NCBI GenBank assembly: GCA_963783375.1
Contig: CAWANH010000028.1
Location: forward strand, 1,408,001 to 1,472,000
Length of the DNA: 64,000 nt
Source: Candidatus Eiseniibacteriota bacterium
GTDB lineage: Bacteria > Eisenbacteria > RBG-16-71-46 > JABDJR01
Direction of reading: 5' to 3'
Part shown: positions 1 to 64,000 of the stretch, in pieces
Layout: each line of letters opens with the position of its first letter
Numbering within the stretch: position 1 is the first letter of the stretch
Program-made: the position numbers and the translations under genes
Notes under the pieces: model-generated
Databases searched by the model: none
What the model was told of the DNA's origin: nothing
Seen by the model: only the letters and a program-made list of their open reading frames with translations

Positions 1-398
1 GCCCGGGTGAGCGCGAAGGGCCCCCGGAGGTTGACCGCCATCACCAGGTCGAAGCGCTTCATGGGGGTGTCGAGCACCGGGGTCCACCACAGCGCCCCGG
101 CGTTGTTGACCAGGACGTCGATCCGCCCGTACTCGTGCATGACGGTCCGGACCAGGCTCTCGATGTCGGCATCGATTCGAAGATCCAGCCGGACCGGAAG
201 CGCCTCGCCCCCGGCGTCCTGGATCTCCTCGGCCACCGAGTGAATGGAGCCGGGGAGCTTCTCGCGGGAGCGCTCGCTCTTGGCCGCCACGACCACCCGC
301 GCCCCTTCCCGGGCCAGGGTGAGGGCCACCGCCCGGCCGATGCCCCGGCTCGCTCCGGTCACCACCGCCACCTGGCCGTCCAGTCGTCGGGTGCTCAC
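1..398 (-). CDS. SDR family oxidoreductase (HSDL2-like), runs off the window start
   Basis: Manual translation from GTG at 398 (GGAGGAG RBS): MSTRRLDGQVAVVTGASRGIG...DVLVNNAG; TGxxxGIG and NNAG motifs. Confidence 0.9.
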   Translation of the reverse strand, partial: MSTRRLDGQVAVVTGASRGIGRAVALTLAREGARVVVAAKSERSREKLPGSIHSVAEEIQDAGGEALPVRLDLRIDADIESLVRTVMHEYGRIDVLVNNAGALWWTPVLDTPMKRFDLVMAVNLRGPFALTR

Positions 399-426
399 GG
401 GATCTCCTCCGGGCCGGCGGGTCTTC

Positions 427-1647
427 CTACCGCTTCCGCGGCTTTCGTCCGAAGGTGGGGCGCGCAGGCTTGGCCCCCGGCTCCACCCGCTCGGTCTTCT
501 CCGGTCGCGGGGTGTAGAGGGAGAGGATGACCGGCGCGCCGTCGTATTCCTTGCGGGGCAGGCGATGGCCCACCGCGATCTCGATCTTCTCCAGGGCGGA
601 GTGATCGGTGGGGCACGCGAAGGTGATGGCGTCCCCCTCGGCGTCGGCCCGTGCGGTGCGGCCGATCCGGTGGAGGTAGTCGTCGGCGCTGGGGGGAATG
701 TCGTAGTTGATGATGTGGGATACGCCCTCGATGTCGAGACCCCGGGCGGCGATGTCGGTGGCCACCAGGATCTTGAACTCCCCGTTCCGGAACCCGTCCA
801 ACGCTTCTTCGCGCTGGATCTGGGAGCGATCCCCGTGGATCTCGCCCACGCTGTAGTTCGCCTTGTGCAGGGCGCGGGCCAGCCGCTCGGTGCGGATCCG
901 GGTATGGAGGAAGATCACCGCGGAGTGGATCTCCTCCTCCTCCAGGATCTTGAACAGGAGGGTCATCTTGTCTTCCGGACGGACCGGATAGAGGATCTGG
1001 TGGACGCTGTCCACCGGCTTCCTCACGTGGCCCACTCGAACCCGGACCGGGTCCTTGAGCATGCGGTCGGCCAGGTAGGCGATCTCCTCGGGGAAAGTGG
1101 CCGAGAACATCAGGGTCTGCCGCATCTTGGGGAGCTTCCGCATGATGCGCTGGATGTCGGGGAGGAAGCCCATGTCGAGCATCCGGTCCGCCTCGTCCAG
1201 GACCAGGATCATGAGGTTCTCGAAGCGGATGTTCCCCCGGCCCATGTGGTCCAGGAGCCGTCCGGGGGTGGCCACGGTCACCGCGCGGCCCTGCTTCAGG
1301 GCCTGCTTCTGCTTGTCGAGGCTCACCCCGCCGTAGACCGCGACGCTACCGATCCCCAGAGGTCTTCCGACCTCCTCGATCACCCGCTCCACCTGGACCG
1401 CCAGCTCGCGGGTGGGGACCAGGACCAGCATGGAGTTTCTCTGAATACTTCCTTGGGCCAGCCGGGAGAGGCTCGGGAGGACATAGGCCAGGGTTTTCCC
1501 GGTCCCGGTCTGGGCCAGACCGATCACGTCGGTTCCTTCCAGGGCATGGGGGATGGCCTGCTCCTGGATCGGGGTGGGGGTGGTGATTCCCATCTGTTCG
1601 ATGACCTGCAGCTGGCGCGGGTCCAATCCAAAGGAATCAAAGGACAT
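427..1647 (-). CDS. DEAD-box RNA helicase (RhlE-like)
   Basis: Q motif, AQTGTGKT, PTRELA, DEAD, SAT, ARGLD, HRIGRTAR. Confidence 0.95.
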   Translation of the reverse strand: MSFDSFGLDPRQLQVIEQMGITTPTPIQEQAIPHALEGTDVIGLAQTGTGKTLAYVLPSLSRLAQGSIQRNSMLVLVPTRELAVQVERVIEEVGRPLGIGSVAVYGGVSLDKQKQALKQGRAVTVATPGRLLDHMGRGNIRFENLMILVLDEADRMLDMGFLPDIQRIMRKLPKMRQTLMFSATFPEEIAYLADRMLKDPVRVRVGHVRKPVDSVHQILYPVRPEDKMTLLFKILEEEEIHSAVIFLHTRIRTERLARALHKANYSVGEIHGDRSQIQREEALDGFRNGEFKILVATDIAARGLDIEGVSHIINYDIPPSADDYLHRIGRTARADAEGDAITFACPTDHSALEKIEIAVGHRLPRKEYDGAPVILSLYTPRPEKTERVEPGAKPARPTFGRKPRKR

Positions 1648-1865
1648 AGAGGGACCTTGGGACTCTCTCTGGGAGAGCGTGGTTTCTGACATGTTGTTTG
1701 ATTTCAGTGTTGGTACTCAAGGGGATCAGGATGACGGATAACGGGGTCTCGAGGACGTTCCTCGGGTTCCGAGATTGCCGATATGACGCGATAGAGTTTA
1801 CGCCTTCGGAACCCCTTGTGCAATGGCCACTTCCCCTATTGGAAAACCGCCTTCAGAATAGCCCC

Positions 1866-2789
1866 ATGGCCGAATCCTCCCGAAAAGCGGTACTCGCGGC
1901 GATCGTGTCCAACCTCGCCATCGCGGTGACCAAGTTCGTGGCCGCCGGGATGACCGGAAGCTCGGCCATGCTCTCCGAAGGGATCCACTCGGTGGTGGAC
2001 ACCGGAAACGGCGCGCTGCTCCTTCTGGGCATGCGGCGGAGCCGGAAGCGTCCGGATGATCTCCACCCCTTCGGCTACGGCCAGGAGCTCTACTTCTGGA
2101 CCCTGGTGGTGGCCATCCTCATCTTCGCCCTCGGCGGCGGGATGTCGGCCTACGAAGGCATCAAGCACCTCCACGAGACCGGCGCGGAGATGCGGGACCC
2201 CCGGGTGAACTACATCGTCCTCGGCCTCTCGTTTCTCTTCGAAGGTGTCTCGTGGGTGGTGGCGGTCCGGGGGTTCCTCAGGGTCAAGGGCCGGCGGACG
2301 ATCTGGCGGGAGGTGCGCGCGAGCAAGGACCCGACCACCTTCGCCGTGGTCTTCGAGGATTCGGCCGCCCTCCTGGGGCTCATCGTGGCCTTCCTCGGCA
2401 TCTTCCTCAGCCACCGGCTCGACGCGCCGTATCTGGACGGCTGCGCCTCGATCGTGATCGGGCTGATCCTGGCGGTGGTGGCGGTGGTGCTGGCGGTGGA
2501 GTCCAAGGGTCTCCTGGTGGGGGAGAGCGCGGACCTCGAGGTCGTGGCCTCGATCCGGCGGATCGCCTCCGGCCACGACGGCGTGGAGCGGGTGCTGGAA
2601 GTGCTGACCCTCCACCTCGGGCCGGAAGACGTGCTCCTGAACCTCGACGTGCAATTCCGGCGGGGACTGGCCGCCTCGGACGTGGAGCGGGTGGTGGACG
2701 AGCTCGAGGAGGCGGTGCGGGCGGCCCACCCCGAGGTCCGGCGCATCTTCATCGAGGCCCAGGCCATCGCGCGGCGGGAGGGCAGATAG
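1866..2789 (+). CDS. Cation diffusion facilitator family transporter
   Basis: SEGIHSVVD, HPFGYG, about 6 TM helices, C-terminal dimerisation domain. Confidence 0.92.
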   Translation: MAESSRKAVLAAIVSNLAIAVTKFVAAGMTGSSAMLSEGIHSVVDTGNGALLLLGMRRSRKRPDDLHPFGYGQELYFWTLVVAILIFALGGGMSAYEGIKHLHETGAEMRDPRVNYIVLGLSFLFEGVSWVVAVRGFLRVKGRRTIWREVRASKDPTTFAVVFEDSAALLGLIVAFLGIFLSHRLDAPYLDGCASIVIGLILAVVAVVLAVESKGLLVGESADLEVVASIRRIASGHDGVERVLEVLTLHLGPEDVLLNLDVQFRRGLAASDVERVVDELEEAVRAAHPEVRRIFIEAQAIARREGR

Positions 2790-2858
2790 GGGTCGAGCCC
2801 CGGAACTCCTTCCGGCCGCGACCGTTCTCCGCGGCGACCGGCCGGTGATCGACGCGGC

Positions 2859-4538
<1,680 letters not shown>

Positions 4539-4595
4539 GGTTGAAGCTCCGTGTGGGTTGAAGAGGAGCGAAGGAGAATACCGGACGCGCGGGCT

Positions 4596-5507
4596 TCAGT
4601 CCACCCAGGGGGAGGTCGGGGGGGTGAGGAGCCACGCCAGCACCGCACCGAACGCCACCCCGGCCAGCTCCGCCCGCCAGGCGAGGCCTCGGCGGGCGCC
4701 CGCCGGGGCGGGGCCCTGGTGAAGGAGGGTGACGGCCACCCCCGCGGCGCCCCCGATCGCCGTCCCCGCCGCCACGTCGGTGGGGAAGTGGACCTCGGAA
4801 TCCACCCGGAGGATGGAGGTGGCGGTGGCGAGCCCGCCTCCCACCGCTCCCGCCGCGAAGTGGACCGGCCAGGGCAACTCCGGCCGCCGGGTGGCCAGGA
4901 ACCCCACGCCGGTCATCGCCGAGGCCCAGGCCGCGGCGGCGTGTCCGGAGGGAAAGGAGCGGAAGGCGTCCTCGGCCCCGACCTGGTAGGCGGCGCTCCC
5001 GGGGCGCCGGTCGGCCGGAAGGTAGGTGTAGGGCCGCGGCCGGGACACCGCGTTCTTGAGGATCAACGTCGCTCCCCCGGCCAGAAGCCCCGCCTCCAGG
5101 TGGTTCCGCGCCACCTCGGACTCGTTCTCCCAGAACCCGCGGCCGCAGTTCAGGGCCAGGGCGGCGGCTTCGGGATAGACCAGGGAGCCGGCGAGAAACG
5201 CGTCGGCGCCGGTGACCGCGCGGGTGGAAGGGCGCCGGAGGGCCCGGCGGTCCCAGCCGATCCCGATGTCCGCCCGGTCAAGACCGGCGGGGGGAACGTC
5301 CCTCAGCCGCGGGGAAAGCAGGAACTCCCCGGTCGCCGTGGCCGCCCCTCCGAGGCCGGCCAGCACCCAGTCCCGCCGCTCCACCAGGGAGCGGGCGGTG
5401 TCGGGGGAAGCGGGCGCCGCCGCCCGCGCCGGCGCGGCGAGGACCAGCGCAATCAGGATGAGGACGAGCGCGGAGATCGAGGAGCGGTTCAAGCGAGGGG
5501 CCTCCAC
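4596..5507 (-). CDS. PAP2 family phosphatase
   Basis: KxxxxRPRP, SFPSGH and RxxxxxHFPTD motifs; signal-like N-terminus. Confidence 0.85.
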   Translation of the reverse strand: MEAPRLNRSSISALVLILIALVLAAPARAAAPASPDTARSLVERRDWVLAGLGGAATATGEFLLSPRLRDVPPAGLDRADIGIGWDRRALRRPSTRAVTGADAFLAGSLVYPEAAALALNCGRGFWENESEVARNHLEAGLLAGGATLILKNAVSRPRPYTYLPADRRPGSAAYQVGAEDAFRSFPSGHAAAAWASAMTGVGFLATRRPELPWPVHFAAGAVGGGLATATSILRVDSEVHFPTDVAAGTAIGGAAGVAVTLLHQGPAPAGARRGLAWRAELAGVAFGAVLAWLLTPPTSPWVD

Positions 5508-5709
5508 AGCCGGTGGTTAGAGGACGAGCGATCATAGCCCACGCTCCGAGGGCCCGCCCACCTCCGGCCGACGACCGGTCGTGCGCGGGAGCGGGCGCAC
5601 GCTTCGCCACACCCCGGACGGCGTCGCGGGACCCTGGATTCGCGACGGGGGTCGGATGGTAGTACCCTTCAGGGGGAGGGCGGCAAACAATCGACAAGGA
5701 GAGACAATC

Positions 5710-6480
5710 ATGACGCGGCACCTCAAGACTTCACTCATCCTTCTGGCCGGAGCGGCCCTCGTGGTCCCCGGAACGGCGGCGCGGGCCCAGAGCCCCAAGC
5801 TCGAGCAGCAACAACAGGACTTCGAACCGTCCACCCAGCGCGACCGGGACACCTTCAACGGTGGGTTCATGACCCTCGACCAGGGGCTCTGGGAAGCGCT
5901 CTCCGACAAGCCCCAGGACGAGTTCCGGAACGCTCTCGACGACTTCGCCGCCGGGAAGAGCCACGAGATGGCGGGAAGCATCTACAACGCGGCCGCGGTC
6001 ACCCGACTGGCCGCCACGCGCGCCCTTCCCGAGCCGAAGAAGCGCCTGGTGGCCTCGCTCTTCGAGCTCAAGGACCTGGCCGAGCGGGCGGAGAAGGGAA
6101 AGATCGACTCCCGGGACCAGCTGATCCATCCCTTCGGCCGGACCCTGGCCGCCCTCTCCCAGTACTACGCGGCCCGGGCCGAGGAGGAGTGGACCCAGGG
6201 GAAGGCGGGAGACGCCGGGAAGTCGCTGGCCTCGGGGGTCAAGGATCTCGAACACGCTTTCGCCTGGGCGGGGTACCAGCCGGACCCCGATGAATCCAGC
6301 CAGGTCGAGGCCGCCCGCACCACCGCCACCCGGCTCAGCACCACCAAGGACTACGATCGAACCCAGGTAAACCACGCCCTGGCCGCGTTCACCGGGTTCG
6401 TCCGCGACTACACCGACGGCATCTGGAAAGGGGTTCCGGACCTGACCCCGGCCGAGACGGGGAAGCCGAAGCAATCCTAG
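5710..6480 (+). CDS. Secreted helical hypothetical protein
   Basis: AAGGAG RBS, signal peptide (ARA-Q), helical charged body. Confidence 0.7.
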   Translation: MTRHLKTSLILLAGAALVVPGTAARAQSPKLEQQQQDFEPSTQRDRDTFNGGFMTLDQGLWEALSDKPQDEFRNALDDFAAGKSHEMAGSIYNAAAVTRLAATRALPEPKKRLVASLFELKDLAERAEKGKIDSRDQLIHPFGRTLAALSQYYAARAEEEWTQGKAGDAGKSLASGVKDLEHAFAWAGYQPDPDESSQVEAARTTATRLSTTKDYDRTQVNHALAAFTGFVRDYTDGIWKGVPDLTPAETGKPKQS

Positions 6481-6498
6481 AACACTGGAGGAGGACGG

Positions 6499-7539
6499 AT
6501 GCGATACCGGATCCTGGGACGAAGCGGGCTTCGGGTGTCGGAGCTGGCGTTGGGGACCATGACCTTCGGGGAGGATTGGGGATGGGGGGCCTCCCGCGAG
6601 GAGTCCCGCCTCATCTTCGACGCCTTCGCCGAGGCCGGCGGGAACTTCATCGACACCGCGATCAACTACACCAACGGGACCTCGGAACGGTTCGTGGGAG
6701 AGTTCCTGGCCTCGGACCGGGACCACTTCGTCCTGGCCACCAAGTTCACCCTCTCCACCCGGCCCGACGACCTGAATTTCAGCGGTAACCACCGGAAGAA
6801 CCTCCGGCGGTCGGTGGAGCGGAGCCTGGACAGCCTTCGCACCGACTACATCGATCTTCTATGGCTCCACATGTGGGACTACACCACCCCGATCGAGGAG
6901 ATCATGCGGGGGCTCGACGACCTGGTGCGCTCGGGGAAGGTGCTTCACGTCGGGGTGTCGGATACCCCGGCCTGGGTGATCGCCCGGGCCAACACCCAGG
7001 CCGAGCTTCGGGGCTGGTCTCCCTTCTGTGCGGTCCAGGTCCCTTACAGCCTGGCCCGCCGCGACGTGGAGCGGGAGATCCTCCCGGTGGCCAAGGCCTT
7101 CGACATGGCCGTCACTCCCTGGGGGCTCCTGGGGGGCGGGGTCCTGACCGGGAAGTACAACCGCGGCGGCGACGAGCCCAAACGGAGGGACCCGGCGGGG
7201 ATTCCCGAGGCGCAGCTGAAGCTGGCCGAGGAGGTGGTCCGGGTGGCCGGGGAAATCGACCGCTCCCCGGCCCAGGTCGCGGTCGACTGGGTGCGCCAGC
7301 AACAGGAGCGGGCCCCGATCGTCCCGATCCTGGGCGCCCGGAGCGTGAGCCAGCTCAAGGACAACCTGGGCTGCCTGGAGTTCGAGCTGGGCCCGGCCGA
7401 GCTGGAGCGCCTGGAGGCGGCCTCGGGGTTCGAGCCGGGATTCCCCCACGACTTCCTGGAATCCGAGAACATCCGGAAGCTCATCTACGGGGAGAACTTC
7501 GCGCTTCTGGACGATCCCCGGCGGGGGGAGCGGACCTAG
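6499..7539 (+). CDS. Aldo/keto reductase
   Basis: LGRSGLRVSELALGTMTFG, FIDTA.NY, ATK, DYIDLLWLH. Confidence 0.93.
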   Translation: MRYRILGRSGLRVSELALGTMTFGEDWGWGASREESRLIFDAFAEAGGNFIDTAINYTNGTSERFVGEFLASDRDHFVLATKFTLSTRPDDLNFSGNHRKNLRRSVERSLDSLRTDYIDLLWLHMWDYTTPIEEIMRGLDDLVRSGKVLHVGVSDTPAWVIARANTQAELRGWSPFCAVQVPYSLARRDVEREILPVAKAFDMAVTPWGLLGGGVLTGKYNRGGDEPKRRDPAGIPEAQLKLAEEVVRVAGEIDRSPAQVAVDWVRQQQERAPIVPILGARSVSQLKDNLGCLEFELGPAELERLEAASGFEPGFPHDFLESENIRKLIYGENFALLDDPRRGERT

Positions 7540-7653
7540 GCGCGCGCGGTCCGGGGACCGCCCCGGTCGCCTTTCCAAAAGCGAGAAGCGGTTTATCAGC
7601 GGTTTGTCGGTCGCCCCCGGCCCCGCTACACTCTGCGGCCGGAGGAAGCAACC

Positions 7654-9033
7654 ATGAGCGAACTCGGAACCGCCGCCCGGCCCCTGCGCGTGGCCGTGGT
7701 CGGAAGCGGTCCTGCCGGCTTCTACGCCGCCGAAGCCCTGTTCAAGTCGGAGAAGGTCGTGCACGTGGACATGTTCGACCGGCTCCCCACCCCTTTCGGG
7801 CTGGTGCGCGGAGGCGTGGCCCCCGACCATCAGAAGATCAAGAACGTCATCAAGGTCTACGATCGCATCGCCGCCGCCGACGGCTTCGCCTTCTTCGGGA
7901 ACGTCATGGTGGGACGGGACGTGGACGTCGAGACCTTGAAGCGCCACTACGACGCGATCATCTTCTCGAGCGGCGCCGAGACCGACCGGCGCCTGGGCAT
8001 TCCCGGCGAGGATCTCCCGGGAAGCCACACCGCCACCGAGTTCGTGGGGTGGTACAACGGGCACCCCGACTTCCGGAACCGAGAGTTCGACCTCTCCGCC
8101 GAGGTCGCCATGGTGATCGGCCAGGGGAACGTGGCCATGGACGTGAGCCGCATCCTGGCCAAGACGGTGAAGGAGCTCGAGGACTCCGACATCGCCGGCC
8201 ACGCCCTGGAGGCCCTCTCGCGGAGCAAGGTGAAGCACGTGCACATGGTCGGGCGGCGCGGCCCCGCCCAGGCCAAGTTCACCCCGCCCGAGATCAAGGA
8301 AATCGGCGAGCTGGCGGACTGCGATCCGGTGGTGGACCCGGCCGACCTGGACCTCGACCCGGCCAGCCGCGCGGAGCTGGAGCTTCCCGACGCCAAGCTC
8401 AACCGGAAGAACGTGGAAACGCTCCAGGAGTACGCCGCCCGCCCCGCTCCCACCAAGAGCCGCCGCTATCACATCCGCTTCTTCCTGAGCCCGGTGGAGC
8501 TTAGGGGCGACGGTCGGGTGGAAGAGGTGGTGTTCGAGCGGAACGCGCTCAAGGGCGAGCCGGGGAACCTCTGGGCCGAGGGGACCGGCGAGCGCTTCGC
8601 CGAGCCCTGCGGCATCTTCTTCCGGAGCGTGGGGTATCGCGGGGTGGCGATCCCCGGCCTCCCCTTCAACGAGCGGAAGGGCATCATCCCGAGCCGCGAG
8701 AGCCGGGTGGTCGAGGGAGAGGTGGTGCTTCCCGGGATCTACGTGGCGGGTTGGATCAAGCGGGGCCCCTCCGGGGTGATCGGGACCAACAAGCCGTGCA
8801 GCTACGAGACGGTGGCCTCGCTTCTCGAAGACCTCCCCAGGCTCGAGCCCTGCCCGGTCCCCGACTCCGACGCGCTCCGCGGTCTCCTGGAGGCGGGCGG
8901 GGCGCATGTGGTGAGCTTCGACGACTGGCGGAAGCTGGACGCGGCCGAGATCGCCCGCGGAAAGGAGCGGGGGAAACCCCGGGAGAAGTTCGTGACCATC
9001 GAGGAGATGCTGGCCCACCTCGCCCAAGGCTGA
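7654..9033 (+). CDS. Ferredoxin-NADP+ reductase (adrenodoxin reductase/FprA-like)
   Basis: [43 protein letters not shown]. Confidence 0.92.
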
Positions 9034-9094
9034 TCGCCGCGGTCCGGCTCCGACCCCTTCACGCCCTGGCGATCCCCACGGGCAGGATGTCTCC

Positions 9095-10178
9095 ATGAGC
9101 GAACCGGTCTCCATCGAGCTGATCGAACGGGTGCGGGAGGCCGTTTCCCGCCACACCCGGCGGACGCGTGGAGAGAGGTTGCTATCATCCCGCATGTCGA
9201 ACCAAGCGCCGACGCTCCCACCTCGCCTGGTGAGAAGGTGCGGCCGACCGTCGACGCGGCGCCCGGCGCACCCCGCTCCTGCACAGTGAATGGCTCTCGG
9301 CGCTGGTCGGCGGGGAAGTTCGCCTGAAGTGCGAGAACCTCCAGGTGACGGGGTCCTTCAAGATCCGGGGCGCGATCGCGGCCCTGGCCGGGATGTCGCC
9401 GGAGGAACGCGCGCGGGGGGTGGTGGCCGCATCCGCCGGAAACCACGGCCTGGGGCTGGCCCGCGCGGCCTCGATCTTCGGCGTCCCCCTGACGGTGGTG
9501 GTCCCCCGCGGCGCCCCCCGGGTGAAGGCGGAGGGGATCGCCGATCTCGGCGCCCGCGTGCTCCGATCCCCTCACGACGGCTACGACGCGACCCATGCCT
9601 GGACCCTGGAACGCCTGGAGGAGTGGGGGGGCCGGTTCGTGTCGGCCTTCGAGGACCCGCCGATCATGGCCGGAAACGGCGGCACCACGTTCCTGGAGGT
9701 GCTGGAGGAGTTTCCCGACCCGGACGTGGTGATCGCTCCCTGCGGGGGGGGCGGGCTCTCGATCGGGATGGGGGTCGCGGCGCGCGCGCGAAGTCCCCGC
9801 ACCCGGATCGTGGGGGTGAACACCGACGCCTCGCCGGGGATGTGGCTCTCCCGCCGGGACGGCCGCGCCTACCTGGAGGTCGAGAGCCGGCCGACCATCG
9901 CCGAGGGCCTGGAGGGCGGGGTGGGGGAGCGGAGCTTCGCTCTGGGCCGGACCTACATCGACGACGTGATCCAGGTCCCCGAGGCCACGATTCGTCGCGC
10001 GGTGGTGGACGTCCTCCGTCACGAGCACGTGCTGGTGGAGGGCTCCGGCGCGGCCGGGGTCGCGGCGATCCTGGACGGCGCGGTGGATCTGGCCGGCCGG
10101 CGGGCGGTGGTGATCCTGAGCGGTGGGAACATCGATCCGCCGCTTCTCACGCAACTCCTCGCCGAGGCCTCGGAGTAG
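9095..10178 (+). pseudogene. Threonine/serine dehydratase, frame broken by a ~106-bp insert near the 5' end
   Basis: MSEPVSIE...RRT, then RRTPLLHSEWLS...KCENLQVTGSFKIRGA in another frame from 9264; SAGNH, GGGGL, LSGGN motifs. Confidence 0.8.
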
Positions 10179-10263
10179 CGGGCGCGGACGCCGCGGACCG
10201 GCGTTCCACCGGGGGGTCCGCTGGGACGTCCCCGCCCGCCATGAACCCTGCCCCCATGAAGAA

Positions 10264-10292
10264 GCGGGCCGCGGGATGAACCCGCGGCCCGC
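10264..10292. terminator. Hairpin between convergent genes
   Basis: GCGGGCCGCGGG-ATGAA-CCCGCGGCCCGC, perfect 12-bp stem. Confidence 0.6.
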
Positions 10293-10346
10293 CGTTCGTT
10301 CAACGCATCCGGTCCGGGCACGCTCCGGCGTCCCCGGCCCCGGAGT

Positions 10347-12908
10347 CTATTGGGTGAGCACCAGCTTCTGCACCGTGGTCTCCGAGCCGGCCTCGAGCCG
10401 GACCACGTAGAAGCCCGCGGCGGCCCGGCCGCCGGAGTCCAGACGACCGTTCCAGGTCGCGGTATGCGATCCCGCGCCCTGGATCTCGTCCACCAGCGTC
10501 GCCACCTTCCGGCCCTGGGCGTCGAAGATCGAGAGACGCACCGGGCTCGCCCCGGGGAGGCCGTAGGCGATGGAGGTGGAGAAGGTGAACGGGTTCGGCC
10601 GGCCCGGCGCCATGGTGAGCGCGCCCGGAACGGCCGAGGCCGCCTGGAGGGTGAGGGGGCCGTGCCACTCGATGCCGCCGGCGCGGCTGATCTCGGCCAG
10701 CCAGTAATCCACCCGGGCGGTGGGCGCGGAGGCGTCCACGAACTCGTAGTGGGTCTGCCCGGAGAGGAGGCCGGTGGAGATCATCTCCCGAGCGGCTCCG
10801 GGAAGCTGGCGGTAGACCTGGAACCCGGCATGGTCGACGGCTTCCGCCACCTCCCAGCTCAGCACCGCGCCGCGCGCGTCGCGCTGGACGGAGAACGCGG
10901 AGAGCTTGACCGGAACCGGGCACTCCACGGTGATCACCGCGGCGCAGGTATCCGAGCGCCCGCAGGCGTCGGTGGCGATCAGGAGCACGTTCGTGTTCCC
11001 GAGGGCGTAGGGCCCGGGGGGAATGAGGCTGAGGGTGAACGGGTCGCCGTCGGGATCGTAGCTCCCGTCATCCACGTCGGACGCGGTCACGTAGCGGGCG
11101 ATGCAGGAGACGGTGGAGTCCCCCATCACCACCACGTTCTTGCACAGGGCCACCGGCGGCGCGTTCAACTGGAACGCGCCCCAGCGGGTTCCCCACCGGC
11201 CGTATTCCCGCAGGGTGTCGGGAGGAGACGTGGTGATGCAGGCGGTGGGAGTGCCGCGGTTCAGGGCGTACTCGTTGAACACCCAGAACGTGCTCTGGTC
11301 GGCGGGATCCAGGGAGATGCCGCTGTAGTCCCCCCAACGGTTCCGCGACCCGCAGAAGGTCCGCCGGTAGCAGTCGGCGCCGGCGGCCAGGATTCCGCTG
11401 GACTGGACGGTGCCGGCGGCGTCGGTGACCCGGCGGCCGGTGTAGTAGGCGCCGGGGTGGATGGTCTGGTTCGATGCGGCGAACCCGAAGGCGAGGTTCC
11501 CGCACACGTCCACGTCCACCGACGGGAAGAAGGTCATCATGCCGGCGTCGATGTCCTCACCCCCGATGCTCCCCTGGTCGCTCAAGGCGATCGCCGCCAG
11601 GACCTGGGTGTTCATGTTCCACCAGTGCGCGGTGGCCTGGGCGGCGTCCACGCCCGCCGCGGGGCGGATGATGCTGGCCGCGTAGAGGTGGTTGTTCCTC
11701 CACACCACCGAGTAGGCCCGGCGGTCCCCGGTGTCCACCGGTGCGCTGGGGGGGAGCTCCTTGGGGTGGACGAGGCTGCAGCCCATCTGAGGGGCATCCG
11801 GCACGCCGATCCGGGCGTCCTCGATGTTCCCCACGAACACGAACTGCTGGCTGAAGCTCGGAGCGCCGAGGGGATTGTCCACCCGGGTGACGCTCACCGC
11901 CTCCTGGCCGGCGCCGGACCCGAGACCGAAGTCCTGGGACCAGCCCGCGCTCACCAGGAAGATGCCGTTTCCGGCCGGGTTGGGGCCGTACATGCGGCTG
12001 GGCATCTGGGTGAACTCGCCGGCGATGACCGACGGGTCGTAAACGTTCACCGAGGCCGCTCCGCCGGCGTAGAGGGGGTTCTTGTCGATGATCCAGAGGC
12101 GGGTGTCGGCGAAGTACCCCCGGTTCAATCCGCCCGGATCCTCCGAGGCGAAGTTGAACATGTTGGCGGTGATGTAGATGGCCTCGTCGTCCACCGCCAG
12201 GCCCGGATAGTCCGCCCAGTGGAGGAGGGGGACGCCGAAGGCGGTGCTGGTGATGGTCACCGCGCTGTTGACGGAGGTGTAGTACCACGTTCCGTTGGGG
12301 TCGCTGTCGTCGGAGACCGCCACCAGGATGTGCGAGGTGTTCGCGGCCGCCCCGAACGCGGTCTCGGTCTGGTCCAGGGCGATCGCCACGAAGCGGCCGC
12401 TGTACTGGTCGTAGATCACCTTGGGATCGAAGCAGGCGGTGAGGGGGCTCACCGGGGCGAAGAAGCTCGCCAGGTCGGTCCGGAACTGCTCGGTCCCGCC
12501 CTTGTCGAACGCCTGGATGATCGTGTTGACGATGTTGACCACGTGGCCCGGCCCCGCGGCTCCGTTCGGATCCGGGGGGATGAAGATGTAGCCGTTGAGC
12601 GGAATACTGGAGTCGAAGTTCACCCCCTCGATGGTGGTGAGGAGCGAGGGGGCGCCGGCCGGCGGCGCGGGAGGGGCGAGGTTGGGGATCTGGACCTCAA
12701 CCGCCCCCACCTCGGACTGGGCCGGGGGCGACGCGGCGAAGGCCTCCGGGTCGATCGAGGGGACGGGGGTCACCGAGGGCGCGGGATCGAGGGCGAAGGC
12801 CGGGGCCGCCGTGACGACCGCGAATACGAGGACCGCGAGGAGCCCGATCGCGACACGCGGTCGTGGGCCGGATCTGTGAGAGATTGGCAAGGCTAACCGG
12901 ATCGACAT
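10347..12908 (-). CDS. Large secreted protein with C-terminal FlgD-Ig/T9SS-like sorting domain
   Basis: Signal peptide; PPDPNGAAG...RWGDYSG domain; C-terminal PNPF...IFDAQGRKV...WNGR...GFYVVRL. Confidence 0.85.
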   Translation of the reverse strand: MSIRLALPISHRSGPRPRVAIGLLAVLVFAVVTAAPAFALDPAPSVTPVPSIDPEAFAASPPAQSEVGAVEVQIPNLAPPAPPAGAPSLLTTIEGVNFDSSIPLNGYIFIPPDPNGAAGPGHVVNIVNTIIQAFDKGGTEQFRTDLASFFAPVSPLTACFDPKVIYDQYSGRFVAIALDQTETAFGAAANTSHILVAVSDDSDPNGTWYYTSVNSAVTITSTAFGVPLLHWADYPGLAVDDEAIYITANMFNFASEDPGGLNRGYFADTRLWIIDKNPLYAGGAASVNVYDPSVIAGEFTQMPSRMYGPNPAGNGIFLVSAGWSQDFGLGSGAGQEAVSVTRVDNPLGAPSFSQQFVFVGNIEDARIGVPDAPQMGCSLVHPKELPPSAPVDTGDRRAYSVVWRNNHLYAASIIRPAAGVDAAQATAHWWNMNTQVLAAIALSDQGSIGGEDIDAGMMTFFPSVDVDVCGNLAFGFAASNQTIHPGAYYTGRRVTDAAGTVQSSGILAAGADCYRRTFCGSRNRWGDYSGISLDPADQSTFWVFNEYALNRGTPTACITTSPPDTLREYGRWGTRWGAFQLNAPPVALCKNVVVMGDSTVSCIARYVTASDVDDGSYDPDGDPFTLSLIPPGPYALGNTNVLLIATDACGRSDTCAAVITVECPVPVKLSAFSVQRDARGAVLSWEVAEAVDHAGFQVYRQLPGAAREMISTGLLSGQTHYEFVDASAPTARVDYWLAEISRAGGIEWHGPLTLQAASAVPGALTMAPGRPNPFTFSTSIAYGLPGASPVRLSIFDAQGRKVATLVDEIQGAGSHTATWNGRLDSGGRAAAGFYVVRLEAGSETTVQKLVLTQ

Positions 12909-13160
12909 GGTGTCTCTCCTTCCCGATGTGCGAACGATGGATGGATGTGCGGGCCGCCGGGGCCGGGGACGTGGCGCCGACGCTAGGAACAGATACGAAG
13001 ATGTTCATACCATGGATCGCGCCTGCATAATATTACATTTTTGTAATGCATTGAAAAAACAACGGTTACGCAAGCCGGTCCGCCTGCGGGCGAGGTCGTC
13101 TTTGGAAGACCGCCTGAAAGATTTCCGACACTTCGCAACTCTTGTCCTTGACCTTGCGTA

Positions 13161-13189
13161 TGTATCAATATGATATCATATCGGTATCA
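13161..13189 (+). promoter_or_regulatory. Putative RHH (Arc-like) operator, 11-bp periodic TGATATCA-like boxes
   Basis: tGTATCA-ata-TGATATCA-tat-cGGTATCA in an AT-rich stretch upstream of the SPFH-Arc operon. Confidence 0.55.
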
Positions 13190-13236
13190 AGCATCGGCGG
13201 TGCGTCTCCGCGACCGCCGTACATGGGAGGTGTGAG

Positions 13237-14103
13237 ATGGTTCGTGAACGTGAGGTCAAGTACAGCTCGGGTTACTTCGCGATCCTGGTGGGGTTCGCGC
13301 TCGGCGCCCTCGCCGTGACGATGTTCATCCACTCCATCAACCGGAGCGTACCCGAGCTCTTCGGCTCGTTCGGGGTGCTCTTGGTGGCGATCCTGGTGTT
13401 CGTGGGGCTCTTCCTGGTGAACCCGAACGAGGCCAAGGTGCTCCAGCTCTTCGGCAAGTACGTGGGGACGGCCCGGCAACCGGGGCTTCGCTGGGCCAAC
13501 CCGTTCTTCTCCAAGACCAAGATCTCCGCCCGGGTCCGGAACTTCGAGACCGGCAAGCTCAAGGTGAACGACAACACCGGAAACCCCATCGAGATCGCCT
13601 CGGTGGTGGTATGGCGGGTGGTGGACACCGCGGAAGCCATGTTCAACGTGAACGACTTCGAGGACTTCGTGCACGTCCAGAGCGAGGCGGCGCTTCGGAA
13701 CCTGGCCACCGGTTACGCCTACGTCTCCCACGAGGAGGAGAGCCAGTCGCTGAGCGGCCACACCGCCGAGGTCTCGGAAAAGCTCAAGGTGGAGATTCAG
13801 GACCGGCTGGCCCAGGCGGGGGTCGAGGTCCTCGAGGCGCGGATCAGCCACCTGGCCTACGCCCAGGAGATCGCCGCGGCCATGCTCCAGCGCCAGCAGG
13901 CCAGCGCGGTGGTGGCCGCCCGCCAGAAGATCGTCGAGGGCGCGGTGGGGATGGTGGAGACCGCCCTGGAGATGCTCTCCGAGAAGAAGGTCATCCACCT
14001 GGACGAGGAACGGAAGGCAACCATGGTCAGTAACCTCCTGGTCGTCCTGTGCAGCGACCGGCACACCCAACCCGTGATCAACACCGGCAGCCTCTACCAG
14101 TAG
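13237..14103 (+). CDS. SPFH/band 7 domain membrane protein
   Basis: Two N-terminal TM helices; GNPIEIA.VVVW; [22 protein letters not shown]. Confidence 0.92.
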
Positions 14104-14109
14104 GGCGTG

Positions 14110-14298
14110 ATGGCCGAGCGCAAGTCCTTTCCCCTCCGGGTGAGCCCGGAGATCTATGAGGCGCTCCGGGTGTGGGCGAACGACGAGCTGCGCAGCGTGA
14201 ACGCGCAGATCGAGTTTCTCCTCACCCGGGCGATTCGGGACGCCGGGCGGATGCCGGGACGGCGGGGGCCCCGGTCGGGGGATGCGCGGAAGGAGTGA
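14110..14298 (+). CDS. Arc-family ribbon-helix-helix DNA-binding protein
   Basis: RKSFPLRV...WANDELRSVNAQIEFLL, the usual partner of this SPFH type. Confidence 0.85.
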   Translation: MAERKSFPLRVSPEIYEALRVWANDELRSVNAQIEFLLTRAIRDAGRMPGRRGPRSGDARKE

Positions 14299-14370
14299 GG
14301 AGGGACGGCGGCACGCCGCTGCCCTGGGGGGGTGGCGGCGGGGTGCGCCGGGACCCGGCGGACACGCGAA

Positions 14371-14395
14371 ACGAGGCGCCTCGGTGGCGCCTCGT
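14371..14395. terminator. Hairpin between convergent genes
   Basis: ACGAGGCGCC-TCGGT-GGCGCCTCGT. Confidence 0.55.
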
Positions 14396-14459
14396 CTCGG
14401 AGCACGGATCGGATCACCAGCTCGCGCGCTGGAGTCGTCGTTCGATGTCCTTCAGGTTC

Positions 14460-15134
14460 TCAATGCTTGAAGCGGCGCCGGCTTCCCCACGCGGCAAGGA
14501 GTCCTCCCCCCAGGAGGAGCAGGGTCGAGGGTTCCGGGACCTCGGGGACGGAGCTCTCGTTGGGCCGCTGGGCCACGAGGAAAGGCTGGTTGAAGCCGCC
14601 GTTGTCGCGGAGCCCGTAGCTCAGCACGTTCGTGCCGCCGTCTCCGGCCACGTACCCGCCGTAGAAGTCCAGGAAGTCCCGCTGGTCGGTGAGCTCGTCC
14701 GCCAGGCAGCTCTGAAACGCCGTCGAGGTGCGGGGGATGTTGAACGCCTGGGCGAAACTCAAGCCGTCCTGGTCGTTGGAGGTGGTGAACCCCGACGGGA
14801 CCCAGGCCGGCTGGGGGCTGGGGTCGTAGCGGTCGAAGTAGTCGCCCATAGGATCCAGCAGTTCGTTGGCGAAGCGGCCCCAGCCGACTCCGGTGAGATT
14901 GGTCAGGTGCTTGTTGAGGGTGTAGTCCACGCCGGCGGCAAGGCCTGTGAACTCGAGGAAGCCGTAGCCCTGGGCCCCCCAGGTTTCGTAGACGTCGATG
15001 GTGTTGCCGCTCACCGAGTACGTCATGCTGGTGATGCCGACGTTGCTCGAATAGAGCGTCACGGTCACGGCCTGGGCGGGAACCGCCCCCAGAATTACCA
15101 GGGCGGCGCCCAAGACCAGAATCCTGGTTCGCAT
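14460..15134 (-). CDS. PEP-CTERM sorting domain protein
   Basis: Signal peptide (AQA-V) and C-terminal VPEPSTLLLLGGGLLAAWGSRRR. Confidence 0.93.
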   Translation of the reverse strand: MRTRILVLGAALVILGAVPAQAVTVTLYSSNVGITSMTYSVSGNTIDVYETWGAQGYGFLEFTGLAAGVDYTLNKHLTNLTGVGWGRFANELLDPMGDYFDRYDPSPQPAWVPSGFTTSNDQDGLSFAQAFNIPRTSTAFQSCLADELTDQRDFLDFYGGYVAGDGGTNVLSYGLRDNGGFNQPFLVAQRPNESSVPEVPEPSTLLLLGGGLLAAWGSRRRFKH

Positions 15135-15201
15135 GACGATCATCTCCTTGCGCGAGGATGGGTAATCCGCCCTGACAGCGCACGTGCCCGCTGGCTGATA
15201 T

Positions 15202-15217
15202 TGCAATCCGCGGGCCA
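15202..15217 (-). promoter_or_regulatory. Sigma-54 -24/-12 promoter of the PEP-CTERM gene
   Basis: TGGCCCG-CGGA-TTGCA on the minus strand, about 70 bp upstream of the ATG. Confidence 0.75.
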
Positions 15218-15306
15218 TCGGAGCAGAAAAGGTGCAGCTCTAACCCGATTCTGAACAACCGCTTAGGAATTGGTAGTAAATCAATCACTACAGTCTCCCT
15301 GAAAGT

Positions 15307-15323
15307 TGTAATCAATCTCGACA
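15307..15323. promoter_or_regulatory. TGT-N11-ACA enhancer-like site (PEP-CTERM box type)
   Basis: TGT-AATCAATCTCG-ACA about 90 bp upstream of the sigma-54 site. Confidence 0.55.
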
Positions 15324-15982
15324 ATGCGGGTCGATCAGGGCAAGTTCTTGAGCCAGCTAAATACTTAACGCTATGATTGTATGCGTGTTACTGGTGTTCT
15401 GGGTTCAGCATCGTTCCCATCTAAATTCGTAAACTTTGGAGACGGCTCGAATCCCCTAGGTAACCCGTGTTGCCGATGTGGGTTGTGGGCTCCCTGGTCC
15501 GGGGTAGGGTCCGGGGCCCCAGAGGGGAAGCACCCTAGGCTGCGGGTTGACCCCAGTGACCGCTTCCCCCTCCCGTAAGCACAGCAGATCCGCCCAGAGT
15601 GAGGACGCCCCGCGGCCGCGGTTTGGCGCGGCGAAGGGCGACTCACCTACCTCGACATACCGATGCTCGCCTCTCCGGTTTCCCGGCGTGAACGCTCCCT
15701 CTTCATCCAGCATGGAGGTTGCGATCGTGCTTTCGCCCCGGACTCGACTTCGGCCGGCCGGTTTTCGATGACTCGAGGTAGACCAGACTCTCCCGGGACC
15801 GTGCACGATCAGGCACGCATTCAGGACCATGCAACTCACCTTTCAAGGCGCCGTTTGTTACGAAGCTTTCGAGCGGACCGGGTAAAATAGCGGGGTAGAC
15901 CGGGGTCGCGCGGGGGGCTTGTGTCGCCTGAGGCACCCGCAGGGTAGAAGGGATCGCGCTTCGGCGCGCACAGGGAGGATGC

Positions 15983-17182
15983 ATGAAGTCGAACAACCTG
16001 GGATTTACTTCCAAGCTCGTTCACGCGGGAACCGAAAAGGACCCGATGGGAAGCGTGGTCACGCCGATCTACCAGACGTCCACCTTCGCGTTCGAGAACA
16101 CGCAGCAGGGAGCGGATCGATTTGCGGGCCGGGATGACGGTTTCATCTACACCCGGATCGGAAACCCCACCATCCGCGCTCTCGAGGACTGCGTGGCCGC
16201 GCTGGAGGAGGGGGTCGGGGGAGTGGCCACCAGTTCGGGGATGGGGGCGGTGAACACCGTGTGCATGGCCCTTCTCGAGACCGGCTCCCACGTGGTCAGC
16301 ACCGCCTCGGTCTACGGTCCCTCGCGGACGTTGATGGAGAAGCATCTGCGGAAGTTCGGAATCTCGGCCACGTTCGTGGATACCTCGGATCTTCAGGCCG
16401 TCCGCGACTCCCTCCGGCCGGAGACCCGCCTGGTGTACGTGGAGACGCCGTCCAACCCGATGATGCAGGTCACGGACATCGAGGCGATGGCCGCGCTCGC
16501 CCACGAGCACGGCGCGCTCCTGGCCGTGGACAGCACCTTCGCCTCGCCCTACCTCCAGAAGCCGTTGCTCCTGGGCGCGGACGTCGTCCTGCATTCGGTG
16601 ACCAAGTTCATCAACGGGCACGCCGATGTGGTGGGGGGGATCCTGGTGGCTCGTGACGAAGCCGTGCTCCGGCAGCTGCGGAACGTGATGGTGCTCACCG
16701 GGTGCAACATGGACCCGCACCAGGCGTACCTCGTCCACCGCGGAATCAAGACGCTGTCGCTGAGGATCGAGCGGTCCCAGGCCAACGCGGGGACGATCGC
16801 CCGGTGGCTCGAATCCCGCCCGGAGATCTCCTGGGTCCGCTACGGCGGCCTTCCCTCGCATCCCCAGTACGATCTGGGCCGGCGGCAGATGAAGGGCCCG
16901 GGCTCGATGATCAGCTTCGAATTGAAAGGCGGGCTGGAGGCCGGTATCCAGCTCATGAACAACGTGCATCTGGCCGCCCTGGCCGTCTCCCTGGGCGGGG
17001 TGGAGAGCCTGATCGAGCATCCGGCGTCCATGACCCACGCCGGCGTTCCCCGGGCCGACCGGGTGGAAGCCGGGATCACCGACGGCCTGGTGCGCTACTC
17101 GGTGGGCATCGAGGAACCCGTCGATCTCATCGCGGACCTCGAGCAGGCCCTGGAAGCCGTGCTCGAGCCCGCGGAGACCTAG
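15983..17182 (+). CDS. Methionine gamma-lyase / trans-sulfuration PLP enzyme
   Basis: PIYQTSTF, YTRIGNPT, SSGMGA, ETPSNP, HSVTKFINGH, AVSLGGVESL. Confidence 0.92.
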   Translation: MKSNNLGFTSKLVHAGTEKDPMGSVVTPIYQTSTFAFENTQQGADRFAGRDDGFIYTRIGNPTIRALEDCVAALEEGVGGVATSSGMGAVNTVCMALLETGSHVVSTASVYGPSRTLMEKHLRKFGISATFVDTSDLQAVRDSLRPETRLVYVETPSNPMMQVTDIEAMAALAHEHGALLAVDSTFASPYLQKPLLLGADVVLHSVTKFINGHADVVGGILVARDEAVLRQLRNVMVLTGCNMDPHQAYLVHRGIKTLSLRIERSQANAGTIARWLESRPEISWVRYGGLPSHPQYDLGRRQMKGPGSMISFELKGGLEAGIQLMNNVHLAALAVSLGGVESLIEHPASMTHAGVPRADRVEAGITDGLVRYSVGIEEPVDLIADLEQALEAVLEPAET

Positions 17183-17399
17183 ACGAGGGTCCGGACGGCG
17201 CTCTTGGGAACCCGCCGGATGGCGGAGGGGGACGCCGCCGGCGCAGCGAAGACCGCCTTCACCCCTGGCGCCCGGCCACGCGGTTCGTGGTCGGGCAGAC
17301 GTGCCGATGCAGGGACCGCTCATCCGGGCCGCCGGATGGCGCCACCTCGCCGCGCACGGTCACCAACCAGAATCGAGCCCGTAGCTTGGAAACCCCCAG

Positions 17400-18280
17400 A
17401 TGAAGGCGCTTGTCGTGTTGAACCGGGCGGCCGGGCAGGAAGCCCACCAATCGGTGCGGGTGGCGCTCGGCCGGCGGTTCGGGGCCTCCCCGATCCGGTA
17501 CGTGGTCCACGAGACCGTGAAGGACGAGAAGACCGGTGAGATCGTGCGGGCCCGCCTGGGGGATGGCTTCGATCTGGTCGTGGCCGCGGGGGGGACGGGA
17601 CGGTTTCCGACGTCATCGATGGACTGGTGGGAACCACGGTCCCGCTCGGAATCATCCCGACCGGGACCGGGAACCTGATTGCCCGCGAGCTCGGTATTCC
17701 AACCGACGTCGACGATGCGGTCGCCCTCATCACCGCCCCCCACCGGTCGAGAAGCATCGACGCGATGCGGATCGGCGAGCGTGTGTTCATCCTGAACGTC
17801 AGTGTCGGGGTCAGCGCATCCGTCATCGGAGGCACGACGCCCAAGTACAAGAGCCGCTTCGGCCGCGTCGCCTATACCTGGACCGTCATTTCGAAGCTCT
17901 TCACGTTGAGGCCTCGGCGCCTCACCGTCGCGGTAGACGGTACCGCCCATGAGTATCACGCGTTCGAGGTGGCGGTCATGAACTGCGGGATCCTCGCCAA
18001 GATGCTGTATCCGAAGGGGCCCGAGATCAGCATCGACGACGGTCGTCTGGACGTTCTGGTCCTCGGGATCAGGACCATTCGCGACTATCCCCGCTACGTT
18101 CTCGGTGTCGTCTCGGGCCGGAGGCCGGACATCGTGTCGCGTTTCCTCACCGCGGAAAGAAGCGTCACCATCCGGAGCGCCCAGCCGGTGCCGGTGCAGG
18201 CCGACGGGGACATGATCGGTAGCAGCCCGATCGAGATCGAACTATTGAGGGGTGCGGTCAGCGTGCTCGTACCGCTTTGA
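17400..18280 (+). pseudogene. Diacylglycerol/lipid kinase family protein, frameshifted at a poly-G run (~17587-17600)
   Basis: MKALVVLN...VVAAGG, then GIIPTGTGNLIARELG...QADGD in another frame. Confidence 0.8.
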
Positions 18281-18393
18281 AAGCGGGCGCGGGTGCCCTC
18301 CGACCCGCGCCCGGCACTTCCCTTGCACCGCCCGGCCGCGCCGTCACGTGATTTCCGGCACCCTCATGGCCGCGACGTGAACGGCCTTGTCGC

Positions 18394-18753
18394 CTAGGAC
18401 GGCTTGCCCTTCAGGGCGAGAATCGTCGGGGCCACCAGGCCGATGAGGACGCCGGCCCCGACTGCGATCCCCAGGGCCATGAGCGGGTGGCTCACAACCC
18501 GGCTACGGAAAGCCGTGGTCGCGAGCCTGTCGTGCGCCCTCGCCGTCCGGATCGTGATCCGTCCGGTTTCCTTGACCGCGGCCGCTCCGGAGTCGGCCAC
18601 CTGGCGTGCATCCTTGGCCATTCTGACGAAGTCGCTCTGCAGCCGTCCGAAATCCATGCCGAGTGTCTGCATGTTGCTCGGGGGTTGTGTTGCGCTGGTG
18701 GGTCCGCCGTCGGTCCCCGGCTCGCTCGTGGTCAAAGTACTCGCCTTCGGCAA
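18394..18753 (-). CDS. DUF883/ElaB-YqjD-like tail-anchored protein
   Basis: Helical body and C-terminal HPLMALGIAVGAGVLIG; start uncertain. Confidence 0.6.
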   Translation of the reverse strand: MPKASTLTTSEPGTDGGPTSATQPPSNMQTLGMDFGRLQSDFVRMAKDARQVADSGAAAVKETGRITIRTARAHDRLATTAFRSRVVSHPLMALGIAVGAGVLIGLVAPTILALKGKPS

Positions 18754-18882
18754 GGAGTGCCTCTTCGTTCCGCGCGTTCATGGGCCGAGCACGCTGTCTA
18801 CCGTCTCCTGGGGCACCCGCGACTGCCCCCCGCTCCCTCGACGCAGCCCTCTCCGCGTCGGCGGTGACCGACGAACGGCCGC

Positions 18883-19911
18883 CTACGGCTTGACCGGGTT
18901 TTCAAGGACGATTTCGACTCGCCGGTTGTTGGCCCGCCCCTCGCTGGTGGCGTTGCTGGCAATCGGGTGTTCCTCGCCCATTCCGTTCGCCTGCACGCGA
19001 CCCGACGGATAGCCCTTGTGAATGAAGTAGTTGCGAACGGCGTCCGCGCGCCGCTGCGACAGCTCTTGATTGTATTGATCGGACCCCTGGGAATCGGTGT
19101 AGCCCTCTACCACGATGTTGCGATCGGGGATCGAGACCAGGGCGGCGACGACCTGATCGAGCTTCGACTCAGCGCCGGGCATGAGCCGGGCCTCACCCGA
19201 GCGGAAGAGCACGGTTCCCGAAAGGGTGATGATCATCCCGCGGGCCTCTTCCCTGACCGCGGCGAGCTTTGCGAGCGCGGCCTGGGCATCGGCCGCCTGC
19301 TTCTCGGCCTGGGCCCGGGCGCTCTGCTCCGCTTCGAGTTGAGCCTGAGTCGCCTGGCCGCTCTGTTCCGAGAGCGCCAACGCGGTCCGGGTCTGGTTCA
19401 GATCCTGCGCCACCCCTTGGGTCCGCATGCGTTCCGCCGCGGCCTTGTCATCCGCGACCGCCCGGGCCCTCTTCTCGGCCGCGAGTTGCGTCGCCGTCTC
19501 CTGGCGGTTCTGCTCCGACGCCGCGAGTGCGGTCTGCGTCCGGTTCAGGTCTTCGGTCTTCTCCTGGAGAAGATTCCCTTGAGTGGCCTGATAGGCCTTG
19601 TCCGCCTGCGCCGTGCGCGCCTGCTCGATGGCGATGGATGCCTGCGCCTCGGCGATCTCGGCCTTCCGCTGGGCTACATAAGCGAGGTCGCGGGTACGGT
19701 ACGACTTGGCGTCCTTGGAGAAGGATGCCTCGGCCTGGGCCAGCGCCTTCTCCGCGGTGTGCAGGTCCGCGGGGGCCATCTGGGCCGCCGGTCCCTCGCT
19801 GGCATGAGCGTAAGCCAGGCGCGCACTGGTGAGTTCGCTGGGGACGGTGGCGGCACAGCCGAAGAAGGAGGCTGCACACGCGATGGCGATCAATGCTCCG
19901 GTGATTCTCAT
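18883..19911 (-). CDS. OmpA family lipoprotein with DUF4398-like and coiled-coil N-terminus
   Basis: Lipobox FFGC; EGYTDSQG, NQELSQRRA, NRRVEI. Confidence 0.92.
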   Translation of the reverse strand: MRITGALIAIACAASFFGCAATVPSELTSARLAYAHASEGPAAQMAPADLHTAEKALAQAEASFSKDAKSYRTRDLAYVAQRKAEIAEAQASIAIEQARTAQADKAYQATQGNLLQEKTEDLNRTQTALAASEQNRQETATQLAAEKRARAVADDKAAAERMRTQGVAQDLNQTRTALALSEQSGQATQAQLEAEQSARAQAEKQAADAQAALAKLAAVREEARGMIITLSGTVLFRSGEARLMPGAESKLDQVVAALVSIPDRNIVVEGYTDSQGSDQYNQELSQRRADAVRNYFIHKGYPSGRVQANGMGEEHPIASNATSEGRANNRRVEIVLENPVKP

Positions 19912-19931
19912 GAGATGCCCCTTCCGGGTGG

Positions 19932-20285
19932 TCATCGGTTATCGTTCTGAAGCTGGCGCACCCGCGCCATGGCCTCGGCGGCCGCCGTCTGCTCGGTCTG
20001 CTCCTTGGAGAGCAGGGCGGCCAGTTCCGCGTCAGCCTCGGCCCGCAGCAGCATCGAGTCAGCCTTGTCCTTGTCGCCCTTGTCCGCCAGGCTCTTGGCC
20101 TGAGCCAGCTCTTCCCTTGCAAGCTGCAAGTGGAGTGCGGCCTGGGGAACGTCCTTGGCTCCGACCGCCTCCGCCGTGCTTATGGCCGACGTGGACGACT
20201 CGGTTTGCAGGGGAGGATCACTGCCCGCGCAGCCGGCGGCGACGAATGCGAAGAGAAGAGCTCCGTACGTCAATCTGAATCTCAT
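19932..20285 (-). CDS. DUF4398-like lipoprotein
   Basis: Lipobox AAGC; RAEADAELA; usual upstream partner of this OmpA type. Confidence 0.8.
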   Translation of the reverse strand: MRFRLTYGALLFAFVAAGCAGSDPPLQTESSTSAISTAEAVGAKDVPQAALHLQLAREELAQAKSLADKGDKDKADSMLLRAEADAELAALLSKEQTEQTAAAEAMARVRQLQNDNR

Positions 20286-20317
20286 TCGGATTTCCTTCCT
20301 TACCGCCCATGGTGGCG

Positions 20318-20974
20318 TCAGAAGTTGTAGCCCAGCGCCAGCGTGGTGGTGAAACCGTTCAACTCGAATCCGTTCAGGGTGTATTCGGTATCGTTCAGCT
20401 TGATCTTCTGATCGCCGAACGACGGGTTGGCCCAGACGTAACGCCCTTCAACTCCCACGAAGAATGCGGGGCTTACGTTGACGTTGAGACCGACTCCGGT
20501 ATGAAGCCCGAAGGTCGTGCTTCCGTTGAACGTGTTGAGATTGTTGCTGACATCGACCTTCGTGAAATAGGCGCCGATGCCCAGCTCACCGTAGGGGTCG
20601 ACCGGTCCCGCCGGCATGAAGGCCTTGGCCGAAACCAGGACCGGAACCACGTCGAAGTCGACCTGATCACTGGTTGCGAGCGGGCCCGTTCCCGCGACGG
20701 AGCCCGTACCCCGGAAGTATCCGATGCCCAGCTCGAGGGCGAAGGTGGGAAGGAAGAAGTGCCCGATGGCGAGTTCCCCGTCCACGCCGGTTCTGGTATT
20801 GCTGTCGAAGGTGGTCTCGACGTTGACATTCGAGAGATTGAAGGACTTGCTGGGCGAGTAGATGCCGCCTTTGAGGGCAACATAGCTGCCGAGCCGGCCG
20901 GCCTCGGAAGCCCGGGGCGCAAGACCGATCACGCTGAAGATGATCAACAAGGCCAAAGAGGATTTCGTCCTCAT
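20318..20974 (-). CDS. Outer membrane beta-barrel protein (8-strand type)
   Basis: Signal peptide, alternating strands, PYGELGIG, terminal LGYNF beta-signal. Confidence 0.85.
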   Translation of the reverse strand: MRTKSSLALLIIFSVIGLAPRASEAGRLGSYVALKGGIYSPSKSFNLSNVNVETTFDSNTRTGVDGELAIGHFFLPTFALELGIGYFRGTGSVAGTGPLATSDQVDFDVVPVLVSAKAFMPAGPVDPYGELGIGAYFTKVDVSNNLNTFNGSTTFGLHTGVGLNVNVSPAFFVGVEGRYVWANPSFGDQKIKLNDTEYTLNGFELNGFTTTLALGYNF

Positions 20975-21127
20975 GGTCGCTCCTTTTGAGGCAACGCGTG
21001 AGTTGCGTCGCCGGGGGCTCCATTCAGGAGCCCTTCGCGGGGGGGATGCCGTGAGGTCAGCGCCGCCTGTTCTCAATCGCAGGCTTGGCGTGCCGCGCTC
21101 CATTCTCCCCGCACGCAGCATTCGTTG

Positions 21128-21143
21128 AGCAATTCGCGTGCCG
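21128..21143 (-). promoter_or_regulatory. Sigma-54 promoter for the OMP-DUF4398-OmpA operon
   Basis: CGGCACG-CGAA-TTGCT on the minus strand. Confidence 0.65.
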
Positions 21144-21456
21144 GGTGGGAGACCGCATAAGAATCAATACGGCAACCACTTGGAAACGAGGGGGTCCGGC
21201 TTGGTCCATCAAAACGATGGGGTGAGCATCATTGTGATGCGGGTCGGGATGCCGCGGTGGGGCGGAAACCTGATCCCGAACGGCACGAACAACGGGTGGT
21301 CCGGCGGTCGACCGGGGGCCTGGTCGCGGGCAGTTCGGCGATGGCAAAGCCGGTTCACTCCTTGAGGTTGACCCTCATCCGGCGTCGTCGGGATGCTTCA
21401 GGCGTCCGGGGTTGGGGGTTGCGTTCCAACGAGTGGATTACGGGGCAAGGCCGTCC

Positions 21457-21472
21457 CGGCACACTGGTTGCA
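21457..21472 (+). promoter_or_regulatory. Sigma-54 promoter for the PA2779-like/peptidase operon
   Basis: CGGCACA-CTGG-TTGCA. Confidence 0.65.
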
Positions 21473-21596
21473 GTACCGGATGGTGATCCAATCACGAAGG
21501 GCGCCGGTTCAAGGAGGACCGGGGCGCCCCGCCCGAAAGCATGCCGGGGTCGCTCCCGGACAAGGCTTCGGCCCAACCAAGAAATTGGAGCATCTC

Positions 21597-21998
21597 ATGA
21601 GAATGTACCAAAGGGTCACGTTGGCCTTCATTACCGCCGGGGTGGTTGCGGTCGGCGCCGCAGGGTCCTGCCTTGCGGGAGAGCCGCAACGCAACGTCGT
21701 CGGCGACCAGGAGATCCAGGCCACGATCGACCAGCAAGTCGGCCAGGCCGACGCCGACCGGCTGGCGATTCAGGTCCTGTTGCAACGGGAGGATGTCAGC
21801 CGGATCGCCGGGTCGGCCGGATTGGATCTGGAGCGGGCCAGCGCCGCCGCCGCCGGCCTGTCGGGACCCGACCTGGAAAGGCTGGCGGCTCAGGCCAGAG
21901 GGATCAATGAAGGGTTTGCGGGCGGAGACGGCACCGTCGTGCTTTCCACGACCGCGATCATCATCATTCTGCTGATTCTGATTCTTCTCCTGAACTGA
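21597..21998 (+). CDS. PA2779-family-like protein
   Basis: Signal peptide, helical body, AGG-D then hydrophobic tail IIIILLILILLLN. Confidence 0.75.
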   Translation: MRMYQRVTLAFITAGVVAVGAAGSCLAGEPQRNVVGDQEIQATIDQQVGQADADRLAIQVLLQREDVSRIAGSAGLDLERASAAAAGLSGPDLERLAAQARGINEGFAGGDGTVVLSTTAIIIILLILILLLN

Positions 21999-22009
21999 AC
22001 TCTTCGATC

Positions 22010-24086
22010 GTGAAATCGTGGCGGACAGCCGGCGTTTGCGTGGCGACGGCCGCTCTGGCCTGGCTCACTCCCGCCAGCGCCGAAGCGAAGTCGGTTCGGA
22101 AGAGCGCTCCGGAGACGGTGGAGCTTCTCGACGTACCGTACGTCCCCCAGAGCGGAGAGCTGTGTGGCGGAGCGGCACTCGCCATGGTTCTGCGCTACTG
22201 GGGGAAATCCGGCGTCCTGGCGGAGGATTTCGCCCCGCTTGCGGAGCCGGGAGCGGGCGGTATCCGTACCGGCGCACTGGTGAGGTGGGTCGAGGCCCAT
22301 GGGTGGTCCGCGCTCCGCTTGCCGGGAGCCCCGGCGGAGGTCGAGAGTCATCTTGCCCGGGGCCGCCCGGTCATCGCTCTGATCCGGACCGGTTCGGGCT
22401 CCTACCACTACGTGGTACTCGTGGCCTGGGCCAACGGGTGGGTGATCCTCCATGACCCCAACGTGGGGCCGTTCCGAACCGTTCGGGAAGGGGAGTTCGA
22501 GACCGCCTGGTCGGGAAGCGACGACTGGGCACTCCTGGTCCTGCCGCCTCCCGCGCCTCGGGAGCCGGTCCTGCCGGATTCCGGAGGCGCCGACCTCCCT
22601 CCCCGCGTCATCCCCGATGGATGCGGCGCCTTGGTGGACGCGGGGGTCCTCTTGGCCCGGGAAGGAGACATCGCGGAAGCGGAGCTCAAGCTTCGTGGCG
22701 GCTCAGTCCCTTTGCCCCGAGTCCGCCGTCCCCGCTTCGGGAACGGGCAGGGTTGAGATTTCGTGCCGAGGACTGGGAGGGGGCGGCCGGCTCGCGGAGG
22801 AGGCGCTGGCTCTGGATCCGGGCGATGCCCACTCCTGGCGGCTTCTGGCCGGAAGCCGCTTCCTGGCCGGGGACGTGGAAGGGGCGCTCACGGCCTGGAA
22901 TCACCTGTCCGAACCCAGGATCGACCTGACCCACATCGACGGCCTGAATCGCATCCGCTACTCCGCGGTGGCCGGCCAGCTCGCCTTGCCTCCCGGGCGG
23001 CTCCTCACGCCTCAGGCCTTCCTCCAGGCGCGCCGTCGTCTGGCCGAATTGCCCTCCCAGTCCGATTTCCGGCTGAGCTTGCGGCCCTTGCCGGACGGAA
23101 GGGCTCAAGTGGATGTGTCCGTGCTGGAGCGCCCTCCGCTGTTCGGCGGTTTCTGGGACGCCGGAAACCTGGGCATCCGGGCGCTCCTGGACCGGGAGAT
23201 CACCCTCGACGTCGTGAGCCCCACCGGGAACGGGGAACTATGGAATGCCGGATGGCGGTGGCAGAGGCAACGGCCGCGCGTCGCCCTGGACCTGGCGGTG
23301 CCGGGGGCCGGAGGCCGGCCCGGAATCTGGCATGTGGCCGGATTCTGGGAACGACAGACCTATGCCTATCCGGGGTTCGCCGGCTCGGGTGGCGCGACTC
23401 GTTCCCGGTCGATCCAGGAAGAGCGCCGGCGCACCGCCCTGTCCATTTCCGATTGGATCGGCCCGAATTTCCGGCTCGAGGTCGGGAGCGCCCTGGACGA
23501 GTGGGTGGGTCGGGGATCCCATCTTTCACTGGAGGGTAGCGTCGAGACCCGATGGGCACGAGACCGCCTGGCATTGGGGGCAAGGGGAGCAAGGTGGATG
23601 AGCCTCGCGGACGGCGCCCCGTTCGGCGCCGGCGGCCTCTCGCTCACCTGGTGCTCGGATGGTCTCGAGAGGCGCGAGGGGTGGCAGGGCGGTCTGGAAG
23701 TATCCGCCGCTACCCGGGAGGCTCCACTGGCTCTCTGGTCCGGAGCCGGAACCGGGTCCGGGCGTACCCCGCTCCTCAGGGCTCACCCGCTGCTGAACGG
23801 GGGGGTTCTGGAAGGGCGGGTGTTCGGGCGGGCGCTTGCTCACGGGACGATCGAGAGGCAGGTGTGGTCGCACAGCCTCGGTCCCTTCCGTCTCGGCTGG
23901 GCGGTCTTCGTCGACGGGGCCAAGCCATGGGACCTGGGGCGCCCGGGCCGGGTCCCGTGGCAGGTGGACGGCGGAACGGGGCTCCGGGTTCACGGTCCGG
24001 GAATGAAGGGGAAACTCAGGGTCGACGCCGCCCGCGGGCTTCTCGACGGGAGCTCGGCGGTATCCGTCGGTTGGAGCATTCCCTGA
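22010..24086 (+). CDS. C39-like cysteine peptidase + TPR + POTRA-like/beta-barrel fusion (apparent frameshifts at 22690-22790)
   Basis: LDVPYVPQ...CGGAALAMVLRYWG...HYVVL...LHDP; TPR; barrel-like C-terminus ending SVGWSIP. Confidence 0.7.
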
Positions 24087-24172
24087 GCGGGGGCACCCTT
24101 CTCGATCTCGCCCAGAGCCTTCACGGGGCTGGCGACAATGCTGCTCCGCACACCTCCTGACCAGAGTCTCTC

Positions 24173-25336
24173 CTATCGCAGAAGTACAACTCTCCCCCGG
24201 GCAAGCGCCACGCCGCGGCGGGAGGCCTCGAGGAAGTAGACACCCTCCGCGAGACGCCGCCCCACACTGTCCCGTCCGTCCCAGGCAATCCCGTGGTCCA
24301 TGTCAACGCCGGCAATCGCTAGCCGACGAACGAAGTGGCCAACCGAGTCGTACACCACCAGCGCATCCAGGTTGCCATTCACGCCGGACACTCGAATCAG
24401 CGTGTGTCCGCGGAACGGATTGGGCCGGGCAGTCATCAGCATCGGCTGGGTAGGAGGTGCCAGATCCGCACCCAGCGTGGGAAGGGACAAGTCGGTCATC
24501 ACCCAGATGCCACCGGGACCCGCAAACGCGATCGCCGTTCCATCCGGGGACCAGCATGGCTCCCGGGCGAGGTCCTCGCTCGAGGCCTTGATTTGGACGG
24601 GATCTCCTCCGGACGCAGGAATGGTCCAGAGGGTGTAGCGCTCATTGAGTCCGGGCTGGTGGAATCGAATCGCATAGAGGATCCATGACCCGTCCGGGGA
24701 CCAGTCCGGATCGCGAACTGTGTAGCGATTGTCGGGATGAGAGTAGAGCCCGGTTGGGGCGGCGCTGCCGTCGGCGGGGACCGTAAACAGAGTGCCGCTG
24801 CTGGTGTTGTTCACAAAGGCGATCTTCGAGCCATCCGGTGACCAGGACGGTGCCGTCGACTGGTTGCCGATTCCCTCGATCGGGACACGCGCGGCATAGC
24901 CACCGGGGGTGGCGGGGCAGACGAATACGCGGGAGTTGACCGTGAATGCGAGCTGATCGCCGAGCGGCGACCAACTCAAGTAGTTCGTGTTGCCCCCGAG
25001 GCCGGTTCGCAGCGTGTCCCCGGCCTCTACTCCCGGGCAGATCACTGTCCCGCCCGGGGACTCGAAGGCAACGCTGCTGCCGCCGGGGGACCAGGTGGGG
25101 AACCACGCGATCGAGCCAGCGAGATCATAGGTGACCTCCACCGGCGCTCCGCCGGAGCTGGGGACGATCATGATGTGATAGCCACGCGTATAGACGATTC
25201 GATTGGATCCGTCCCGTGACCACTGAGGGTCATAGCCGCTGTCGAAGGTGATCTGGGTAAACGTGGCGGCGGTGGCGGGGCCGCTGACGAAACCGAGTGC
25301 GGCAAAGAGGAGAAAGAAGAAGGGCAAAGCACGCAT
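24173..25336 (-). CDS. TolB-like PD40 beta-propeller protein with FlgD-Ig C-terminal domain
   Basis: Repeated PxWSPDG; C-terminal PNPF...WDGRD...GVYFL. Confidence 0.85.
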   Translation of the reverse strand: MRALPFFFLLFAALGFVSGPATAATFTQITFDSGYDPQWSRDGSNRIVYTRGYHIMIVPSSGGAPVEVTYDLAGSIAWFPTWSPGGSSVAFESPGGTVICPGVEAGDTLRTGLGGNTNYLSWSPLGDQLAFTVNSRVFVCPATPGGYAARVPIEGIGNQSTAPSWSPDGSKIAFVNNTSSGTLFTVPADGSAAPTGLYSHPDNRYTVRDPDWSPDGSWILYAIRFHQPGLNERYTLWTIPASGGDPVQIKASSEDLAREPCWSPDGTAIAFAGPGGIWVMTDLSLPTLGADLAPPTQPMLMTARPNPFRGHTLIRVSGVNGNLDALVVYDSVGHFVRRLAIAGVDMDHGIAWDGRDSVGRRLAEGVYFLEASRRGVALARGRVVLLR

Positions 25337-26059
25337 CCAGACCTCCTCGAATCAACGCGATCTTGGGATCGCAACCCCGAGAGTGCGGAACCGCCAAGAA
25401 TTTATCATATCAAAGATGCGCAGGGGCACGATTGGAGACGTTCGAGCCTCGCGGGTCCGGATACCGAGATCTCTTCGGGCGGTCAAGACCGGGGCGATTG
25501 AGCCCAATTCCCTCCGGGGATGGCGCACCGGCGGGTTCCCGTCCAGAAGGGCCTCACTCCCGGCAATTCCGCGACTCCGGAGCTGCCAAGTTACTGGCCA
25601 GCCCCGAGTTCAGGCCCTATGGGAGCATCTTGAGGAGAGAGAGTATTTCCCAGACAGTTGGAATCCTGGCACCCGATCCTCAATCTCCAGACCTCCCGCC
25701 ATCAGCCGACCGAGCCAGGGGTACCCTCCAATCAGCTTCGGCTAGCGAGCCCGCTTTCCCCGTCAAGAAACTGTCGAGCTTCAAACTGCTCCCTGGGCCA
25801 GCCTCGGCCCCGGTGAACGCCATGATGACGTGGAGGGTCGAAGACCGGATGCACGATCAGAATGCGAATCCCGTTGCGAAGCAGCCTTCCTCTGACTCGT
25901 CTTACACCAACTCCATGCGACGAGGTCGGCCGTCTCGGTGAGGCCATCGTGCGATTGTGCCGATGCCTGCGGAGACCGCGGGAGCGACGAACCTCGACCC
26001 CCTGAAGATCGACTCTCGCCCCTGTACGAGATGCAAGCGCCGGATCGGTTGCGACGATG

Positions 26060-26454
26060 ACCACCGTCCGGAGTGGGCCAATCAGAGGCTCTCGGAACTC
26101 CAGCACGAGAAGGCGGCACTGGAGCCCCAGGAGCCGGCCTTGAAGAAGCCGCCGAAACTAACGGCCGGAGACGTGACCGAGTACACCCGGAACCTGTCCG
26201 GGCTGCTGGGCCACGCTAACCAACGGGAAAGAAAGGAGTTGGTGGGTATGATCGTGGAGAAAATCAAACTGGCCCCGGAGCGTCGGGAGGTAGAACTCGT
26301 CTACCGCGCTCCGGAGCCAGTCATGAATAGGTTGGTAGCGGGGGTGCGTTACGGGGCCCGACAGAGGAATCTCGGAGGCGAATTCGAGGTCATCGAGCTG
26401 GCGTTCGAGCCCCGGGGGAACACGTTGGTCCTGGTGGGGGCGGCCGGCGGGTAG
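26060..26454 (+). pseudogene. C-terminal remnant of a large serine recombinase
   Basis: Coiled coil, ERKELVGMIVEKIKL...VELVY, then LVAGV encoded by a copy of the tRNA 3' end; no catalytic domain upstream. Confidence 0.6.
26332..26345 (+). repeat. 14-bp direct repeat of the tRNA-fMet 3' end (putative att core)
   Basis: TTGGTAGCGGGGGT here and at 40507-40520. Confidence 0.75.
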
Positions 26455-26478
26455 GAGAGCGGGTTCGCCGGGACGTCC

Positions 26479-26507
26479 TTGACGTCTCGCGATGGCCCGG
26501 ATAGAAT
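26479..26507 (+). promoter_or_regulatory. Sigma-70 promoter of the abiE operon
   Basis: TTGACG-N17-TAGAAT. Confidence 0.7.
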
Positions 26508-26544
26508 CACCAGCAGATTCGCATAACCGCTGGTATTTCTATTC

Positions 26545-27171
26545 ATGAAGACAGAACATAACTCAAATCAGGACAGCACGTTTGCCAGGGCGGTGGCCGT
26601 CTTCCGCGACCACGGAGGGGTGCTCAGGACAATGGAGGCGGTCCGGCTCGGCGTCCACCCGCGAACGCTCTATGCCATGCGGGATGCCGGGGTGCTGGAG
26701 CAACTCGGGCGGGGGCTCTACCGGCTGGCGAACCTGCCGCCACTCGGGAACCCCGACCTGGTGGCGGTAGGCCTCCGCGTTCCGGAGGGGGTCCTCTGCC
26801 TGATCTCGGCGCTGGCGGTTCACGAGATCACGACCCAGATCCCTCATGAGGTCCATCTGGCTCTCAAGCGTGGCGCCGAACCACCACGGCTGGATCACCC
26901 CCCGGTTCGGGTGTTCTGGTTCTCGGGAAAGGCTTTCACGGAAGGGATCGAAACCCACGAGCTGGACGGGATCGAAATCCGCGTCTACGGGGCGGCGAAG
27001 ACCGTGGCGGACTGCTTCAAGTACAGAAACAAGCTCGGACTGGATGTGGCCCTCGAGGCGCTGGGACTCTACCTGCGAGAGAAGCACGGACCCCCCGACG
27101 ATCTCGTGCACTTCGCTCGCGTATGTCGTGTCGAAAAGGTGATGCGCCCCTACATCGAGGCCCTCCTGTGA
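26545..27171 (+). CDS. abiEi: Type IV TA antitoxin, AbiEi family
   Basis: N-terminal wHTH (RGLYRL), CLISALAVHEITTQIP, KTVADCFKYRNKLG. Confidence 0.88.
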   Translation: MKTEHNSNQDSTFARAVAVFRDHGGVLRTMEAVRLGVHPRTLYAMRDAGVLEQLGRGLYRLANLPPLGNPDLVAVGLRVPEGVLCLISALAVHEITTQIPHEVHLALKRGAEPPRLDHPPVRVFWFSGKAFTEGIETHELDGIEIRVYGAAKTVADCFKYRNKLGLDVALEALGLYLREKHGPPDDLVHFARVCRVEKVMRPYIEALL

Positions 27172-28088
27172 AGCGCCGGCAGGTGGGAAACGTGGCGGTC
27201 TCCGTTCATCAGCGCCTGCTCAACGAGGCGCGTGCGTCCGGCCGGCCATTCAATGAGCTACTCCAGTACTTCGCCATGGAGCGATTCCTATTCCGGCTGT
27301 CCGCGTCGCCATACGCCGAGAGGTTTGTTCTGAAGGGGGCGCTCATGCTCGCGACGTGGGAGATCTCCCTCACGCGTCCCACCAAGGACATCGACCTACT
27401 GGGCAACGTGACCAACGACGTCGATCACATCGTGGCGATCGTGAAGGAAGTGTGCCGTCAAGAGGTCACGCCGGACGGCCTGGACTTCGACCCGGAGAGG
27501 GTGCGTGGGGAGCAAATCGCCGAGGAAGCCGAGTACAACGGGGTGCGTGTCCGCTTTCAGGGGCGCCTCGGTACGGCGCGGATTTCCATGCAGATCGACA
27601 TAGGCTTTGGTGACGCCGTGGTACCAGGCCCGGTGGCGGTCGAGTATCCCACGATGCTGGACCTTCCAGCTCCACGGATTCGCGCCTACACACAAGAGAG
27701 CGTGATCGCTGAGAAGTTCCACACCATGGTTCGCCGGGGACTCCTCAACAGCCGAATGAGGGATTTCTTCGATGTCTGGGCCCTATCGCGGCAGTTCGAC
27801 TTCGATGGGCCGGTTCTGGCGGCAGCAATCCGCGAGACGTTCTCGCGGCGAGGGCAAGGCTTTGCTCCACACCCCGTGGCGCTGACAAAGGAGTTCGCGG
27901 AGGATAGGTCGAAGGTGGCGCAGTGGCGGGGTCTTCTACGGAAGAGCCGCCTGCAGGGCGCGCCGGGCGAGCTGGCGGATGTGGTTGACGCCATTGCCGT
28001 CTTCCTCGGCCCGGTTGCAGAGGCCCTCTATGAGGATCGGGAGTTCCGAGGCCGTTGGGATGCGCCCGGTCCCTGGACGTTGGCGTGA
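27168..28088 (+). CDS. abiEii: Type IV TA nucleotidyltransferase toxin, AbiEii family
   Basis: FVLKGA, RPTKDIDL, AEKFH, SRMRDFFD; GTGA overlap with the antitoxin. Confidence 0.9.
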   Translation: MKRRQVGNVAVSVHQRLLNEARASGRPFNELLQYFAMERFLFRLSASPYAERFVLKGALMLATWEISLTRPTKDIDLLGNVTNDVDHIVAIVKEVCRQEVTPDGLDFDPERVRGEQIAEEAEYNGVRVRFQGRLGTARISMQIDIGFGDAVVPGPVAVEYPTMLDLPAPRIRAYTQESVIAEKFHTMVRRGLLNSRMRDFFDVWALSRQFDFDGPVLAAAIRETFSRRGQGFAPHPVALTKEFAEDRSKVAQWRGLLRKSRLQGAPGELADVVDAIAVFLGPVAEALYEDREFRGRWDAPGPWTLA

Positions 28089-28251
28089 AGTCCGGTTCTC
28101 CCGCGGGAAGCGGGCGCCCATCTTCCCGGACGGGGGGACGACGCCGATGGGGTCATCCGGGGCGCAGAGCCAGCCCAGAAGGCAGCGGTTCCTTTCGGGC
28201 CCAGTTTCTCGCGGGTGCCGGCGACCTCGGCTTTCGTGGCGTGGGAGAGCC

Positions 28252-28833
28252 GTGAAACAAGTTCCCATCCGTACCACCGGTGCCGGGAAACGCCCTGCCG
28301 AACTGGTCTCCCTGCGTGAATACGCCCGCCGGCGGAGCATCTCCCACGTCGCGGTGATCCGTGCCATCCGCTCGGGCCGGATCTCGACCGTTGGCGGGAA
28401 GATCGACCCGAAAGTGGCCGACCGGGAATGGCGGGAGAACACCGACCCGTCGAAACCCCGAAGCCGGATCACCGGCAGGCCGAATCACCGGCGACGACCC
28501 GGGGAACCGTCCACCCCGATGAACCTCGACGGCTACGGGGCCAGCGACACCACAGCGGCCGGTTACGCGAGGGCCCGCGCGGCGCGCGAGCTTTACCGGG
28601 CCCAGCTCCCGAAACTCGAGCTCGATTGCCGACGCGGAATCCTCGTCCGGGCCGACGAGGTCCGGCTCGGCGCCTTCAACGTGGCCCGGAAGGCCCGGGA
28701 CCAGCTGATCGCTCTCCCGGGCCGTATGTCGGCCCGTATCGCGGCGGCCGGGGACCCGGTCGAGATTCGGCGGATCCTCAAGGAGGAAATCGAGCGGATC
28801 TGCCGGGAGATCGTGGACACAGGACCGCCGTGA
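28252..28833 (+). CDS. Phage terminase small subunit-like (Nu1 type) orphan
   Basis: SLREYARRR.ISHVAV..AI..GRI HTH; YARARAARE.Y.A; RKARDQLIALPGR. Confidence 0.7.
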   Translation: MKQVPIRTTGAGKRPAELVSLREYARRRSISHVAVIRAIRSGRISTVGGKIDPKVADREWRENTDPSKPRSRITGRPNHRRRPGEPSTPMNLDGYGASDTTAAGYARARAARELYRAQLPKLELDCRRGILVRADEVRLGAFNVARKARDQLIALPGRMSARIAAAGDPVEIRRILKEEIERICREIVDTGPP

Positions 28834-28955
28834 GGTCGGCGAGGCGGCCCGCTGCCCCGACGGGGGAAATGGACCCAGGGGAGGGAGTACCCTCCGAGGC
28901 AGGGGCCGGCTCGGGTCACTATTGGGCGGACTTCCCCATCGAGCTGGTGTTCGTG

Positions 28956-29543
28956 CTACTGCGACGCTCTTGCCGACCGGAAGTAGAAGTCCAGCATGGC
29001 GCTCAGCGGGGCGGCATCCCGCTTCAGCCGGCTTCGAAGCGCCGCACCCTCCCAGCAGTCGACCAGTAGGCCCGCCATCTGCCGGGGATCGGAGCCGGCC
29101 GGGATGTCCCCGTTCCGGCGGGCCTCCTCCAGGCAGGCGGCCAGCCGCTCGGCGATCCCGGAGAAGCACTCCTCGATCCTGGCCCGGAATGCGTCGCTGA
29201 CCCCCGAGAGTTCCTGGCCGAGACCGCCGAGCAGGCAGCCCATGTAGCCCTCCTTCCGGTAGTGCTCCCGGGTCATCTCGAAGAAGTGACGCACCCGCTC
29301 AAGCGGGGGGCGGCGCGTGTCACCCAGGCAGGCATCCAGGCCGGCGTGCACCTCGCGCATGTACCGGTCGACGACCTGGAGCGCGAAGTCCTCCTTGTCC
29401 CTGAAGTGGTGGTAGAAGGAGCCCTTCGGGATCCCCGTGGCCTCCAGCAGGACCTGGACACCCAGCCCGTTGTACCCGTGCTCCAGGAGCATGGCCAACC
29501 CGGCGGTGAGCAGGCGATCCTTGGTCGGGTGCGTCGACTCCAT
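28956..29543 (-). CDS. TetR family regulator (NemR-like)
   Basis: GIPKGSFYHHF, GCLLGGLGQEL, WEGAALR. Confidence 0.9.
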   Translation of the reverse strand: MESTHPTKDRLLTAGLAMLLEHGYNGLGVQVLLEATGIPKGSFYHHFRDKEDFALQVVDRYMREVHAGLDACLGDTRRPPLERVRHFFEMTREHYRKEGYMGCLLGGLGQELSGVSDAFRARIEECFSGIAERLAACLEEARRNGDIPAGSDPRQMAGLLVDCWEGAALRSRLKRDAAPLSAMLDFYFRSARASQ

Positions 29544-29557
29544 TCTCGTGCGCGTTC

Positions 29558-29944
29558 CTACTTCTTGACCTTCTCGATCATGTGGTTGATGACGTGGGTG
29601 TGTTCGGACTGGGGGCTGAACATCACGATCTCGGCATCGGCCTCGACGCGGACGTTGTGCCCGGGAGGCCAGTAGAAGAGGTCGTTCGCGTTGACCGACT
29701 CCTCCGCGCCGCTCGCGTCGATCGTGGTGATCCGGCCCCGGAGGACGTAGCCCCAGTGGGGGCACTGGCAGAGGTTCCCCTCCAGCCCTTCGAAGAGGGG
29801 GGTGGTATCGACACCCGCCGACAGGGTGAAGTACTCACCGCTGATCGCGCCGAACCCGCTCGCGTCTCCGAACCCCTTCTGCTGGCGGACCACGGCGCCG
29901 GGGATCTCCATCTGGACCTCGACATTGTCTTTCGCTATTCGCAT
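29558..29944 (-). CDS. Cupin domain protein
   Basis: CQCPHWGYVLRG, FYWPPGH, FSPQSEH. Confidence 0.85.
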   Translation of the reverse strand: MRIAKDNVEVQMEIPGAVVRQQKGFGDASGFGAISGEYFTLSAGVDTTPLFEGLEGNLCQCPHWGYVLRGRITTIDASGAEESVNANDLFYWPPGHNVRVEADAEIVMFSPQSEHTHVINHMIEKVKK

Positions 29945-29978
29945 GCCGGACTCTCCTTCAACTGGTTGTGGGGGCCTG

Positions 29979-29998
29979 ACTAGACCGATCAGTCTAGT
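29979..29998. promoter_or_regulatory. NemR-type TetR operator palindrome
   Basis: ACTAGACCGATCAGTCTAGT, one mismatch to TAGACC-N4-GGTCTA. Confidence 0.75.
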
Positions 29999-30207
29999 GG
30001 GGAAGGGTACACCACGCTCTGGCCGTGTCAAGGAAGATGCGGGGTGACCCGGCGGACCCGGGCGGGGATGCACGCAGCTCCGATGGCCGCCGGTGCGATC
30101 CAGTATCCTCCACCGGTAAAGAGGGTTACGAGGTCGGGATGGCCGGATGACCGGGTGGCAATTGGCGAGCGCCGGCTCTCTCCGGGTGGAATACAAAGGT
30201 GCACGGG

Positions 30208-31738
30208 TGTACGTCGTCAACCCAAATGAGACAGCTCCGGTTCTGGGTTAAGAGAGACTTCGGTTCGGTAGAGCGCCGGCAGGATCCGTTCCTCCGGCGT
30301 GACCGACAGGCCCTGGTTCAGGCGGCACCGACGGCGTAGGGTCTGCCGCTTGAACTTCTCCCGGGCGGTCTCGATGTCCCGTCCCCGCCCGTAGTAGACA
30401 TCCGCCGGCGTCAGGTTGTTCAGCGACTCGTGCACGCGCTCGTGGTTGTAGTACCTCACGAACCGCTCCAGCTCCGCCTCCAACTCCCACGGCAGGTAGT
30501 AGTTCTGGAGCTTCACCACGTTCTTCATCGTCCGGTGGTACCGCTCGATCTTCCCCTGGGTCATCGGGTGATAGGGCTTTCCCCGGGTGTGGGTCATGCC
30601 ATGGCTCTGGAGGTACTCGGCCAGCTCCTTCGAGATGAAGCACGGACCGTAGTCGCTCAGGAGCCGGGGTCGGTGCCGGACCTCCACCCGGCGGACTCCG
30701 GTCCGCTCCAGGGCCACGTCCAGGACCTCGGTCACATCCTCGCTCGACATCCCGGTGAAGAGCTTCCAGGCCAGGATGTAGCGGCTGTAGTCGTCCAGCA
30801 CCGTGAGCACGTAGTACCAGCCCCAGCCTACCACCTTGAAGTACGTGAAGTCGGTCTGCCAGAGCTCGTGGACCCGCCGGGTCGGCTGGTCGAACTGGTC
30901 CTTGGCCGAGATCAGCACGTAGGCCGGGCTCGTCACCAGGTCGTAGCTCTTCAGGATCCGGTAGACGCTGGACTCCGAAATGAAGAACCCGCCCCGGTCG
31001 GTGATCCGCCAGGCCAGCTCCCGCGGGGACAGATCCGGCTCCGCCAGCGCCTCTTCCACAACCTTCTCCCGCTCCACCTCTGGGATCCGGTTCCAGAACG
31101 GCCGGGGCCCGGCGGCTTCGGCTCCAGCCCCGCCGGGCCGCCGTCCACGTACGCCCCGTCCGGCGGATCGGCGAAAAGGGGACATTTCAGTTCGGCGAAA
31201 TCGGGACAGCCGGGACCGGCGTTGACACCTCCACCAGGCGGATCGTCTACATCCGCTCCGCCGCCGTCGCCCTCACCGCGCCCCCAGGTCCTCGGGGTCC
31301 TCCCCCAACCCGGCTAAGTTTCTTTTTAACAGCTGGTTCCGCAGCGATAGGTCCGCCACCAGGTGCTTCAGCCGCCCGTTCTCCCGGCGCAACTCCGTCA
31401 CGTCCCCGCTCGAGGCTTCCCGCTTGGTGTCGCCCATCAGCCGGCGCTTGCGCGCCTCCAGGAACTCCTTGCTCCAGTTGTAGTAGAGGTTCGGGCTGAT
31501 CCCTTCCCGGCGGCAGAGCTCCGCGATGCTCTCCTCGCCCTTCAACCCCTCCAGCACGATCCGGATCTTGTCCTCGGCGGATTACCGGCGGCGGGTCTTC
31601 CGGCGGATCTGACGAACTCGAGCCTCTGGATCGGTTTGCTTCTCGGCCATGAAACACTCCTTTCGTGGCACCAATGTACCGCAGAAGTGTCTCTTAACTC
31701 AGGCCCTGACTCTGTCCCACTTAGTCTGACGCCGAACA
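30208..31738 (-). mobile_element. IS3 family insertion sequence, degraded
   Basis: Imperfect terminal IRs TGT(A/T)CG.CGTCA...GTTAAGAGA.ACTTC; OrfA (SIAELCRREGI, early TAA) and OrfB DDE (WQTDFTY, LDDYSR, GKIERYH); junction garbled. Confidence 0.88.
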
Positions 31739-31872
31739 AGGGAAGAAAGCTCCTGCCTGACACTGTGCCGCCCCCCCGCCTATCCGCTACAATCCGGTGT
31801 CCGCGCCATCCGTAGACGCGAGCTTCCGTACGTCCGAAGACTCATCGTTTCCTTCTTGGAGACCAGCAGGCC

Positions 31873-32856
31873 GTGAATGTGTATACGGTCCTCTCAGCTC
31901 TGCCAGCTGTCCTGGCCTTGGCTGGATTCCTTGCATACCAATTGCTACGGTACACCCATGCTGGTGATAATATCACCAGGGACATTGTTGCGAAATTGCG
32001 ACGAGAGCAACCCGAGATCGCAGACCGCTACGCACGCCTTTCACCCTCTCAGCTTCACAATCAACTCAAAGCAGATAGAGCATTACAACAAAAGATTAGC
32101 CAAATTGACTTCGAGCTTCTTAGGCAAGCACTGAGGCAACGGTTTCTTGAGTCTCTCTCAGTGTACGGCGCAACGCTCATTCTCTTCACTGTCGGCATTG
32201 TCGCGTTTGTCCGCACGATCTCGGCACGCCCTCTTCGTCTATCCGATTTCCACATCGAGAGCATAGATGACCACGCGAAGGGTCTTGCTGTCGACACCGA
32301 CACCTTGAGGGTTACCTGGAGGTCAGAAGGAACGTCCGCAGATGTGAGTTGCTATTTGCAAAATCTTCAGACTGGACGACGGTCGGACATTGAGCGCACT
32401 TCAGCAACCGAGCAAAATCTACTCTTTTCACCGACCTCCTACGTTGCTGTCCTTGATGCTCGGACCCGCGGATCATTCAATCGTATCCGGGCGGTTTTCA
32501 CAGCCAGCAACAGTACATTTCAGTCTGAGGAATTCAAGCTGTACGTTGGGTTAACAATTCTCGCTTTCTATGATTCCACAGACAATTAGCTATGTGCCGC
32601 AGCACTGATTGATAACGCTTCGATTCCGTGGTACCACTTTCGTGCCAAACTGATAGTACAAAGGATTGGACCTACCTTGGATTGGATTGGCTTTGGGGAC
32701 TCGATGGCAAGCCCCAAGACCTGCTATCACGTGGCGTCGCCTGACTCCTTGGAGTGGTCAACCCTCGCTGTTGCATACTTTGGACCGGATGATGATCGCC
32801 TGGTTCGTTCTGAGATTTTGGTCGGTGACACAACCCCCGGTGTATCACCTGATTGA
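31873..32856 (+). pseudogene. Low-GC membrane-anchored hypothetical protein with an in-frame TAG at 32587-32589
   Basis: Two TM segments; the frame stays open 88 more codons after the TAG, to TGA at 32854. Confidence 0.55.
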
Positions 32857-32904
32857 ACTTTCATCCCGGATCGTCGCTACATAGACCTTCTCGGCATCCC
32901 GGGC

Positions 32905-33005
32905 CACCCGGCTCTCCATGTCACCGCAAAGACGTAGGCCTGCTCATAGACCTTCTGCGGGTTCCCGGCGAAGTTGGTAACGACGAACCGGGGGTTGTCC
33001 TTGGG
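32905..33005 (-). mobile_element. IS1380-family transposase fragment
   Basis: NPRFVVTNF...VYEQ.Y, then shifted CGDMESR resembling Y..RGxMENRIKE. Confidence 0.55.
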
Positions 33006-33304
33006 CCTTTTGCCGGGGGGCCAGTAGCCGCTCCGCCTTGTAGTCCACCGGGCGGCAGCGAGGCCAGGCTTGGGGTTAGTTGCTAGGTCTGGCCGTGATA
33101 GCGTTGCGGCAGGTCCTTGCCTGAGGTTGAGGGCTTGTAATTGCCGATGACACAATGAAGTCGAGGATTTGTGTAATCCTCTTGGTAGATGACGAGCGAG
33201 CCCGGGCGGGCAGGGGGGGGGTGCCACCCAGCCCCTTGGCAAAGGCACCCGTCCTGAGCGACACTCCCCACGCAGACATTGAGCCTCTGTCAGCGGAGGT
33301 AAGC

Positions 33305-33694
33305 GTGGCGCGCAAATCGGCAGTAAAGAAGCGGATCAGCTCGGAACAGATTGGCCGAGCCTTTGAGACGCTCAACGGTGATTCGGAGACTCGTCTCAAA
33401 CGCCTCATGGACGAGACGGGTTTGGAGGCTGCGAAGCTCATCAAGATCCTGGTCACATATAGGGCGCGGCACTGGGTCCAGCAGGAGTTCCCCGGCTACG
33501 CCAGTGCAGGCGAAGGCCGGAAGCCGGCGAAGGACAAAGTCACAGTGTTGGCCGCACTCAACAAGGCTGGTTCCATCGTCCAAGCCGCGAAGCTGCTCAA
33601 GACCACCCCGATCACGCTCAACCGTTGGATCGGCTACTACAAGCTGAAGCAAATCATCGAGTACGGGGGCGAGAAGAAAATCTCCTGGAAGTAG
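33305..33694 (+). CDS. Small DNA-binding protein: helical domain plus C-terminal Fis-like HTH
   Basis: GGAGGT RBS and GTG; VLAALNKAGSIVQAAKLLKTTPITLNRWI. Confidence 0.65.
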   Translation: MARKSAVKKRISSEQIGRAFETLNGDSETRLKRLMDETGLEAAKLIKILVTYRARHWVQQEFPGYASAGEGRKPAKDKVTVLAALNKAGSIVQAAKLLKTTPITLNRWIGYYKLKQIIEYGGEKKISWK

Positions 33695-33699
33695 GGCGG

Positions 33700-33951
33700 T
33701 CAGTCGTCCTCGTTCTCGAAATTGAGTTCGATATCCTCCGGTTGCAACCTGGGCAACGACCGATCAGGGAACGTCTCGCGTGCCCAGTTCTCGGCGTAGC
33801 GCACAGCCACGGCACGAATCACGGCCCGCCCCGGGAGCCCCGTGTGCTCCACGATCCGGGCGAGACGGCGCTCCGAGGGACCTTTCAGACTGAAGTACAG
33901 ATCCGCCAACTCCCTACCGGTGAACGTCTTCGAGGCGTCGATCGGTAACAT
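33700..33951 (-). CDS. Small protein paralogous to the N-domain of the 33305 ORF, acidic tail
   Basis: LKGPSERRLARIVEHTGL...W...FP aligns with LNGDSETRLKRLMDETGL...W...FP. Confidence 0.6.
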   Translation of the reverse strand: MLPIDASKTFTGRELADLYFSLKGPSERRLARIVEHTGLPGRAVIRAVAVRYAENWARETFPDRSLPRLQPEDIELNFENEDD

Positions 33952-34046
33952 CGTACCCCCAGTCGTTGATCGCCCACCCCACCTCTCTGAAAACGACTGG
34001 GGAGACACGATTCGGAAAGAGACGTGTGGGCAGGTACAGAGAGTGT

Positions 34047-34871
34047 CTAGCGAGGAGCAGCGAGAACCGCTTCAAACCCGGATGGGGTCCGGTAGGTCAC
34101 GGCGAGGAAGGTCCGCCCGGACGTTTCGCTGCCGACGGGCGTTCGAATCTGGAACCGGTCGCCCTCGGCTGGCAGTTCGCCCCAGGAAAGCGTTAACGCT
34201 GGCAACCTGAGGATCGCCAGCCGACAGTCCGAGGCCTCAGGAGGGATGGATGCCTGATAGGTGCCGCCTCCCTCGGTCCGGAACGAGACCGTGCGTCCGC
34301 CCTGGGTGGTAGCGGGCGGGACCGGCTCCCCCTCGACGACGATTCCCCCCTCAGTCCATCGGAGTCTCTGGCGGAAGGCCAAGAGAGCGGCTTCTCGGAA
34401 GTCTTGAGGTGGTCGTGTCTGGGTCGCCTTGGACCCACGAACCGCGTCCACTTGGAACTGCTCACCGTAGTAGGGCGTATCCGCCACGAAACTAAGGGCT
34501 TCCCCGGATGGGTGCCGGACGCCACGAGCCAGGCCAATGGCGACGGCCAGCACGGCCGCCAGGCCCATCAGGAGTTGGATCGTCCGGGAGGGCCTGCGCT
34601 TGCGCCGCCGTTTGGGCACCACGGGGCGCGGCAGGGTCTGGAACTTCAGGGTGCCGCGCGCGATGGCGGCCAGGCCGACAAGCTCCTCCCGGAGCTCTCC
34701 GGATTGCGCGAGGAGCTGTGTGATGCGCTCCCGGTCCTCGGGAGTTACCGTTCCGTCAAGATAGTCCTCCAAGAGCTCGAGATCCACCTCCTCCGGGGAC
34801 GACCGGAGGGCGAGGGATCGGAGGGCCGCTGAGAGTTCGGTGTCCGTCATGTGCTTCGCTTCACGCGCCAT
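34047..34871 (-). CDS. Putative membrane anti-sigma factor
   Basis: LLEDYLDG...ERITQLL anti-sigma-like N-terminus, basic patch, one TM, extracytoplasmic domain; follows the ECF gene. Confidence 0.7.
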   Translation of the reverse strand: MAREAKHMTDTELSAALRSLALRSSPEEVDLELLEDYLDGTVTPEDRERITQLLAQSGELREELVGLAAIARGTLKFQTLPRPVVPKRRRKRRPSRTIQLLMGLAAVLAVAIGLARGVRHPSGEALSFVADTPYYGEQFQVDAVRGSKATQTRPPQDFREAALLAFRQRLRWTEGGIVVEGEPVPPATTQGGRTVSFRTEGGGTYQASIPPEASDCRLAILRLPALTLSWGELPAEGDRFQIRTPVGSETSGRTFLAVTYRTPSGFEAVLAAPR

Positions 34872-34883
34872 CGGTCATACCCT

Positions 34884-35525
34884 CTACCGTCCGAGTTCCA
34901 CGGAGATCCCCGTCCGCTCCAGTTGCTCGGTGAGCTTCCTCCGGCAATAGCGAACCTGGTCCGAGAGCTTCTTGTTCTCACTTGGCCCGGCTCCCAGGAG
35001 AATCTGAAGCTCTTGGGGTGTGTAGCCCTCGGCCGCGGCCTTGAGGAGGAGCTGACACTGTGGCGAGAGATGCTCCAAGGCCACCTCGACCTGCCGGAGG
35101 AGCTCCGCGAGTTCGGCTTGAACCTCGGGATCTGGCTCGGAGCTCTCAAGGGCCTCCAAGAGCTCACTTAGATCTTCGTGCCGGCGGTGCTGCTCGTATT
35201 TCATGCAATCCCGCGTGCGATTGCGAAGCACCGTCCAAAACCAGGAGGCGAAGGCCCGCCCCTTGTTTTCGTAGCTCCGCAACCGCCGGAAGTCATCCTC
35301 TCGAAGATCGAACAGAAGTTTTTGAAAGAGGTCAGCTTGATCCTCTTCGGACAGAGAACGAAAGATGGCTGGAGGTCGGAGCTGAACCAGCCGCCACGCA
35401 TAGACATAAAGCTCTTCCCACGCCTTCTCGGGATTGGCGTCGAGCCAGTCCATGAAGGACGGCCAAGGATCAGCGAGGATGGAAAAGGCGACAGGGTCCG
35501 TCCGGCCTGTCTCGACCTGAGACAT
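34884..35525 (-). CDS. ECF-type sigma-70 factor
   Basis: AWEELY...ADLFQ...FASWFWTVLRNRTRD (region 2); ALEHLSPQCQLLL...GYTPQEL (region 4). Confidence 0.85.
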   Translation of the reverse strand: MSQVETGRTDPVAFSILADPWPSFMDWLDANPEKAWEELYVYAWRLVQLRPPAIFRSLSEEDQADLFQKLLFDLREDDFRRLRSYENKGRAFASWFWTVLRNRTRDCMKYEQHRRHEDLSELLEALESSEPDPEVQAELAELLRQVEVALEHLSPQCQLLLKAAAEGYTPQELQILLGAGPSENKKLSDQVRYCRRKLTEQLERTGISVELGR

Positions 35526-35607
35526 GCGCCAGACTGTAGTGACACTCGGCACCTCACTGCAATGCACAATGCTGAGCCTCGCCTGTTTCCCCCATCGAGA
35601 TAACGTT

Positions 35608-36627
35608 TCAGGCGGCGGATTTCGGAATAGAAACCGCCAAATGTGCTGCTTTGAGAGAGTTCCAGGGGCAGCCCAAGTCCTCCGCCTGCCCCGTGGCCAC
35701 CCCCTGTAGCCACGGGGCCAATCTACCGGGATCGAGGACAAGGGTTCCGTCGGGGTTGATCCGGCCGACCCGGTTCCGGGAGTCGGTAAGGGCGACCGTG
35801 CACTTGTTGAGGTCTCCGTTCGCCCGGATGACCCAGGATGTGGCCATGGCCGCGTAGCAGATTGGAGGCGGTGGTGGGGCGGCATAGAGCCCAAGTTCCT
35901 CTGCTCTGTGCCGCAAGACCGCGATCGTCTCGTGCCCGTTGTGCCCGTCTAGTACGGGCAAGATCGGATCGTTCACTCCCCCGAGTCGCTCCAACGGCCG
36001 GATGAAAAAGGAGAACCGTGCGTCGTGCGCGAACGCCTGGGCACACTCCGTGAGGAGCTCTGGCAAGCGTTCGGCATTGGCCCGGGTGACATGGATCCGG
36101 ACGATCACAGAGAAGGGCAAGCGCTGGTCCTTTAGCGCGACGAGGCTCTCCCAGACTTGGGCGAACGTCCCCCTGCCGTTGGGGCGCTTCCTCACCGCAT
36201 CATGGTCGGGCTCAACCCCATCGAGGGTGATCTGGTAGTGCATGACACCGAGCCGAATGAGCTCCTCGGCGGTTCCGGGGGAGAGAAGGTCGCCGTTTGT
36301 GGTCATGTCCGAATCGACTTGGACCGCGGGATGCCGAGTGCGCAAATCTTGGACGTGGGCCATGATCTCACGCACGACGTCAAGGGCGACGAGCGGTTCC
36401 CCACCGAACCAGGACAGATCGAGCCGGCAGAGGTCGGGCACGCGAACATCGAGCAACCGTTTGATCCCCTGCACCACGGGCGGAGGCATGCGGGACAGCC
36501 GGAAGTCCTCGTAGCAGTAGTGGCAGCGGAAGTTACAGCGCTCGGTCGAAAAGAGGACGAGATGGAGCCGTCGGGACGAGAGGGCCTTCCCGTACCCCGA
36601 AGCTCCGCTCTGCTTGGTGGGTCTCAC
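35608..36627 (-). CDS. Radical SAM peptide-maturase-type enzyme with short C-terminal Cys domain, no RRE
   Basis: TERCNFRCHYCYE, WFGGEPL, TTNG, QITLDG, C-terminal CYAA...KCTV...CP; GTG start inferred. Confidence 0.9.
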   Translation of the reverse strand: MRPTKQSGASGYGKALSSRRLHLVLFSTERCNFRCHYCYEDFRLSRMPPPVVQGIKRLLDVRVPDLCRLDLSWFGGEPLVALDVVREIMAHVQDLRTRHPAVQVDSDMTTNGDLLSPGTAEELIRLGVMHYQITLDGVEPDHDAVRKRPNGRGTFAQVWESLVALKDQRLPFSVIVRIHVTRANAERLPELLTECAQAFAHDARFSFFIRPLERLGGVNDPILPVLDGHNGHETIAVLRHRAEELGLYAAPPPPPICYAAMATSWVIRANGDLNKCTVALTDSRNRVGRINPDGTLVLDPGRLAPWLQGVATGQAEDLGCPWNSLKAAHLAVSIPKSAA

Positions 36628-36635
36628 TTGGCGCG

Positions 36636-36839
36636 TCAGCACTTGTAGTTCGGAAGGATCGGCGGCCAGTCGTCTCCGTTGGGCTCCTGTAACGATGTGG
36701 TAAGCGTGGACACCACGCGGCCATGCGCGTCGAATTGGAGTTCGTGGCGGACAGGCATCTGGGCGTGCGCGGGCCGAGTTCCGAGGAGAAGGGTGACAAG
36801 CATGGCGCCTTGGAGCGTATACGTCGCAGATCGTTCCAC
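36636..36839 (-). CDS. Putative RiPP precursor peptide (67 aa)
   Basis: GGAGG RBS and GTG; fills the gap between the CHAT and rSAM genes; signal-like N-terminus, FDAHGRVV, C-terminal DDWPPILPNYKC. Confidence 0.7.
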   Translation of the reverse strand: MERSATYTLQGAMLVTLLLGTRPAHAQMPVRHELQFDAHGRVVSTLTTSLQEPNGDDWPPILPNYKC

Positions 36840-36884
36840 AGCAGACCTCCGGTCGAAACGGACACCGCCCCACGGCGGAGGTCG

Positions 36885-39857
36885 CTAGTCTCCGACCGCG
36901 AGGAAACAGGCCCAGTAGTAGGGATGAGTTGGTCTACCCGTAGAACGCCTGATCTGGAGAGTTTCGGACGAGGTATAGAAAGCCGCAACACTTGCCGAGC
37001 CGTCACGGTCCAGGAAGTGATCGTAGAAGCGCAGGCACCAGTCCCGACTCGGGTGATCTCCGATGTCCCAGATGGAAAGGATCGCGCTGTGTGCACCGGC
37101 GAGACGGAACGCGCGGTAAAGGCCAGCCACGCGCTCGCCCGGGAGCGCCGTTCCCTCGGATGACCGACAGCTAGAGAGGAAGACCAGCTCGACCGAGGAG
37201 AAGTCCTCCAAGGCGATCTCCCGTTCGCCCCAGACTCCGTCAAAGCCGCTCGAGTCAGCTAGCGGCCTGACTAGTCGCAAGCCGGCGCACGGCTCTCCGG
37301 TGAGCGGATCGGTCCAGTCGACGCCGTGGGCCGCAAGGTGCACAACGCGGGAGCCCGGGATGCGGCGAGGAAGGACACTCTCCCGCGCGGACGTCCCGGT
37401 GAGCAATGTCACTGGTTCACCCGGTCGGCGCTTCTTCCAAAGGGTAACGACTTGCTCCGCCTCATCGAGCGAGGCGGGGAGCTCAGCCGGGGCTCCTGAC
37501 CCCCATGCGGAGTAGTCAACACCACCGACGGCCAGAAGCCCCTTCCCGGTGGCCTCGCTCGCGGGCGAGATGAGCTCCCGCTCGCTCTCGGCGAGCCGGA
37601 AGCTTCCGAGCTCTTCCACGAGGTACGAGGTACGACCACGGGGGAGGGCAAGGACATTCACGTTCCACAGCGGCCCCGTCGGGATCAGCACGAGATCTTT
37701 GGGGAGGTTGCCGCCGAAGATGGGGTCCAACAACAGGTGGCGGAGGGCGGCGCCGAGGGATCGGTACGCCGCTTCTGCCCCGTCGGGGTCCAAGATGAGT
37801 TCCTCGGGGGCTTGCTCCATGAGGGTCTGTTGGCTGGTGACGAGGGTGTCAATCCGGCTGGCGGCCCCCAGATCCTGGAAGCGGACGTCCTTCTCAGGCT
37901 CCATGAGAAAGGCTCCGTAGTGAGGGGCGTTGCCTTTGCCGTACTGGACGTAGGCGATGAGCGTTGTCTCCGGGGGGAGCCCTTTGCGGAGGGCCTGAGT
38001 ATCCAGGGTCGGACGAGTTGGGGTGATCGGCCGGGAGGCAGCCAAGCGTTCTTCGAACCGCGCGATTTCGCCGTCCAGCCGCTGAAGCAACTTGGGAGAG
38101 ACGGGTGCGAGGCCCTCGACCGGGTCCATGGTGAGCAGGTTGGCCAGGTGCCGCTTGAGAGTACGGAGCGTGTCCGGTTCCGCTCCTAGCTCTCGTCGGC
38201 GCGTGAGTTCGTCGAGAAGTGAGCCGCGCGAGCCGATGGCGAGCGTCCATGCCGCCTCGACGAAGCGACTTCCCTTGCATGCGTCGTCGCTCAGGAGAGA
38301 GAGGAGGAGATCCAGGGAGGAGACCTCCTCCTTCCAGTAGGCGCTGATCTGCTCGGAAGTCATCGCCTGGAGGTTGAGCTGGTACCGATGGAGAGAGGCG
38401 GAGGCGGCATCATAGGCGAGCTCCCAGGCCGCGCGCGGATGACCTTGGGCGGAGCGAAGCTCACCCGCGGTTTCGTCCACTTTGGACCGAACGATGTGGT
38501 CCCGTGGTAGGGCCTTGACGGAGCTCAGAGCCTGAGCCGCCCAGCGCTCAGCCTCGGGCAGCCGGCCCCGGGCGGATAGGAACCGCACGTAGTCGGCGGC
38601 CAGGGAGCCAAACAAGGCCGGCTCTTTGGAGGGGTCCGCGTTCGCAAGACCCTTCTGGAAGAGCGAATCGGCACGGTTGGTACGACCGAGGCGCACGTCC
38701 AAGCGTGCGAGACGGGCCAGGGTGGGAACGGTCAAGGGGGAGTTGGCTCCGTAGATTCCCGTGAAGTATTTGAGGCTCGCCCGCAGCGTGTCGACCCCAG
38801 CCTGAAAGTGACCCTCCCTCTCCAGGATGTATGCCTGGATGGAGTAGTTCCGATTTCTCGTGCGCTCATCGGCGCCGTAGCGCTTGGCCACCTGCCGAAA
38901 CCGCTCCTCGAGCCGTTTGGTACCCGGGAGGTCTCCCAGGCGGCTTGTGATCTCTGCCGCCGTGACCGTTGTCCCCGCCGCGAGGGCCTTCTCGAGGTCC
39001 GGATGCCGCTCGATCGTCTCACTCACCTCGGTGATGACTTTGAGGGCGTCCCGGAAGTCTCCCTCCGCGGCGAGGCAAACGGCATATCCCCATCCGGTCT
39101 GGCAGAACAAGTGCGGCAAGCGGTTGCGGCGTGCCTCATAGGCCTGACGATAGAGATCCTCTGCCTCCGGCAAGCGACCCATTCCATGGAGGATCACGGC
39201 ATAGTCGTTACTCGTCCAGGCGAGATCGAGATCTTGCGGGGAAAGGACACGCTTCCTCACCTCGTAGACATGGGCGATGTGCTGGAGAGCCTCGGCGCGT
39301 CGCTTGAAGTGATCCAGGGTCTGTGCAAGCCCATGCTCGGCCCACAGGGTCTCGCGGTCGTCCGGTCCCAGGGTCTTGACGAGGATCTGCCAGGATTTGA
39401 GGAAGTCCCGATGGGCGGCTTCGAAGTTCCCAGTTGACAGATTCCAGCGAGCGTACCGCTCCAGGGTTATGTCGTAGCCGGCGGAGGAGTCGCCGGCGAC
39501 CGCGGCCCAGTCCGTCAGGGCGCGAGAGAGGTACTTGCCGGCCTCCTCAGTGCTGTCACCCCGGGCCAGGGCCCAGCCGTAGTCTCGGTGGAAGCGGGCG
39601 GAGAGGGAATCGGGTGGGCCCGAGGAGTCTAAACACCCGAGAAGCCGAGTGTAGGCAATGAGCGCCTCGGGGAAACGGCGGTTGGCGAGCAGGCTGTCCG
39701 CCACCGTAAGTTCTTGACGTATAACGGATTTGCTGCATGGCCACGACACCTCCTGGCAGAGACCGGGTACAGAGGTGATGCAGGGGGACAGGGCCAAGGC
39801 CACCACGGCGATGCAGCGGGCTGGCCACGTGGCTGGAGAGGCTGTTTTGGGGTTCAC
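36885..39857 (-). CDS. TPR + CHAT (caspase-like) domain protein, probably exported
   Basis: Signal-like N-terminus, many TPRs, VVHLAAHG and VFLSSCRS dyad, HPYYWACF end. Confidence 0.92.
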   Translation of the reverse strand: MNPKTASPATWPARCIAVVALALSPCITSVPGLCQEVSWPCSKSVIRQELTVADSLLANRRFPEALIAYTRLLGCLDSSGPPDSLSARFHRDYGWALARGDSTEEAGKYLSRALTDWAAVAGDSSAGYDITLERYARWNLSTGNFEAAHRDFLKSWQILVKTLGPDDRETLWAEHGLAQTLDHFKRRAEALQHIAHVYEVRKRVLSPQDLDLAWTSNDYAVILHGMGRLPEAEDLYRQAYEARRNRLPHLFCQTGWGYAVCLAAEGDFRDALKVITEVSETIERHPDLEKALAAGTTVTAAEITSRLGDLPGTKRLEERFRQVAKRYGADERTRNRNYSIQAYILEREGHFQAGVDTLRASLKYFTGIYGANSPLTVPTLARLARLDVRLGRTNRADSLFQKGLANADPSKEPALFGSLAADYVRFLSARGRLPEAERWAAQALSSVKALPRDHIVRSKVDETAGELRSAQGHPRAAWELAYDAASASLHRYQLNLQAMTSEQISAYWKEEVSSLDLLLSLLSDDACKGSRFVEAAWTLAIGSRGSLLDELTRRRELGAEPDTLRTLKRHLANLLTMDPVEGLAPVSPKLLQRLDGEIARFEERLAASRPITPTRPTLDTQALRKGLPPETTLIAYVQYGKGNAPHYGAFLMEPEKDVRFQDLGAASRIDTLVTSQQTLMEQAPEELILDPDGAEAAYRSLGAALRHLLLDPIFGGNLPKDLVLIPTGPLWNVNVLALPRGRTSYLVEELGSFRLAESERELISPASEATGKGLLAVGGVDYSAWGSGAPAELPASLDEAEQVVTLWKKRRPGEPVTLLTGTSARESVLPRRIPGSRVVHLAAHGVDWTDPLTGEPCAGLRLVRPLADSSGFDGVWGEREIALEDFSSVELVFLSSCRSSEGTALPGERVAGLYRAFRLAGAHSAILSIWDIGDHPSRDWCLRFYDHFLDRDGSASVAAFYTSSETLQIRRSTGRPTHPYYWACFLAVGD

Positions 39858-40466
39858 AGGATCCGGTTGTGAAAAGATTCCGAAAATGGTCCCTCTCAGT
39901 CGTTACAAAAGAGGTGGGCCGGTCCAGCTCGGTAGTCACTCGCCGAGCGGTGGGGCCACGGCCCAGAGAGGATATCACGTGGTGCCGGCCCCCAGTCGAT
40001 GGTGGAGAAACGGGGGAAACTAGGCTTCTTCACGACCGTGGGGGAAGTTCTAGGTTTCTTCACTGCGGGGGCTGGCGCCATCTCCCGCAATCGGATCCTG
40101 CCCGGGAAATGGAAGCGGCTCTGTGACGCGTCGAGGGGGGAGTCATTGCCTAAGGAAGGCCAGAAGAGCGTGGCAAGCAAAGGGGTCAGGCCGGAGTACG
40201 GCACCCGATCAACGGGCGAACCCGAAAACACCCGGGTGCTAACAAATCCCGTGCGGCGCATGACCATAGGGAGCCCGCTCTTGATCGTTACTCGGACGGG
40301 CTCCTAGGTCAGAGAAGGACGCCAAGCCCCCTATTCGGCCACTTCTCTGGGGGCATGTAACTCCGCCAGTCTACTGCCAGCGGAACAGCAGGCGCAGTTG
40401 CGAACACGGACAGTTTGGAGACTTGAGTCCCGAGGCTTACCCTCGCACTCGCGCCCCAGAGAATAC

Positions 40467-40500
40467 GAAAGCCCCCATCCCGCAAGGGGATAGGGGCTTC
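40467..40500 (-). terminator. Intrinsic terminator after the tRNA
   Basis: GAAGCCCCTATCCC-CTTGC-GGGATGGGGGCTTTC. Confidence 0.7.
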
Positions 40501-40507
40501 CTAAAAT

Positions 40508-40584
<77 letters not shown>

Positions 40585-40733
40585 ACCTTCAAACTCTTGG
40601 TGGGCAAAAGAGAGTACTCAATCGCCCGGGGGGCGTCAAGCCCCATCCGGATCCGGACCACGCCCCGGCAAGCTCCACCGGCCCACCGGCATCCGGCCGC
40701 TCGCCGGAGCGCTTCACCCCGGCCCCGATTCGG

Positions 40734-41210
40734 CTAGGGGGCCTCGGGCGGCGGCGCGTCCCCCGGCAGGGGAGCGTCGGCCCCGCCCGCCGGGTCCCCG
40801 TCCCCGCCGGCGTCCCCCTCCACCTTCCCGGAAGCCGACACGTCCGGGGCCACCCCGTCGTCCTGAAAGCGGTAGATGATCTCGTCGGGGCCGATCATCC
40901 AGTACTTCTCGCGCGCCACCTTCTCCAGGCTGAAGGGGTCGTCCTCCTTGAGCTTCACCTCCTGGACCAGGCGCTCCTGCTCCAGGCGCATGCGGACGTT
41001 CTCCGCGGTCACCTGCTGGAGTTCCTTCCGGAGCTGGATACGGCGGACGATGCCGCGGTCGCCGCCCACGAAGTTGGCGACGTAGACGGCCAGGGCGAGC
41101 GCCACCAGCGCCCAGCGAAAACGCCGGGACGAGGCGAGCCCTTTCCCCTGATATACCGTGCGCAGGTAGCGGTAACGGATCGGCTCGATCCGTTTACGAT
41201 GCGGAACCAA
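40734..41210 (-). CDS. ftsB: Septum formation initiator (FtsB/DivIC family)
   Basis: TM + coiled coil + LEKVAREKYWMIGPDE; downstream of eno. Confidence 0.8.
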   Translation of the reverse strand: MVPHRKRIEPIRYRYLRTVYQGKGLASSRRFRWALVALALAVYVANFVGGDRGIVRRIQLRKELQQVTAENVRMRLEQERLVQEVKLKEDDPFSLEKVAREKYWMIGPDEIIYRFQDDGVAPDVSASGKVEGDAGGDGDPAGGADAPLPGDAPPPEAP

Positions 41211-41316
41211 CCGGGTGCCCTCCTGAGTTGGTCCAACCAAACTGAATGCGGTGGAAGGCACTATAGGCCCGACGGAACCCGGAATCAAGCGGCGGCGCGA
41301 AAACCCCCGCCGAGCT

Positions 41317-43002
<1,686 letters not shown>

Positions 43003-43116
43003 CTAGTTTGGCCCGCGGTCCGCGGACGGCGGGGGGGAGCCCCCGAACCCGCCTCGTTCCTGCAACCCGGCCGGCCTGGAGTCCGTAAATCCAGGCGAGA
43101 GCGGAGGACGCGCGAG

Positions 43117-43713
43117 TTGACGCCCGAGGTGAACGAAGATCGGGAGCTGGTCCTCCGGTGCCTGAAGAACGATCAGGCCGCCTTCGAGCGGCTCCTGGAG
43201 AAATACCGGCGTCCGGTCTACGGGATCGTCCGCCGGATGGTCCGTACCGACGAAGACGCCCAGGACCTGGCCCAGGAAGCGTTCATTCGGGCATTCAAGA
43301 ACCTGAAGCAGTTCGACCCGGACCGGAGGTTTTCGAGTTGGCTCTTTCGTATCGCCAACAACCTGTGCATCGATCACTATCGGCGGCGGAAGCTCAGCAC
43401 GGTGCCGATGGTGCGATCGCCGGACGGGGAGAGCGAGGAGACGTGGGAGTTCCCCGACGACTCGCCCGACCCCGCGGAAGCCTTTTCGGATCGCGAGCGG
43501 AGCCGGCGGCTTCTGGCCGCGGTGGAATCGCTGCCCCCGACCTACCGGGCGGTGATCCTGCTCCGCCATCAACAGGGTCTGGCCTACGAGGAGATCGCGG
43601 AGACCCTCGACGCTCCGCTGGGCACGATCAAGGCCCGTATCCATCGGGCCCACCGGTTGCTCAAGGAGAAGCTCGTGCGACAGGGACTGGACTGGCTCCC
43701 CGAGGAGCACTGA
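43117..43713 (+). CDS. ECF sigma factor (SigW-like)
   Basis: DAQDLAQEAF, FSSWLFRIANN, YEEIAETL..PLGTIKARIHRA. Confidence 0.92.
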   Translation: MTPEVNEDRELVLRCLKNDQAAFERLLEKYRRPVYGIVRRMVRTDEDAQDLAQEAFIRAFKNLKQFDPDRRFSSWLFRIANNLCIDHYRRRKLSTVPMVRSPDGESEETWEFPDDSPDPAEAFSDRERSRRLLAAVESLPPTYRAVILLRHQQGLAYEEIAETLDAPLGTIKARIHRAHRLLKEKLVRQGLDWLPEEH

Positions 43714-43720
43714 GGCGGTC

Positions 43721-44356
43721 ATGAACCACGACATCCACGAAACCCATCTTCCGCCCCGGATCCTGGAGCGGTACGTGGACGGCGATCTCGCCGCCGGGCC
43801 GCTGGCCCGGGCGGAGTCGCACCTGGCCGCCTGCGCCGCCTGCCGCCGGGAGACCGGCCGCTTCCGCGCCCTCTTCGCCGATCTCGACCGCCTTCCCATC
43901 CCCGAGCCGCCGCTCGGTTTCGACGTCCGCATCCTGAACGCGGTGATCCGGCGTCCCAGCGAGGAGGCCATCCTCCTCCGCCTGGCCGGCCGGGCCTACG
44001 CGGTGCTCGCCGCCGTTCTCTTCGCCCTGGCCGCGGGCATCTTCCTGGTCGAGGGCCCCGCTCCCTTCGAGAACGCCTTCGCTTCCGCGGTGGCCAGCGG
44101 AGTCAACCGCGGGATCGAGGCCGTCCGGTTCATCGGGGTGAGCTTCCTCGATCTCATGAAAACCGCGCTCCATCTCATCACCCTGGCCGACGCGGCCGGC
44201 GCCCTCGGCCGCGGCCTCGAAGCCGCCGCCACCTCGCTGGCCCCCCAGGTGGTTCTTCTCACGGTGCTGACCCTGTCCCTGGCGACCCTGGTCCTGGTCT
44301 GGGCCCTGTCGCCCGCCCGCGAAAGGGGTGTTCCCCATGTCTCCCTCTCTCTCTAG
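43721..44356 (+). CDS. zf-HC2 anti-sigma factor
   Basis: HLAACAAC motif plus TM segments. Confidence 0.85.
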   Translation: MNHDIHETHLPPRILERYVDGDLAAGPLARAESHLAACAACRRETGRFRALFADLDRLPIPEPPLGFDVRILNAVIRRPSEEAILLRLAGRAYAVLAAVLFALAAGIFLVEGPAPFENAFASAVASGVNRGIEAVRFIGVSFLDLMKTALHLITLADAAGALGRGLEAAATSLAPQVVLLTVLTLSLATLVLVWALSPARERGVPHVSLSL

Positions 44357-45950
44357 GCTCCACCGGATCCGCGCGGCCCGGGCGCTTCTCATCGGAGGCG
44401 CGCTCCTGATCGCTCCGATCTGGGTATTGGGGGCGGCCGCCCAGGGCACCTCGGGGACCGGTGCGGACAGCGCCGAGGCCTCGGCGCCCAAGCACGAGGG
44501 CACCCTCAAGCGGATCCAGTTCCAGGTCGACACCGGCGACTCCTCGCCCACCCGCATCAACATCGACCTGAACCAGGGACGGGTCACCAAGGCCGCCGAC
44601 TACGTCCGGTTCGGCGAGAGCATCCACGTGAAGCCGGACGAGCACATCGCCGGCGACGTGGTCTCGATCGGCGGGAACGTCACCGTCGAGGGAGCGGTGA
44701 GCGGCGATTGCGTGGCGGTGGGGGGGCGGATCGAGATGACCCCCGGGGCCACCGTGGCCGGGAACGTGGTCTCGGTGGGGGGGAGCGTCACCCTCGACGA
44801 CTCCACCGAAGTGGGCGAGGACGCGGTGAGCGTGTGGGGGAGCCTCGACGTGGCCCCCACCGCCAAGGTCCACGGGGAGCAGGTGGAGGTGAGCGGCCTG
44901 GGGCTGAACTTCCCCTTCGCCGCCATGACGGGAGCGGGGCAGCACGGGTTCGGCCACGACGTCTGGCGGTTCCTCCGTCGGCTCATCTGGGTGCTGGTCC
45001 TGGTCGGGCTCGGCCTTCTGGCCTTCCAGATCTTTCCCGGCCGCATGCGCCGGCTCTCGGATACCGCGGGGGAGCGCGGTCTGGTCGCGTTCCTGGCCGG
45101 CTTCGCCGGGTGGATCCTCTGGCTTCCCGCTTTCCTGATTCTCTGCGTCACCATCATCGGGATCCCGGTGGCCATCCTGCTCCTATTCCTCACCCCGCTG
45201 GTCACCCTGCTTGGCTACATCGCGGTGGCCGAATCGGCGGGACGCCGGATCTCGCACCGCTTCGGAGGCGCGGTCCCGGGCTCGGCCAAGGCGGTCTTCC
45301 TGGGGGTGCTGGGGCTGGAGGGGGCGCTCCTGGTGGCCCGGCTCCTGGCGGTTTTCGGCTCCATCTTCAGCTTCATCGGCTGGATCCTGGCCATGGTCGG
45401 CTACTGCGTGATCTTCATCGCGTTGACCATGGGTTTCGGGGCGTTCCTGATGAGCCGCTTCCGCGCGCCGGCCACCGAACCGCTGAACGCGATCCCGCCG
45501 CCCGCGTCTCCGCCGCCGGAGGGGCCGGGCGCGCCGCTGGTTTCTCCCACGCCGCCGACCCCTCCCGTCGCGCCGGCTTCGCCGCCGCCGCCACCCGGGC
45601 CCTCGGCTCATTCCGCGCCGCCTTCCTCGCCGGGGGCGGGGACCCGTCCCCCGGACCCGCGCCCGGTGGACCCCCAGAAGGCCCAGGCCCTCCTGGAGGA
45701 ACTCCTCCAGCTGGACCGGGAGTTCGCCGCCCAGGAAGGGAAGTTCATGGTGGCGGCCCAGCCCGCGCGGCAGGCCATGGCCCATGCGCGGATCGCGTCG
45801 GAGGGCTTCAGCCGGAGCGGCAGCTTCCGAGCCGACGACATGGGCCTCTTGGAGTCGGCGAGGAACATGCTCCGCTCCGGGCAGTCGGTCATCATGCTGG
45901 CCGATCCCGAGGACCCGAGGTACTTCGTCCTCTGGAAGCGGATGTCGTGA
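44337..45950 (+). CDS. Membrane protein with bactofilin-like beta-helix, multi-TM region, Pro linker and extra C-terminal domain
   Basis: GDVVSIGGNVTVEGAVSGD repeats; TIIGIP TM block. Confidence 0.75.
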   Translation: MSPSLSRLHRIRAARALLIGGALLIAPIWVLGAAAQGTSGTGADSAEASAPKHEGTLKRIQFQVDTGDSSPTRINIDLNQGRVTKAADYVRFGESIHVKPDEHIAGDVVSIGGNVTVEGAVSGDCVAVGGRIEMTPGATVAGNVVSVGGSVTLDDSTEVGEDAVSVWGSLDVAPTAKVHGEQVEVSGLGLNFPFAAMTGAGQHGFGHDVWRFLRRLIWVLVLVGLGLLAFQIFPGRMRRLSDTAGERGLVAFLAGFAGWILWLPAFLILCVTIIGIPVAILLLFLTPLVTLLGYIAVAESAGRRISHRFGGAVPGSAKAVFLGVLGLEGALLVARLLAVFGSIFSFIGWILAMVGYCVIFIALTMGFGAFLMSRFRAPATEPLNAIPPPASPPPEGPGAPLVSPTPPTPPVAPASPPPPPGPSAHSAPPSSPGAGTRPPDPRPVDPQKAQALLEELLQLDREFAAQEGKFMVAAQPARQAMAHARIASEGFSRSGSFRADDMGLLESARNMLRSGQSVIMLADPEDPRYFVLWKRMS

Positions 45951-46870
45951 CCCGGCCGGGGACCGGAGGCCGCCCGACCGGGCCCCGTCTCCAGGCCACG
46001 GACGTCCGCGCGCGTTGTGTCATCGCGACGGCCATGGTCCTTCCCGCCGCCTCCGCGCGGGCGCTTGTGATTTCCGCGGCGGCCATGGTTCTCCTCGTTG
46101 CCGTCGCGCCCGCCGCCACCTGGCGGGTTCCCCGGGACGAACCGACCCTGGACCGGGCCATGCTCCGCGCCTACTCCGGAGACACCGTCCAGGTCGCGCC
46201 CGGGGTCTACCCGGGCCCGCTCACCGTGAAGGGTGGGGTGCGCCTGGAAGGGGTCATGGGCCCCGCTCTCACCGTGATCACCGCCGGGAAAGGCGAGACC
46301 GCGGTCACCGTCCTCCCCGGCGGGTCCGCCACCGCCCTGGTCGGCTTCACCGTCCGGGGCGGGTTGGTCGGGGTCGATCTCCAGAACGGCGTGGTCGCCC
46401 TCTGGAACGTGGATGTGGCGGAGAGCGACTCGATGGGAGTGCGCTGCGGGCCGGAGGGCCACCTCCGCCTCTTCGCCTCCACGGTTTCCCGCGCTCCGGT
46501 CGGGGTGGACCTCGAGCCCGGCGCCGACGGCCTGGTGATGAGGAACACCTTCGAGCGGTGCGGGGTCGGGGTGCGCGCGGCGGCGGACGGAGCGCGCGTC
46601 TTCCGGAACATCTTCGCCGGGAACGACGTGGGGGTGGAGGTCACGGGAAAGATCGCGGTCGTGGTGGGTGGGGCGTCGCGGGAAGCCAACGACTTCCTTC
46701 CCGGTAACCGCATCGCGGTGCGCGCCTCCCCCGAGGCCTCGGTGGAGGCGGGCAACAACTGGTGGGGGAGCGCGAACTGCGATTCCATCCGCGCCCGCAT
46801 CCAGGGTCCGGTGACCTTCCTCCCCTTCGTGGACGCCGACCACGGCCACCCGGTGGATTCCTGCCCCTAG
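45947..46870 (+). CDS. Right-handed parallel beta-helix secreted protein
   Basis: GDTVQVAPGVY, GFTVRGG, NNWWG. Confidence 0.75.
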   Translation: MTRPGTGGRPTGPRLQATDVRARCVIATAMVLPAASARALVISAAAMVLLVAVAPAATWRVPRDEPTLDRAMLRAYSGDTVQVAPGVYPGPLTVKGGVRLEGVMGPALTVITAGKGETAVTVLPGGSATALVGFTVRGGLVGVDLQNGVVALWNVDVAESDSMGVRCGPEGHLRLFASTVSRAPVGVDLEPGADGLVMRNTFERCGVGVRAAADGARVFRNIFAGNDVGVEVTGKIAVVVGGASREANDFLPGNRIAVRASPEASVEAGNNWWGSANCDSIRARIQGPVTFLPFVDADHGHPVDSCP

Positions 46871-47095
46871 ATTGAAGGCCGAAGCGGCTCCGGCACTTTA
46901 GCTCGAACCGCGTATCGACCCGGCGGTTTGGGAACCTTCCCCCAGCGAGATGGGCCCCCTCGCCCAATCGGCGGATTTCCGCCGCGTCCGCCGGGGGACC
47001 CAAGAGCTCCGCAATGCCCGGTCAACCCGTTTCCGGACAGGCCATTGGCGCGGTTTCAGCCGCCCCATATCCGCTTCCCCGAGGTGCAGTTTGCA

Positions 47096-47111
47096 TGGCA
47101 CGGCGCTTGCG
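47096..47111 (+). promoter_or_regulatory. Sigma-54 promoter
   Basis: TGGCACG-GCGC-TTGCG, near-perfect consensus. Confidence 0.7.
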
Positions 47112-47123
47112 GATTGGGGGGGC

Positions 47124-48167
47124 ATGAAGCTCCAGCGCGTCCCCACTTGTTACGCAGCGCCACGAGGCGACAGGCGTGTCCGGAGCCCGCTTCCGGGGCT
47201 CCTCTTCCTCCTCGCGGTATTGATCCCGTCGGCACCTGCTGCCGCCGCGGTCACCGTCCATGCCGCGAACGAGGTGCTCGCCGACTGGACGGTGCATCAT
47301 GGGGACGCGCTCTTCTTTCATGGTCCCCAGAGCGAGGAATGGGAGTTCGTCACCGACATCGCCGATCCGGTGATCGCGAACAAGGGAATGGGGGGGTTCT
47401 TCCCGCCCCACGCCGACGCGGTCCGGGAAGCGATCGAGGCGGTGAGCTACCCGCTCAACGCGATCGACCTCGAGGTATTCATCCTGCCCTATCCACGTCG
47501 CGACCTACTGCCCTCCAACGCCGGGGAGAGATGCATCTATCTCTCTCCCGGCGTGGCCCCCATATCCAGCCAGCAGCTCCATGCACTCGTGGCGCATGAG
47601 TTGGGGCACATCGTGCAGCACCAGCTCCTGCCCGACGGTGACCGCGGAGGGTGGGCCGACTACCGTGCCCTCCGCGGGATCACCGACGGTTCGATCTACA
47701 ACCAGAACGCCATCCATCGGGACCGCCCCCACGAGATTTTCGCCGAGGACTTCCGCTTCCTTTTCGGGGGCGCCCTGGCCAACTACTCGGGGAGCATCGA
47801 GAACCCCGGGCTGGCCCTGCCGAGCCGCGTGCCCGGCCTACGCGACTTCCTTCTGGGGATCCCCAACTCGATCGCTTCGGTGGGCGACCTTCCCGTCCGC
47901 CGGGAGCTTCACCTCTTCCCGAACCCCACCCGGGGCGCGGTCACCATCACCTTCGCCGAAGCCTCGCCGGAGGCGGGTGCGCCGCTCACTCTCCAGGTCT
48001 TCGACGTCCAGGGCCGGGAAGTGGCCCGGCGCGAGATCGTGGCCGGGGGGTTGGCGGGATGGGACGGCCGGAGCGACGCCGGAGCGGCCGCCCCGCCCGG
48101 GATCTACTTCGTGCGCGTGAGCCGGGACCGCGACGCCTGGACCGGAAAGATCCTGGTCGCGCCGTAG
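47124..48167 (+). CDS. Secreted zinc metallopeptidase-like protein with FlgD-Ig C-terminal domain
   Basis: AHELGH plus EIFAEDF; C-terminal FPNP...FDVQGR...WDGR...GIYFVR. Confidence 0.8.
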   Translation: MKLQRVPTCYAAPRGDRRVRSPLPGLLFLLAVLIPSAPAAAAVTVHAANEVLADWTVHHGDALFFHGPQSEEWEFVTDIADPVIANKGMGGFFPPHADAVREAIEAVSYPLNAIDLEVFILPYPRRDLLPSNAGERCIYLSPGVAPISSQQLHALVAHELGHIVQHQLLPDGDRGGWADYRALRGITDGSIYNQNAIHRDRPHEIFAEDFRFLFGGALANYSGSIENPGLALPSRVPGLRDFLLGIPNSIASVGDLPVRRELHLFPNPTRGAVTITFAEASPEAGAPLTLQVFDVQGREVARREIVAGGLAGWDGRSDAGAAAPPGIYFVRVSRDRDAWTGKILVAP

Positions 48168-48264
48168 GTTCCCCCTCCCGCTTGCCGGCCACGGGTCGGC
48201 TTTCGGTACGCCCTCCGCCGGTTGTTCGCGAGGTACCCCTTTCGTGAGGCGGCCCGCCGGTGGG

Positions 48265-48580
48265 GTCGCGCTAAATTCTTTATTGCGAACATTGCTTCCC
48301 CGGGGAAGCACGGCGACCACCACATCGCTTGTGGGATCAAGCCGGTGGACGCGGGGCTGGTCACCGGGCTGCTTTGTCGGTGACGTCGCATTAAAGAATT
48401 TTTCGCGAACATCTTGCACCCGGGTGCAAACCGGTTCACCCGGGTGAACTTCGGGTGCGCGGCCGCGGGATGGCCGGCTCGTCCGCGGGGTCGCACTAGA
48501 GTCTTTATTGTGAACATTGCCTCCCCGGGGACACATGCAATCACGTCCGCTGCTGCATTTCCCAGTTCACCCGGGTAAAC
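48265..48580. repeat. Three imperfect ~45-bp intergenic repeats ending in CCCGGG-centred palindromes
   Basis: GTCGC..TA.A...TTT.T.G.GAACAT+palindrome at 48265, 48385, 48490; extra GTTCACCCGGGT(G/A)AAC copies. Confidence 0.7.
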
Positions 48581-48757
48581 TCTCATGGTCCTGGTTGATT
48601 GAATTCGCGTTTCAGTCCATCCCTGTTGCGGCGCGGTCCCGCCGGGCCACCGTTCTCCGCCGCTGGAGGCCCCACCGATGTTCGGTTGCCGGCGCATCAT
48701 GCCGACCTGGCCGCCAAGCCCGACTTCACCGCCGCTTTGCCGAGGCCGGGAGGTTTG

Positions 48758-51124
48758 GTGAAACCGCCGACCCTCTTCCTGGCGGGGGTGCTGCCTCTCG
48801 TGGCTCTCCTCTGGGGATGCTCCGGCAAGTCCCCCGGCCCCGATGTCACCCCCCCTTCGATCCCGGGCGCGCTTCACGTGGCTGCCGCCAACGACACCAC
48901 CATCACCCTGGCCTGGACCGCGCCCGGGAACGACGGGGACCGCGGCCAGGCCGCCCGCTACGACCTCCGGATGCACCCGGACACCCCGGCCGCCCCCTGG
49001 GACTCCGCCCAGGCGGTGGAGGGCCTGCCCGCCCCGCAGCCGGCCGGCCAGGCCGAGTCGTTCACGGTGGGGGGCCTGGCCACCAACCACGTCTACGTCT
49101 TCGCCCTCCGGGCCTTCGACGGGGCGGAGAACGCCTCGCCTTTCAGTGATCCCGTCCAGGGGGAGACCGGGGACCCGGCTCCGCCAGGGGCGGTGACCGA
49201 CCTCCGGACCCTGGACCTCCAGCCCCACGCGGTCACCCTGGGGTTCACCGCCCCCGGGGACGACGGAGCCCAGGGGACCGCCGCCGCCTACGTGGTCCGG
49301 AGGTCTCCGGACCCCATCACCGAAGCCACCTGGCCCGGGGCGGACTCCCTGGCCCTGGCCATCCCGCCCCGGCCGGGGGGAGACACGGTGGAGGTCCGGA
49401 TCACCGGCCTCCAGCCGGGGACCACGGCCCACTACGCCGTCCGGGCCCGGGACGACGCGGGGAAGGAAGGCCCCGTCTCGAACGACCTGGAGGTGGATCT
49501 CCCCCCCGACACGGTACCCCCGGCGGGGATCACCGACCTCGCCGCCCGGCCGGCGGGCCCCTACAAGGTGGCCTTGACGTGGACGGCGCCGGGGAACGAC
49601 GGGAGCGAGGGCCGGGCCGCGAGCTACAAGGTGCGCTACGCGAACGCTCTGATCACCGAGGTGACGTGGGAGTCGGCATCCCGGGCCTCGGGGACTCCCC
49701 CGGAACCCGGGCCGGCGGGGGAGCGGGACAGCATGACGGTGCTGGTGCTCGAGGGGGGGACGCCGGTCTGGCTGGCGGTCCGGAGCCTGGATGAGGCGGG
49801 GAACCGGAGCGGGGTGTCGAACGGGGCGACGGTGGTCCCGGAGGGGGCGGCCCGGACGTGGGAGGTGAGGGTGGACGGGACAGGGAACGCTCCGACGATC
49901 CAGGCGGCGATCGACAGCGCCGCGGACGGGGACGAGGTGCTGGTGGACCCGGGGACGTACTACGAGAACCTTGTCATCGATGGAAAGCAGCTGACTCTCA
50001 GATCGTCGCAAGGTGCCGAGGTCACGGTGATCGACGGTAGTGGAGAGACTGAGTCTGTCATTCATTGCCTGAACGGGGCCGGGGCGGAGGTGATCATCGA
50101 GGGGTTCACGATAACCGGAGGGTCGGGGAGCAAGATCCGATCGTCGGACATCTACGGCTACGGAGGAGGGATTCTCTGTGTTCGCTACAGCCCGATCATC
50201 ATCCGCAACATCATATCTGAGAACAAGGCAACTGGCTCGGCAGGTGGTGGCGGAGGGATCTTGACGACCCACGATGGGAACGGAGTCGAGGTGCAGATTG
50301 AGGACAACATTATCCAGAATAATGAAGCAGGTGGAAATGGCGGGGGCATAATCATTGCGCACTTTCAGCCATGCAGCCTGACGGGCAACACGATCACGGG
50401 CAATCGAACGCTTCACGGAGACGGTGGTGGAGTCTATGTGAGCGTCCCCTACATAGATTTGAGCATTAGCCGAAATCTTATCGTAGACAATGACGCGTAC
50501 GACCATGGCGGAGGCATTCAAGTTAGCACAGAACAGCCTCGCCAGAGTCGGATCGACATTACCAATAATCTCATCGTCAACAACCATGCAAGAGGGTTGG
50601 ATGCGTACGTCCTTGTCCACGACTGCCGGGGTGGAGGAATCTGGCTAGAAGGCTCGGGTCACATTGCCGGGAACACCTTCGCCTTCAACTCGGCTGACAC
50701 CCCGTTCGTGTACCCCGACGCCGGATGCGTCTGCCTGCTGGACTCCACGCCTCTCATGACCCTGGTCGAGCGGAACATCATCTACAAGAACAACGGCGGA
50801 GGGGTATCGACCTACGCGTTCAACGGAGACCCCTACCAGGCAACCCTCCGGGACAACCTGATCTACGCCAATACCGATAACCCGATCTCGGTCACAAACT
50901 CGAACTACACCCTCGACCAGGAGGGAAACCTGTTCGTGGATCCCCTGTTCTGCGAGGATGATGTGGGGACGGACGGCTCCCTCGGCGCCACTTCTCCGGC
51001 GCTCAATCATTCTGGCGGAACCATCGGGGCGGTCCCAACCCCCGGGTGCAACGGAGCCACCCAGACGCAGAACACGTGGGCCCGAATCAAGTCGCAGTAT
51101 CTGTCTGCCCCCGAAGGTCAGTAG
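48758..51124 (+). CDS. Lipoprotein with three FN3 repeats and a right-handed beta-helix
   Basis: Lipobox LWGC; 3x L.(W/F)TAPG.DG..G.A..Y; TIQAAID...PGTYYE; GGGI repeats. Confidence 0.85.
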   Translation: MKPPTLFLAGVLPLVALLWGCSGKSPGPDVTPPSIPGALHVAAANDTTITLAWTAPGNDGDRGQAARYDLRMHPDTPAAPWDSAQAVEGLPAPQPAGQAESFTVGGLATNHVYVFALRAFDGAENASPFSDPVQGETGDPAPPGAVTDLRTLDLQPHAVTLGFTAPGDDGAQGTAAAYVVRRSPDPITEATWPGADSLALAIPPRPGGDTVEVRITGLQPGTTAHYAVRARDDAGKEGPVSNDLEVDLPPDTVPPAGITDLAARPAGPYKVALTWTAPGNDGSEGRAASYKVRYANALITEVTWESASRASGTPPEPGPAGERDSMTVLVLEGGTPVWLAVRSLDEAGNRSGVSNGATVVPEGAARTWEVRVDGTGNAPTIQAAIDSAADGDEVLVDPGTYYENLVIDGKQLTLRSSQGAEVTVIDGSGETESVIHCLNGAGAEVIIEGFTITGGSGSKIRSSDIYGYGGGILCVRYSPIIIRNIISENKATGSAGGGGGILTTHDGNGVEVQIEDNIIQNNEAGGNGGGIIIAHFQPCSLTGNTITGNRTLHGDGGGVYVSVPYIDLSISRNLIVDNDAYDHGGGIQVSTEQPRQSRIDITNNLIVNNHARGLDAYVLVHDCRGGGIWLEGSGHIAGNTFAFNSADTPFVYPDAGCVCLLDSTPLMTLVERNIIYKNNGGGVSTYAFNGDPYQATLRDNLIYANTDNPISVTNSNYTLDQEGNLFVDPLFCEDDVGTDGSLGATSPALNHSGGTIGAVPTPGCNGATQTQNTWARIKSQYLSAPEGQ

Positions 51125-51133
51125 TGCCCAGCG

Positions 51134-51460
51134 TCAGGCTGCCTTCGCAGGAGTTGCAATGACGCGGGCGACTTCCTTCCGCGTTGCGCCCAGGATGAGC
51201 AGGGCTCTCACGAGCAGATCCAGAGAGACCGTGGGGTCGGCTGCCTCCATCTTGGCCACCCGCGACTGACTCGACTCCAGCATCTTAGCCAGGGCGGTTT
51301 GAGTGAGTCCCATTCTCATCCTTCGGTTCTGCAGACCCCGGGAGAGGGCCAGCCTCATCTCGACCAGAGCGGCTTCCTCGGCAGTGAGTTCGAGGAAGTC
51401 CTCGGCGGAACCGATGGTCCAGCCGGCCTTCTCGAGGAGCGCTTTCTTCGATTTCTTCAT
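51134..51460 (-). CDS. XRE/HigA-like antitoxin
   Basis: GWTIGSAEDFL, LTQTALAKML.SSQSRVAKMEA. Confidence 0.88.
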   Translation of the reverse strand: MKKSKKALLEKAGWTIGSAEDFLELTAEEAALVEMRLALSRGLQNRRMRMGLTQTALAKMLESSQSRVAKMEAADPTVSLDLLVRALLILGATRKEVARVIATPAKAA

Positions 51461-51558
51461 TTCACAGGCTCGTCGTACAGGCGCAACCGCCGTTTGCAGT
51501 TCTCGATGACGGCCACCGGTGTCGTCTCGGTCTTCTTGGAAAATACCTCCAGGATCAG
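51457..51558 (-). pseudogene. C-terminal remnant of a RelE/HigB-like toxin
   Basis: ILEVFSKKTETTPVAVIENCKRRLRLYD; ATGA overlap with the antitoxin; N-terminal part absent. Confidence 0.8.
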
Positions 51559-51585
51559 ATATGTCAAATATGACATATTTGTCAA
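51559..51585 (-). promoter_or_regulatory. TA operator palindrome and -35 box
   Basis: ATATGTCA-AATA-TGACATAT with TTGACA on the minus strand. Confidence 0.7.
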
Positions 51586-51695
51586 GCCTTCAAACCGCTC
51601 GAACCCACCTACCCCGGGAGTGGAGGCGTGGACCGGGAGGAAACCCCGCAAGGGAGAGCCCGCGTGGGAAGGAGACCGCGGGGAACCTGTCCGCG

Positions 51696-52592
51696 CTAAC
51701 GGCCCGGGTTCGGCACGAACGCCCTCGACCGGCCGGTCGCGCTCCGGTCCCCGAGCCCGCTCAGGTCGACGGCCATGTTGGCCAGGGACTTGGGGATTCC
51801 CAGGAGGCCGCCGCCGCCCCGGCCCTGGGTGACGTCGCCGTTCAACCAGGCGCTCACCTCCTCCAGGTCGGCCAGATCCAGCGGTTTCATCACCGCCCGC
51901 ACGGTGAGGTAGTAGCTCTTCCCCCGGTCGAAGCGGTCGGGGGTCCCGAGCGGCACCTCGTGGATGCGCTCCAGGAAGGCCCGAAGCGCATCGGGATCGC
52001 CGAGGGTCACCGTGCTCCGGTCCGGGCCGATCATCTCGTAGGTTCCGCGCCAGACGTCGCGGCGGAACCGGTAGACGTAGGGTTGGCTGTGGATGAGGGA
52101 GTCCCACCAGCCGCTCCGCTCGCGCCAGAGATCGATGACCAGGGTGAGGGTGGCCGGGATGCCCTCGCCCAGGGTTTCGTTCCCCTCCTCGAGCACCCCG
52201 GAGAGACGGAACGTCGCCACCAGGGTGTCCCCCGGCGCGTAGCGGACCCGCGGCGCCGGAATAACCGCGCCCGAGTTCGCTTCGTCGGGGGAGCCGGCCA
52301 CCGAAGACGCCGGCGGGAGACTGTCCCCGGGAGCGGCCACCGTCACGCCGAACGCGGCCGCGGCCGACCCGGGAAGGGCGGCGACCAGCCCCAGGCCAAA
52401 GAAACACAGCACAACCAGGCACGGCACCGTTGGGGACAGCGCAACCAGGCGCCCCGCAGACCGACGGCGCCCCGCAGACCGACACCGCGCCGCCGCCGAC
52501 GTGGCAACCCGCCTCCATGCCTCCGGGCCAAGCCCCGCCGGCCGCAACACAAACCTGCGCCCCGTGACCGGGCCCCGCGCGCGCGGGCGCAC
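51696..52592 (-). CDS. DUF4390-like protein
   Basis: GIPATL...LWRERSGWWD...YYLTVRA; lies in an NtrY/NtrX-type operon; start uncertain. Confidence 0.7.
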   Translation of the reverse strand: MRPRARGPVTGRRFVLRPAGLGPEAWRRVATSAAARCRSAGRRRSAGRLVALSPTVPCLVVLCFFGLGLVAALPGSAAAAFGVTVAAPGDSLPPASSVAGSPDEANSGAVIPAPRVRYAPGDTLVATFRLSGVLEEGNETLGEGIPATLTLVIDLWRERSGWWDSLIHSQPYVYRFRRDVWRGTYEMIGPDRSTVTLGDPDALRAFLERIHEVPLGTPDRFDRGKSYYLTVRAVMKPLDLADLEEVSAWLNGDVTQGRGGGGLLGIPKSLANMAVDLSGLGDRSATGRSRAFVPNPGR

Positions 52593-52646
52593 CCCGGCCC
52601 GAACCCCGGCGCCCGCATCCGCTCATGTCCGGCCCCATGCGCTTCC

Positions 52647-54264
52647 CTAGAACGATTCCTGGAAGCGGAGGAACGCCTTCACCTCGGCGTCGGATCGGTT
52701 CACGCTCCGCCCCACCAGGAAGGAGATGCCGTCTTCGCCCAGGCGGAAACCGGTCCCCAGATCCACCGGAATGAACTGATCGGTGAGCGAGCCCTTGTCC
52801 CAGGCGGTGCCCGCGTCCAGGAAGACCAGAGCCGAGCTGGTTCCGCCCACGTGGAAGGCGTACTCGAGGTTGGCCAGCGCCATCCGATCCCCGGTCAGGC
52901 TCCGGTAGTCGTGGCCGCGGAGCGTCCCCAGGCCGCCGAGCACGTAGCGCCGCTGCAGGGGCAGCATCCCGCCCCCGGATTCCCCGGTCCCGGCCAGGAA
53001 CCGCGTCGAGATCGACTGCCGTCCGCTCAGCCGGAAATAGGTGCGGAGATCCGCGGCCACCCGCCAGAGGTCGAAGTCCCCGCCCAGGCCGGCGCCCGCC
53101 CGCTCCCAGCCCACCCGGTAGTAGTGCTCCACCCCGCCCCAGGCCGAGCGGGAGAGGGGATCGGCGCCGGGGAGATCGCGTTCGCGCGGGCGGCTGTCGT
53201 AGGCCGCGGTGACGTCGTAGGCGTGATAGTCCCCCTCGGCGATCGCCGGGTTCTCGCCGAAGTTCTCGGTCTGGCGGAAGAGCGACCAGTCCGCCTCGTT
53301 CCGGAGCGTCTTCTCGGTTCGCGAGGTCACCCCCACCGAGAAGCTGAGGAAGGGAGAGGGGTAGACCCCCACGAACGCCCGGCCCCCCTCCGCCTCGTAC
53401 CAGTCGCGATAGTCGCGGTGGAGGAAGAAGGCGCTGGCCGAGTTCTCGCCGTTACCGATCACCTCGTCGCCGTAGAAGGTCGGAAGCACCGACCGGTAGG
53501 CGTCGATACCCACCGTGGCCTTGTGCCGGGGGGCCACCGGCTGCTCGAACCCCAGGCCGTAGTCCCCGCGCCGGGAGGCGAAGCCGTAGCCCAGCTCCGC
53601 GTGCCAGGCGGGAACGTACTCCCTTCGGGGAAGCGGCCGCTCGACCGCGGCGTAGACCGCGAACCCCTGGATGCGGTTGTAGCGCCCCCAGCTCCGGAAG
53701 ATCGCATGGTCCCGGTCGCCCCAGGCCAGGCGATCGGACTCGAAGACGATGCGGGGCTGGGGCGCCGGCTCGCCCGGCGGTTCGGGACGGGTGTCCCCGT
53801 CGAGGAAGGTGAGGCGCACCCGCGCGGGAGGCGCGGCAGCCGAGTCCGCGAGGGACCGGGGCGGTCGAATCGCCCGGCGCGGCGGCGACGGCGGCTTCCG
53901 CCGAATCGCCCGGCGCGGCGGCGACGGCGGCTTCCGCCGAATCGCCCCTCGCACCGGCGACGGCGGCTTCCGCCGAATCGCCCCTCGCACCGACGACGGC
54001 GGCTTCCGCCGGTTCCCCGCCGGCCACCTCCGCCGTCACGGCGGCGGCCAAGTATTCGGGCGGAGTGACCGCGGCGTCCGCCCCCGCGGCCGCGGCCCTC
54101 CCGGGATCCGGTGCGCGCCCCGCCGAGGCCTCGGCGGGCGAGCCCAGGGCCCCGGAGACCCAGAAGAGGACCATGGCGGCGAGGAGGAACACCCCCGCCA
54201 GGATGCCCAGCCCGGAATCACCGGAAACCGGGCGCTGGTGTCTCGTGACCGGCGCTTTGTTCAT
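52647..54264 (-). CDS. BamA/TamA-like outer membrane barrel protein (frameshift near 53850)
   Basis: RYNRIQG, LGGLGTLRGHDY, FLDAG, terminal RFQESF; signal and repeat region in another frame. Confidence 0.75.
53867..54010 (-). repeat. 4 x 36-bp tandem repeat encoding GDSAEAAVAxAx
   Basis: GAATCGCCC...GACGGCGGCTTCCGCC units at 53867, 53903, 53939, 53975. Confidence 0.9.
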
Positions 54265-54481
54265 GACGCATGGACCCCCAGGAAATGTGCGGCGCGTGCC
54301 GCGGCCCCCAGGTCCCAAGAGCAAGCCTCGTTCCACCCGTCGGTCCCCCTTCGTCATCCAAAACCGGCTTTCCGCCAAGGGGTTGGGATCGCGCCTCCCG
54401 GTCCCCCCGCCGCCCCCCTGTGGCCCGCGCGCCACGCCTGTGGCGGCGGCGCCACGGTTCGCGCCACCGGTCGCCCCGGGG

Positions 54482-55894
54482 CTATCCCCGCTCGATCCCC
54501 AGCCGCCGCATCTTCCGGTGGAGGTTGGCCCGGTCCACCCCCAGGGTGCGCGCGGCCTGGCTCACGTTCCATCCCGCCTTGACCAGCTCCGCCTCCAGGA
54601 TCTCCTTCTCCGCCGCTTCGAGGAGCCGCTTCAGGAGCCCCTCGTCGGAGTCGCCCCCGGCGGCGTCCAGCTCCAGGCTCACGTTCATCGTCGCGGACTC
54701 GGGGCTCTCGCCGAGGAGGCTCGCGACCTCGGCCGGTCCGACTTCGTTTCCCGGGGTCATGATCACCAGCCGCTCCACCAGGTTCCGGAGCTCGCGCACG
54801 TTCCCCGGCCAGCCGTAGCGGCCGAGAATGTCCATGGCCCGGTCGGTCAAGGTGAGGTCCGGCCTCCCGTACTCGGCGCGGAAGTAGTCGAGGTAGTGCT
54901 CCACCAGGAGCGGCACGTCCGCGGCGCGCTCGCGAAGGGGCGGCACCCGGATGGGAATCACGTTCAGCCGGTAGAAGAGGTCCTGGCGGAAGCGGGTCTC
55001 GGCCACCTCGAGGTTCAGGTCCTTGTTGGTGGCGGCGATGATCCGCGCGTCGAAGGAGAGGATCCGGGTCCCTCCCACCCGCTCGAACTCGTTCGACTCC
55101 ATGGCGCGCAGGAGCTTGGCCTGGGCCTCCAGGTTCATGTCGCCGATCTCGTCCAGGAAGAGGGTGCCGCCGTGGGCCAGCTCCAGCTTTCCCCGCTTGA
55201 GCGCCGAGGCCCCGGTGAACGCCCCCTTCTCGTGCCCGAAGAGCTCGCTCTCCACCAGGTCGCGGGGGATGGCCGCGCAGTTGAGCCGCACGAAGGGGCC
55301 GTCGTTCCGGGGGGAGAGATCGTGGATGGCCCGGGCCACCAGCTCCTTCCCCACGCCGTTCTCGCCCAGGATCAGCACCTTGGCCGGCGTCGGAGCGGCC
55401 CGGCGGACCGCGGCCCGGAGCGCCTCCATGACCCCGCTCTCGCCCACCATCTGGTGGAGCCCGCTCCGCTCCTCCCGCATGGCGCGGTTCTGCCGCTGGA
55501 GGGAGGTCATCTGGAGTGCGCGCTCCACGGTGATGGCCAGCCGCTCCGGGGTGAACCCCTTCTCCAGGAAATCGAAGGCGCCGAGGCGCACCGCCTCCAG
55601 AGCCAGCTCGATGGTGCCGTGGCCGCTCATCATGATGACCGGGTGCTCCTGGGGGACCTCGGGCCGGCGCTTGAGGAACGCCACCCCCTCCTCGCCGGGC
55701 ATCCGCACGTCGAGGAGCAGCAGATCCACCGTCCCGCCCTCCCGGGCCAGGACCTTCTCCAACCCGGCCACGTCCTGGGCCTCCAGGACCCGGTAGCCCT
55801 CCTCGCCCAGGTACTCGACCAGGGATTTCCGGACCCGGGCCTCGTCGTCCACCACCAGGATCGTGCGTTTCGGTTCGGCCGCCTCGCTCATCAT
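54482..55894 (-). CDS. Sigma-54-dependent response regulator (NtrX/NtrC family)
   Basis: REC domain, GENGVGKE, GAFTGA, WPGNVREL, Fis HTH. Confidence 0.95.
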   Translation of the reverse strand: MMSEAAEPKRTILVVDDEARVRKSLVEYLGEEGYRVLEAQDVAGLEKVLAREGGTVDLLLLDVRMPGEEGVAFLKRRPEVPQEHPVIMMSGHGTIELALEAVRLGAFDFLEKGFTPERLAITVERALQMTSLQRQNRAMREERSGLHQMVGESGVMEALRAAVRRAAPTPAKVLILGENGVGKELVARAIHDLSPRNDGPFVRLNCAAIPRDLVESELFGHEKGAFTGASALKRGKLELAHGGTLFLDEIGDMNLEAQAKLLRAMESNEFERVGGTRILSFDARIIAATNKDLNLEVAETRFRQDLFYRLNVIPIRVPPLRERAADVPLLVEHYLDYFRAEYGRPDLTLTDRAMDILGRYGWPGNVRELRNLVERLVIMTPGNEVGPAEVASLLGESPESATMNVSLELDAAGGDSDEGLLKRLLEAAEKEILEAELVKAGWNVSQAARTLGVDRANLHRKMRRLGIERG

Positions 55895-57447
55895 GCCTCC
55901 GTTCGTCGGTCCCCGCCGCCCGGGCCGCCGGCTTCGAGAGGAAGGGTGAGGACCACCCGGGCCCCGCCGCCGGGCCGGTCCTCCAGCTCCACCGAGCCCC
56001 CGTGAAGGAGCATGGTCCGCTGAACCAGGCTCAAGCCGAGCCCGGTCCCCTGACTCTTGGTGGTGAAGTAGGGCTCCAGCACCTGGTCCCGCGCCTCTCC
56101 GGGCCATCCCGGCCCGTCGTCCTCGACGGTGATACGGGCCAGGGTACCCTCGCTCTCCAACTTGATCCAGACGTGACCTTCGGGGCCGACCGCGTCCGAG
56201 GCGTTCCGGATGACGTTGGCCAGGGCCTGTCGGAGGAGCGTCCGGTCGCCGTCCACCTGCACCGGGGCCTCGGGGGGCGACCAGGAGAGCTTCAGATCGT
56301 CGTCGTCCGCCCCCGCGACCGCGGCGTCCACCACCTCCCCCAGATCCATGCGGGCGAACTCGGGGACGGGGAGCCGGGCCAGCTCGCTGAACGAGCCGGC
56401 CAGCCGCTGGAGCCCTTCCATCTCCTCCATGATCGTGACCACCGCGCCCCGCATCCTCTCCCGCTCGCCCTCCGGAACCAGGGTCTCGGCCCGCTTCAGC
56501 TTGTGGAGGGAGAAGGTGATGGGGGTGAGGGCGTTCTTCATCTCGTGGGCCATGCGGCGGGCCACCTCGCGCCAGGCGGCCAGCCGCTCGGCCCGGGCCA
56601 GCTCCCGGCGCGACCGCGAGAGCTCGCCGCTCATCGCGTTGAAGGTCTCGATCAGGTGCTCGACCTCCGCGCTTCCTTCGGGGGACACGCGGACCTGGTC
56701 CTCGCCCCGGGCGACCCGCTCCATGCCGCGACCGAGGTTCACCACCGGCCGGCTGACCCGGTCGGCCAGGCGGCGGGCGATCCACACCGAGCCCAGCCCG
56801 AGCCCCACCACCACCAGCCCCAGGGCCAAGAGCACCGCCTTCTGGTTCACCCGCTTCAGGACCGCGACCTGGCGGTAGTAGGCGACGCCGCGGGAGAGAT
56901 CGTCGAGGCGCTGGTAGAAATCCGGCTCCAGGTAGATCCCGGCCACCAGGATCCACTCGGTGGACCCGGGCTCCCCGGCGTAGCCCACGTAGGCCAGGAG
57001 CCCCCGCTCGCTGTCCTCGACGAAGGGATCGGTGAAATCGGCCAGGCGGGTCACGTCGGGGATCGGCCCCGGCCCGGTGAGGAGAGGATCGCGGGTGAAC
57101 TCGCTCAGGAGCTTCCCGTCGGTGCTGTAAAGCTGAACCACGTCGAGGTTGTAGGCCCCGGCCAGGCGCTGGCGGACCCGTTCGGGATCGATCGGGGACT
57201 CCAGCGCGGGATCGGCGGCCAGGAGCTGGCCGCGCTGGCGGAGGTCGTTCTTGGTTCGGGCCATGAGGTCGCGGGCCACCTCGAGGCTCCCCTCCAGCGC
57301 CCGCTGGACCCCCGGGTTTTCCCAGCGCTCGAGCGCGGCCAGAAGCCGGTGGGTGGCGAAGCCGGTCAGCACCAGGGACGGCGCCAGGGTGAGCACCAGG
57401 AAGAGAAGGGTGAGCTGGCCCTTGAGGGTGCGCGGCGCGAAGGGCAT
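55891..57447 (-). CDS. HAMP sensor histidine kinase (NtrY-like)
   Basis: Two TM, HAMP, AWREVARRMAHEMKN, DDGPG, GTGLGL. Confidence 0.92.
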   Translation of the reverse strand: MPFAPRTLKGQLTLLFLVLTLAPSLVLTGFATHRLLAALERWENPGVQRALEGSLEVARDLMARTKNDLRQRGQLLAADPALESPIDPERVRQRLAGAYNLDVVQLYSTDGKLLSEFTRDPLLTGPGPIPDVTRLADFTDPFVEDSERGLLAYVGYAGEPGSTEWILVAGIYLEPDFYQRLDDLSRGVAYYRQVAVLKRVNQKAVLLALGLVVVGLGLGSVWIARRLADRVSRPVVNLGRGMERVARGEDQVRVSPEGSAEVEHLIETFNAMSGELSRSRRELARAERLAAWREVARRMAHEMKNALTPITFSLHKLKRAETLVPEGERERMRGAVVTIMEEMEGLQRLAGSFSELARLPVPEFARMDLGEVVDAAVAGADDDDLKLSWSPPEAPVQVDGDRTLLRQALANVIRNASDAVGPEGHVWIKLESEGTLARITVEDDGPGWPGEARDQVLEPYFTTKSQGTGLGLSLVQRTMLLHGGSVELEDRPGGGARVVLTLPLEAGGPGGGDRRTEA

Positions 57448-57454
57448 GGCCGGG

Positions 57455-58561
57455 TCAGGCCTCCCCGAAGAGGCGGTCGACGGCGCCGGGTTCCGCGGGG
57501 GAGACCCGGGTCAACCGGAGGTTCTCCGTGACGTGGTCGGGATCGCTCATCCCCACCAGCGCGGTGGTCACCCCGGGAATCGAGCGCGCGAACTGAAGGG
57601 AGCGAAGGGCGTCGGTGGGGAGTTCGGGAAAGGCGTCCGCCACCGCGCCGGGGAGATCGCGGGCGAGCCGGGCCTGGAGCAGGCTCGCGCTCGCGGCCAC
57701 GTTCATCCCCAGGACGCGGGCGGCCTCGAGGAGGGTGGCGCCGTCCCCCTGGTTCCGCGTGAGAAGGGCCTCGGTCAGCGCGAGGTTCACCGGGAGCTGG
57801 ATCCAGCGGAAATGGTGGCCGGAACCGGCGACCTCTTCGGCCACCTCGGCCAGGGCGGGAAGGTCGAGGTGGTCCGGAGCCTCGGGGGGGCGGCGGAAAC
57901 CGTTCCAGGTGGCCAGGCCGTACTCCCGGATCCGCCCCGCCGCCACCGCCAGTTCCAGGAAGGCGAAGGCCTCGCGGATGCGATCGAGGAACTCCTCGGT
58001 CCCCACCACCGGCCGCTGGGTCTCGGGGTTGTGCAGGTAGTAGACGTCCACGCAGTCCACGCCCAGGTTCCGGAGACTCGTCTCGAGCTGGTTCATGAGG
58101 TAGGGCGGAGCGAGGCAGTGGGAGAGCTGGACGAAGTCGTCGAGGCTCGCGATCCCCGGGGTGACGAAGGTATCCTGGATGTAGCGGACCAGATCCTCGC
58201 GAGAGGCGGGGGGGCCGCCGTCGAAGGGAACGTAGCCGCCCTTGGTGGAGAGGACGATCTCGTCGCGCCCGAACCCTTCGGCGGAGAGCGCGGCCAGCGC
58301 CGCCCCCACGCTCCGCTCCGAGCGCTGGAAGCGGTAGTTGACCGCGGTGTCGATGACGTTCAGTCCGCCCCGGACCGCGGCGGCCACGGTCCCGGCATAG
58401 GCCCGGTCGGTGGCCTCGTCCGCCTCCCCCAGGTAGGTCCCGATCCCGAAGCTGGCCAGGGTCAGCTCCCCGGCCCGGCGGAAGTGGCCCTCTGCGGCCT
58501 CGGAATGCCGTGTGGCGTAGCGGATTGTGCCTTCGGTGGTGGCGTGGCCGGAGATCGGCAT
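57455..58561 (-). CDS. Aldo/keto reductase
   Basis: GIGTYLG, DTAVNYR, STKGGY, YYLHNPE. Confidence 0.88.
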   Translation of the reverse strand: MPISGHATTEGTIRYATRHSEAAEGHFRRAGELTLASFGIGTYLGEADEATDRAYAGTVAAAVRGGLNVIDTAVNYRFQRSERSVGAALAALSAEGFGRDEIVLSTKGGYVPFDGGPPASREDLVRYIQDTFVTPGIASLDDFVQLSHCLAPPYLMNQLETSLRNLGVDCVDVYYLHNPETQRPVVGTEEFLDRIREAFAFLELAVAAGRIREYGLATWNGFRRPPEAPDHLDLPALAEVAEEVAGSGHHFRWIQLPVNLALTEALLTRNQGDGATLLEAARVLGMNVAASASLLQARLARDLPGAVADAFPELPTDALRSLQFARSIPGVTTALVGMSDPDHVTENLRLTRVSPAEPGAVDRLFGEA

Positions 58562-58865
58562 GGTTCGGCTCCCGGTGGTTCGGTGACGCCCGGCTTCGGG
58601 GGACATTGAACCCCATGGGGGGCGCGGGGTCCAGGGTCGGCAATGTCACCCCGCCGGTTCGGCGCCGTACTTCCTCACCGAGGGACCGGAAATCCGCGCG
58701 GCCCGGCGATCCGGAAACGCCGACCCTGCGTGAACCGGGGGCCGACTTGCGCGAAACGCCTCCCGGTCCCTATCATTGACCGATTCTATCCGGTTTGTCC
58801 GTCCGTCTCCGGGGCATGTCACCCTGCGGGACGGGTGGTGACCGTACCCCCAGGAGGTTCTGATC

Positions 58866-59303
58866 ATGAAACGTTTGCTGAGCGTGTTCGCGCTCTCTGC
58901 GGTGCTTGCCGTATCGCTCTCCTTCGCCGCCCTCGCCCAGGAAGGCAGCGGCATGGGCATGAAGAAGGGCGAGGAGGGCATGAAGAAGGACGCCCCCAAG
59001 ACCATGACCGTGACCGGCGAGATCGTGGACATGGGCTGCTACATGGGCCACGGCGCCAGGGGCGAGGGCCACAAGGAGTGCGCGCTCAAGTGCATCGCCA
59101 ACGGCATGCCCATGGGGCTCCTCACCTCGGACGGCACCCTCTACGTGCTCACCATGAGCCACTCGGACGCCGATCCCTTCAACAACGCCAAGAAGATGGC
59201 TGCGGACATGGTGGAGATCACCGGTCCGGTGTCCGCGCGGAACGGGGTCAAGTCCATCGAGGTGGACAAGATCGCCGAGGCCAAGACCGACAAGGGCGAA
59301 TAG
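58866..59303 (+). CDS. Secreted Met-rich small protein with CY..H...H..CA..C motif
   Basis: Signal peptide; DMGCYMGHGARGEGHKECALKC. Confidence 0.75.
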   Translation: MKRLLSVFALSAVLAVSLSFAALAQEGSGMGMKKGEEGMKKDAPKTMTVTGEIVDMGCYMGHGARGEGHKECALKCIANGMPMGLLTSDGTLYVLTMSHSDADPFNNAKKMAADMVEITGPVSARNGVKSIEVDKIAEAKTDKGE

Positions 59304-59455
59304 CCCGCCGCTCCGTCGACGGACGGCTTGCCGGAAACCGTGTCCGGCCGGCAAGCGGGAACCCGGGGGCTCTCTTGAGCCTCCGGGTTTCTTCATCACG
59401 TCGCTGGATGGCGTAACCTCGGCCTGACCCCGATCCCCCTCGCGAGGAGCCGTTC

Positions 59456-60277
59456 ATGAATCGAAGCCGCATCCTGATCCCGGCCGCCGTCGTCAGCATC
59501 CTGGCTATCGGCGTGGCGGCGGGGTGGAAGATCGTCACCCGGCCCCACCTCCCTCCGGCGGAGCAAGGGAGACGGCTGGCCGAGAACCTGGGCTGCTTCG
59601 GCTGCCACGGCCCGGAGGGGCTCCACGGCGCCGCCAACCCCGGCCGGACCGATGAAACCGTGCCCGGGTTCGGCGGGGTGGTCATGATGTACGCCCACGG
59701 CCCGGAGGAGATCCGGGAGTGGATCGCGAACGGGGTCAGAAACTCCGAGGCGGGAAGCGCGAACTGGAAAGCGCAGCGCGCCAAGGGAGCCCTGGTGATG
59801 CCGGCCTTCGGGGACCGGCTCTCCCCCCGGGAGATCGACCAGCTGGTGTCGTTCGTCATGGCCGCCACCGGCTGGCCCCAGCCCCAGGATCCGGATGCCG
59901 CGCACGGCCTGGAGCGGGCCCGGGATCTGGGATGCACCGGTTGCCACGGCTCGGGCGGGCGCTTCGCCCGACCCAACCCGGGATCGCTCAAGGGCTACGT
60001 CCCGTCCTGGGACGGCGCCGACTTCGCCGACGTGGTTCACGATCGCGCGGAGTTCGGGGAATGGGTGGAACGGGGGGTGAGCCGCCGCTTCGAGCGGAAT
60101 CCTCTGGCCCGGTGGTTCCTGGGTCGCGCGGTGCTCAGGATGCCCGCCTACGGCCGCCACCTGAAGCCGGGCGACGTGGACGCGCTCTGGGCCTACGTCC
60201 GGTGGCTCAACACCGACGCGGCGAAGCTCCCCGGCTACGGAGCGGCAGACCTGGATTCCGAGTACGATTTCGAATAG
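59456..60277 (+). CDS. Diheme c-type cytochrome
   Basis: CFGCH and CTGCH, each followed by MPA(F/Y); N-terminal anchor. Confidence 0.88.
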   Translation: MNRSRILIPAAVVSILAIGVAAGWKIVTRPHLPPAEQGRRLAENLGCFGCHGPEGLHGAANPGRTDETVPGFGGVVMMYAHGPEEIREWIANGVRNSEAGSANWKAQRAKGALVMPAFGDRLSPREIDQLVSFVMAATGWPQPQDPDAAHGLERARDLGCTGCHGSGGRFARPNPGSLKGYVPSWDGADFADVVHDRAEFGEWVERGVSRRFERNPLARWFLGRAVLRMPAYGRHLKPGDVDALWAYVRWLNTDAAKLPGYGAADLDSEYDFE

Positions 60278-60329
60278 ACGGGCTCATCCCGAGCGCTCGG
60301 ATGTCGAATTCGAATAGCCGGCATCGTCC

Positions 60330-61409
60330 TCAGCGTTCGGATTTGGCCGCCTGGCGGGCCGCCGGCTTCCCCTTCACCTGCTCGTAGCCGAGCTGGCCGC
60401 AGGCGGCCAGGATGTCGAGCCCCTTCGAGTACCGCACGGTCACCGTGGTCCGGTAGGGCCAGAGCCGGCGGGCGAAGGCGTCGACCGCCTCCGCGTCGGG
60501 GCGCTCGTAGGGGAAGAACTCCGAGGGGTTGAACGGGATGACGTTGACCTTGGAGGGGAACCGTTCGGCGATCCGGCCCAGCCGGTCGGCGTCGGCGGGG
60601 GTGTCGTTGAGCCCCCGGATCAGCACGTACTCCAGGGTCACCCGGCGGCCCGAGAGCGCGGCGTAGGCCTCCAGCGCCCCCAGGACCGACTCGATGGAAT
60701 ACTTGCGAGTCACCGGCATGAGGATTTCTCGCACCTCGTCGGTGGTGGCGTTCAGGCTCAGGGCCAACCCCACCGAGAGGTTCTCCGCGGTCAGGCGGCG
60801 GATCCCCGGGGTGACGCCGACGGTGGAGACGGTGATCCGCCGGCCGGACACGTTCAGCCCCAGCTCATCCTGGAGGATCCCGATGGCCTTGAGGAGCGCG
60901 TCCAGGTTGTCCATGGGCTCGCCCATCCCCATGGCCACCAGATTGACCCCCAGGTTGGGTTCGCGGCGGAGGAGCTTCAGGTGCTGGATCTGGGCCACGA
61001 TCTCTCCGGCGGTGAGGTTCCGGATGCGGCCCATCTTCCCGGTGATGCAGAACGAGCAGCGGAACGCGCACCCCACCTGGGTGCTGAAGCAGATGGTCTC
61101 GCCGTAATCGGCCTGCATGAGGACGCTCTCGATCTCCCGGCCGTCGGATAGCGTCCAGAGGAACTTGACCGCGCCGTCCTCCGGGCTCTCCAGCTTCTCG
61201 CGGAGAGTGAGCGCCTGGAGATCGATCGCCCCGGCCAGCTCCGCCCGGAGCGCCTTGGGGAGATCGGTCATGGCGTTGAAATCGAGGATCCCCCGCTGAT
61301 AGACGTTGAGGAAGAGCTGGCGGGCGCGGTAGCGGGGGTGTTCCCGCTCCTCGAACCAGGCCTCGAGCTCGGGCCGGGTGAAATCGTAGAAGTTCGTTCG
61401 AGCGTCCAT
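60330..61409 (-). CDS. rlmN: 23S rRNA m2A2503 methyltransferase RlmN
   Basis: STQVGCAFRCSFC, MGMGEP, EYVLI, AACGQL. Confidence 0.95.
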   Translation of the reverse strand: MDARTNFYDFTRPELEAWFEEREHPRYRARQLFLNVYQRGILDFNAMTDLPKALRAELAGAIDLQALTLREKLESPEDGAVKFLWTLSDGREIESVLMQADYGETICFSTQVGCAFRCSFCITGKMGRIRNLTAGEIVAQIQHLKLLRREPNLGVNLVAMGMGEPMDNLDALLKAIGILQDELGLNVSGRRITVSTVGVTPGIRRLTAENLSVGLALSLNATTDEVREILMPVTRKYSIESVLGALEAYAALSGRRVTLEYVLIRGLNDTPADADRLGRIAERFPSKVNVIPFNPSEFFPYERPDAEAVDAFARRLWPYRTTVTVRYSKGLDILAACGQLGYEQVKGKPAARQAAKSER

Positions 61410-61550
61410 GGTCCTCATTCTACTTCGTGGGCGGGGTCGGCCGTCCGGTTCGACACCGTCCCCGGGCGACACGGGACGAGAGAGCTTACCATCCCGGTCC
61501 CCCCCACGACGCGGGAAGCGAAAAGGGGCTGTTCATCCGGGGCGCCCTGC

Positions 61551-61588
61551 TGTATGAATCTTCACATATATTCACATGCGTGTATTCA
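61551..61588 (+). promoter_or_regulatory. AT-rich ArsR-type operator region
   Basis: TATGAATCTTCACATATATTCACAT upstream of the ArsR gene. Confidence 0.5.
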
Positions 61589-61605
61589 AAGGATCGGAGG
61601 GGACC

Positions 61606-61974
61606 ATGGATCGGGACCGCCTGCTCGCCCAGCTCAAAGCTCTCGGAGAGGTTGGCCGCCTCGAGATGGCGATCACCCTGGCCGGGGGAGAGTACGGGGT
61701 ATCCGAGCTCCTCGAGATCCTCGGCGTGACCCAGCCCAACCTGTCCCGGCAGGTCAAGGTCCTCCGCGAGGCCGGGGTAGTGGTCGAGCGCCGGGAGGGT
61801 CGCAATGTGTTTTACCGGTTGGGGGACAATGAGTTGACCGGCACGGTGGTGGAGTTGGCGGCCCGGAGTACGCCCGCCGAGGCCTCGGAGAGGGCGGGCG
61901 GTGGGCGCCGGGACGACCGGTGCGCCGGGGCCCTCAGTCGCCGGCAAATCACATACATAAATCTGCATATATAG
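61606..61974 (+). CDS. ArsR/SmtB family regulator
   Basis: LKALGEVGRL, TQPNLSRQVKVLREAGVV..RREGRNVFYRL. Confidence 0.88.
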   Translation: MDRDRLLAQLKALGEVGRLEMAITLAGGEYGVSELLEILGVTQPNLSRQVKVLREAGVVVERREGRNVFYRLGDNELTGTVVELAARSTPAEASERAGGGRRDDRCAGALSRRQITYINLHI

Positions 61975-62378
61975 CCCCGGAGGACTCGGATGAGTCCAGC
62001 GCGGACGACGATGAGGGGCCCCGACGGAGCGACATCGAGGAGTGGCTCCTCTGATCCGGAGGGACCGGCTCTCCGGGCTCCCGGATCGTCTCCCCCGGCG
62101 TCTGGTCCCAAGGGTCGCAAAAAAAATTTATGATCCCGGTTCCGTCTCTTTCTGACCGGGGAAGGTTCCGATATACTGACCACCGGAGGGAGGCGCGAGG
62201 AGGGTCAGGCTCTCCCCGCAAATCCCGACTGAAAAGCTCTAGTTAGGACGGTCCTCTTCCGGTGGAGGGACCTCCGTCCCTGGTTCGATTGCGAAACAAG
62301 CCAGCGTCCCGATCCGTCTTCGACTGGTGTCCCCCCCGGAGACGGTTTCTGGTCGACTGTCCTAGGGAGCTCGTCGTC

Positions 62379-62756
62379 ATGACCTCCAAGCGTTTGGGCA
62401 TCGTGGTCGTCGCCCTGGCCGCAGTGTGGAGCCTGGCGGGGCTCAACTGGTTCGCACCTGCTGCCAGTTATGCACCTCGCTCATTCCTCACGGTTGGCAC
62501 GGCCCAAGCAGGGCTCGCGGACTTCACGCATGGAACCCAGTACACAACGAACACGATGGAGGGGGACCCGGATCAGTACGCCAACGGCGCACAGGGGGAC
62601 CCCGATCAGTACGCCGGCACCGCCGGCCAGGATTCGACCCAGAGCCAGACGAGCGACAGCGGCTCGAGCGGCTCCTCGCATACCGGGTCGTGGATCCAGC
62701 AGATCACCAGCATGGCTTCGTGGATGTACGGTGCGTTGACTGGGTTTCGGTATTAG
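62379..62756 (+). CDS. Small secreted protein with tandem GDPDQYA motif
   Basis: Signal-like N-terminus; EGDPDQYANGAQGDPDQYAG; Ser/Gly linker; amphipathic tail. Confidence 0.75.
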   Translation: MTSKRLGIVVVALAAVWSLAGLNWFAPAASYAPRSFLTVGTAQAGLADFTHGTQYTTNTMEGDPDQYANGAQGDPDQYAGTAGQDSTQSQTSDSGSSGSSHTGSWIQQITSMASWMYGALTGFRY

Positions 62757-62772
62757 TTTCTCAAGTGAGGGG

Positions 62773-62796
62773 GGCCGGTATCGCGGGATACCGGCC
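62773..62796 (+). terminator. Hairpin between the peptide gene and the TPR gene
   Basis: GGCCGGTATC-GCGG-GATACCGGCC, no U-tract. Confidence 0.55.
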
Positions 62797-62816
62797 ACCG
62801 ATCGAGGACGTACGTC

Positions 62817-64000
62817 GTGAACCGTTCGAGTAAGGCAGAGCGGCGCCCCGAGGGTGTCCCGAAGGCGCTCGAGCCCGACACGTGGCAGGATATGCCTGAG
62901 GCCGTCAAGTACGGCGACGTCTGCTACCAGGCGGAGCGCTACGCCGACGCCCTCGATGCCTATGCCGGGGCCTTGAAGACCGAGGGTCGCCGCCTTCCCG
63001 CCGAATTGCGCGCCCGCCTCCACTATCGGATGGCCGAGTGCTATCTCCGCCGTTCCAACTACATCCAGGGCCTCGATCAGCTCGACCGCGCTCGCGCGGT
63101 CCTTCCCCGCCATCTCGACAAGGTCCGCCTGGCCAAGATCTACGCCCGCCGCGGTCAGATCATCATGGAGATGGGGCAATATTCCCGGGCCGAGCGATAC
63201 CTGAGCTGGGCCAAGAAGCTCCTCTCGGGGACCAACGAGCACGAGGAGCTGGGGGCGATCGAGATTCACCTCGGCACCGTTCACGCCCGCCTGGGAAACT
63301 CCGGCGAGGCGCGCCAGTGCTTCCTCAATGCCCTGGCCACCTACCGCCGCATCGGCGACGGCAGCGGCGAGGCGAAGTCCTTGAACAACCTGGGACTCCA
63401 GTACAAGAACGCCTGTGAGTGGCGGGAGGCGGTCCGGTACCTGGAAGAGGCGCGCACCCTCTTCGAGCGCATCGGTCACCGCCAGCACCTCGTGACCACC
63501 CATCTGAATCTGGGGATCGTCCACCTGAAGCTCGGAAAGTGGGAGCTTTGCGAGGAGAACCTGGCCGCCGCCGAGCACATCGCGCGCGAGCTGGGAAGCC
63601 TCCAGCCCCTGGTCCGCATTCAGCTCGCCCAGGGAAACCTCATGCTTCGCCGCCGGCGCTGGGACGAGGCGCGGGAACTCTACGACGAGGCCCGGCGGGT
63701 CTCCGAGGCCCAGGGCTACGGTCGCGAAGCCATCCTCGCCCAGGAATTCACCGGCGAGATGCTCCTGGAGATGGGGGAGATCGAACGATCCTCCGAGTTC
63801 CTCGAATCCTGCCTCGCCGAAGCCCGGGAACTCGCCCCCGACGGCGACCTGGTGAACGAGATCCTCCGCCGCCTGGCCGAGACCCGTCTCGCCCAGGGAC
63901 GGGCCGAGGAAGCCCTGACCTTCGCGAAGGAGTCCGCGGCCTCGGCGAGCCGGATCGGCGATCGCTACGAGGAAGCGGTCGCGCTTCGGGTTGTGGGGCT
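62817..64000 (+). CDS. Multi-TPR protein, runs off the window end
   Basis: Manual translation from GTG at 62817: ARLHYRMAECY, AKSLNNLGLQYK, HLNLGIVHLKLG; open to the end. Confidence 0.85.
   Translation, partial: MNRSSKAERRPEGVPKALEPDTWQDMPEAVKYGDVCYQAERYADALDAYAGALKTEGRRLPAELRARLHYRMAECYLRRSNYIQGLDQLDRARAVLPRHLDKVRLAKIYARRGQIIMEMGQYSRAERYLSWAKKLLSGTNEHEELGAIEIHLGTVHARLGNSGEARQCFLNALATYRRIGDGSGEAKSLNNLGLQYKNACEWREAVRYLEEARTLFERIGHRQHLVTTHLNLGIVHLKLGKWELCEENLAAAEHIARELGSLQPLVRIQLAQGNLMLRRRRWDEARELYDEARRVSEAQGYGREAILAQEFTGEMLLEMGEIERSSEFLESCLAEARELAPDGDLVNEILRRLAETRLAQGRAEEALTFAKESAASASRIGDRYEEAVALRVVG

Follow-up and report, generated by a model that had tools for sequence, protein, structure and literature searches.

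The DdvA/DdvS system of Myxococcus xanthus is described as comprising an ECF sigma factor, an anti-sigma that spans the membrane and a periplasmic TPR-CHAT protein proposed to act as the site-1 protease ahead of RseP, and the same account reports DdvA dyad mutants without phenotype and a trigger that was not found (PMC11506125). In type III-E systems, the TPR-CHAT protease Csx29 is reported to cut an anti-sigma protein in its C-terminal part, freeing an ECF-like sigma factor (PMC10028731, bioRxiv 2022.08.17.504292). HetF is described as cutting PatU3 at R117|S118, after Arg and before a small residue (PMC9457339), and NxxcB is reported to make an Asn-Cys beta-thioether and to tolerate Asp (PMC9389541). 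In the literature searched, which covered subscription journals thinly, no work joining CHAT with radical SAM or a precursor peptide was found.

Gene cluster and proposed switch

Here, we present a computational analysis of a five-gene cluster at 34047..39857 of the window, that is, the whole 64,000-nucleotide stretch of DNA analysed. The minus strand carries all five ORFs, in the order TPR-CHAT, peptide, radical SAM, ECF sigma and anti-sigma, with intergenic gaps of 45, -7, 82 and 12 bp in 5' to 3' gene order. The first-pass annotation had described five co-oriented genes with gaps under 90 bp, a tRNA-linked island and a missing transporter; the ORF coordinates agree, the scanned ORFs included none for a transporter, and the observation as a whole was confirmed. 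The features are as follows.

36885..39857, minus strand: TPR-CHAT protease, 990 aa, signal-like N-terminus, dyad intact
36636..36839, minus strand: precursor-like peptide, 67 aa, family leader motif, C-terminal N64-Y-K-C67
35608..36642, minus strand: radical SAM enzyme, 344 aa, CxxxCxxC and three conserved C-terminal Cys
34884..35525, minus strand: ECF sigma factor, 213 aa, TIGR02937
34047..34871, minus strand: anti-sigma-like protein, 274 aa, one membrane helix, weak fold matches
34434..34439, minus strand: predicted cut site R145|G146 in the anti-sigma, Arg in 18/19 homologues
39877..39906, minus strand: candidate ECF-type promoter GTAAC...TCGGAAT upstream of the TPR-CHAT gene, common to genome G001
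26332..26345, no strand: direct repeat (14 bp) of the 3' end of tRNA-Met, probable left boundary of the island
40508..40584, minus strand: tRNA-Met, right island boundary

The 14-bp repeat of the tRNA-Met 3' end recurs at 26332-26345 and 40507-40520, and this repeat pair is compatible with a putative island. The promoter pattern was built from two sequences, the window and G001 themselves; looser patterns gave 9 and 5 matches in the genome without a clear regulon, and a scan for sigma-70 promoters and terminators remained at chance level.

The best explanation for the whole, put forward tentatively, is a peptide-gated trans-envelope switch. The radical SAM enzyme would close the peptide into an Asn64-Cys67 thioether ring, and the ringed peptide would serve as the protease's own gating partner, most likely its activator. 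The exported TPR-CHAT protease would then cut the membrane anti-sigma after Arg145, thereby releasing the ECF sigma factor of the same cluster. Binding and gating of the protease by the peptide is somewhat favoured, with activation slightly likelier than inhibition.

Recurrence of the unit and possible partners of the peptide

As a unit the five genes recur, their order being identical in four further genomes (G001, G005, G008 and G014) and on one metagenome contig (L105), while two other loci (L098 and L083) agree with it up to their contig ends. Within the phylum, a TPR-CHAT adjoins 18/20 matches to the window's radical SAM family, which is far above a chance level of the order of 1%, estimated from the few TPR-CHATs per ~4-Mb genome. 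The converse association fails, as TPR-CHATs of the window's type occur in 119/206 genomes, mostly without radical SAM or peptide. Sigma, transducer and protease can therefore be regarded as the core, an arrangement like DdvA-DdvS in split form, with the peptide and radical SAM enzyme as an add-on. Since the core also exists without peptide or radical SAM at several loci (four of the anti-sigma type and six of the kinase type), the peptide is not a universal trigger. Also counting against the proposed switch, no peptide-profile match was obtained at 20 protease loci lacking the radical SAM gene, and at 3/7 full-length anti-sigma loci without a radical SAM gene no CHAT was found in the 10-15 kb covered.

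In a FastTree phylogeny of 161 radical SAM rows, all 35 CHAT-linked enzymes fall within one 53-row branch (SH-like 90) and none of the remaining 108 rows has a CHAT neighbour, nor does any of five viral loci scoring in the family. About 1,300 stretches in the genome collection are estimated to match the family motifs. Outside the CHAT branch the neighbours include ABC/HlyD exporters and S9 peptidases, the latter being the largest neighbour family (33/132 loci). It could be argued from this resemblance to ordinary RiPP clusters, from the candidate ECF promoter at the operon head and from the occurrence of the core without the pair that peptide and radical SAM are output cargo, placed in an operon under sigma control and not physically linked to the protease. 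However, no recurrent exporter family was seen in the CHAT-linked loci scanned, and it is the protease, rather than the radical SAM enzyme, that the peptide accompanies through rearrangement and duplication: the peptide stays with the protease in five shuffled gene orders (L086, L087, L232, L237 and L293), is duplicated together with it in L047, and in G186 adjoins orphan proteases with the radical SAM gene on another contig. L018 is an exception, with the peptide next to the radical SAM gene and separate from the protease. The cargo explanation is accordingly held to be unlikely.

The same one-to-one, co-duplicated pairing of peptide and protease would also suit a modified peptide that acts as an inhibitor, in the manner of securin or PCi, or as a tethered partner, holding the protease inactive until the peptide is displaced or destroyed by something else. 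PCi (bioRxiv 2023.06.23.546230) offers a precedent for the co-encoding of a small inhibitor, a length of 100-170 aa is reached by many CHAT-linked peptides, and the lipoprotein-like signals on the peptides of L018, L086, L295 and L299 would tether the peptide and not let it diffuse. Against this, proteases of the family commonly occur without a peptide, so that an inhibitor is not needed in general, and no conserved Arg pseudo-substrate is present in the peptide tails, R-G/S occurring in 5/39. Inhibition in this form is thus given a low probability, comparable to that of the cargo explanation, and gating by a ringed peptide is retained as the preferred reading.

Predicted ring and predicted cut site

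The window peptide carries the family leader motif LQFDAHGRVV and is preceded by a GGAGG ribosome site, and its stop codon overlaps the radical SAM start. An N/D-x-x-C C-terminal tail is present in 33/39 family peptides compared with 8% of background ORFs, which suggests an Asn-Cys thioether; with the leader motif, it makes the peptide a credible predicted substrate, as the first-pass annotation had supposed. Formation of a thioether by the radical SAM enzyme is judged quite probable, its regiochemistry being drawn by analogy. The enzyme itself (PF04055, 64 bits) has the CxxxCxxC motif, no N-terminal extension and three conserved C-terminal Cys at 259, 278 and 322 (P0001 numbering); its copy in G001 has a frameshift within a G run, a point against the proposed switch. 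It reaches none of the curated NCBIfam maturase models (best 113 versus a cut-off of 525), the NxxcB model being absent among the best 25 matches listed, and its best PDB sequence match is 5wgg, which we take to be CteB. A cyclophane at Trp58 was considered and rejected, because Trp within the last 20 residues is found in 9/39 peptides; there is no conserved core aromatic, and the dynobactin-type models score far below cut-off (DynA 66 versus 450, DarE 41 versus 650). An ESM Atlas search with a relative's peptide gave no usable match, and the peptide homologue search returned near-identical copies only.

Signal-like N-termini had been noted on both the CHAT protein and the peptide, and hydropathy, the only measure applied, agrees (2.36 for the protease; 2.44, with an A-H-A site, for the peptide, whose residues 1-26 are signal-like). 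Export of the peptide is thus plausible for the window but not general, as signals are present in 8/39 peptides and absent in 31/39. Four peptides have twin-arginine signals, which would fit export after modification. A hydrophobic N-terminal segment is found in nearly all family proteases, and with 31/39 peptides lacking a signal the meeting of protease and peptide is left unexplained.

Domain search assigned CHAT (PF12770, 112 bits versus a cut-off of 24) and TPR_12 (100 bits) to the protease. The dyad residues His844 (37328-37326) and Cys897 (37169-37167) are intact, as first reported, and invariant in 25/25 aligned TPR-CHATs, and the protein is accordingly classed, by domain and dyad, as a predicted clan CD protease. 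The window protease is nevertheless long-branched in the FastTree protease tree, lacks the internal Arg|Gly loop of most relatives and diverges from family motifs near the dyad. This last departure, together with the reported silence of DdvA dyad mutants (PMC11506125), would favour a non-cutting sensor or scaffold, with the conserved Arg serving for binding; the invariance of His and Cys and the covariation of the R|G motif between protease loop and transducer, presented below, render such a role very improbable.

The substrate side points to Arg. The anti-sigma has a single membrane helix at 97-117, matching the one TM first noted, and a structure model gives a three-helix N-terminal domain and a beta-sandwich C-domain. 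R145 is Arg in 18/19 homologues (Lys in the other; median identity 24%) and shares the highest conservation among periplasmic positions, is followed by G in 15 and S in 4, and lies within a low-confidence periplasmic segment (139-150, pLDDT<50). The kinase-DUF4384 transducers have Arg at the equivalent site in 14/14, with no homology detected between the anti-sigma C-domain and DUF4384 (hhalign probability 0.06). Covariation was seen between the six residues that follow the Arg of these kinase transducers and an R|G loop inside their cognate proteases (p ~1e-4 by permutation over 13 pairs, or 0.002 with two of them removed, the permutation ignoring kinship). Together, the conserved R145 and the R|G motif in kinase transducers and protease loop predict cleavage after Arg, as in HetF, and lend the proposed cutting of the anti-sigma a specific candidate site, R145|G146. 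Such cleavage followed by intramembrane proteolysis, by analogy with DdvA, is considered likely.

On the enzyme side, separase D2151 is reported to bind the P1 Arg, with K670 as its Csx29 counterpart (PMC9729208). Mapped via K670, the equivalent in the window protease is R938 and not an Asp, so that this line gives no support for Arg specificity. D934 was rejected as the separase-type Asp because the published mapping falls four positions on, at R938. The invariant E799 and the near-invariant D934 were also observed as candidate alternatives.

Predicted Arg cleavage argues against the first-pass alternative of CHAT as an Asp-specific leader peptidase, for which DD before the core would be expected; DD is found in 3/39 peptides, and this assignment was rejected, HetF also being described as cutting after Arg (PMC9457339). 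Stated without the Asp, the protease would still mature the peptide by removing its leader, leaving the sigma/anti-sigma pair no role beyond regulating a RiPP cluster, in keeping with the tight protease-peptide linkage, the lack of a second peptidase in the window cluster and Arg41 in the window peptide. That reading appears highly doubtful, given the scarcity of DD near the core and of R-G/S in the tail, a conserved Arg site that sits in the transducers even at peptide-free loci, and the absence, by alignment, of Arg from the caspase S1 positions described (PMC4626109). Overall, the earlier interpretation is supported in part, for its recurrent unit and credible radical SAM substrate but not for its Asp leader peptidase.

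The anti-sigma assignment itself is supported by fold: the top three matches are anti-sigma domains, though weak (Z 5.1, 4.8 and 4.3), and those of the C-domain are weak Ig/FnIII folds (Z <=3.8). The anti-sigma profile found no PDB sequence at E below 0.05, zf-HC2 scores 17.5 against a cut-off of 22.2, and the N-terminal domain has neither HxxxCxxC nor another His/Cys motif. The sigma factor matches TIGR02937 at 52.2 bits (cut-off 42.9).

Comparison with described systems

More broadly, and with considerable doubt, the loci may represent a family of RiPP-gated proteolytic signalling systems. A caspase-like receptor-protease in the periplasm would have the cyclised peptide as its dedicated ligand and would cut, at an Arg|Gly site common to both, either the membrane anti-sigma or, in sister loci, a receptor kinase. 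This gating would have been recruited on several occasions to a widespread sigma/TPR-CHAT chassis, and peptides without a signal would report damage when the membrane is breached or the cell lyses. If true, RiPP chemistry would be used as input to a caspase-like switch. The analysis also brings into view a radical SAM maturase family reaching no curated model.

As in NxxC ranthipeptides, an N-x-x-C core (NYKC) lies beside a radical SAM gene (PMC9389541). The pair differs in its link to a protease-sigma module, and the enzyme differs from the NxxC ranthipeptide, CteB and PapB enzymes as described in being short (344 aa), with three C-terminal Cys, no N-terminal extension and scores below every NCBIfam maturase cut-off. 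HetF/PatU3 is described as a cell-division and heterocyst regulator, and its account mentions no sigma, anti-sigma or peptide (PMC9457339). The SAVED-CHAT/PCaspase system, with PCi and PCk, is similar in that a CHAT protease is accompanied by genes for a sigma, a kinase and a small inhibitor, but it is described as cytoplasmic, triggered by cyclic oligoadenylate and CRISPR-linked (bioRxiv 2023.06.23.546230). In ECF54, too, an ECF sigma lies beside a TPR-CHAT, control by proteolysis has been proposed and a 4Fe-4S protein is encoded nearby; the group description sets it apart as actinobacterial only and without an anti-sigma, which the window has, and mentions no peptide or radical SAM (PMC7826278, PMC8999054).

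The type III-E analogy of the first-pass annotation holds in that a TPR-CHAT would cut an anti-sigma to free a sigma, and some Csx30 C-domains are described as DUF4384, which the kinase variant of the present family also carries; type III-E is, however, described as cytoplasmic, RNA-triggered via Cas7-11 and cutting after Met or Leu (PMC10028731, bioRxiv 2022.08.17.504292). The window sigma scores 19 bits against NF041236 (CASP-sigma; cut-off 100), and PADLOC gave no match for protease, sigma or anti-sigma; Cas7-11, Csx30 and CASP-sigma were not found at the locus.

Of the described systems, DdvA/DdvS comes closest, and not Csx29/Csx30. Both loci combine an ECF sigma, a single-pass anti-sigma and a TPR-CHAT, and the CHAT profile has its top PDB match in DdvA (8rot; E 8.8e-7). 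In contrast to DdvA/DdvS as described, the TPR-CHAT here is a separate protein, predicted to be exported, and is encoded by separate ORFs in all relatives and not fused to the anti-sigma; the anti-sigma domain lacks the CHCC zinc ligands; the window cluster showed neither a CBASS nor a CRISPR island; and a peptide and radical SAM enzyme are co-encoded. Because the protease is split from the anti-sigma, with a candidate cut site named and a candidate ligand co-encoded, the trigger of DdvA and its proposed site-1 role both become testable with purified parts.

The cluster and its island

The five co-oriented ORFs called in the first-pass annotation were borne out on the minus strand (gaps of 45, -7, 82 and 12 bp), and the 990-aa TPR-CHAT protease was confirmed to retain an intact dyad, His844/Cys897. 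The other members are a 67-aa peptide with the C-terminal end NYKC, a 344-aa radical SAM enzyme (rSAM), an ECF sigma scoring above the TIGR02937 cut-off and a 274-aa anti-sigma-like protein with one helix, whose model (mean pLDDT 70, pTM 0.50) gave anti-sigma domains as its top three fold matches (RsiW, MucA and RslA) at weak Z scores of 5.1-4.3.

The cluster had been placed in a tRNA-linked island, which fits with the 3' end of tRNA-Met being repeated over 14 bp at 26332. This repeat bounds a stretch of ~14 kb in which AbiEi/AbiEii, a transposase and a terminase small subunit are also encoded. AbiE lies near the cluster and does not in itself point to a defence role for it; in genome G001 the cluster is present and its neighbours differ from the window's. 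An ORF at window 25957-28833, without a family match, bears what we take to be a resemblance to a serine recombinase C-terminus; it spans the 14-bp repeat and is followed by AbiEi/AbiEii and the terminase small subunit. Tandem islands may possibly lie at tRNA-Met in the window. A separate trio is found outside the island:
42994-45950, plus strand, ECF sigma, anti-sigma-like protein and membrane protein

Linkage of the radical SAM enzyme, peptide and protease

The rSAM family is large (293 matches, ~340 aa per member), was reached by no curated maturase model and conserves CxxxCxxC and three C-terminal Cys. Small ORFs upstream of its genes have in common a leader motif and an N/D-x-x-C tail, the tail occurring in 75/97 profile-detected precursors at CHAT-free loci and in 33 of 39 CHAT-linked peptides (6 are without it), the 39 being picked by hand and including near-relatives and a few uncertain picks; the background rate is 8% (12,996 background ORFs). 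By analogy to NxxcB, as described in an excerpt of PMC9389541, a thioether Asn64-Cys67 is predicted in the window's peptide. The CHAT-free members (L007, L021, L032, L033, L066 and others) constitute a widespread RiPP family without a curated maturase model, hosted by Streptomyces, cyanobacteria, Pseudoalteromonas and Alphaproteobacteria, in which N-x-x-C cores are often repeated. The rSAM gene of G001 is interrupted by a frameshift within a G homopolymer (L230:9223-10292), either an assembly error or decay.

Co-occurrence of CHAT and rSAM genes, proposed earlier as a check, holds in the window's phylum, where 18/206 genomes carry 20 rSAM matches. A TPR-CHAT gene is adjacent to 18 of the 20 matches; the other two are an enzyme of 450 aa (G071) and a match at a contig end (G040). 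Among the matches listed, CHAT is present at 26/158 collection loci (rSAM of at least 330 bits) and at 13 of the 72 among them with both flanks at least 4.5 kb; these linkage counts include kin, which are not independent. All 35 CHAT-linked rSAMs fall in one 53-row branch of a 161-row FastTree (support 90, unstarred), whose remaining rows are CHAT-free (4) or on short contigs (14), and named records in this branch belong to Eiseniibacteriota, Acidobacteriota, Planctomycetota, Myxococcota, Omnitrophota and Armatimonadota. Two archaeal members inside the branch (L040 and L028, the latter with a short flank) have no CHAT nearby.

The exact five-gene order was found again in genomes G001, G005, G008 and G014 and at locus L105. 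Protease then peptide still holds where the order is rSAM-CHAT-peptide (L086, L087, L232, L237, L293); one rSAM accompanies two protease-peptide pairs at L047, and two such pairs are distant from the rSAM in G186. L018 is a counter-example. By gene linkage, the peptide goes with the protease. It is rather unlikely that the peptide acts as an inhibitor or tethered partner, and a role as cargo is equally improbable. ABC/HlyD exporters or S9 peptidases are frequent at CHAT-free loci, like those of ordinary RiPP clusters. By our reading, signal-like N-termini are present in only 8/39 peptides, the window's included (four twin-arginine, four lipoprotein-like), four of 12 flagged by threshold having been rejected as not signal-like; signal peptides were called by hydropathy and eye only. 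The signal-less peptides of L005, L008, L062, L085, L089 and L292 have a very Lys/Arg-rich start.

The TPR-CHAT profile matches 119 of the same 206 phylum genomes (a tally including G054), and both rSAM and peptide-profile matches were absent at 20/20 high-scoring rSAM-less protease loci (20 of 150 matches listed), the peptide profile being weak enough to miss even G001's own peptide. Sigma, anti-sigma and CHAT occur without the peptide-rSAM pair at 4/7 further full-length anti-sigma loci, the remaining 3/7 having no CHAT within the fetched stretch; sigma, kinase-DUF4384 and CHAT do so at several loci, including one in the window's genome (L240). On a 60-row protease tree, which carried long-branch warnings, the peptide label takes 7 changes vs a shuffled mean of 20. 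The pair is therefore an add-on with more than one gain or loss in its history. A leader peptidase role for the protease is judged very unlikely.

L240 (G000:C29:1519000-1524627), the second module of the window's genome, comprises an ECF sigma, a kinase-TM-DUF4384 protein and a TPR-CHAT, with R|G motifs that match between kinase and protease loop; peptide and rSAM are absent. The same genome holds a more distant TPR-CHAT (L241:5800-9120) and a CHAT-domain gene in three pieces (L242:7454-8582). L303 has a 54-codon ORF with the end CPC, unscored by the peptide profile. A subtilase stands beside the CHAT-peptide-rSAM locus of L003, and a metallopeptidase-like family with weak M66/M10 matches, and stand-alone DUF4384 proteins, beside some others:
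L010:2007-4226
L076:1546-3471
L128:2685-4400
L148:1590-3758

The predicted arginine cut site

The comparison used 19 distinct full-length anti-sigmas (median identity 24%), after removal of truncated rows, duplicates and a match confined to the N-terminal part. Position 145 holds Arg in 18 of them and Lys in the other; the next residue is Gly in 15 and Ser in 4, and position 145 ties as the most conserved periplasmic column. It is situated 28 residues past the membrane helix, where the model has low confidence. An Arg is present in the C-terminal part of 14/14 full-length kinase-DUF4384 proteins, with Gly next in 11; no homology was detected between their DUF4384 domain and the anti-sigma C-domain. 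The same R|G motif occurs in the loop after the catalytic His in 43/58 other proteases and in 1/9 anti-sigma-type proteases, and is absent from the window's. Over the six residues after the Arg, kinase and protease loop match better in cognate than in shuffled pairs (13 pairs, p ~1e-4; p = 0.002 with two pairs dropped). HetF cuts R|S, according to an excerpt of PMC9457339.

Against Arg specificity, Arg938 of the window's protease occupies the position of separase D2151 (mapping from an excerpt of PMC9729208), and the predicted specificity therefore rests on substrate-side evidence. That the protease acts as a non-cutting sensor is highly improbable. The single Lys-for-Arg anti-sigma (L037) is accompanied by a protease without the near-invariant Asp after Trp, and by two peptides.

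Proposed mechanism and known systems

Our joint reading, held tentatively, is a split DdvA/DdvS-like switch with a protease predicted to be gated by a ring-closed peptide. The exported protease would clip the anti-sigma at the predicted R145|G146; intramembrane proteolysis would ensue, as known for truncated DdvA from an excerpt of PMC11506125, and the freed sigma would transcribe its targets, possibly including its own operon via a motif common with G001.

None of the papers listed by our literature search connects CHAT with rSAM peptides. According to the excerpts of PMC7826278 and PMC8999054, the ECF54 group has CHAT and a 4Fe-4S protein nearby, a likeness to the window's cluster, but no anti-sigma; other ECF groups may also bear on the comparison. 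The mode of working predicted for the window's system is like that of Csx29/Csx30, from which the system differs in not being a Cas7-11 locus. The predicted mode of working is likewise similar to that of DdvA/DdvS, which is set apart by its fusion of TPR-CHAT to the anti-sigma and by its zinc site.

What the first reader, a model, noticed from the sequence alone, without database searches (positions are those of the whole stretch)
35608..36839. Small RiPP precursor ending WPPILPNYKC beside an RRE-less radical SAM enzyme
Seen: a 67-aa ORF with a GGAGG RBS that stops 8 bp before the inferred rSAM start. Order is signal-like segment (AHA-Q), FDAHGRVV, acidic spacer, then core. The rSAM is about 339 aa with only three C-terminal Cys. 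Known: NxxcB forms Cys-to-Asn beta-thioethers at NxxC motifs; the dynobactin core is the decamer WNSNVHSYRF. Inference: two testable chemistries. One is a thioether on the terminal N-Y-K-C. The other is a dynobactin-like decamer (W1, Y8 and basic residue 9 shared, but Pro replaces His6 and Ile replaces Asn4), which would need different crosslinks. A Sec-type signal on an rSAM substrate would be unusual.
Basis: partly seen in the sequence, partly recalled or inferred. Interest (0 to 1): 0.8.

Follow-up and report, generated by a model that had tools for sequence, protein, structure and literature searches.

The report
Cys-Asn ring peptide beside caspase-like switch
A small gene and the radical SAM enzyme next to it belong to a widespread peptide family with no curated model; the enzyme likely closes an Asn-x-x-Cys ring, and here the peptide carries a predicted export signal and sits inside a caspase-like protease and sigma-factor cassette that it may serve.

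Summary
In detail: a 67-aa ORF (GGAGG, ending NYKC) stops 8 bp before a 339-aa radical SAM enzyme with three C-terminal Cys and no RRE. The NxxC reading is well supported; the dynobactin reading is not.

Homologues from bacteria and archaea carry precursors with a DxxG(R) hairpin leader. In a held-out test 49 of 58 had NxxC (shuffles 21±3), and the Trp is absent from the closest relatives. The enzyme looks like a CteB/CrpC-type thioether synthase that has lost its RRE and second auxiliary cluster; a sister clade keeps both and uses other leaders.

The pair lies in a TPR-CHAT protease–peptide–rSAM–ECF sigma–anti-sigma cassette. Twenty-four loci link enzyme and TPR-CHAT, 22 with an [N/D]xxC peptide. 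None of the 20 checked has the C39 exporter seen in 24 other loci.

The chemistry is untested and the CHAT link is inferred: CHAT/ECF modules without the enzyme carry other cargo. I found no family model or paper, but this scan noted both the family and the cassette on other DNA. Verdict: new variant of ranthipeptide-like RiPP.

The parts
36885..39857 (-). TPR-CHAT (caspase-like) protease, 990 aa, with a signal-like N-terminus; His and Cys motifs intact (HLAAHG at 840, FLSSC at 893)
   Evidence: Pfam CHAT E 3.7e-32 at residues 701-990 plus TPR repeats; motifs and hydropathy
36846..36850 (-). GGAGG ribosome-binding site of the precursor, 6 nt before the GTG
   Evidence: sequence
36636..36839 (-). 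67-aa precursor: signal-like residues 1-26 (AHA|Q), DxxGR hairpin leader at about 35-43, acidic/Pro-Pro spacer, terminal N64-Y-K-C67 core
   Evidence: AF2 model with helix 9-19 and a hairpin, pLDDT 86 in residues 31-40 and 68 overall
35608..36627 (-). Radical SAM enzyme, about 339 aa, CxxxCxxC at 31-38, no RRE, single three-Cys auxiliary site C257/C276/C320
   Evidence: Pfam Radical_SAM; below every NCBIfam cutoff, best TIGR04463 113 vs 525 bits; AF2 pLDDT 88.5; best Foldseek match CteB 5why E 2e-14; conservation
34884..35528 (-). ECF sigma factor, 214 aa
   Evidence: TIGR02937 52.2 bits, above the 42.9 cutoff
34047..34871 (-). Anti-sigma-like membrane protein, 274 aa, with one transmembrane segment at about 97-115
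   Evidence: weak zf-HC2 and antisigma hits below cutoff; hydropathy; conserved after the sigma gene in G001 and G008

Best explanation
The 67-aa ORF is the likely substrate of the adjacent RRE-less radical SAM enzyme, which is predicted to join Cys67 to Asn64 through a thioether, giving a four-residue C-terminal ring on a peptide that is probably exported alongside the co-encoded TPR-CHAT protease. Shown by sequence: the gene order, the family-wide DxxG leader and NxxC core, the three-Cys auxiliary site, the absence of an RRE, and the recurring link to TPR-CHAT. Inferred steps: (1) the DxxG beta-hairpin leader is the handle by which the enzyme binds its substrate without an RRE; (2) the open iron of the three-Cys auxiliary cluster binds the Cys67 thiol, the 5'-deoxyadenosyl radical abstracts a hydrogen from Asn64 (most likely C-beta, as in NxxcB), and the C-S bond forms with loss of 2 Da and of the free thiol; (3) Sec export and signal peptidase cleavage after AHA replace the C39 ABC exporter used elsewhere in the family; (4) outside the membrane the ringed peptide meets the exported TPR-CHAT, as substrate or ligand, and the protease acts on the membrane anti-sigma to control the ECF sigma. 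Odds: steps 1-2 as an Asn-Cys thioether about 0.7 (beta rather than alpha about 2:1), step 3 about 0.55, step 4 about 0.35.
For: Family: a leader HMM finds 88 ORFs in 71 loci at E<=5 among 31,015. In the held-out test, seeded on the leader only, there were 58 hits in 47 loci; 58 of 58 had Cys and 49 of 58 had NxxC, against 21.2±3.4 in 2000 shuffles (max 32) and 447 of 9770 background ORFs. Asn lies at -3 of Cys in 87 of 177 cases against 26±4.4. Asp replaces Asn in two CHAT-linked cores, and NxxcB tolerates Asp at the acceptor (PMC9389541, passages). Enzyme: the best sequence and fold match is the thioether synthase CteB and the best NCBIfam model is TIGR04463. Its member CrpC forms thioethers and has a three-Cys AuxI at C333/C352/C403 (PMC13692751, named sections), the same 19-residue first spacing as C257/C276 here. 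Leader switch: the 114 other members of the clade have no CX2CX5C, and 80 of the 104 with 500 nt or more upstream have a precursor hit. The 43 sister enzymes all have CX2CX5C, 40 of 40 with a closed N-terminus have 95 residues or more before the CxxxCxxC, and their precursors have acidic leaders with no DxxG hairpin (4 weak hits of 39). No free-standing RRE of the sister type was found in G000 or in the 168 loci. CHAT link: 20 loci including the window have TPR-CHAT beside the enzyme and share none of the 24 C39-exporter loci. Four further loci from a later search fit the pattern. 22 of 24 CHAT loci have an [N/D]xxC peptide, and the peptide follows the CHAT gene even in the 5 loci ordered rSAM-CHAT-peptide. 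The same five-gene order occurs in G001.
Against: No biochemical data. Asn at -4 is also enriched (42 vs 24.7±4.2) and 9 of 58 held-out cores lack NxxC. An Asn/Cys pairing does not fix the carbon, since QmpB links Cys to Asn C-alpha and clusters with NxxcB (PMC11851443, text and supplement passages). The window peptide is a divergent member (HMM E 0.25-0.27, and third in its genome with a second HMM). Only 6 of the 23 CHAT-locus peptides listed have a signal-like start (judged by hydropathy and by eye), so export is not uniform. CHAT/ECF modules without rSAM exist in G000 and relatives and carry other cargo, and the 18 rSAM-linked and 7 unlinked CHAT domains interleave in a tree. The clade of CHAT-linked enzymes has only 0.67 support, and these loci are related, not independent. 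An ECF or kinase was in view in only 9 of 20 CHAT loci (flanks are short). The G001 rSAM has a frameshift near residue 200, either an assembly error at a 7-base run or decay.
Confidence: 0.62

Rival explanations
1. Same ring chemistry, but the peptide and enzyme are only cargo: an effector RiPP transcribed under a generic ECF/anti-sigma/TPR-CHAT switch, with no direct contact between peptide and protease. This is a rival to step 4 only.
For: G000 has a second module, ECF-kinase-TPR-CHAT, followed by a 278-aa lipoprotein and a subtilase-like gene (by eye) with no rSAM. G002 and G006 have the same lipoprotein after CHAT. rSAM-linked and unlinked CHAT domains interleave. Most CHAT-linked peptides lack an export signal although every full-length CHAT has a signal-like start.
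Against: The peptide stays directly behind CHAT in both gene orders. CHAT and C39 exporters never co-occur (0 of 20). CHAT-linked cores share a distinct form, a single near-terminal NxxC(xC). The lipoprotein cargo ends in a similar acidic-Trp-Pro-Pro tail in three genomes, which hints that CHAT reads the tail of the gene behind it.
Confidence: 0.4
2. The crosslink is an alpha-thioether (sactionine) to Asn64, or another Cys-dependent radical reaction at NxxC, rather than a beta-thioether.
For: QmpB forms an Asn C-alpha-S link. SkfB, a sactisynthase, is among the structural matches. The enzyme is below every curated cutoff, so its chemistry is unassigned.
Against: The nearest characterised relatives by score, CteB and CrpC/TIGR04463, are reported as non-alpha thioether synthases. 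The acceptor is restricted to Asn/Asp, residues with an activated C-beta (established chemistry, from my own knowledge).
Confidence: 0.22
3. A dynobactin-like decamer WPPILPNYKC with Trp or Tyr crosslinks.
For: Trp, Tyr and a basic residue fall at positions 1, 8 and 9 of a ten-residue tail after Asp-Asp. The enzyme is similar in length to the DynA model (356 positions).
Against: DynA 66 vs 450 bits, ranked sixth. Neither dynobactin crosslink site is present. The G001 and G005 peptides lack Trp and Tyr there. W..N occurs in 1 of 71, H.Y in 0 of 71 and W-x6-Y in 0 of 71 family cores.
Confidence: 0.03
4. The small ORF is a chance ORF or a decayed secreted-protein remnant; FDAHGRVV resembles a strand motif repeated in this genome's secreted proteins.
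For: Weak tblastn hits (E 1-29) of the FDxxGR stretch to FDAQGRKV-type motifs elsewhere in G000. No usable Atlas hit.
Against: An orthologous ORF with the same order of parts lies at the same position in G001 and G005. It has an RBS and coding-type GC3, and it is the top leader-HMM hit in the genome.
Confidence: 0.04

Closest known systems
NxxcA/NxxcB (streptococcal NxxC RaS-RiPP; PMC9389541 and PMC13361665, passages)
   Same: Asn three residues before Cys; a radical SAM enzyme; predicted Cys-S to Asn link activated on an auxiliary cluster
   Different: NxxcB has a two-cluster SPASM domain (PMC11851443, part 1 of 3) and an shp/rgg context in streptococci. This enzyme has one three-Cys site and no RRE, a DxxG hairpin leader and a TPR-CHAT/ECF context. 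The sequences were not compared directly.
CteB (SCIFF/thermocellin) and CrpC (TIGR04463) ranthisynthases (PDB 5why; PMC13692751, named sections)
   Same: Best fold and HMM matches; three-Cys AuxI with the same first spacing as CrpC (19 residues)
   Different: Both have an RRE and AuxII, and in CrpA the Cys precedes the acceptor. Here the RRE and AuxII are absent, the acceptor precedes the Cys, and the score is far below cutoff (113 vs 525).
DdvA/DdvS of Myxococcus xanthus (PMC11506125, abstract and part 1 of 2 of the Discussion)
   Same: Extracytoplasmic TPR-CHAT coupled to a membrane anti-sigma and an ECF sigma, with an unknown activating signal
   Different: DdvA is a fused anti-sigma/TPR-CHAT controlling CBASS-CRISPR. 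Here TPR-CHAT and anti-sigma are separate genes with a RiPP pair between them.
Bufferins (PMC11626156, passages)
   Same: RiPP precursor with a Sec signal peptide, modified in the cytoplasm, near an ECF sigma/anti-sigma pair
   Different: Modified by an MNIO enzyme with a partner protein into thiooxazoles; a copper metallophore; no radical SAM and no CHAT.
Dynobactin/DynA (PMC11002830 and PMC10125368, passages)
   Same: Radical SAM RiPP with an enzyme of similar length; the Asn C-beta is activated
   Different: Trp-Asn C-C and His-Tyr C-N links; those sites are absent here and the HMM score is far below cutoff.

Membership tests
Ranthipeptide (radical non-alpha thioether RiPP) | Radical SAM enzyme with an auxiliary Fe-S site that leaves an open iron | tested here: met
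   CxxxCxxC plus C257/C276/C320 conserved in 154-156 of 158, matching CrpC AuxI. Cluster occupancy itself was not measured.
Ranthipeptide (radical non-alpha thioether RiPP) | Adjacent Cys-containing precursor with a conserved acceptor | tested here: met
Ranthipeptide (radical non-alpha thioether RiPP) | Thioether to a beta or gamma carbon | not testable with these tools
   needs MS/MS and NMR
Streptococcal NxxC subfamily (NxxcB) | NxxC motif in the core | tested here: met
   N64-Y-K-C67
Streptococcal NxxC subfamily (NxxcB) | SPASM domain binding two auxiliary clusters | tested here: not met
   three C-terminal Cys, no CX2CX5C in the window enzyme or in 114 clade members; NxxcB feature from PMC11851443
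Streptococcal NxxC subfamily (NxxcB) | shp/rgg quorum-sensing context | tested here: not met
   neighbours are TPR-CHAT, ECF sigma and anti-sigma
Streptococcal NxxC subfamily (NxxcB) | Sequence clustering with NxxcB | not tested
   no tool returned the NxxcB sequence, only its accession
Dynobactin (DynA) | NF041298 score above cutoff | tested here: not met
   66.2 vs 450 bits
Dynobactin (DynA) | Trp(i)/Asn(i+3) and His/Tyr two residues apart in the core | tested here: not met
   W-P-P-I and no His; family counts 1 of 71 and 0 of 71; crosslinks
TIGR04463 (CrpC-type) | HMM cutoff, RRE and AuxII | tested here: not met
   113 vs 525 bits, match starts at profile position 80; no RRE and no AuxII
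DdvA/DdvS-type TPR-CHAT anti-sigma system | TPR-CHAT fused to a transmembrane anti-sigma | tested here: not met
   separate genes
DdvA/DdvS-type TPR-CHAT anti-sigma system | Extracytoplasmic TPR-CHAT with His-Cys residues beside an ECF sigma | tested here: met
   localisation inferred from a signal-like N-terminus
Sec-exported RiPP precursors (bufferin-like logic) | Functional Sec signal peptide | tested here: inconclusive
   short hydrophobic helix plus AHA, shared in form with G001 and G005; no predictor or assay available

The most novel reading that the evidence does not exclude
An undescribed peptide-signalling circuit. An RRE-less radical SAM enzyme recognises a self-folding hairpin leader and makes an Asn-Cys ring peptide, which is exported and acts as the trigger or substrate of a secreted caspase-like TPR-CHAT protease that releases an ECF sigma. 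It would be the first RiPP tied to a CHAT protease and a candidate for the unknown signal of TPR-CHAT/ECF switches.
Probability: 0.3. Interest if true: 0.88.

Novelty: new variant of a known kind. Interest (0 to 1): 0.62.

Why it matters
The family spans many bacterial phyla and archaea, yet none of the 30 homologous precursors scanned matched a Pfam or NCBIfam model for the hairpin leader. It would also be missed by RRE-based genome mining (inference). The clean switch from RRE plus acidic leader to no RRE plus hairpin leader makes RRE-independent substrate recognition directly testable with a 339-aa enzyme and a 41-aa peptide. If the CHAT link is functional, it offers a defined candidate ligand for extracytoplasmic TPR-CHAT/ECF systems, whose signal is unknown even for DdvA. 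It would also add a protease class that a leader-protease review does not mention (0 occurrences of CHAT or caspase in the main text of PMC10885120).

Tried and rejected
Dynobactin-like reading: rejected.

Secreted-protein remnant: rejected.

Idea that the leader is a relocated piece of the RRE: profile comparison gave only probability 4.9%, E 0.008 over 12 columns; not claimed. Likeness of the leader to the enzyme's own C-terminal hairpin gave probability 5.8%, E 0.0065; weak, noted only.

The first motif statistics were partly circular because seeds were chosen with NxxC; they were redone with held-out, leader-only seeds.

RBS-occluding hairpins behind the CHAT stop in G000 and G001 were not more stable than shuffles (z -0.94 and -1.33). 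The promoter/terminator scan was at chance level. No second att copy of the tRNA 3' end was found in the window.

Viral contigs held no relative. The ESM Atlas gave no usable hit for the window peptide and only scores under 0.8 for a typical member. No RNA holder was listed.

Complex prediction of enzyme with peptide was not available, so binding was not modelled. The precursor model (pLDDT 68, pTM 0.26) was too weak for a fold search.

Rows dropped: 4 of 173 loci as duplicates; 11 of 169 enzymes under 270 aa, including frameshifted G001, left out of the tree; of 10 loci, 2 duplicated earlier loci, 2 ended inside CHAT and 2 had no CHAT in view; L035 was left out of the list but is counted as a miss.

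Literature: ten searches listed no paper on this family or cassette. Subscription papers, such as the primary NxxcB, DynA and ChlB papers and the SPECO and rSAM-RiPP atlas studies, are not in the library and may list it in their supplements; bioRxiv supplements were closed.

Full report
Observation. The small ORF lies at 36636-36839 on the minus strand, 67 aa, with GGAGG 6 nt before its GTG. It stops 8 nt before a GTG that opens a 339-aa radical SAM gene; a start five codons earlier is also possible. The enzyme has CxxxCxxC at 31-38 and three Cys in its C-terminal domain (257, 276, 320). The AlphaFold model (pLDDT 88.5) begins directly with the radical SAM barrel, so there is no RRE. Contigs from three public DNA runs cover the junction without differences.

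Surroundings. The pair is the middle of a five-gene co-directional run: TPR-CHAT protease (990 aa, signal-like start, His and Cys motifs intact), precursor, rSAM, ECF sigma, and a membrane anti-sigma-like protein. Gaps are 45, 8, 79 and 12 nt. The run follows a tRNA-Met in a stretch of lower GC that also holds an AbiEi/AbiEii pair and an integrase-core gene, so it probably lies in an island (inference). Distribution is patchy: 18 of 206 genomes of the phylum. Several of the best named loci are titled Candidatus Eisenbacteria, which suggests the lineage (inference). G001, of the same genus, has the same five genes, with a frameshift in its rSAM.

The precursor family. I fetched 173 loci around homologues, 169 distinct. 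Small ORFs beside them share a leader (I/V)x(I/L/F)DxxG(R/K/E)(V/I), usually followed by a helix-like segment, and end in Asn/Cys-rich cores. They occur in Actinobacteria, Cyanobacteria, Proteobacteria, Bacillota and Planctomycetota, and, seen by eye, in four archaeal loci. The first statistics were partly circular, so I reseeded on the leader alone and scored held-out loci. That gave 58 hits in 47 loci, all with Cys and 49 with NxxC, against 21.2±3.4 in shuffles and 447 of 9770 background ORFs. Asn lies at -3 of Cys in 87 of 177 cases (26±4.4 expected), with weaker enrichment at -4 (42 vs 24.7). None of 30 precursors matched a curated model for this leader; a few hit double-glycine leader models weakly. 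The window peptide is a divergent member: E 0.25 in the loci, top of 58,942 ORFs in its genome with the leader HMM, third with a full-length HMM. Its closest orthologues end GDPPLSNPLCGEV (G001) and NDPPTSNTRCGR (G005): Pro-Pro and NxxC are kept, Trp and Tyr are not.

The enzyme. It falls below every NCBIfam cutoff; the best is TIGR04463 at 113 of 525 bits and DynA scores 66 of 450. The best solved relative by sequence and fold is CteB. CrpC, a TIGR04463 member, forms thioethers, is proposed to be a ranthisynthase, and has a three-Cys AuxI at 333/352/403 (PMC13692751; part 2 of 9, the Discussion and passages read). The window's 257/276/320 match this pattern while the AuxII cysteines are missing. 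A tree of 158 of 169 enzymes splits them. The window and 114 others have no CX2CX5C and short N-termini (median 47.5 residues from the upstream stop; 8 of 112 at 95 or more), and 80 of 104 have a precursor hit. The 43 sister enzymes all have CX2CX5C and a long N-terminal domain (40 of 40). That domain matches the N-terminus of TigE (E 0.0074; that this region is its RRE is recalled) and the RRE-bearing part of TIGR04463. The sister precursors have acidic leaders but also Asn/Cys cores. The loss of the RRE therefore coincides with the DxxG hairpin leader, and no free RRE of the sister type was found nearby or in G000. A model of the precursor shows a helix at 9-19 and a hairpin in the best-predicted block. 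That the hairpin binds the enzyme is inferred and was not modelled.

Chemistry. [quoted passage not shown] The same logic fits here, and Asp replaces Asn in two CHAT-linked cores. QmpB shows that an alpha-link to Asn is also possible. Dynobactin needs Trp(i)-Asn(i+3) and a His/Tyr pair; neither is present in the peptide, and the family shows 1 of 71 and 0 of 71.

The CHAT subfamily. Twenty loci including the window have TPR-CHAT next to the enzyme. None of them has a C39 exporter, which 24 other loci have. Four more CHAT loci came from a later search. In 22 of 24 the small gene carries [N/D]xxC near its end; L003 and L035 do not. The peptide follows CHAT directly in 22 of the 23 listed, including the five loci ordered rSAM-CHAT-peptide. 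These enzymes form one 22-tip clade with modest support (0.67). Against a dedicated link: G000, G002 and G006 have CHAT modules followed by a lipoprotein and no rSAM, CHAT domains with and without rSAM interleave, and only 6 of 23 peptides have a signal-like start although the full-length CHATs all do. One hint for a link: those lipoproteins end PAWPPIQG, PAWPPIQD and PAWPPCQGGC, like the window's DDWPPILP. A more distant homologue ends DPPWPTPTP, but two others lack the tail. This was noticed after the fact.

Known systems. It works like NxxcB, is built like a reduced CteB/CrpC, and is a member of neither family. The cassette recalls DdvA/DdvS (PMC11506125; abstract, outline and part 1 of the Discussion) but is split into separate genes. 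Sec signals on RiPP precursors have precedent in bufferins and other MNIO substrates (PMC11626156 and PMC12452194, passages); the passages I read describe none for a radical SAM substrate. Other papers seen: PMC11851443 (part 1 of 3 and supplement passages), PMC10288494 (part 2 of 8), and passages of PMC10125368, PMC11002830, PMC12710340, PMC10885120 and PMC7826278; the last two have no mention of CHAT in their main text. Ten searches listed no paper on the family. Earlier unchecked notes of this scan describe the CHAT cassette with DxxC peptides in two windows of other DNA and the RRE-less NxxC family in a cyanobacterium. I saw them after reaching the same reading, and they are not independent evidence.

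Verdict. Real, and a new variant of a known kind. Overall confidence is 0.62 (Asn-Cys thioether about 0.7; direct role with CHAT about 0.35). Interest is 0.62. The signalling-circuit reading has probability about 0.3 and would merit 0.88.

Noticed in passing
G000 C29 about 1,518,999-1,528,011 (L204); also L202, L203: A paralogous ECF-Ser/Thr kinase-TPR-CHAT module followed by a 278-aa lipoprotein of no Pfam family (5 homologues) ending in a PAWPP tail, then a subtilase-like gene (by eye); no rSAM.
   Followed up: partly
L137, L077, L065, L072, L154, L040, L047 and others (43 loci): A sister clade of RRE plus full-SPASM enzymes, below TIGR04463 cutoff in the one member scanned (L137), with acidic, mostly GG-type leaders and Asn/Cys cores such as NNGC and NGNC; apparently also without a curated model.
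   Followed up: partly
L013, L042, L055, L073: Archaeal loci (Marsarchaeota, Thermoplasmata, Pyrobaculum by record title) carry the RRE-less enzyme with DxxG-leader, NxxC-type precursors.
   Followed up: no
L021, L093, L117; L081, L190, L006: Precursors with twin-arginine-like or lipoprotein-like N-termini ahead of the DxxG leader, suggesting several independent gains of export signals.
   Followed up: partly
window 36885-36839 (-) and L174:10425-10510: A stem-loop directly behind the CHAT stop codon pairs with the precursor RBS in both G000 and G001, which could couple translation; the folding energy is not beyond shuffles.
   Followed up: partly
window about 25,900-40,600: Probable island beside tRNA-Met (40508-40584): lower GC, an AbiEi/AbiEii type IV toxin-antitoxin pair (26545-28088), an integrase-core (IS-type) gene (30217-31185) and several unassigned ORFs (31873-34008).
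   Followed up: partly
window rSAM residues about 284-306: The enzyme's C-terminal hairpin-helix weakly resembles the precursor leader, here and in many clade members.
   Followed up: partly
L011, L022, L092, L108, L111, L112, L184, L190: Long precursors with what look like two tandem copies of the hairpin-helix leader unit.
   Followed up: no
L140, L145, L147, L148, L064, L056: A subgroup of the RRE-less clade with no detected precursor but with a TPR protein, an HExxH intramembrane metalloprotease (weak daptide-type hit) and an unassigned 372-aa protein.
   Followed up: no
G001 C4 about 315,640 (L174): The rSAM frameshift lies near a 7-base homopolymer; an assembly error or real decay.
   Followed up: partly
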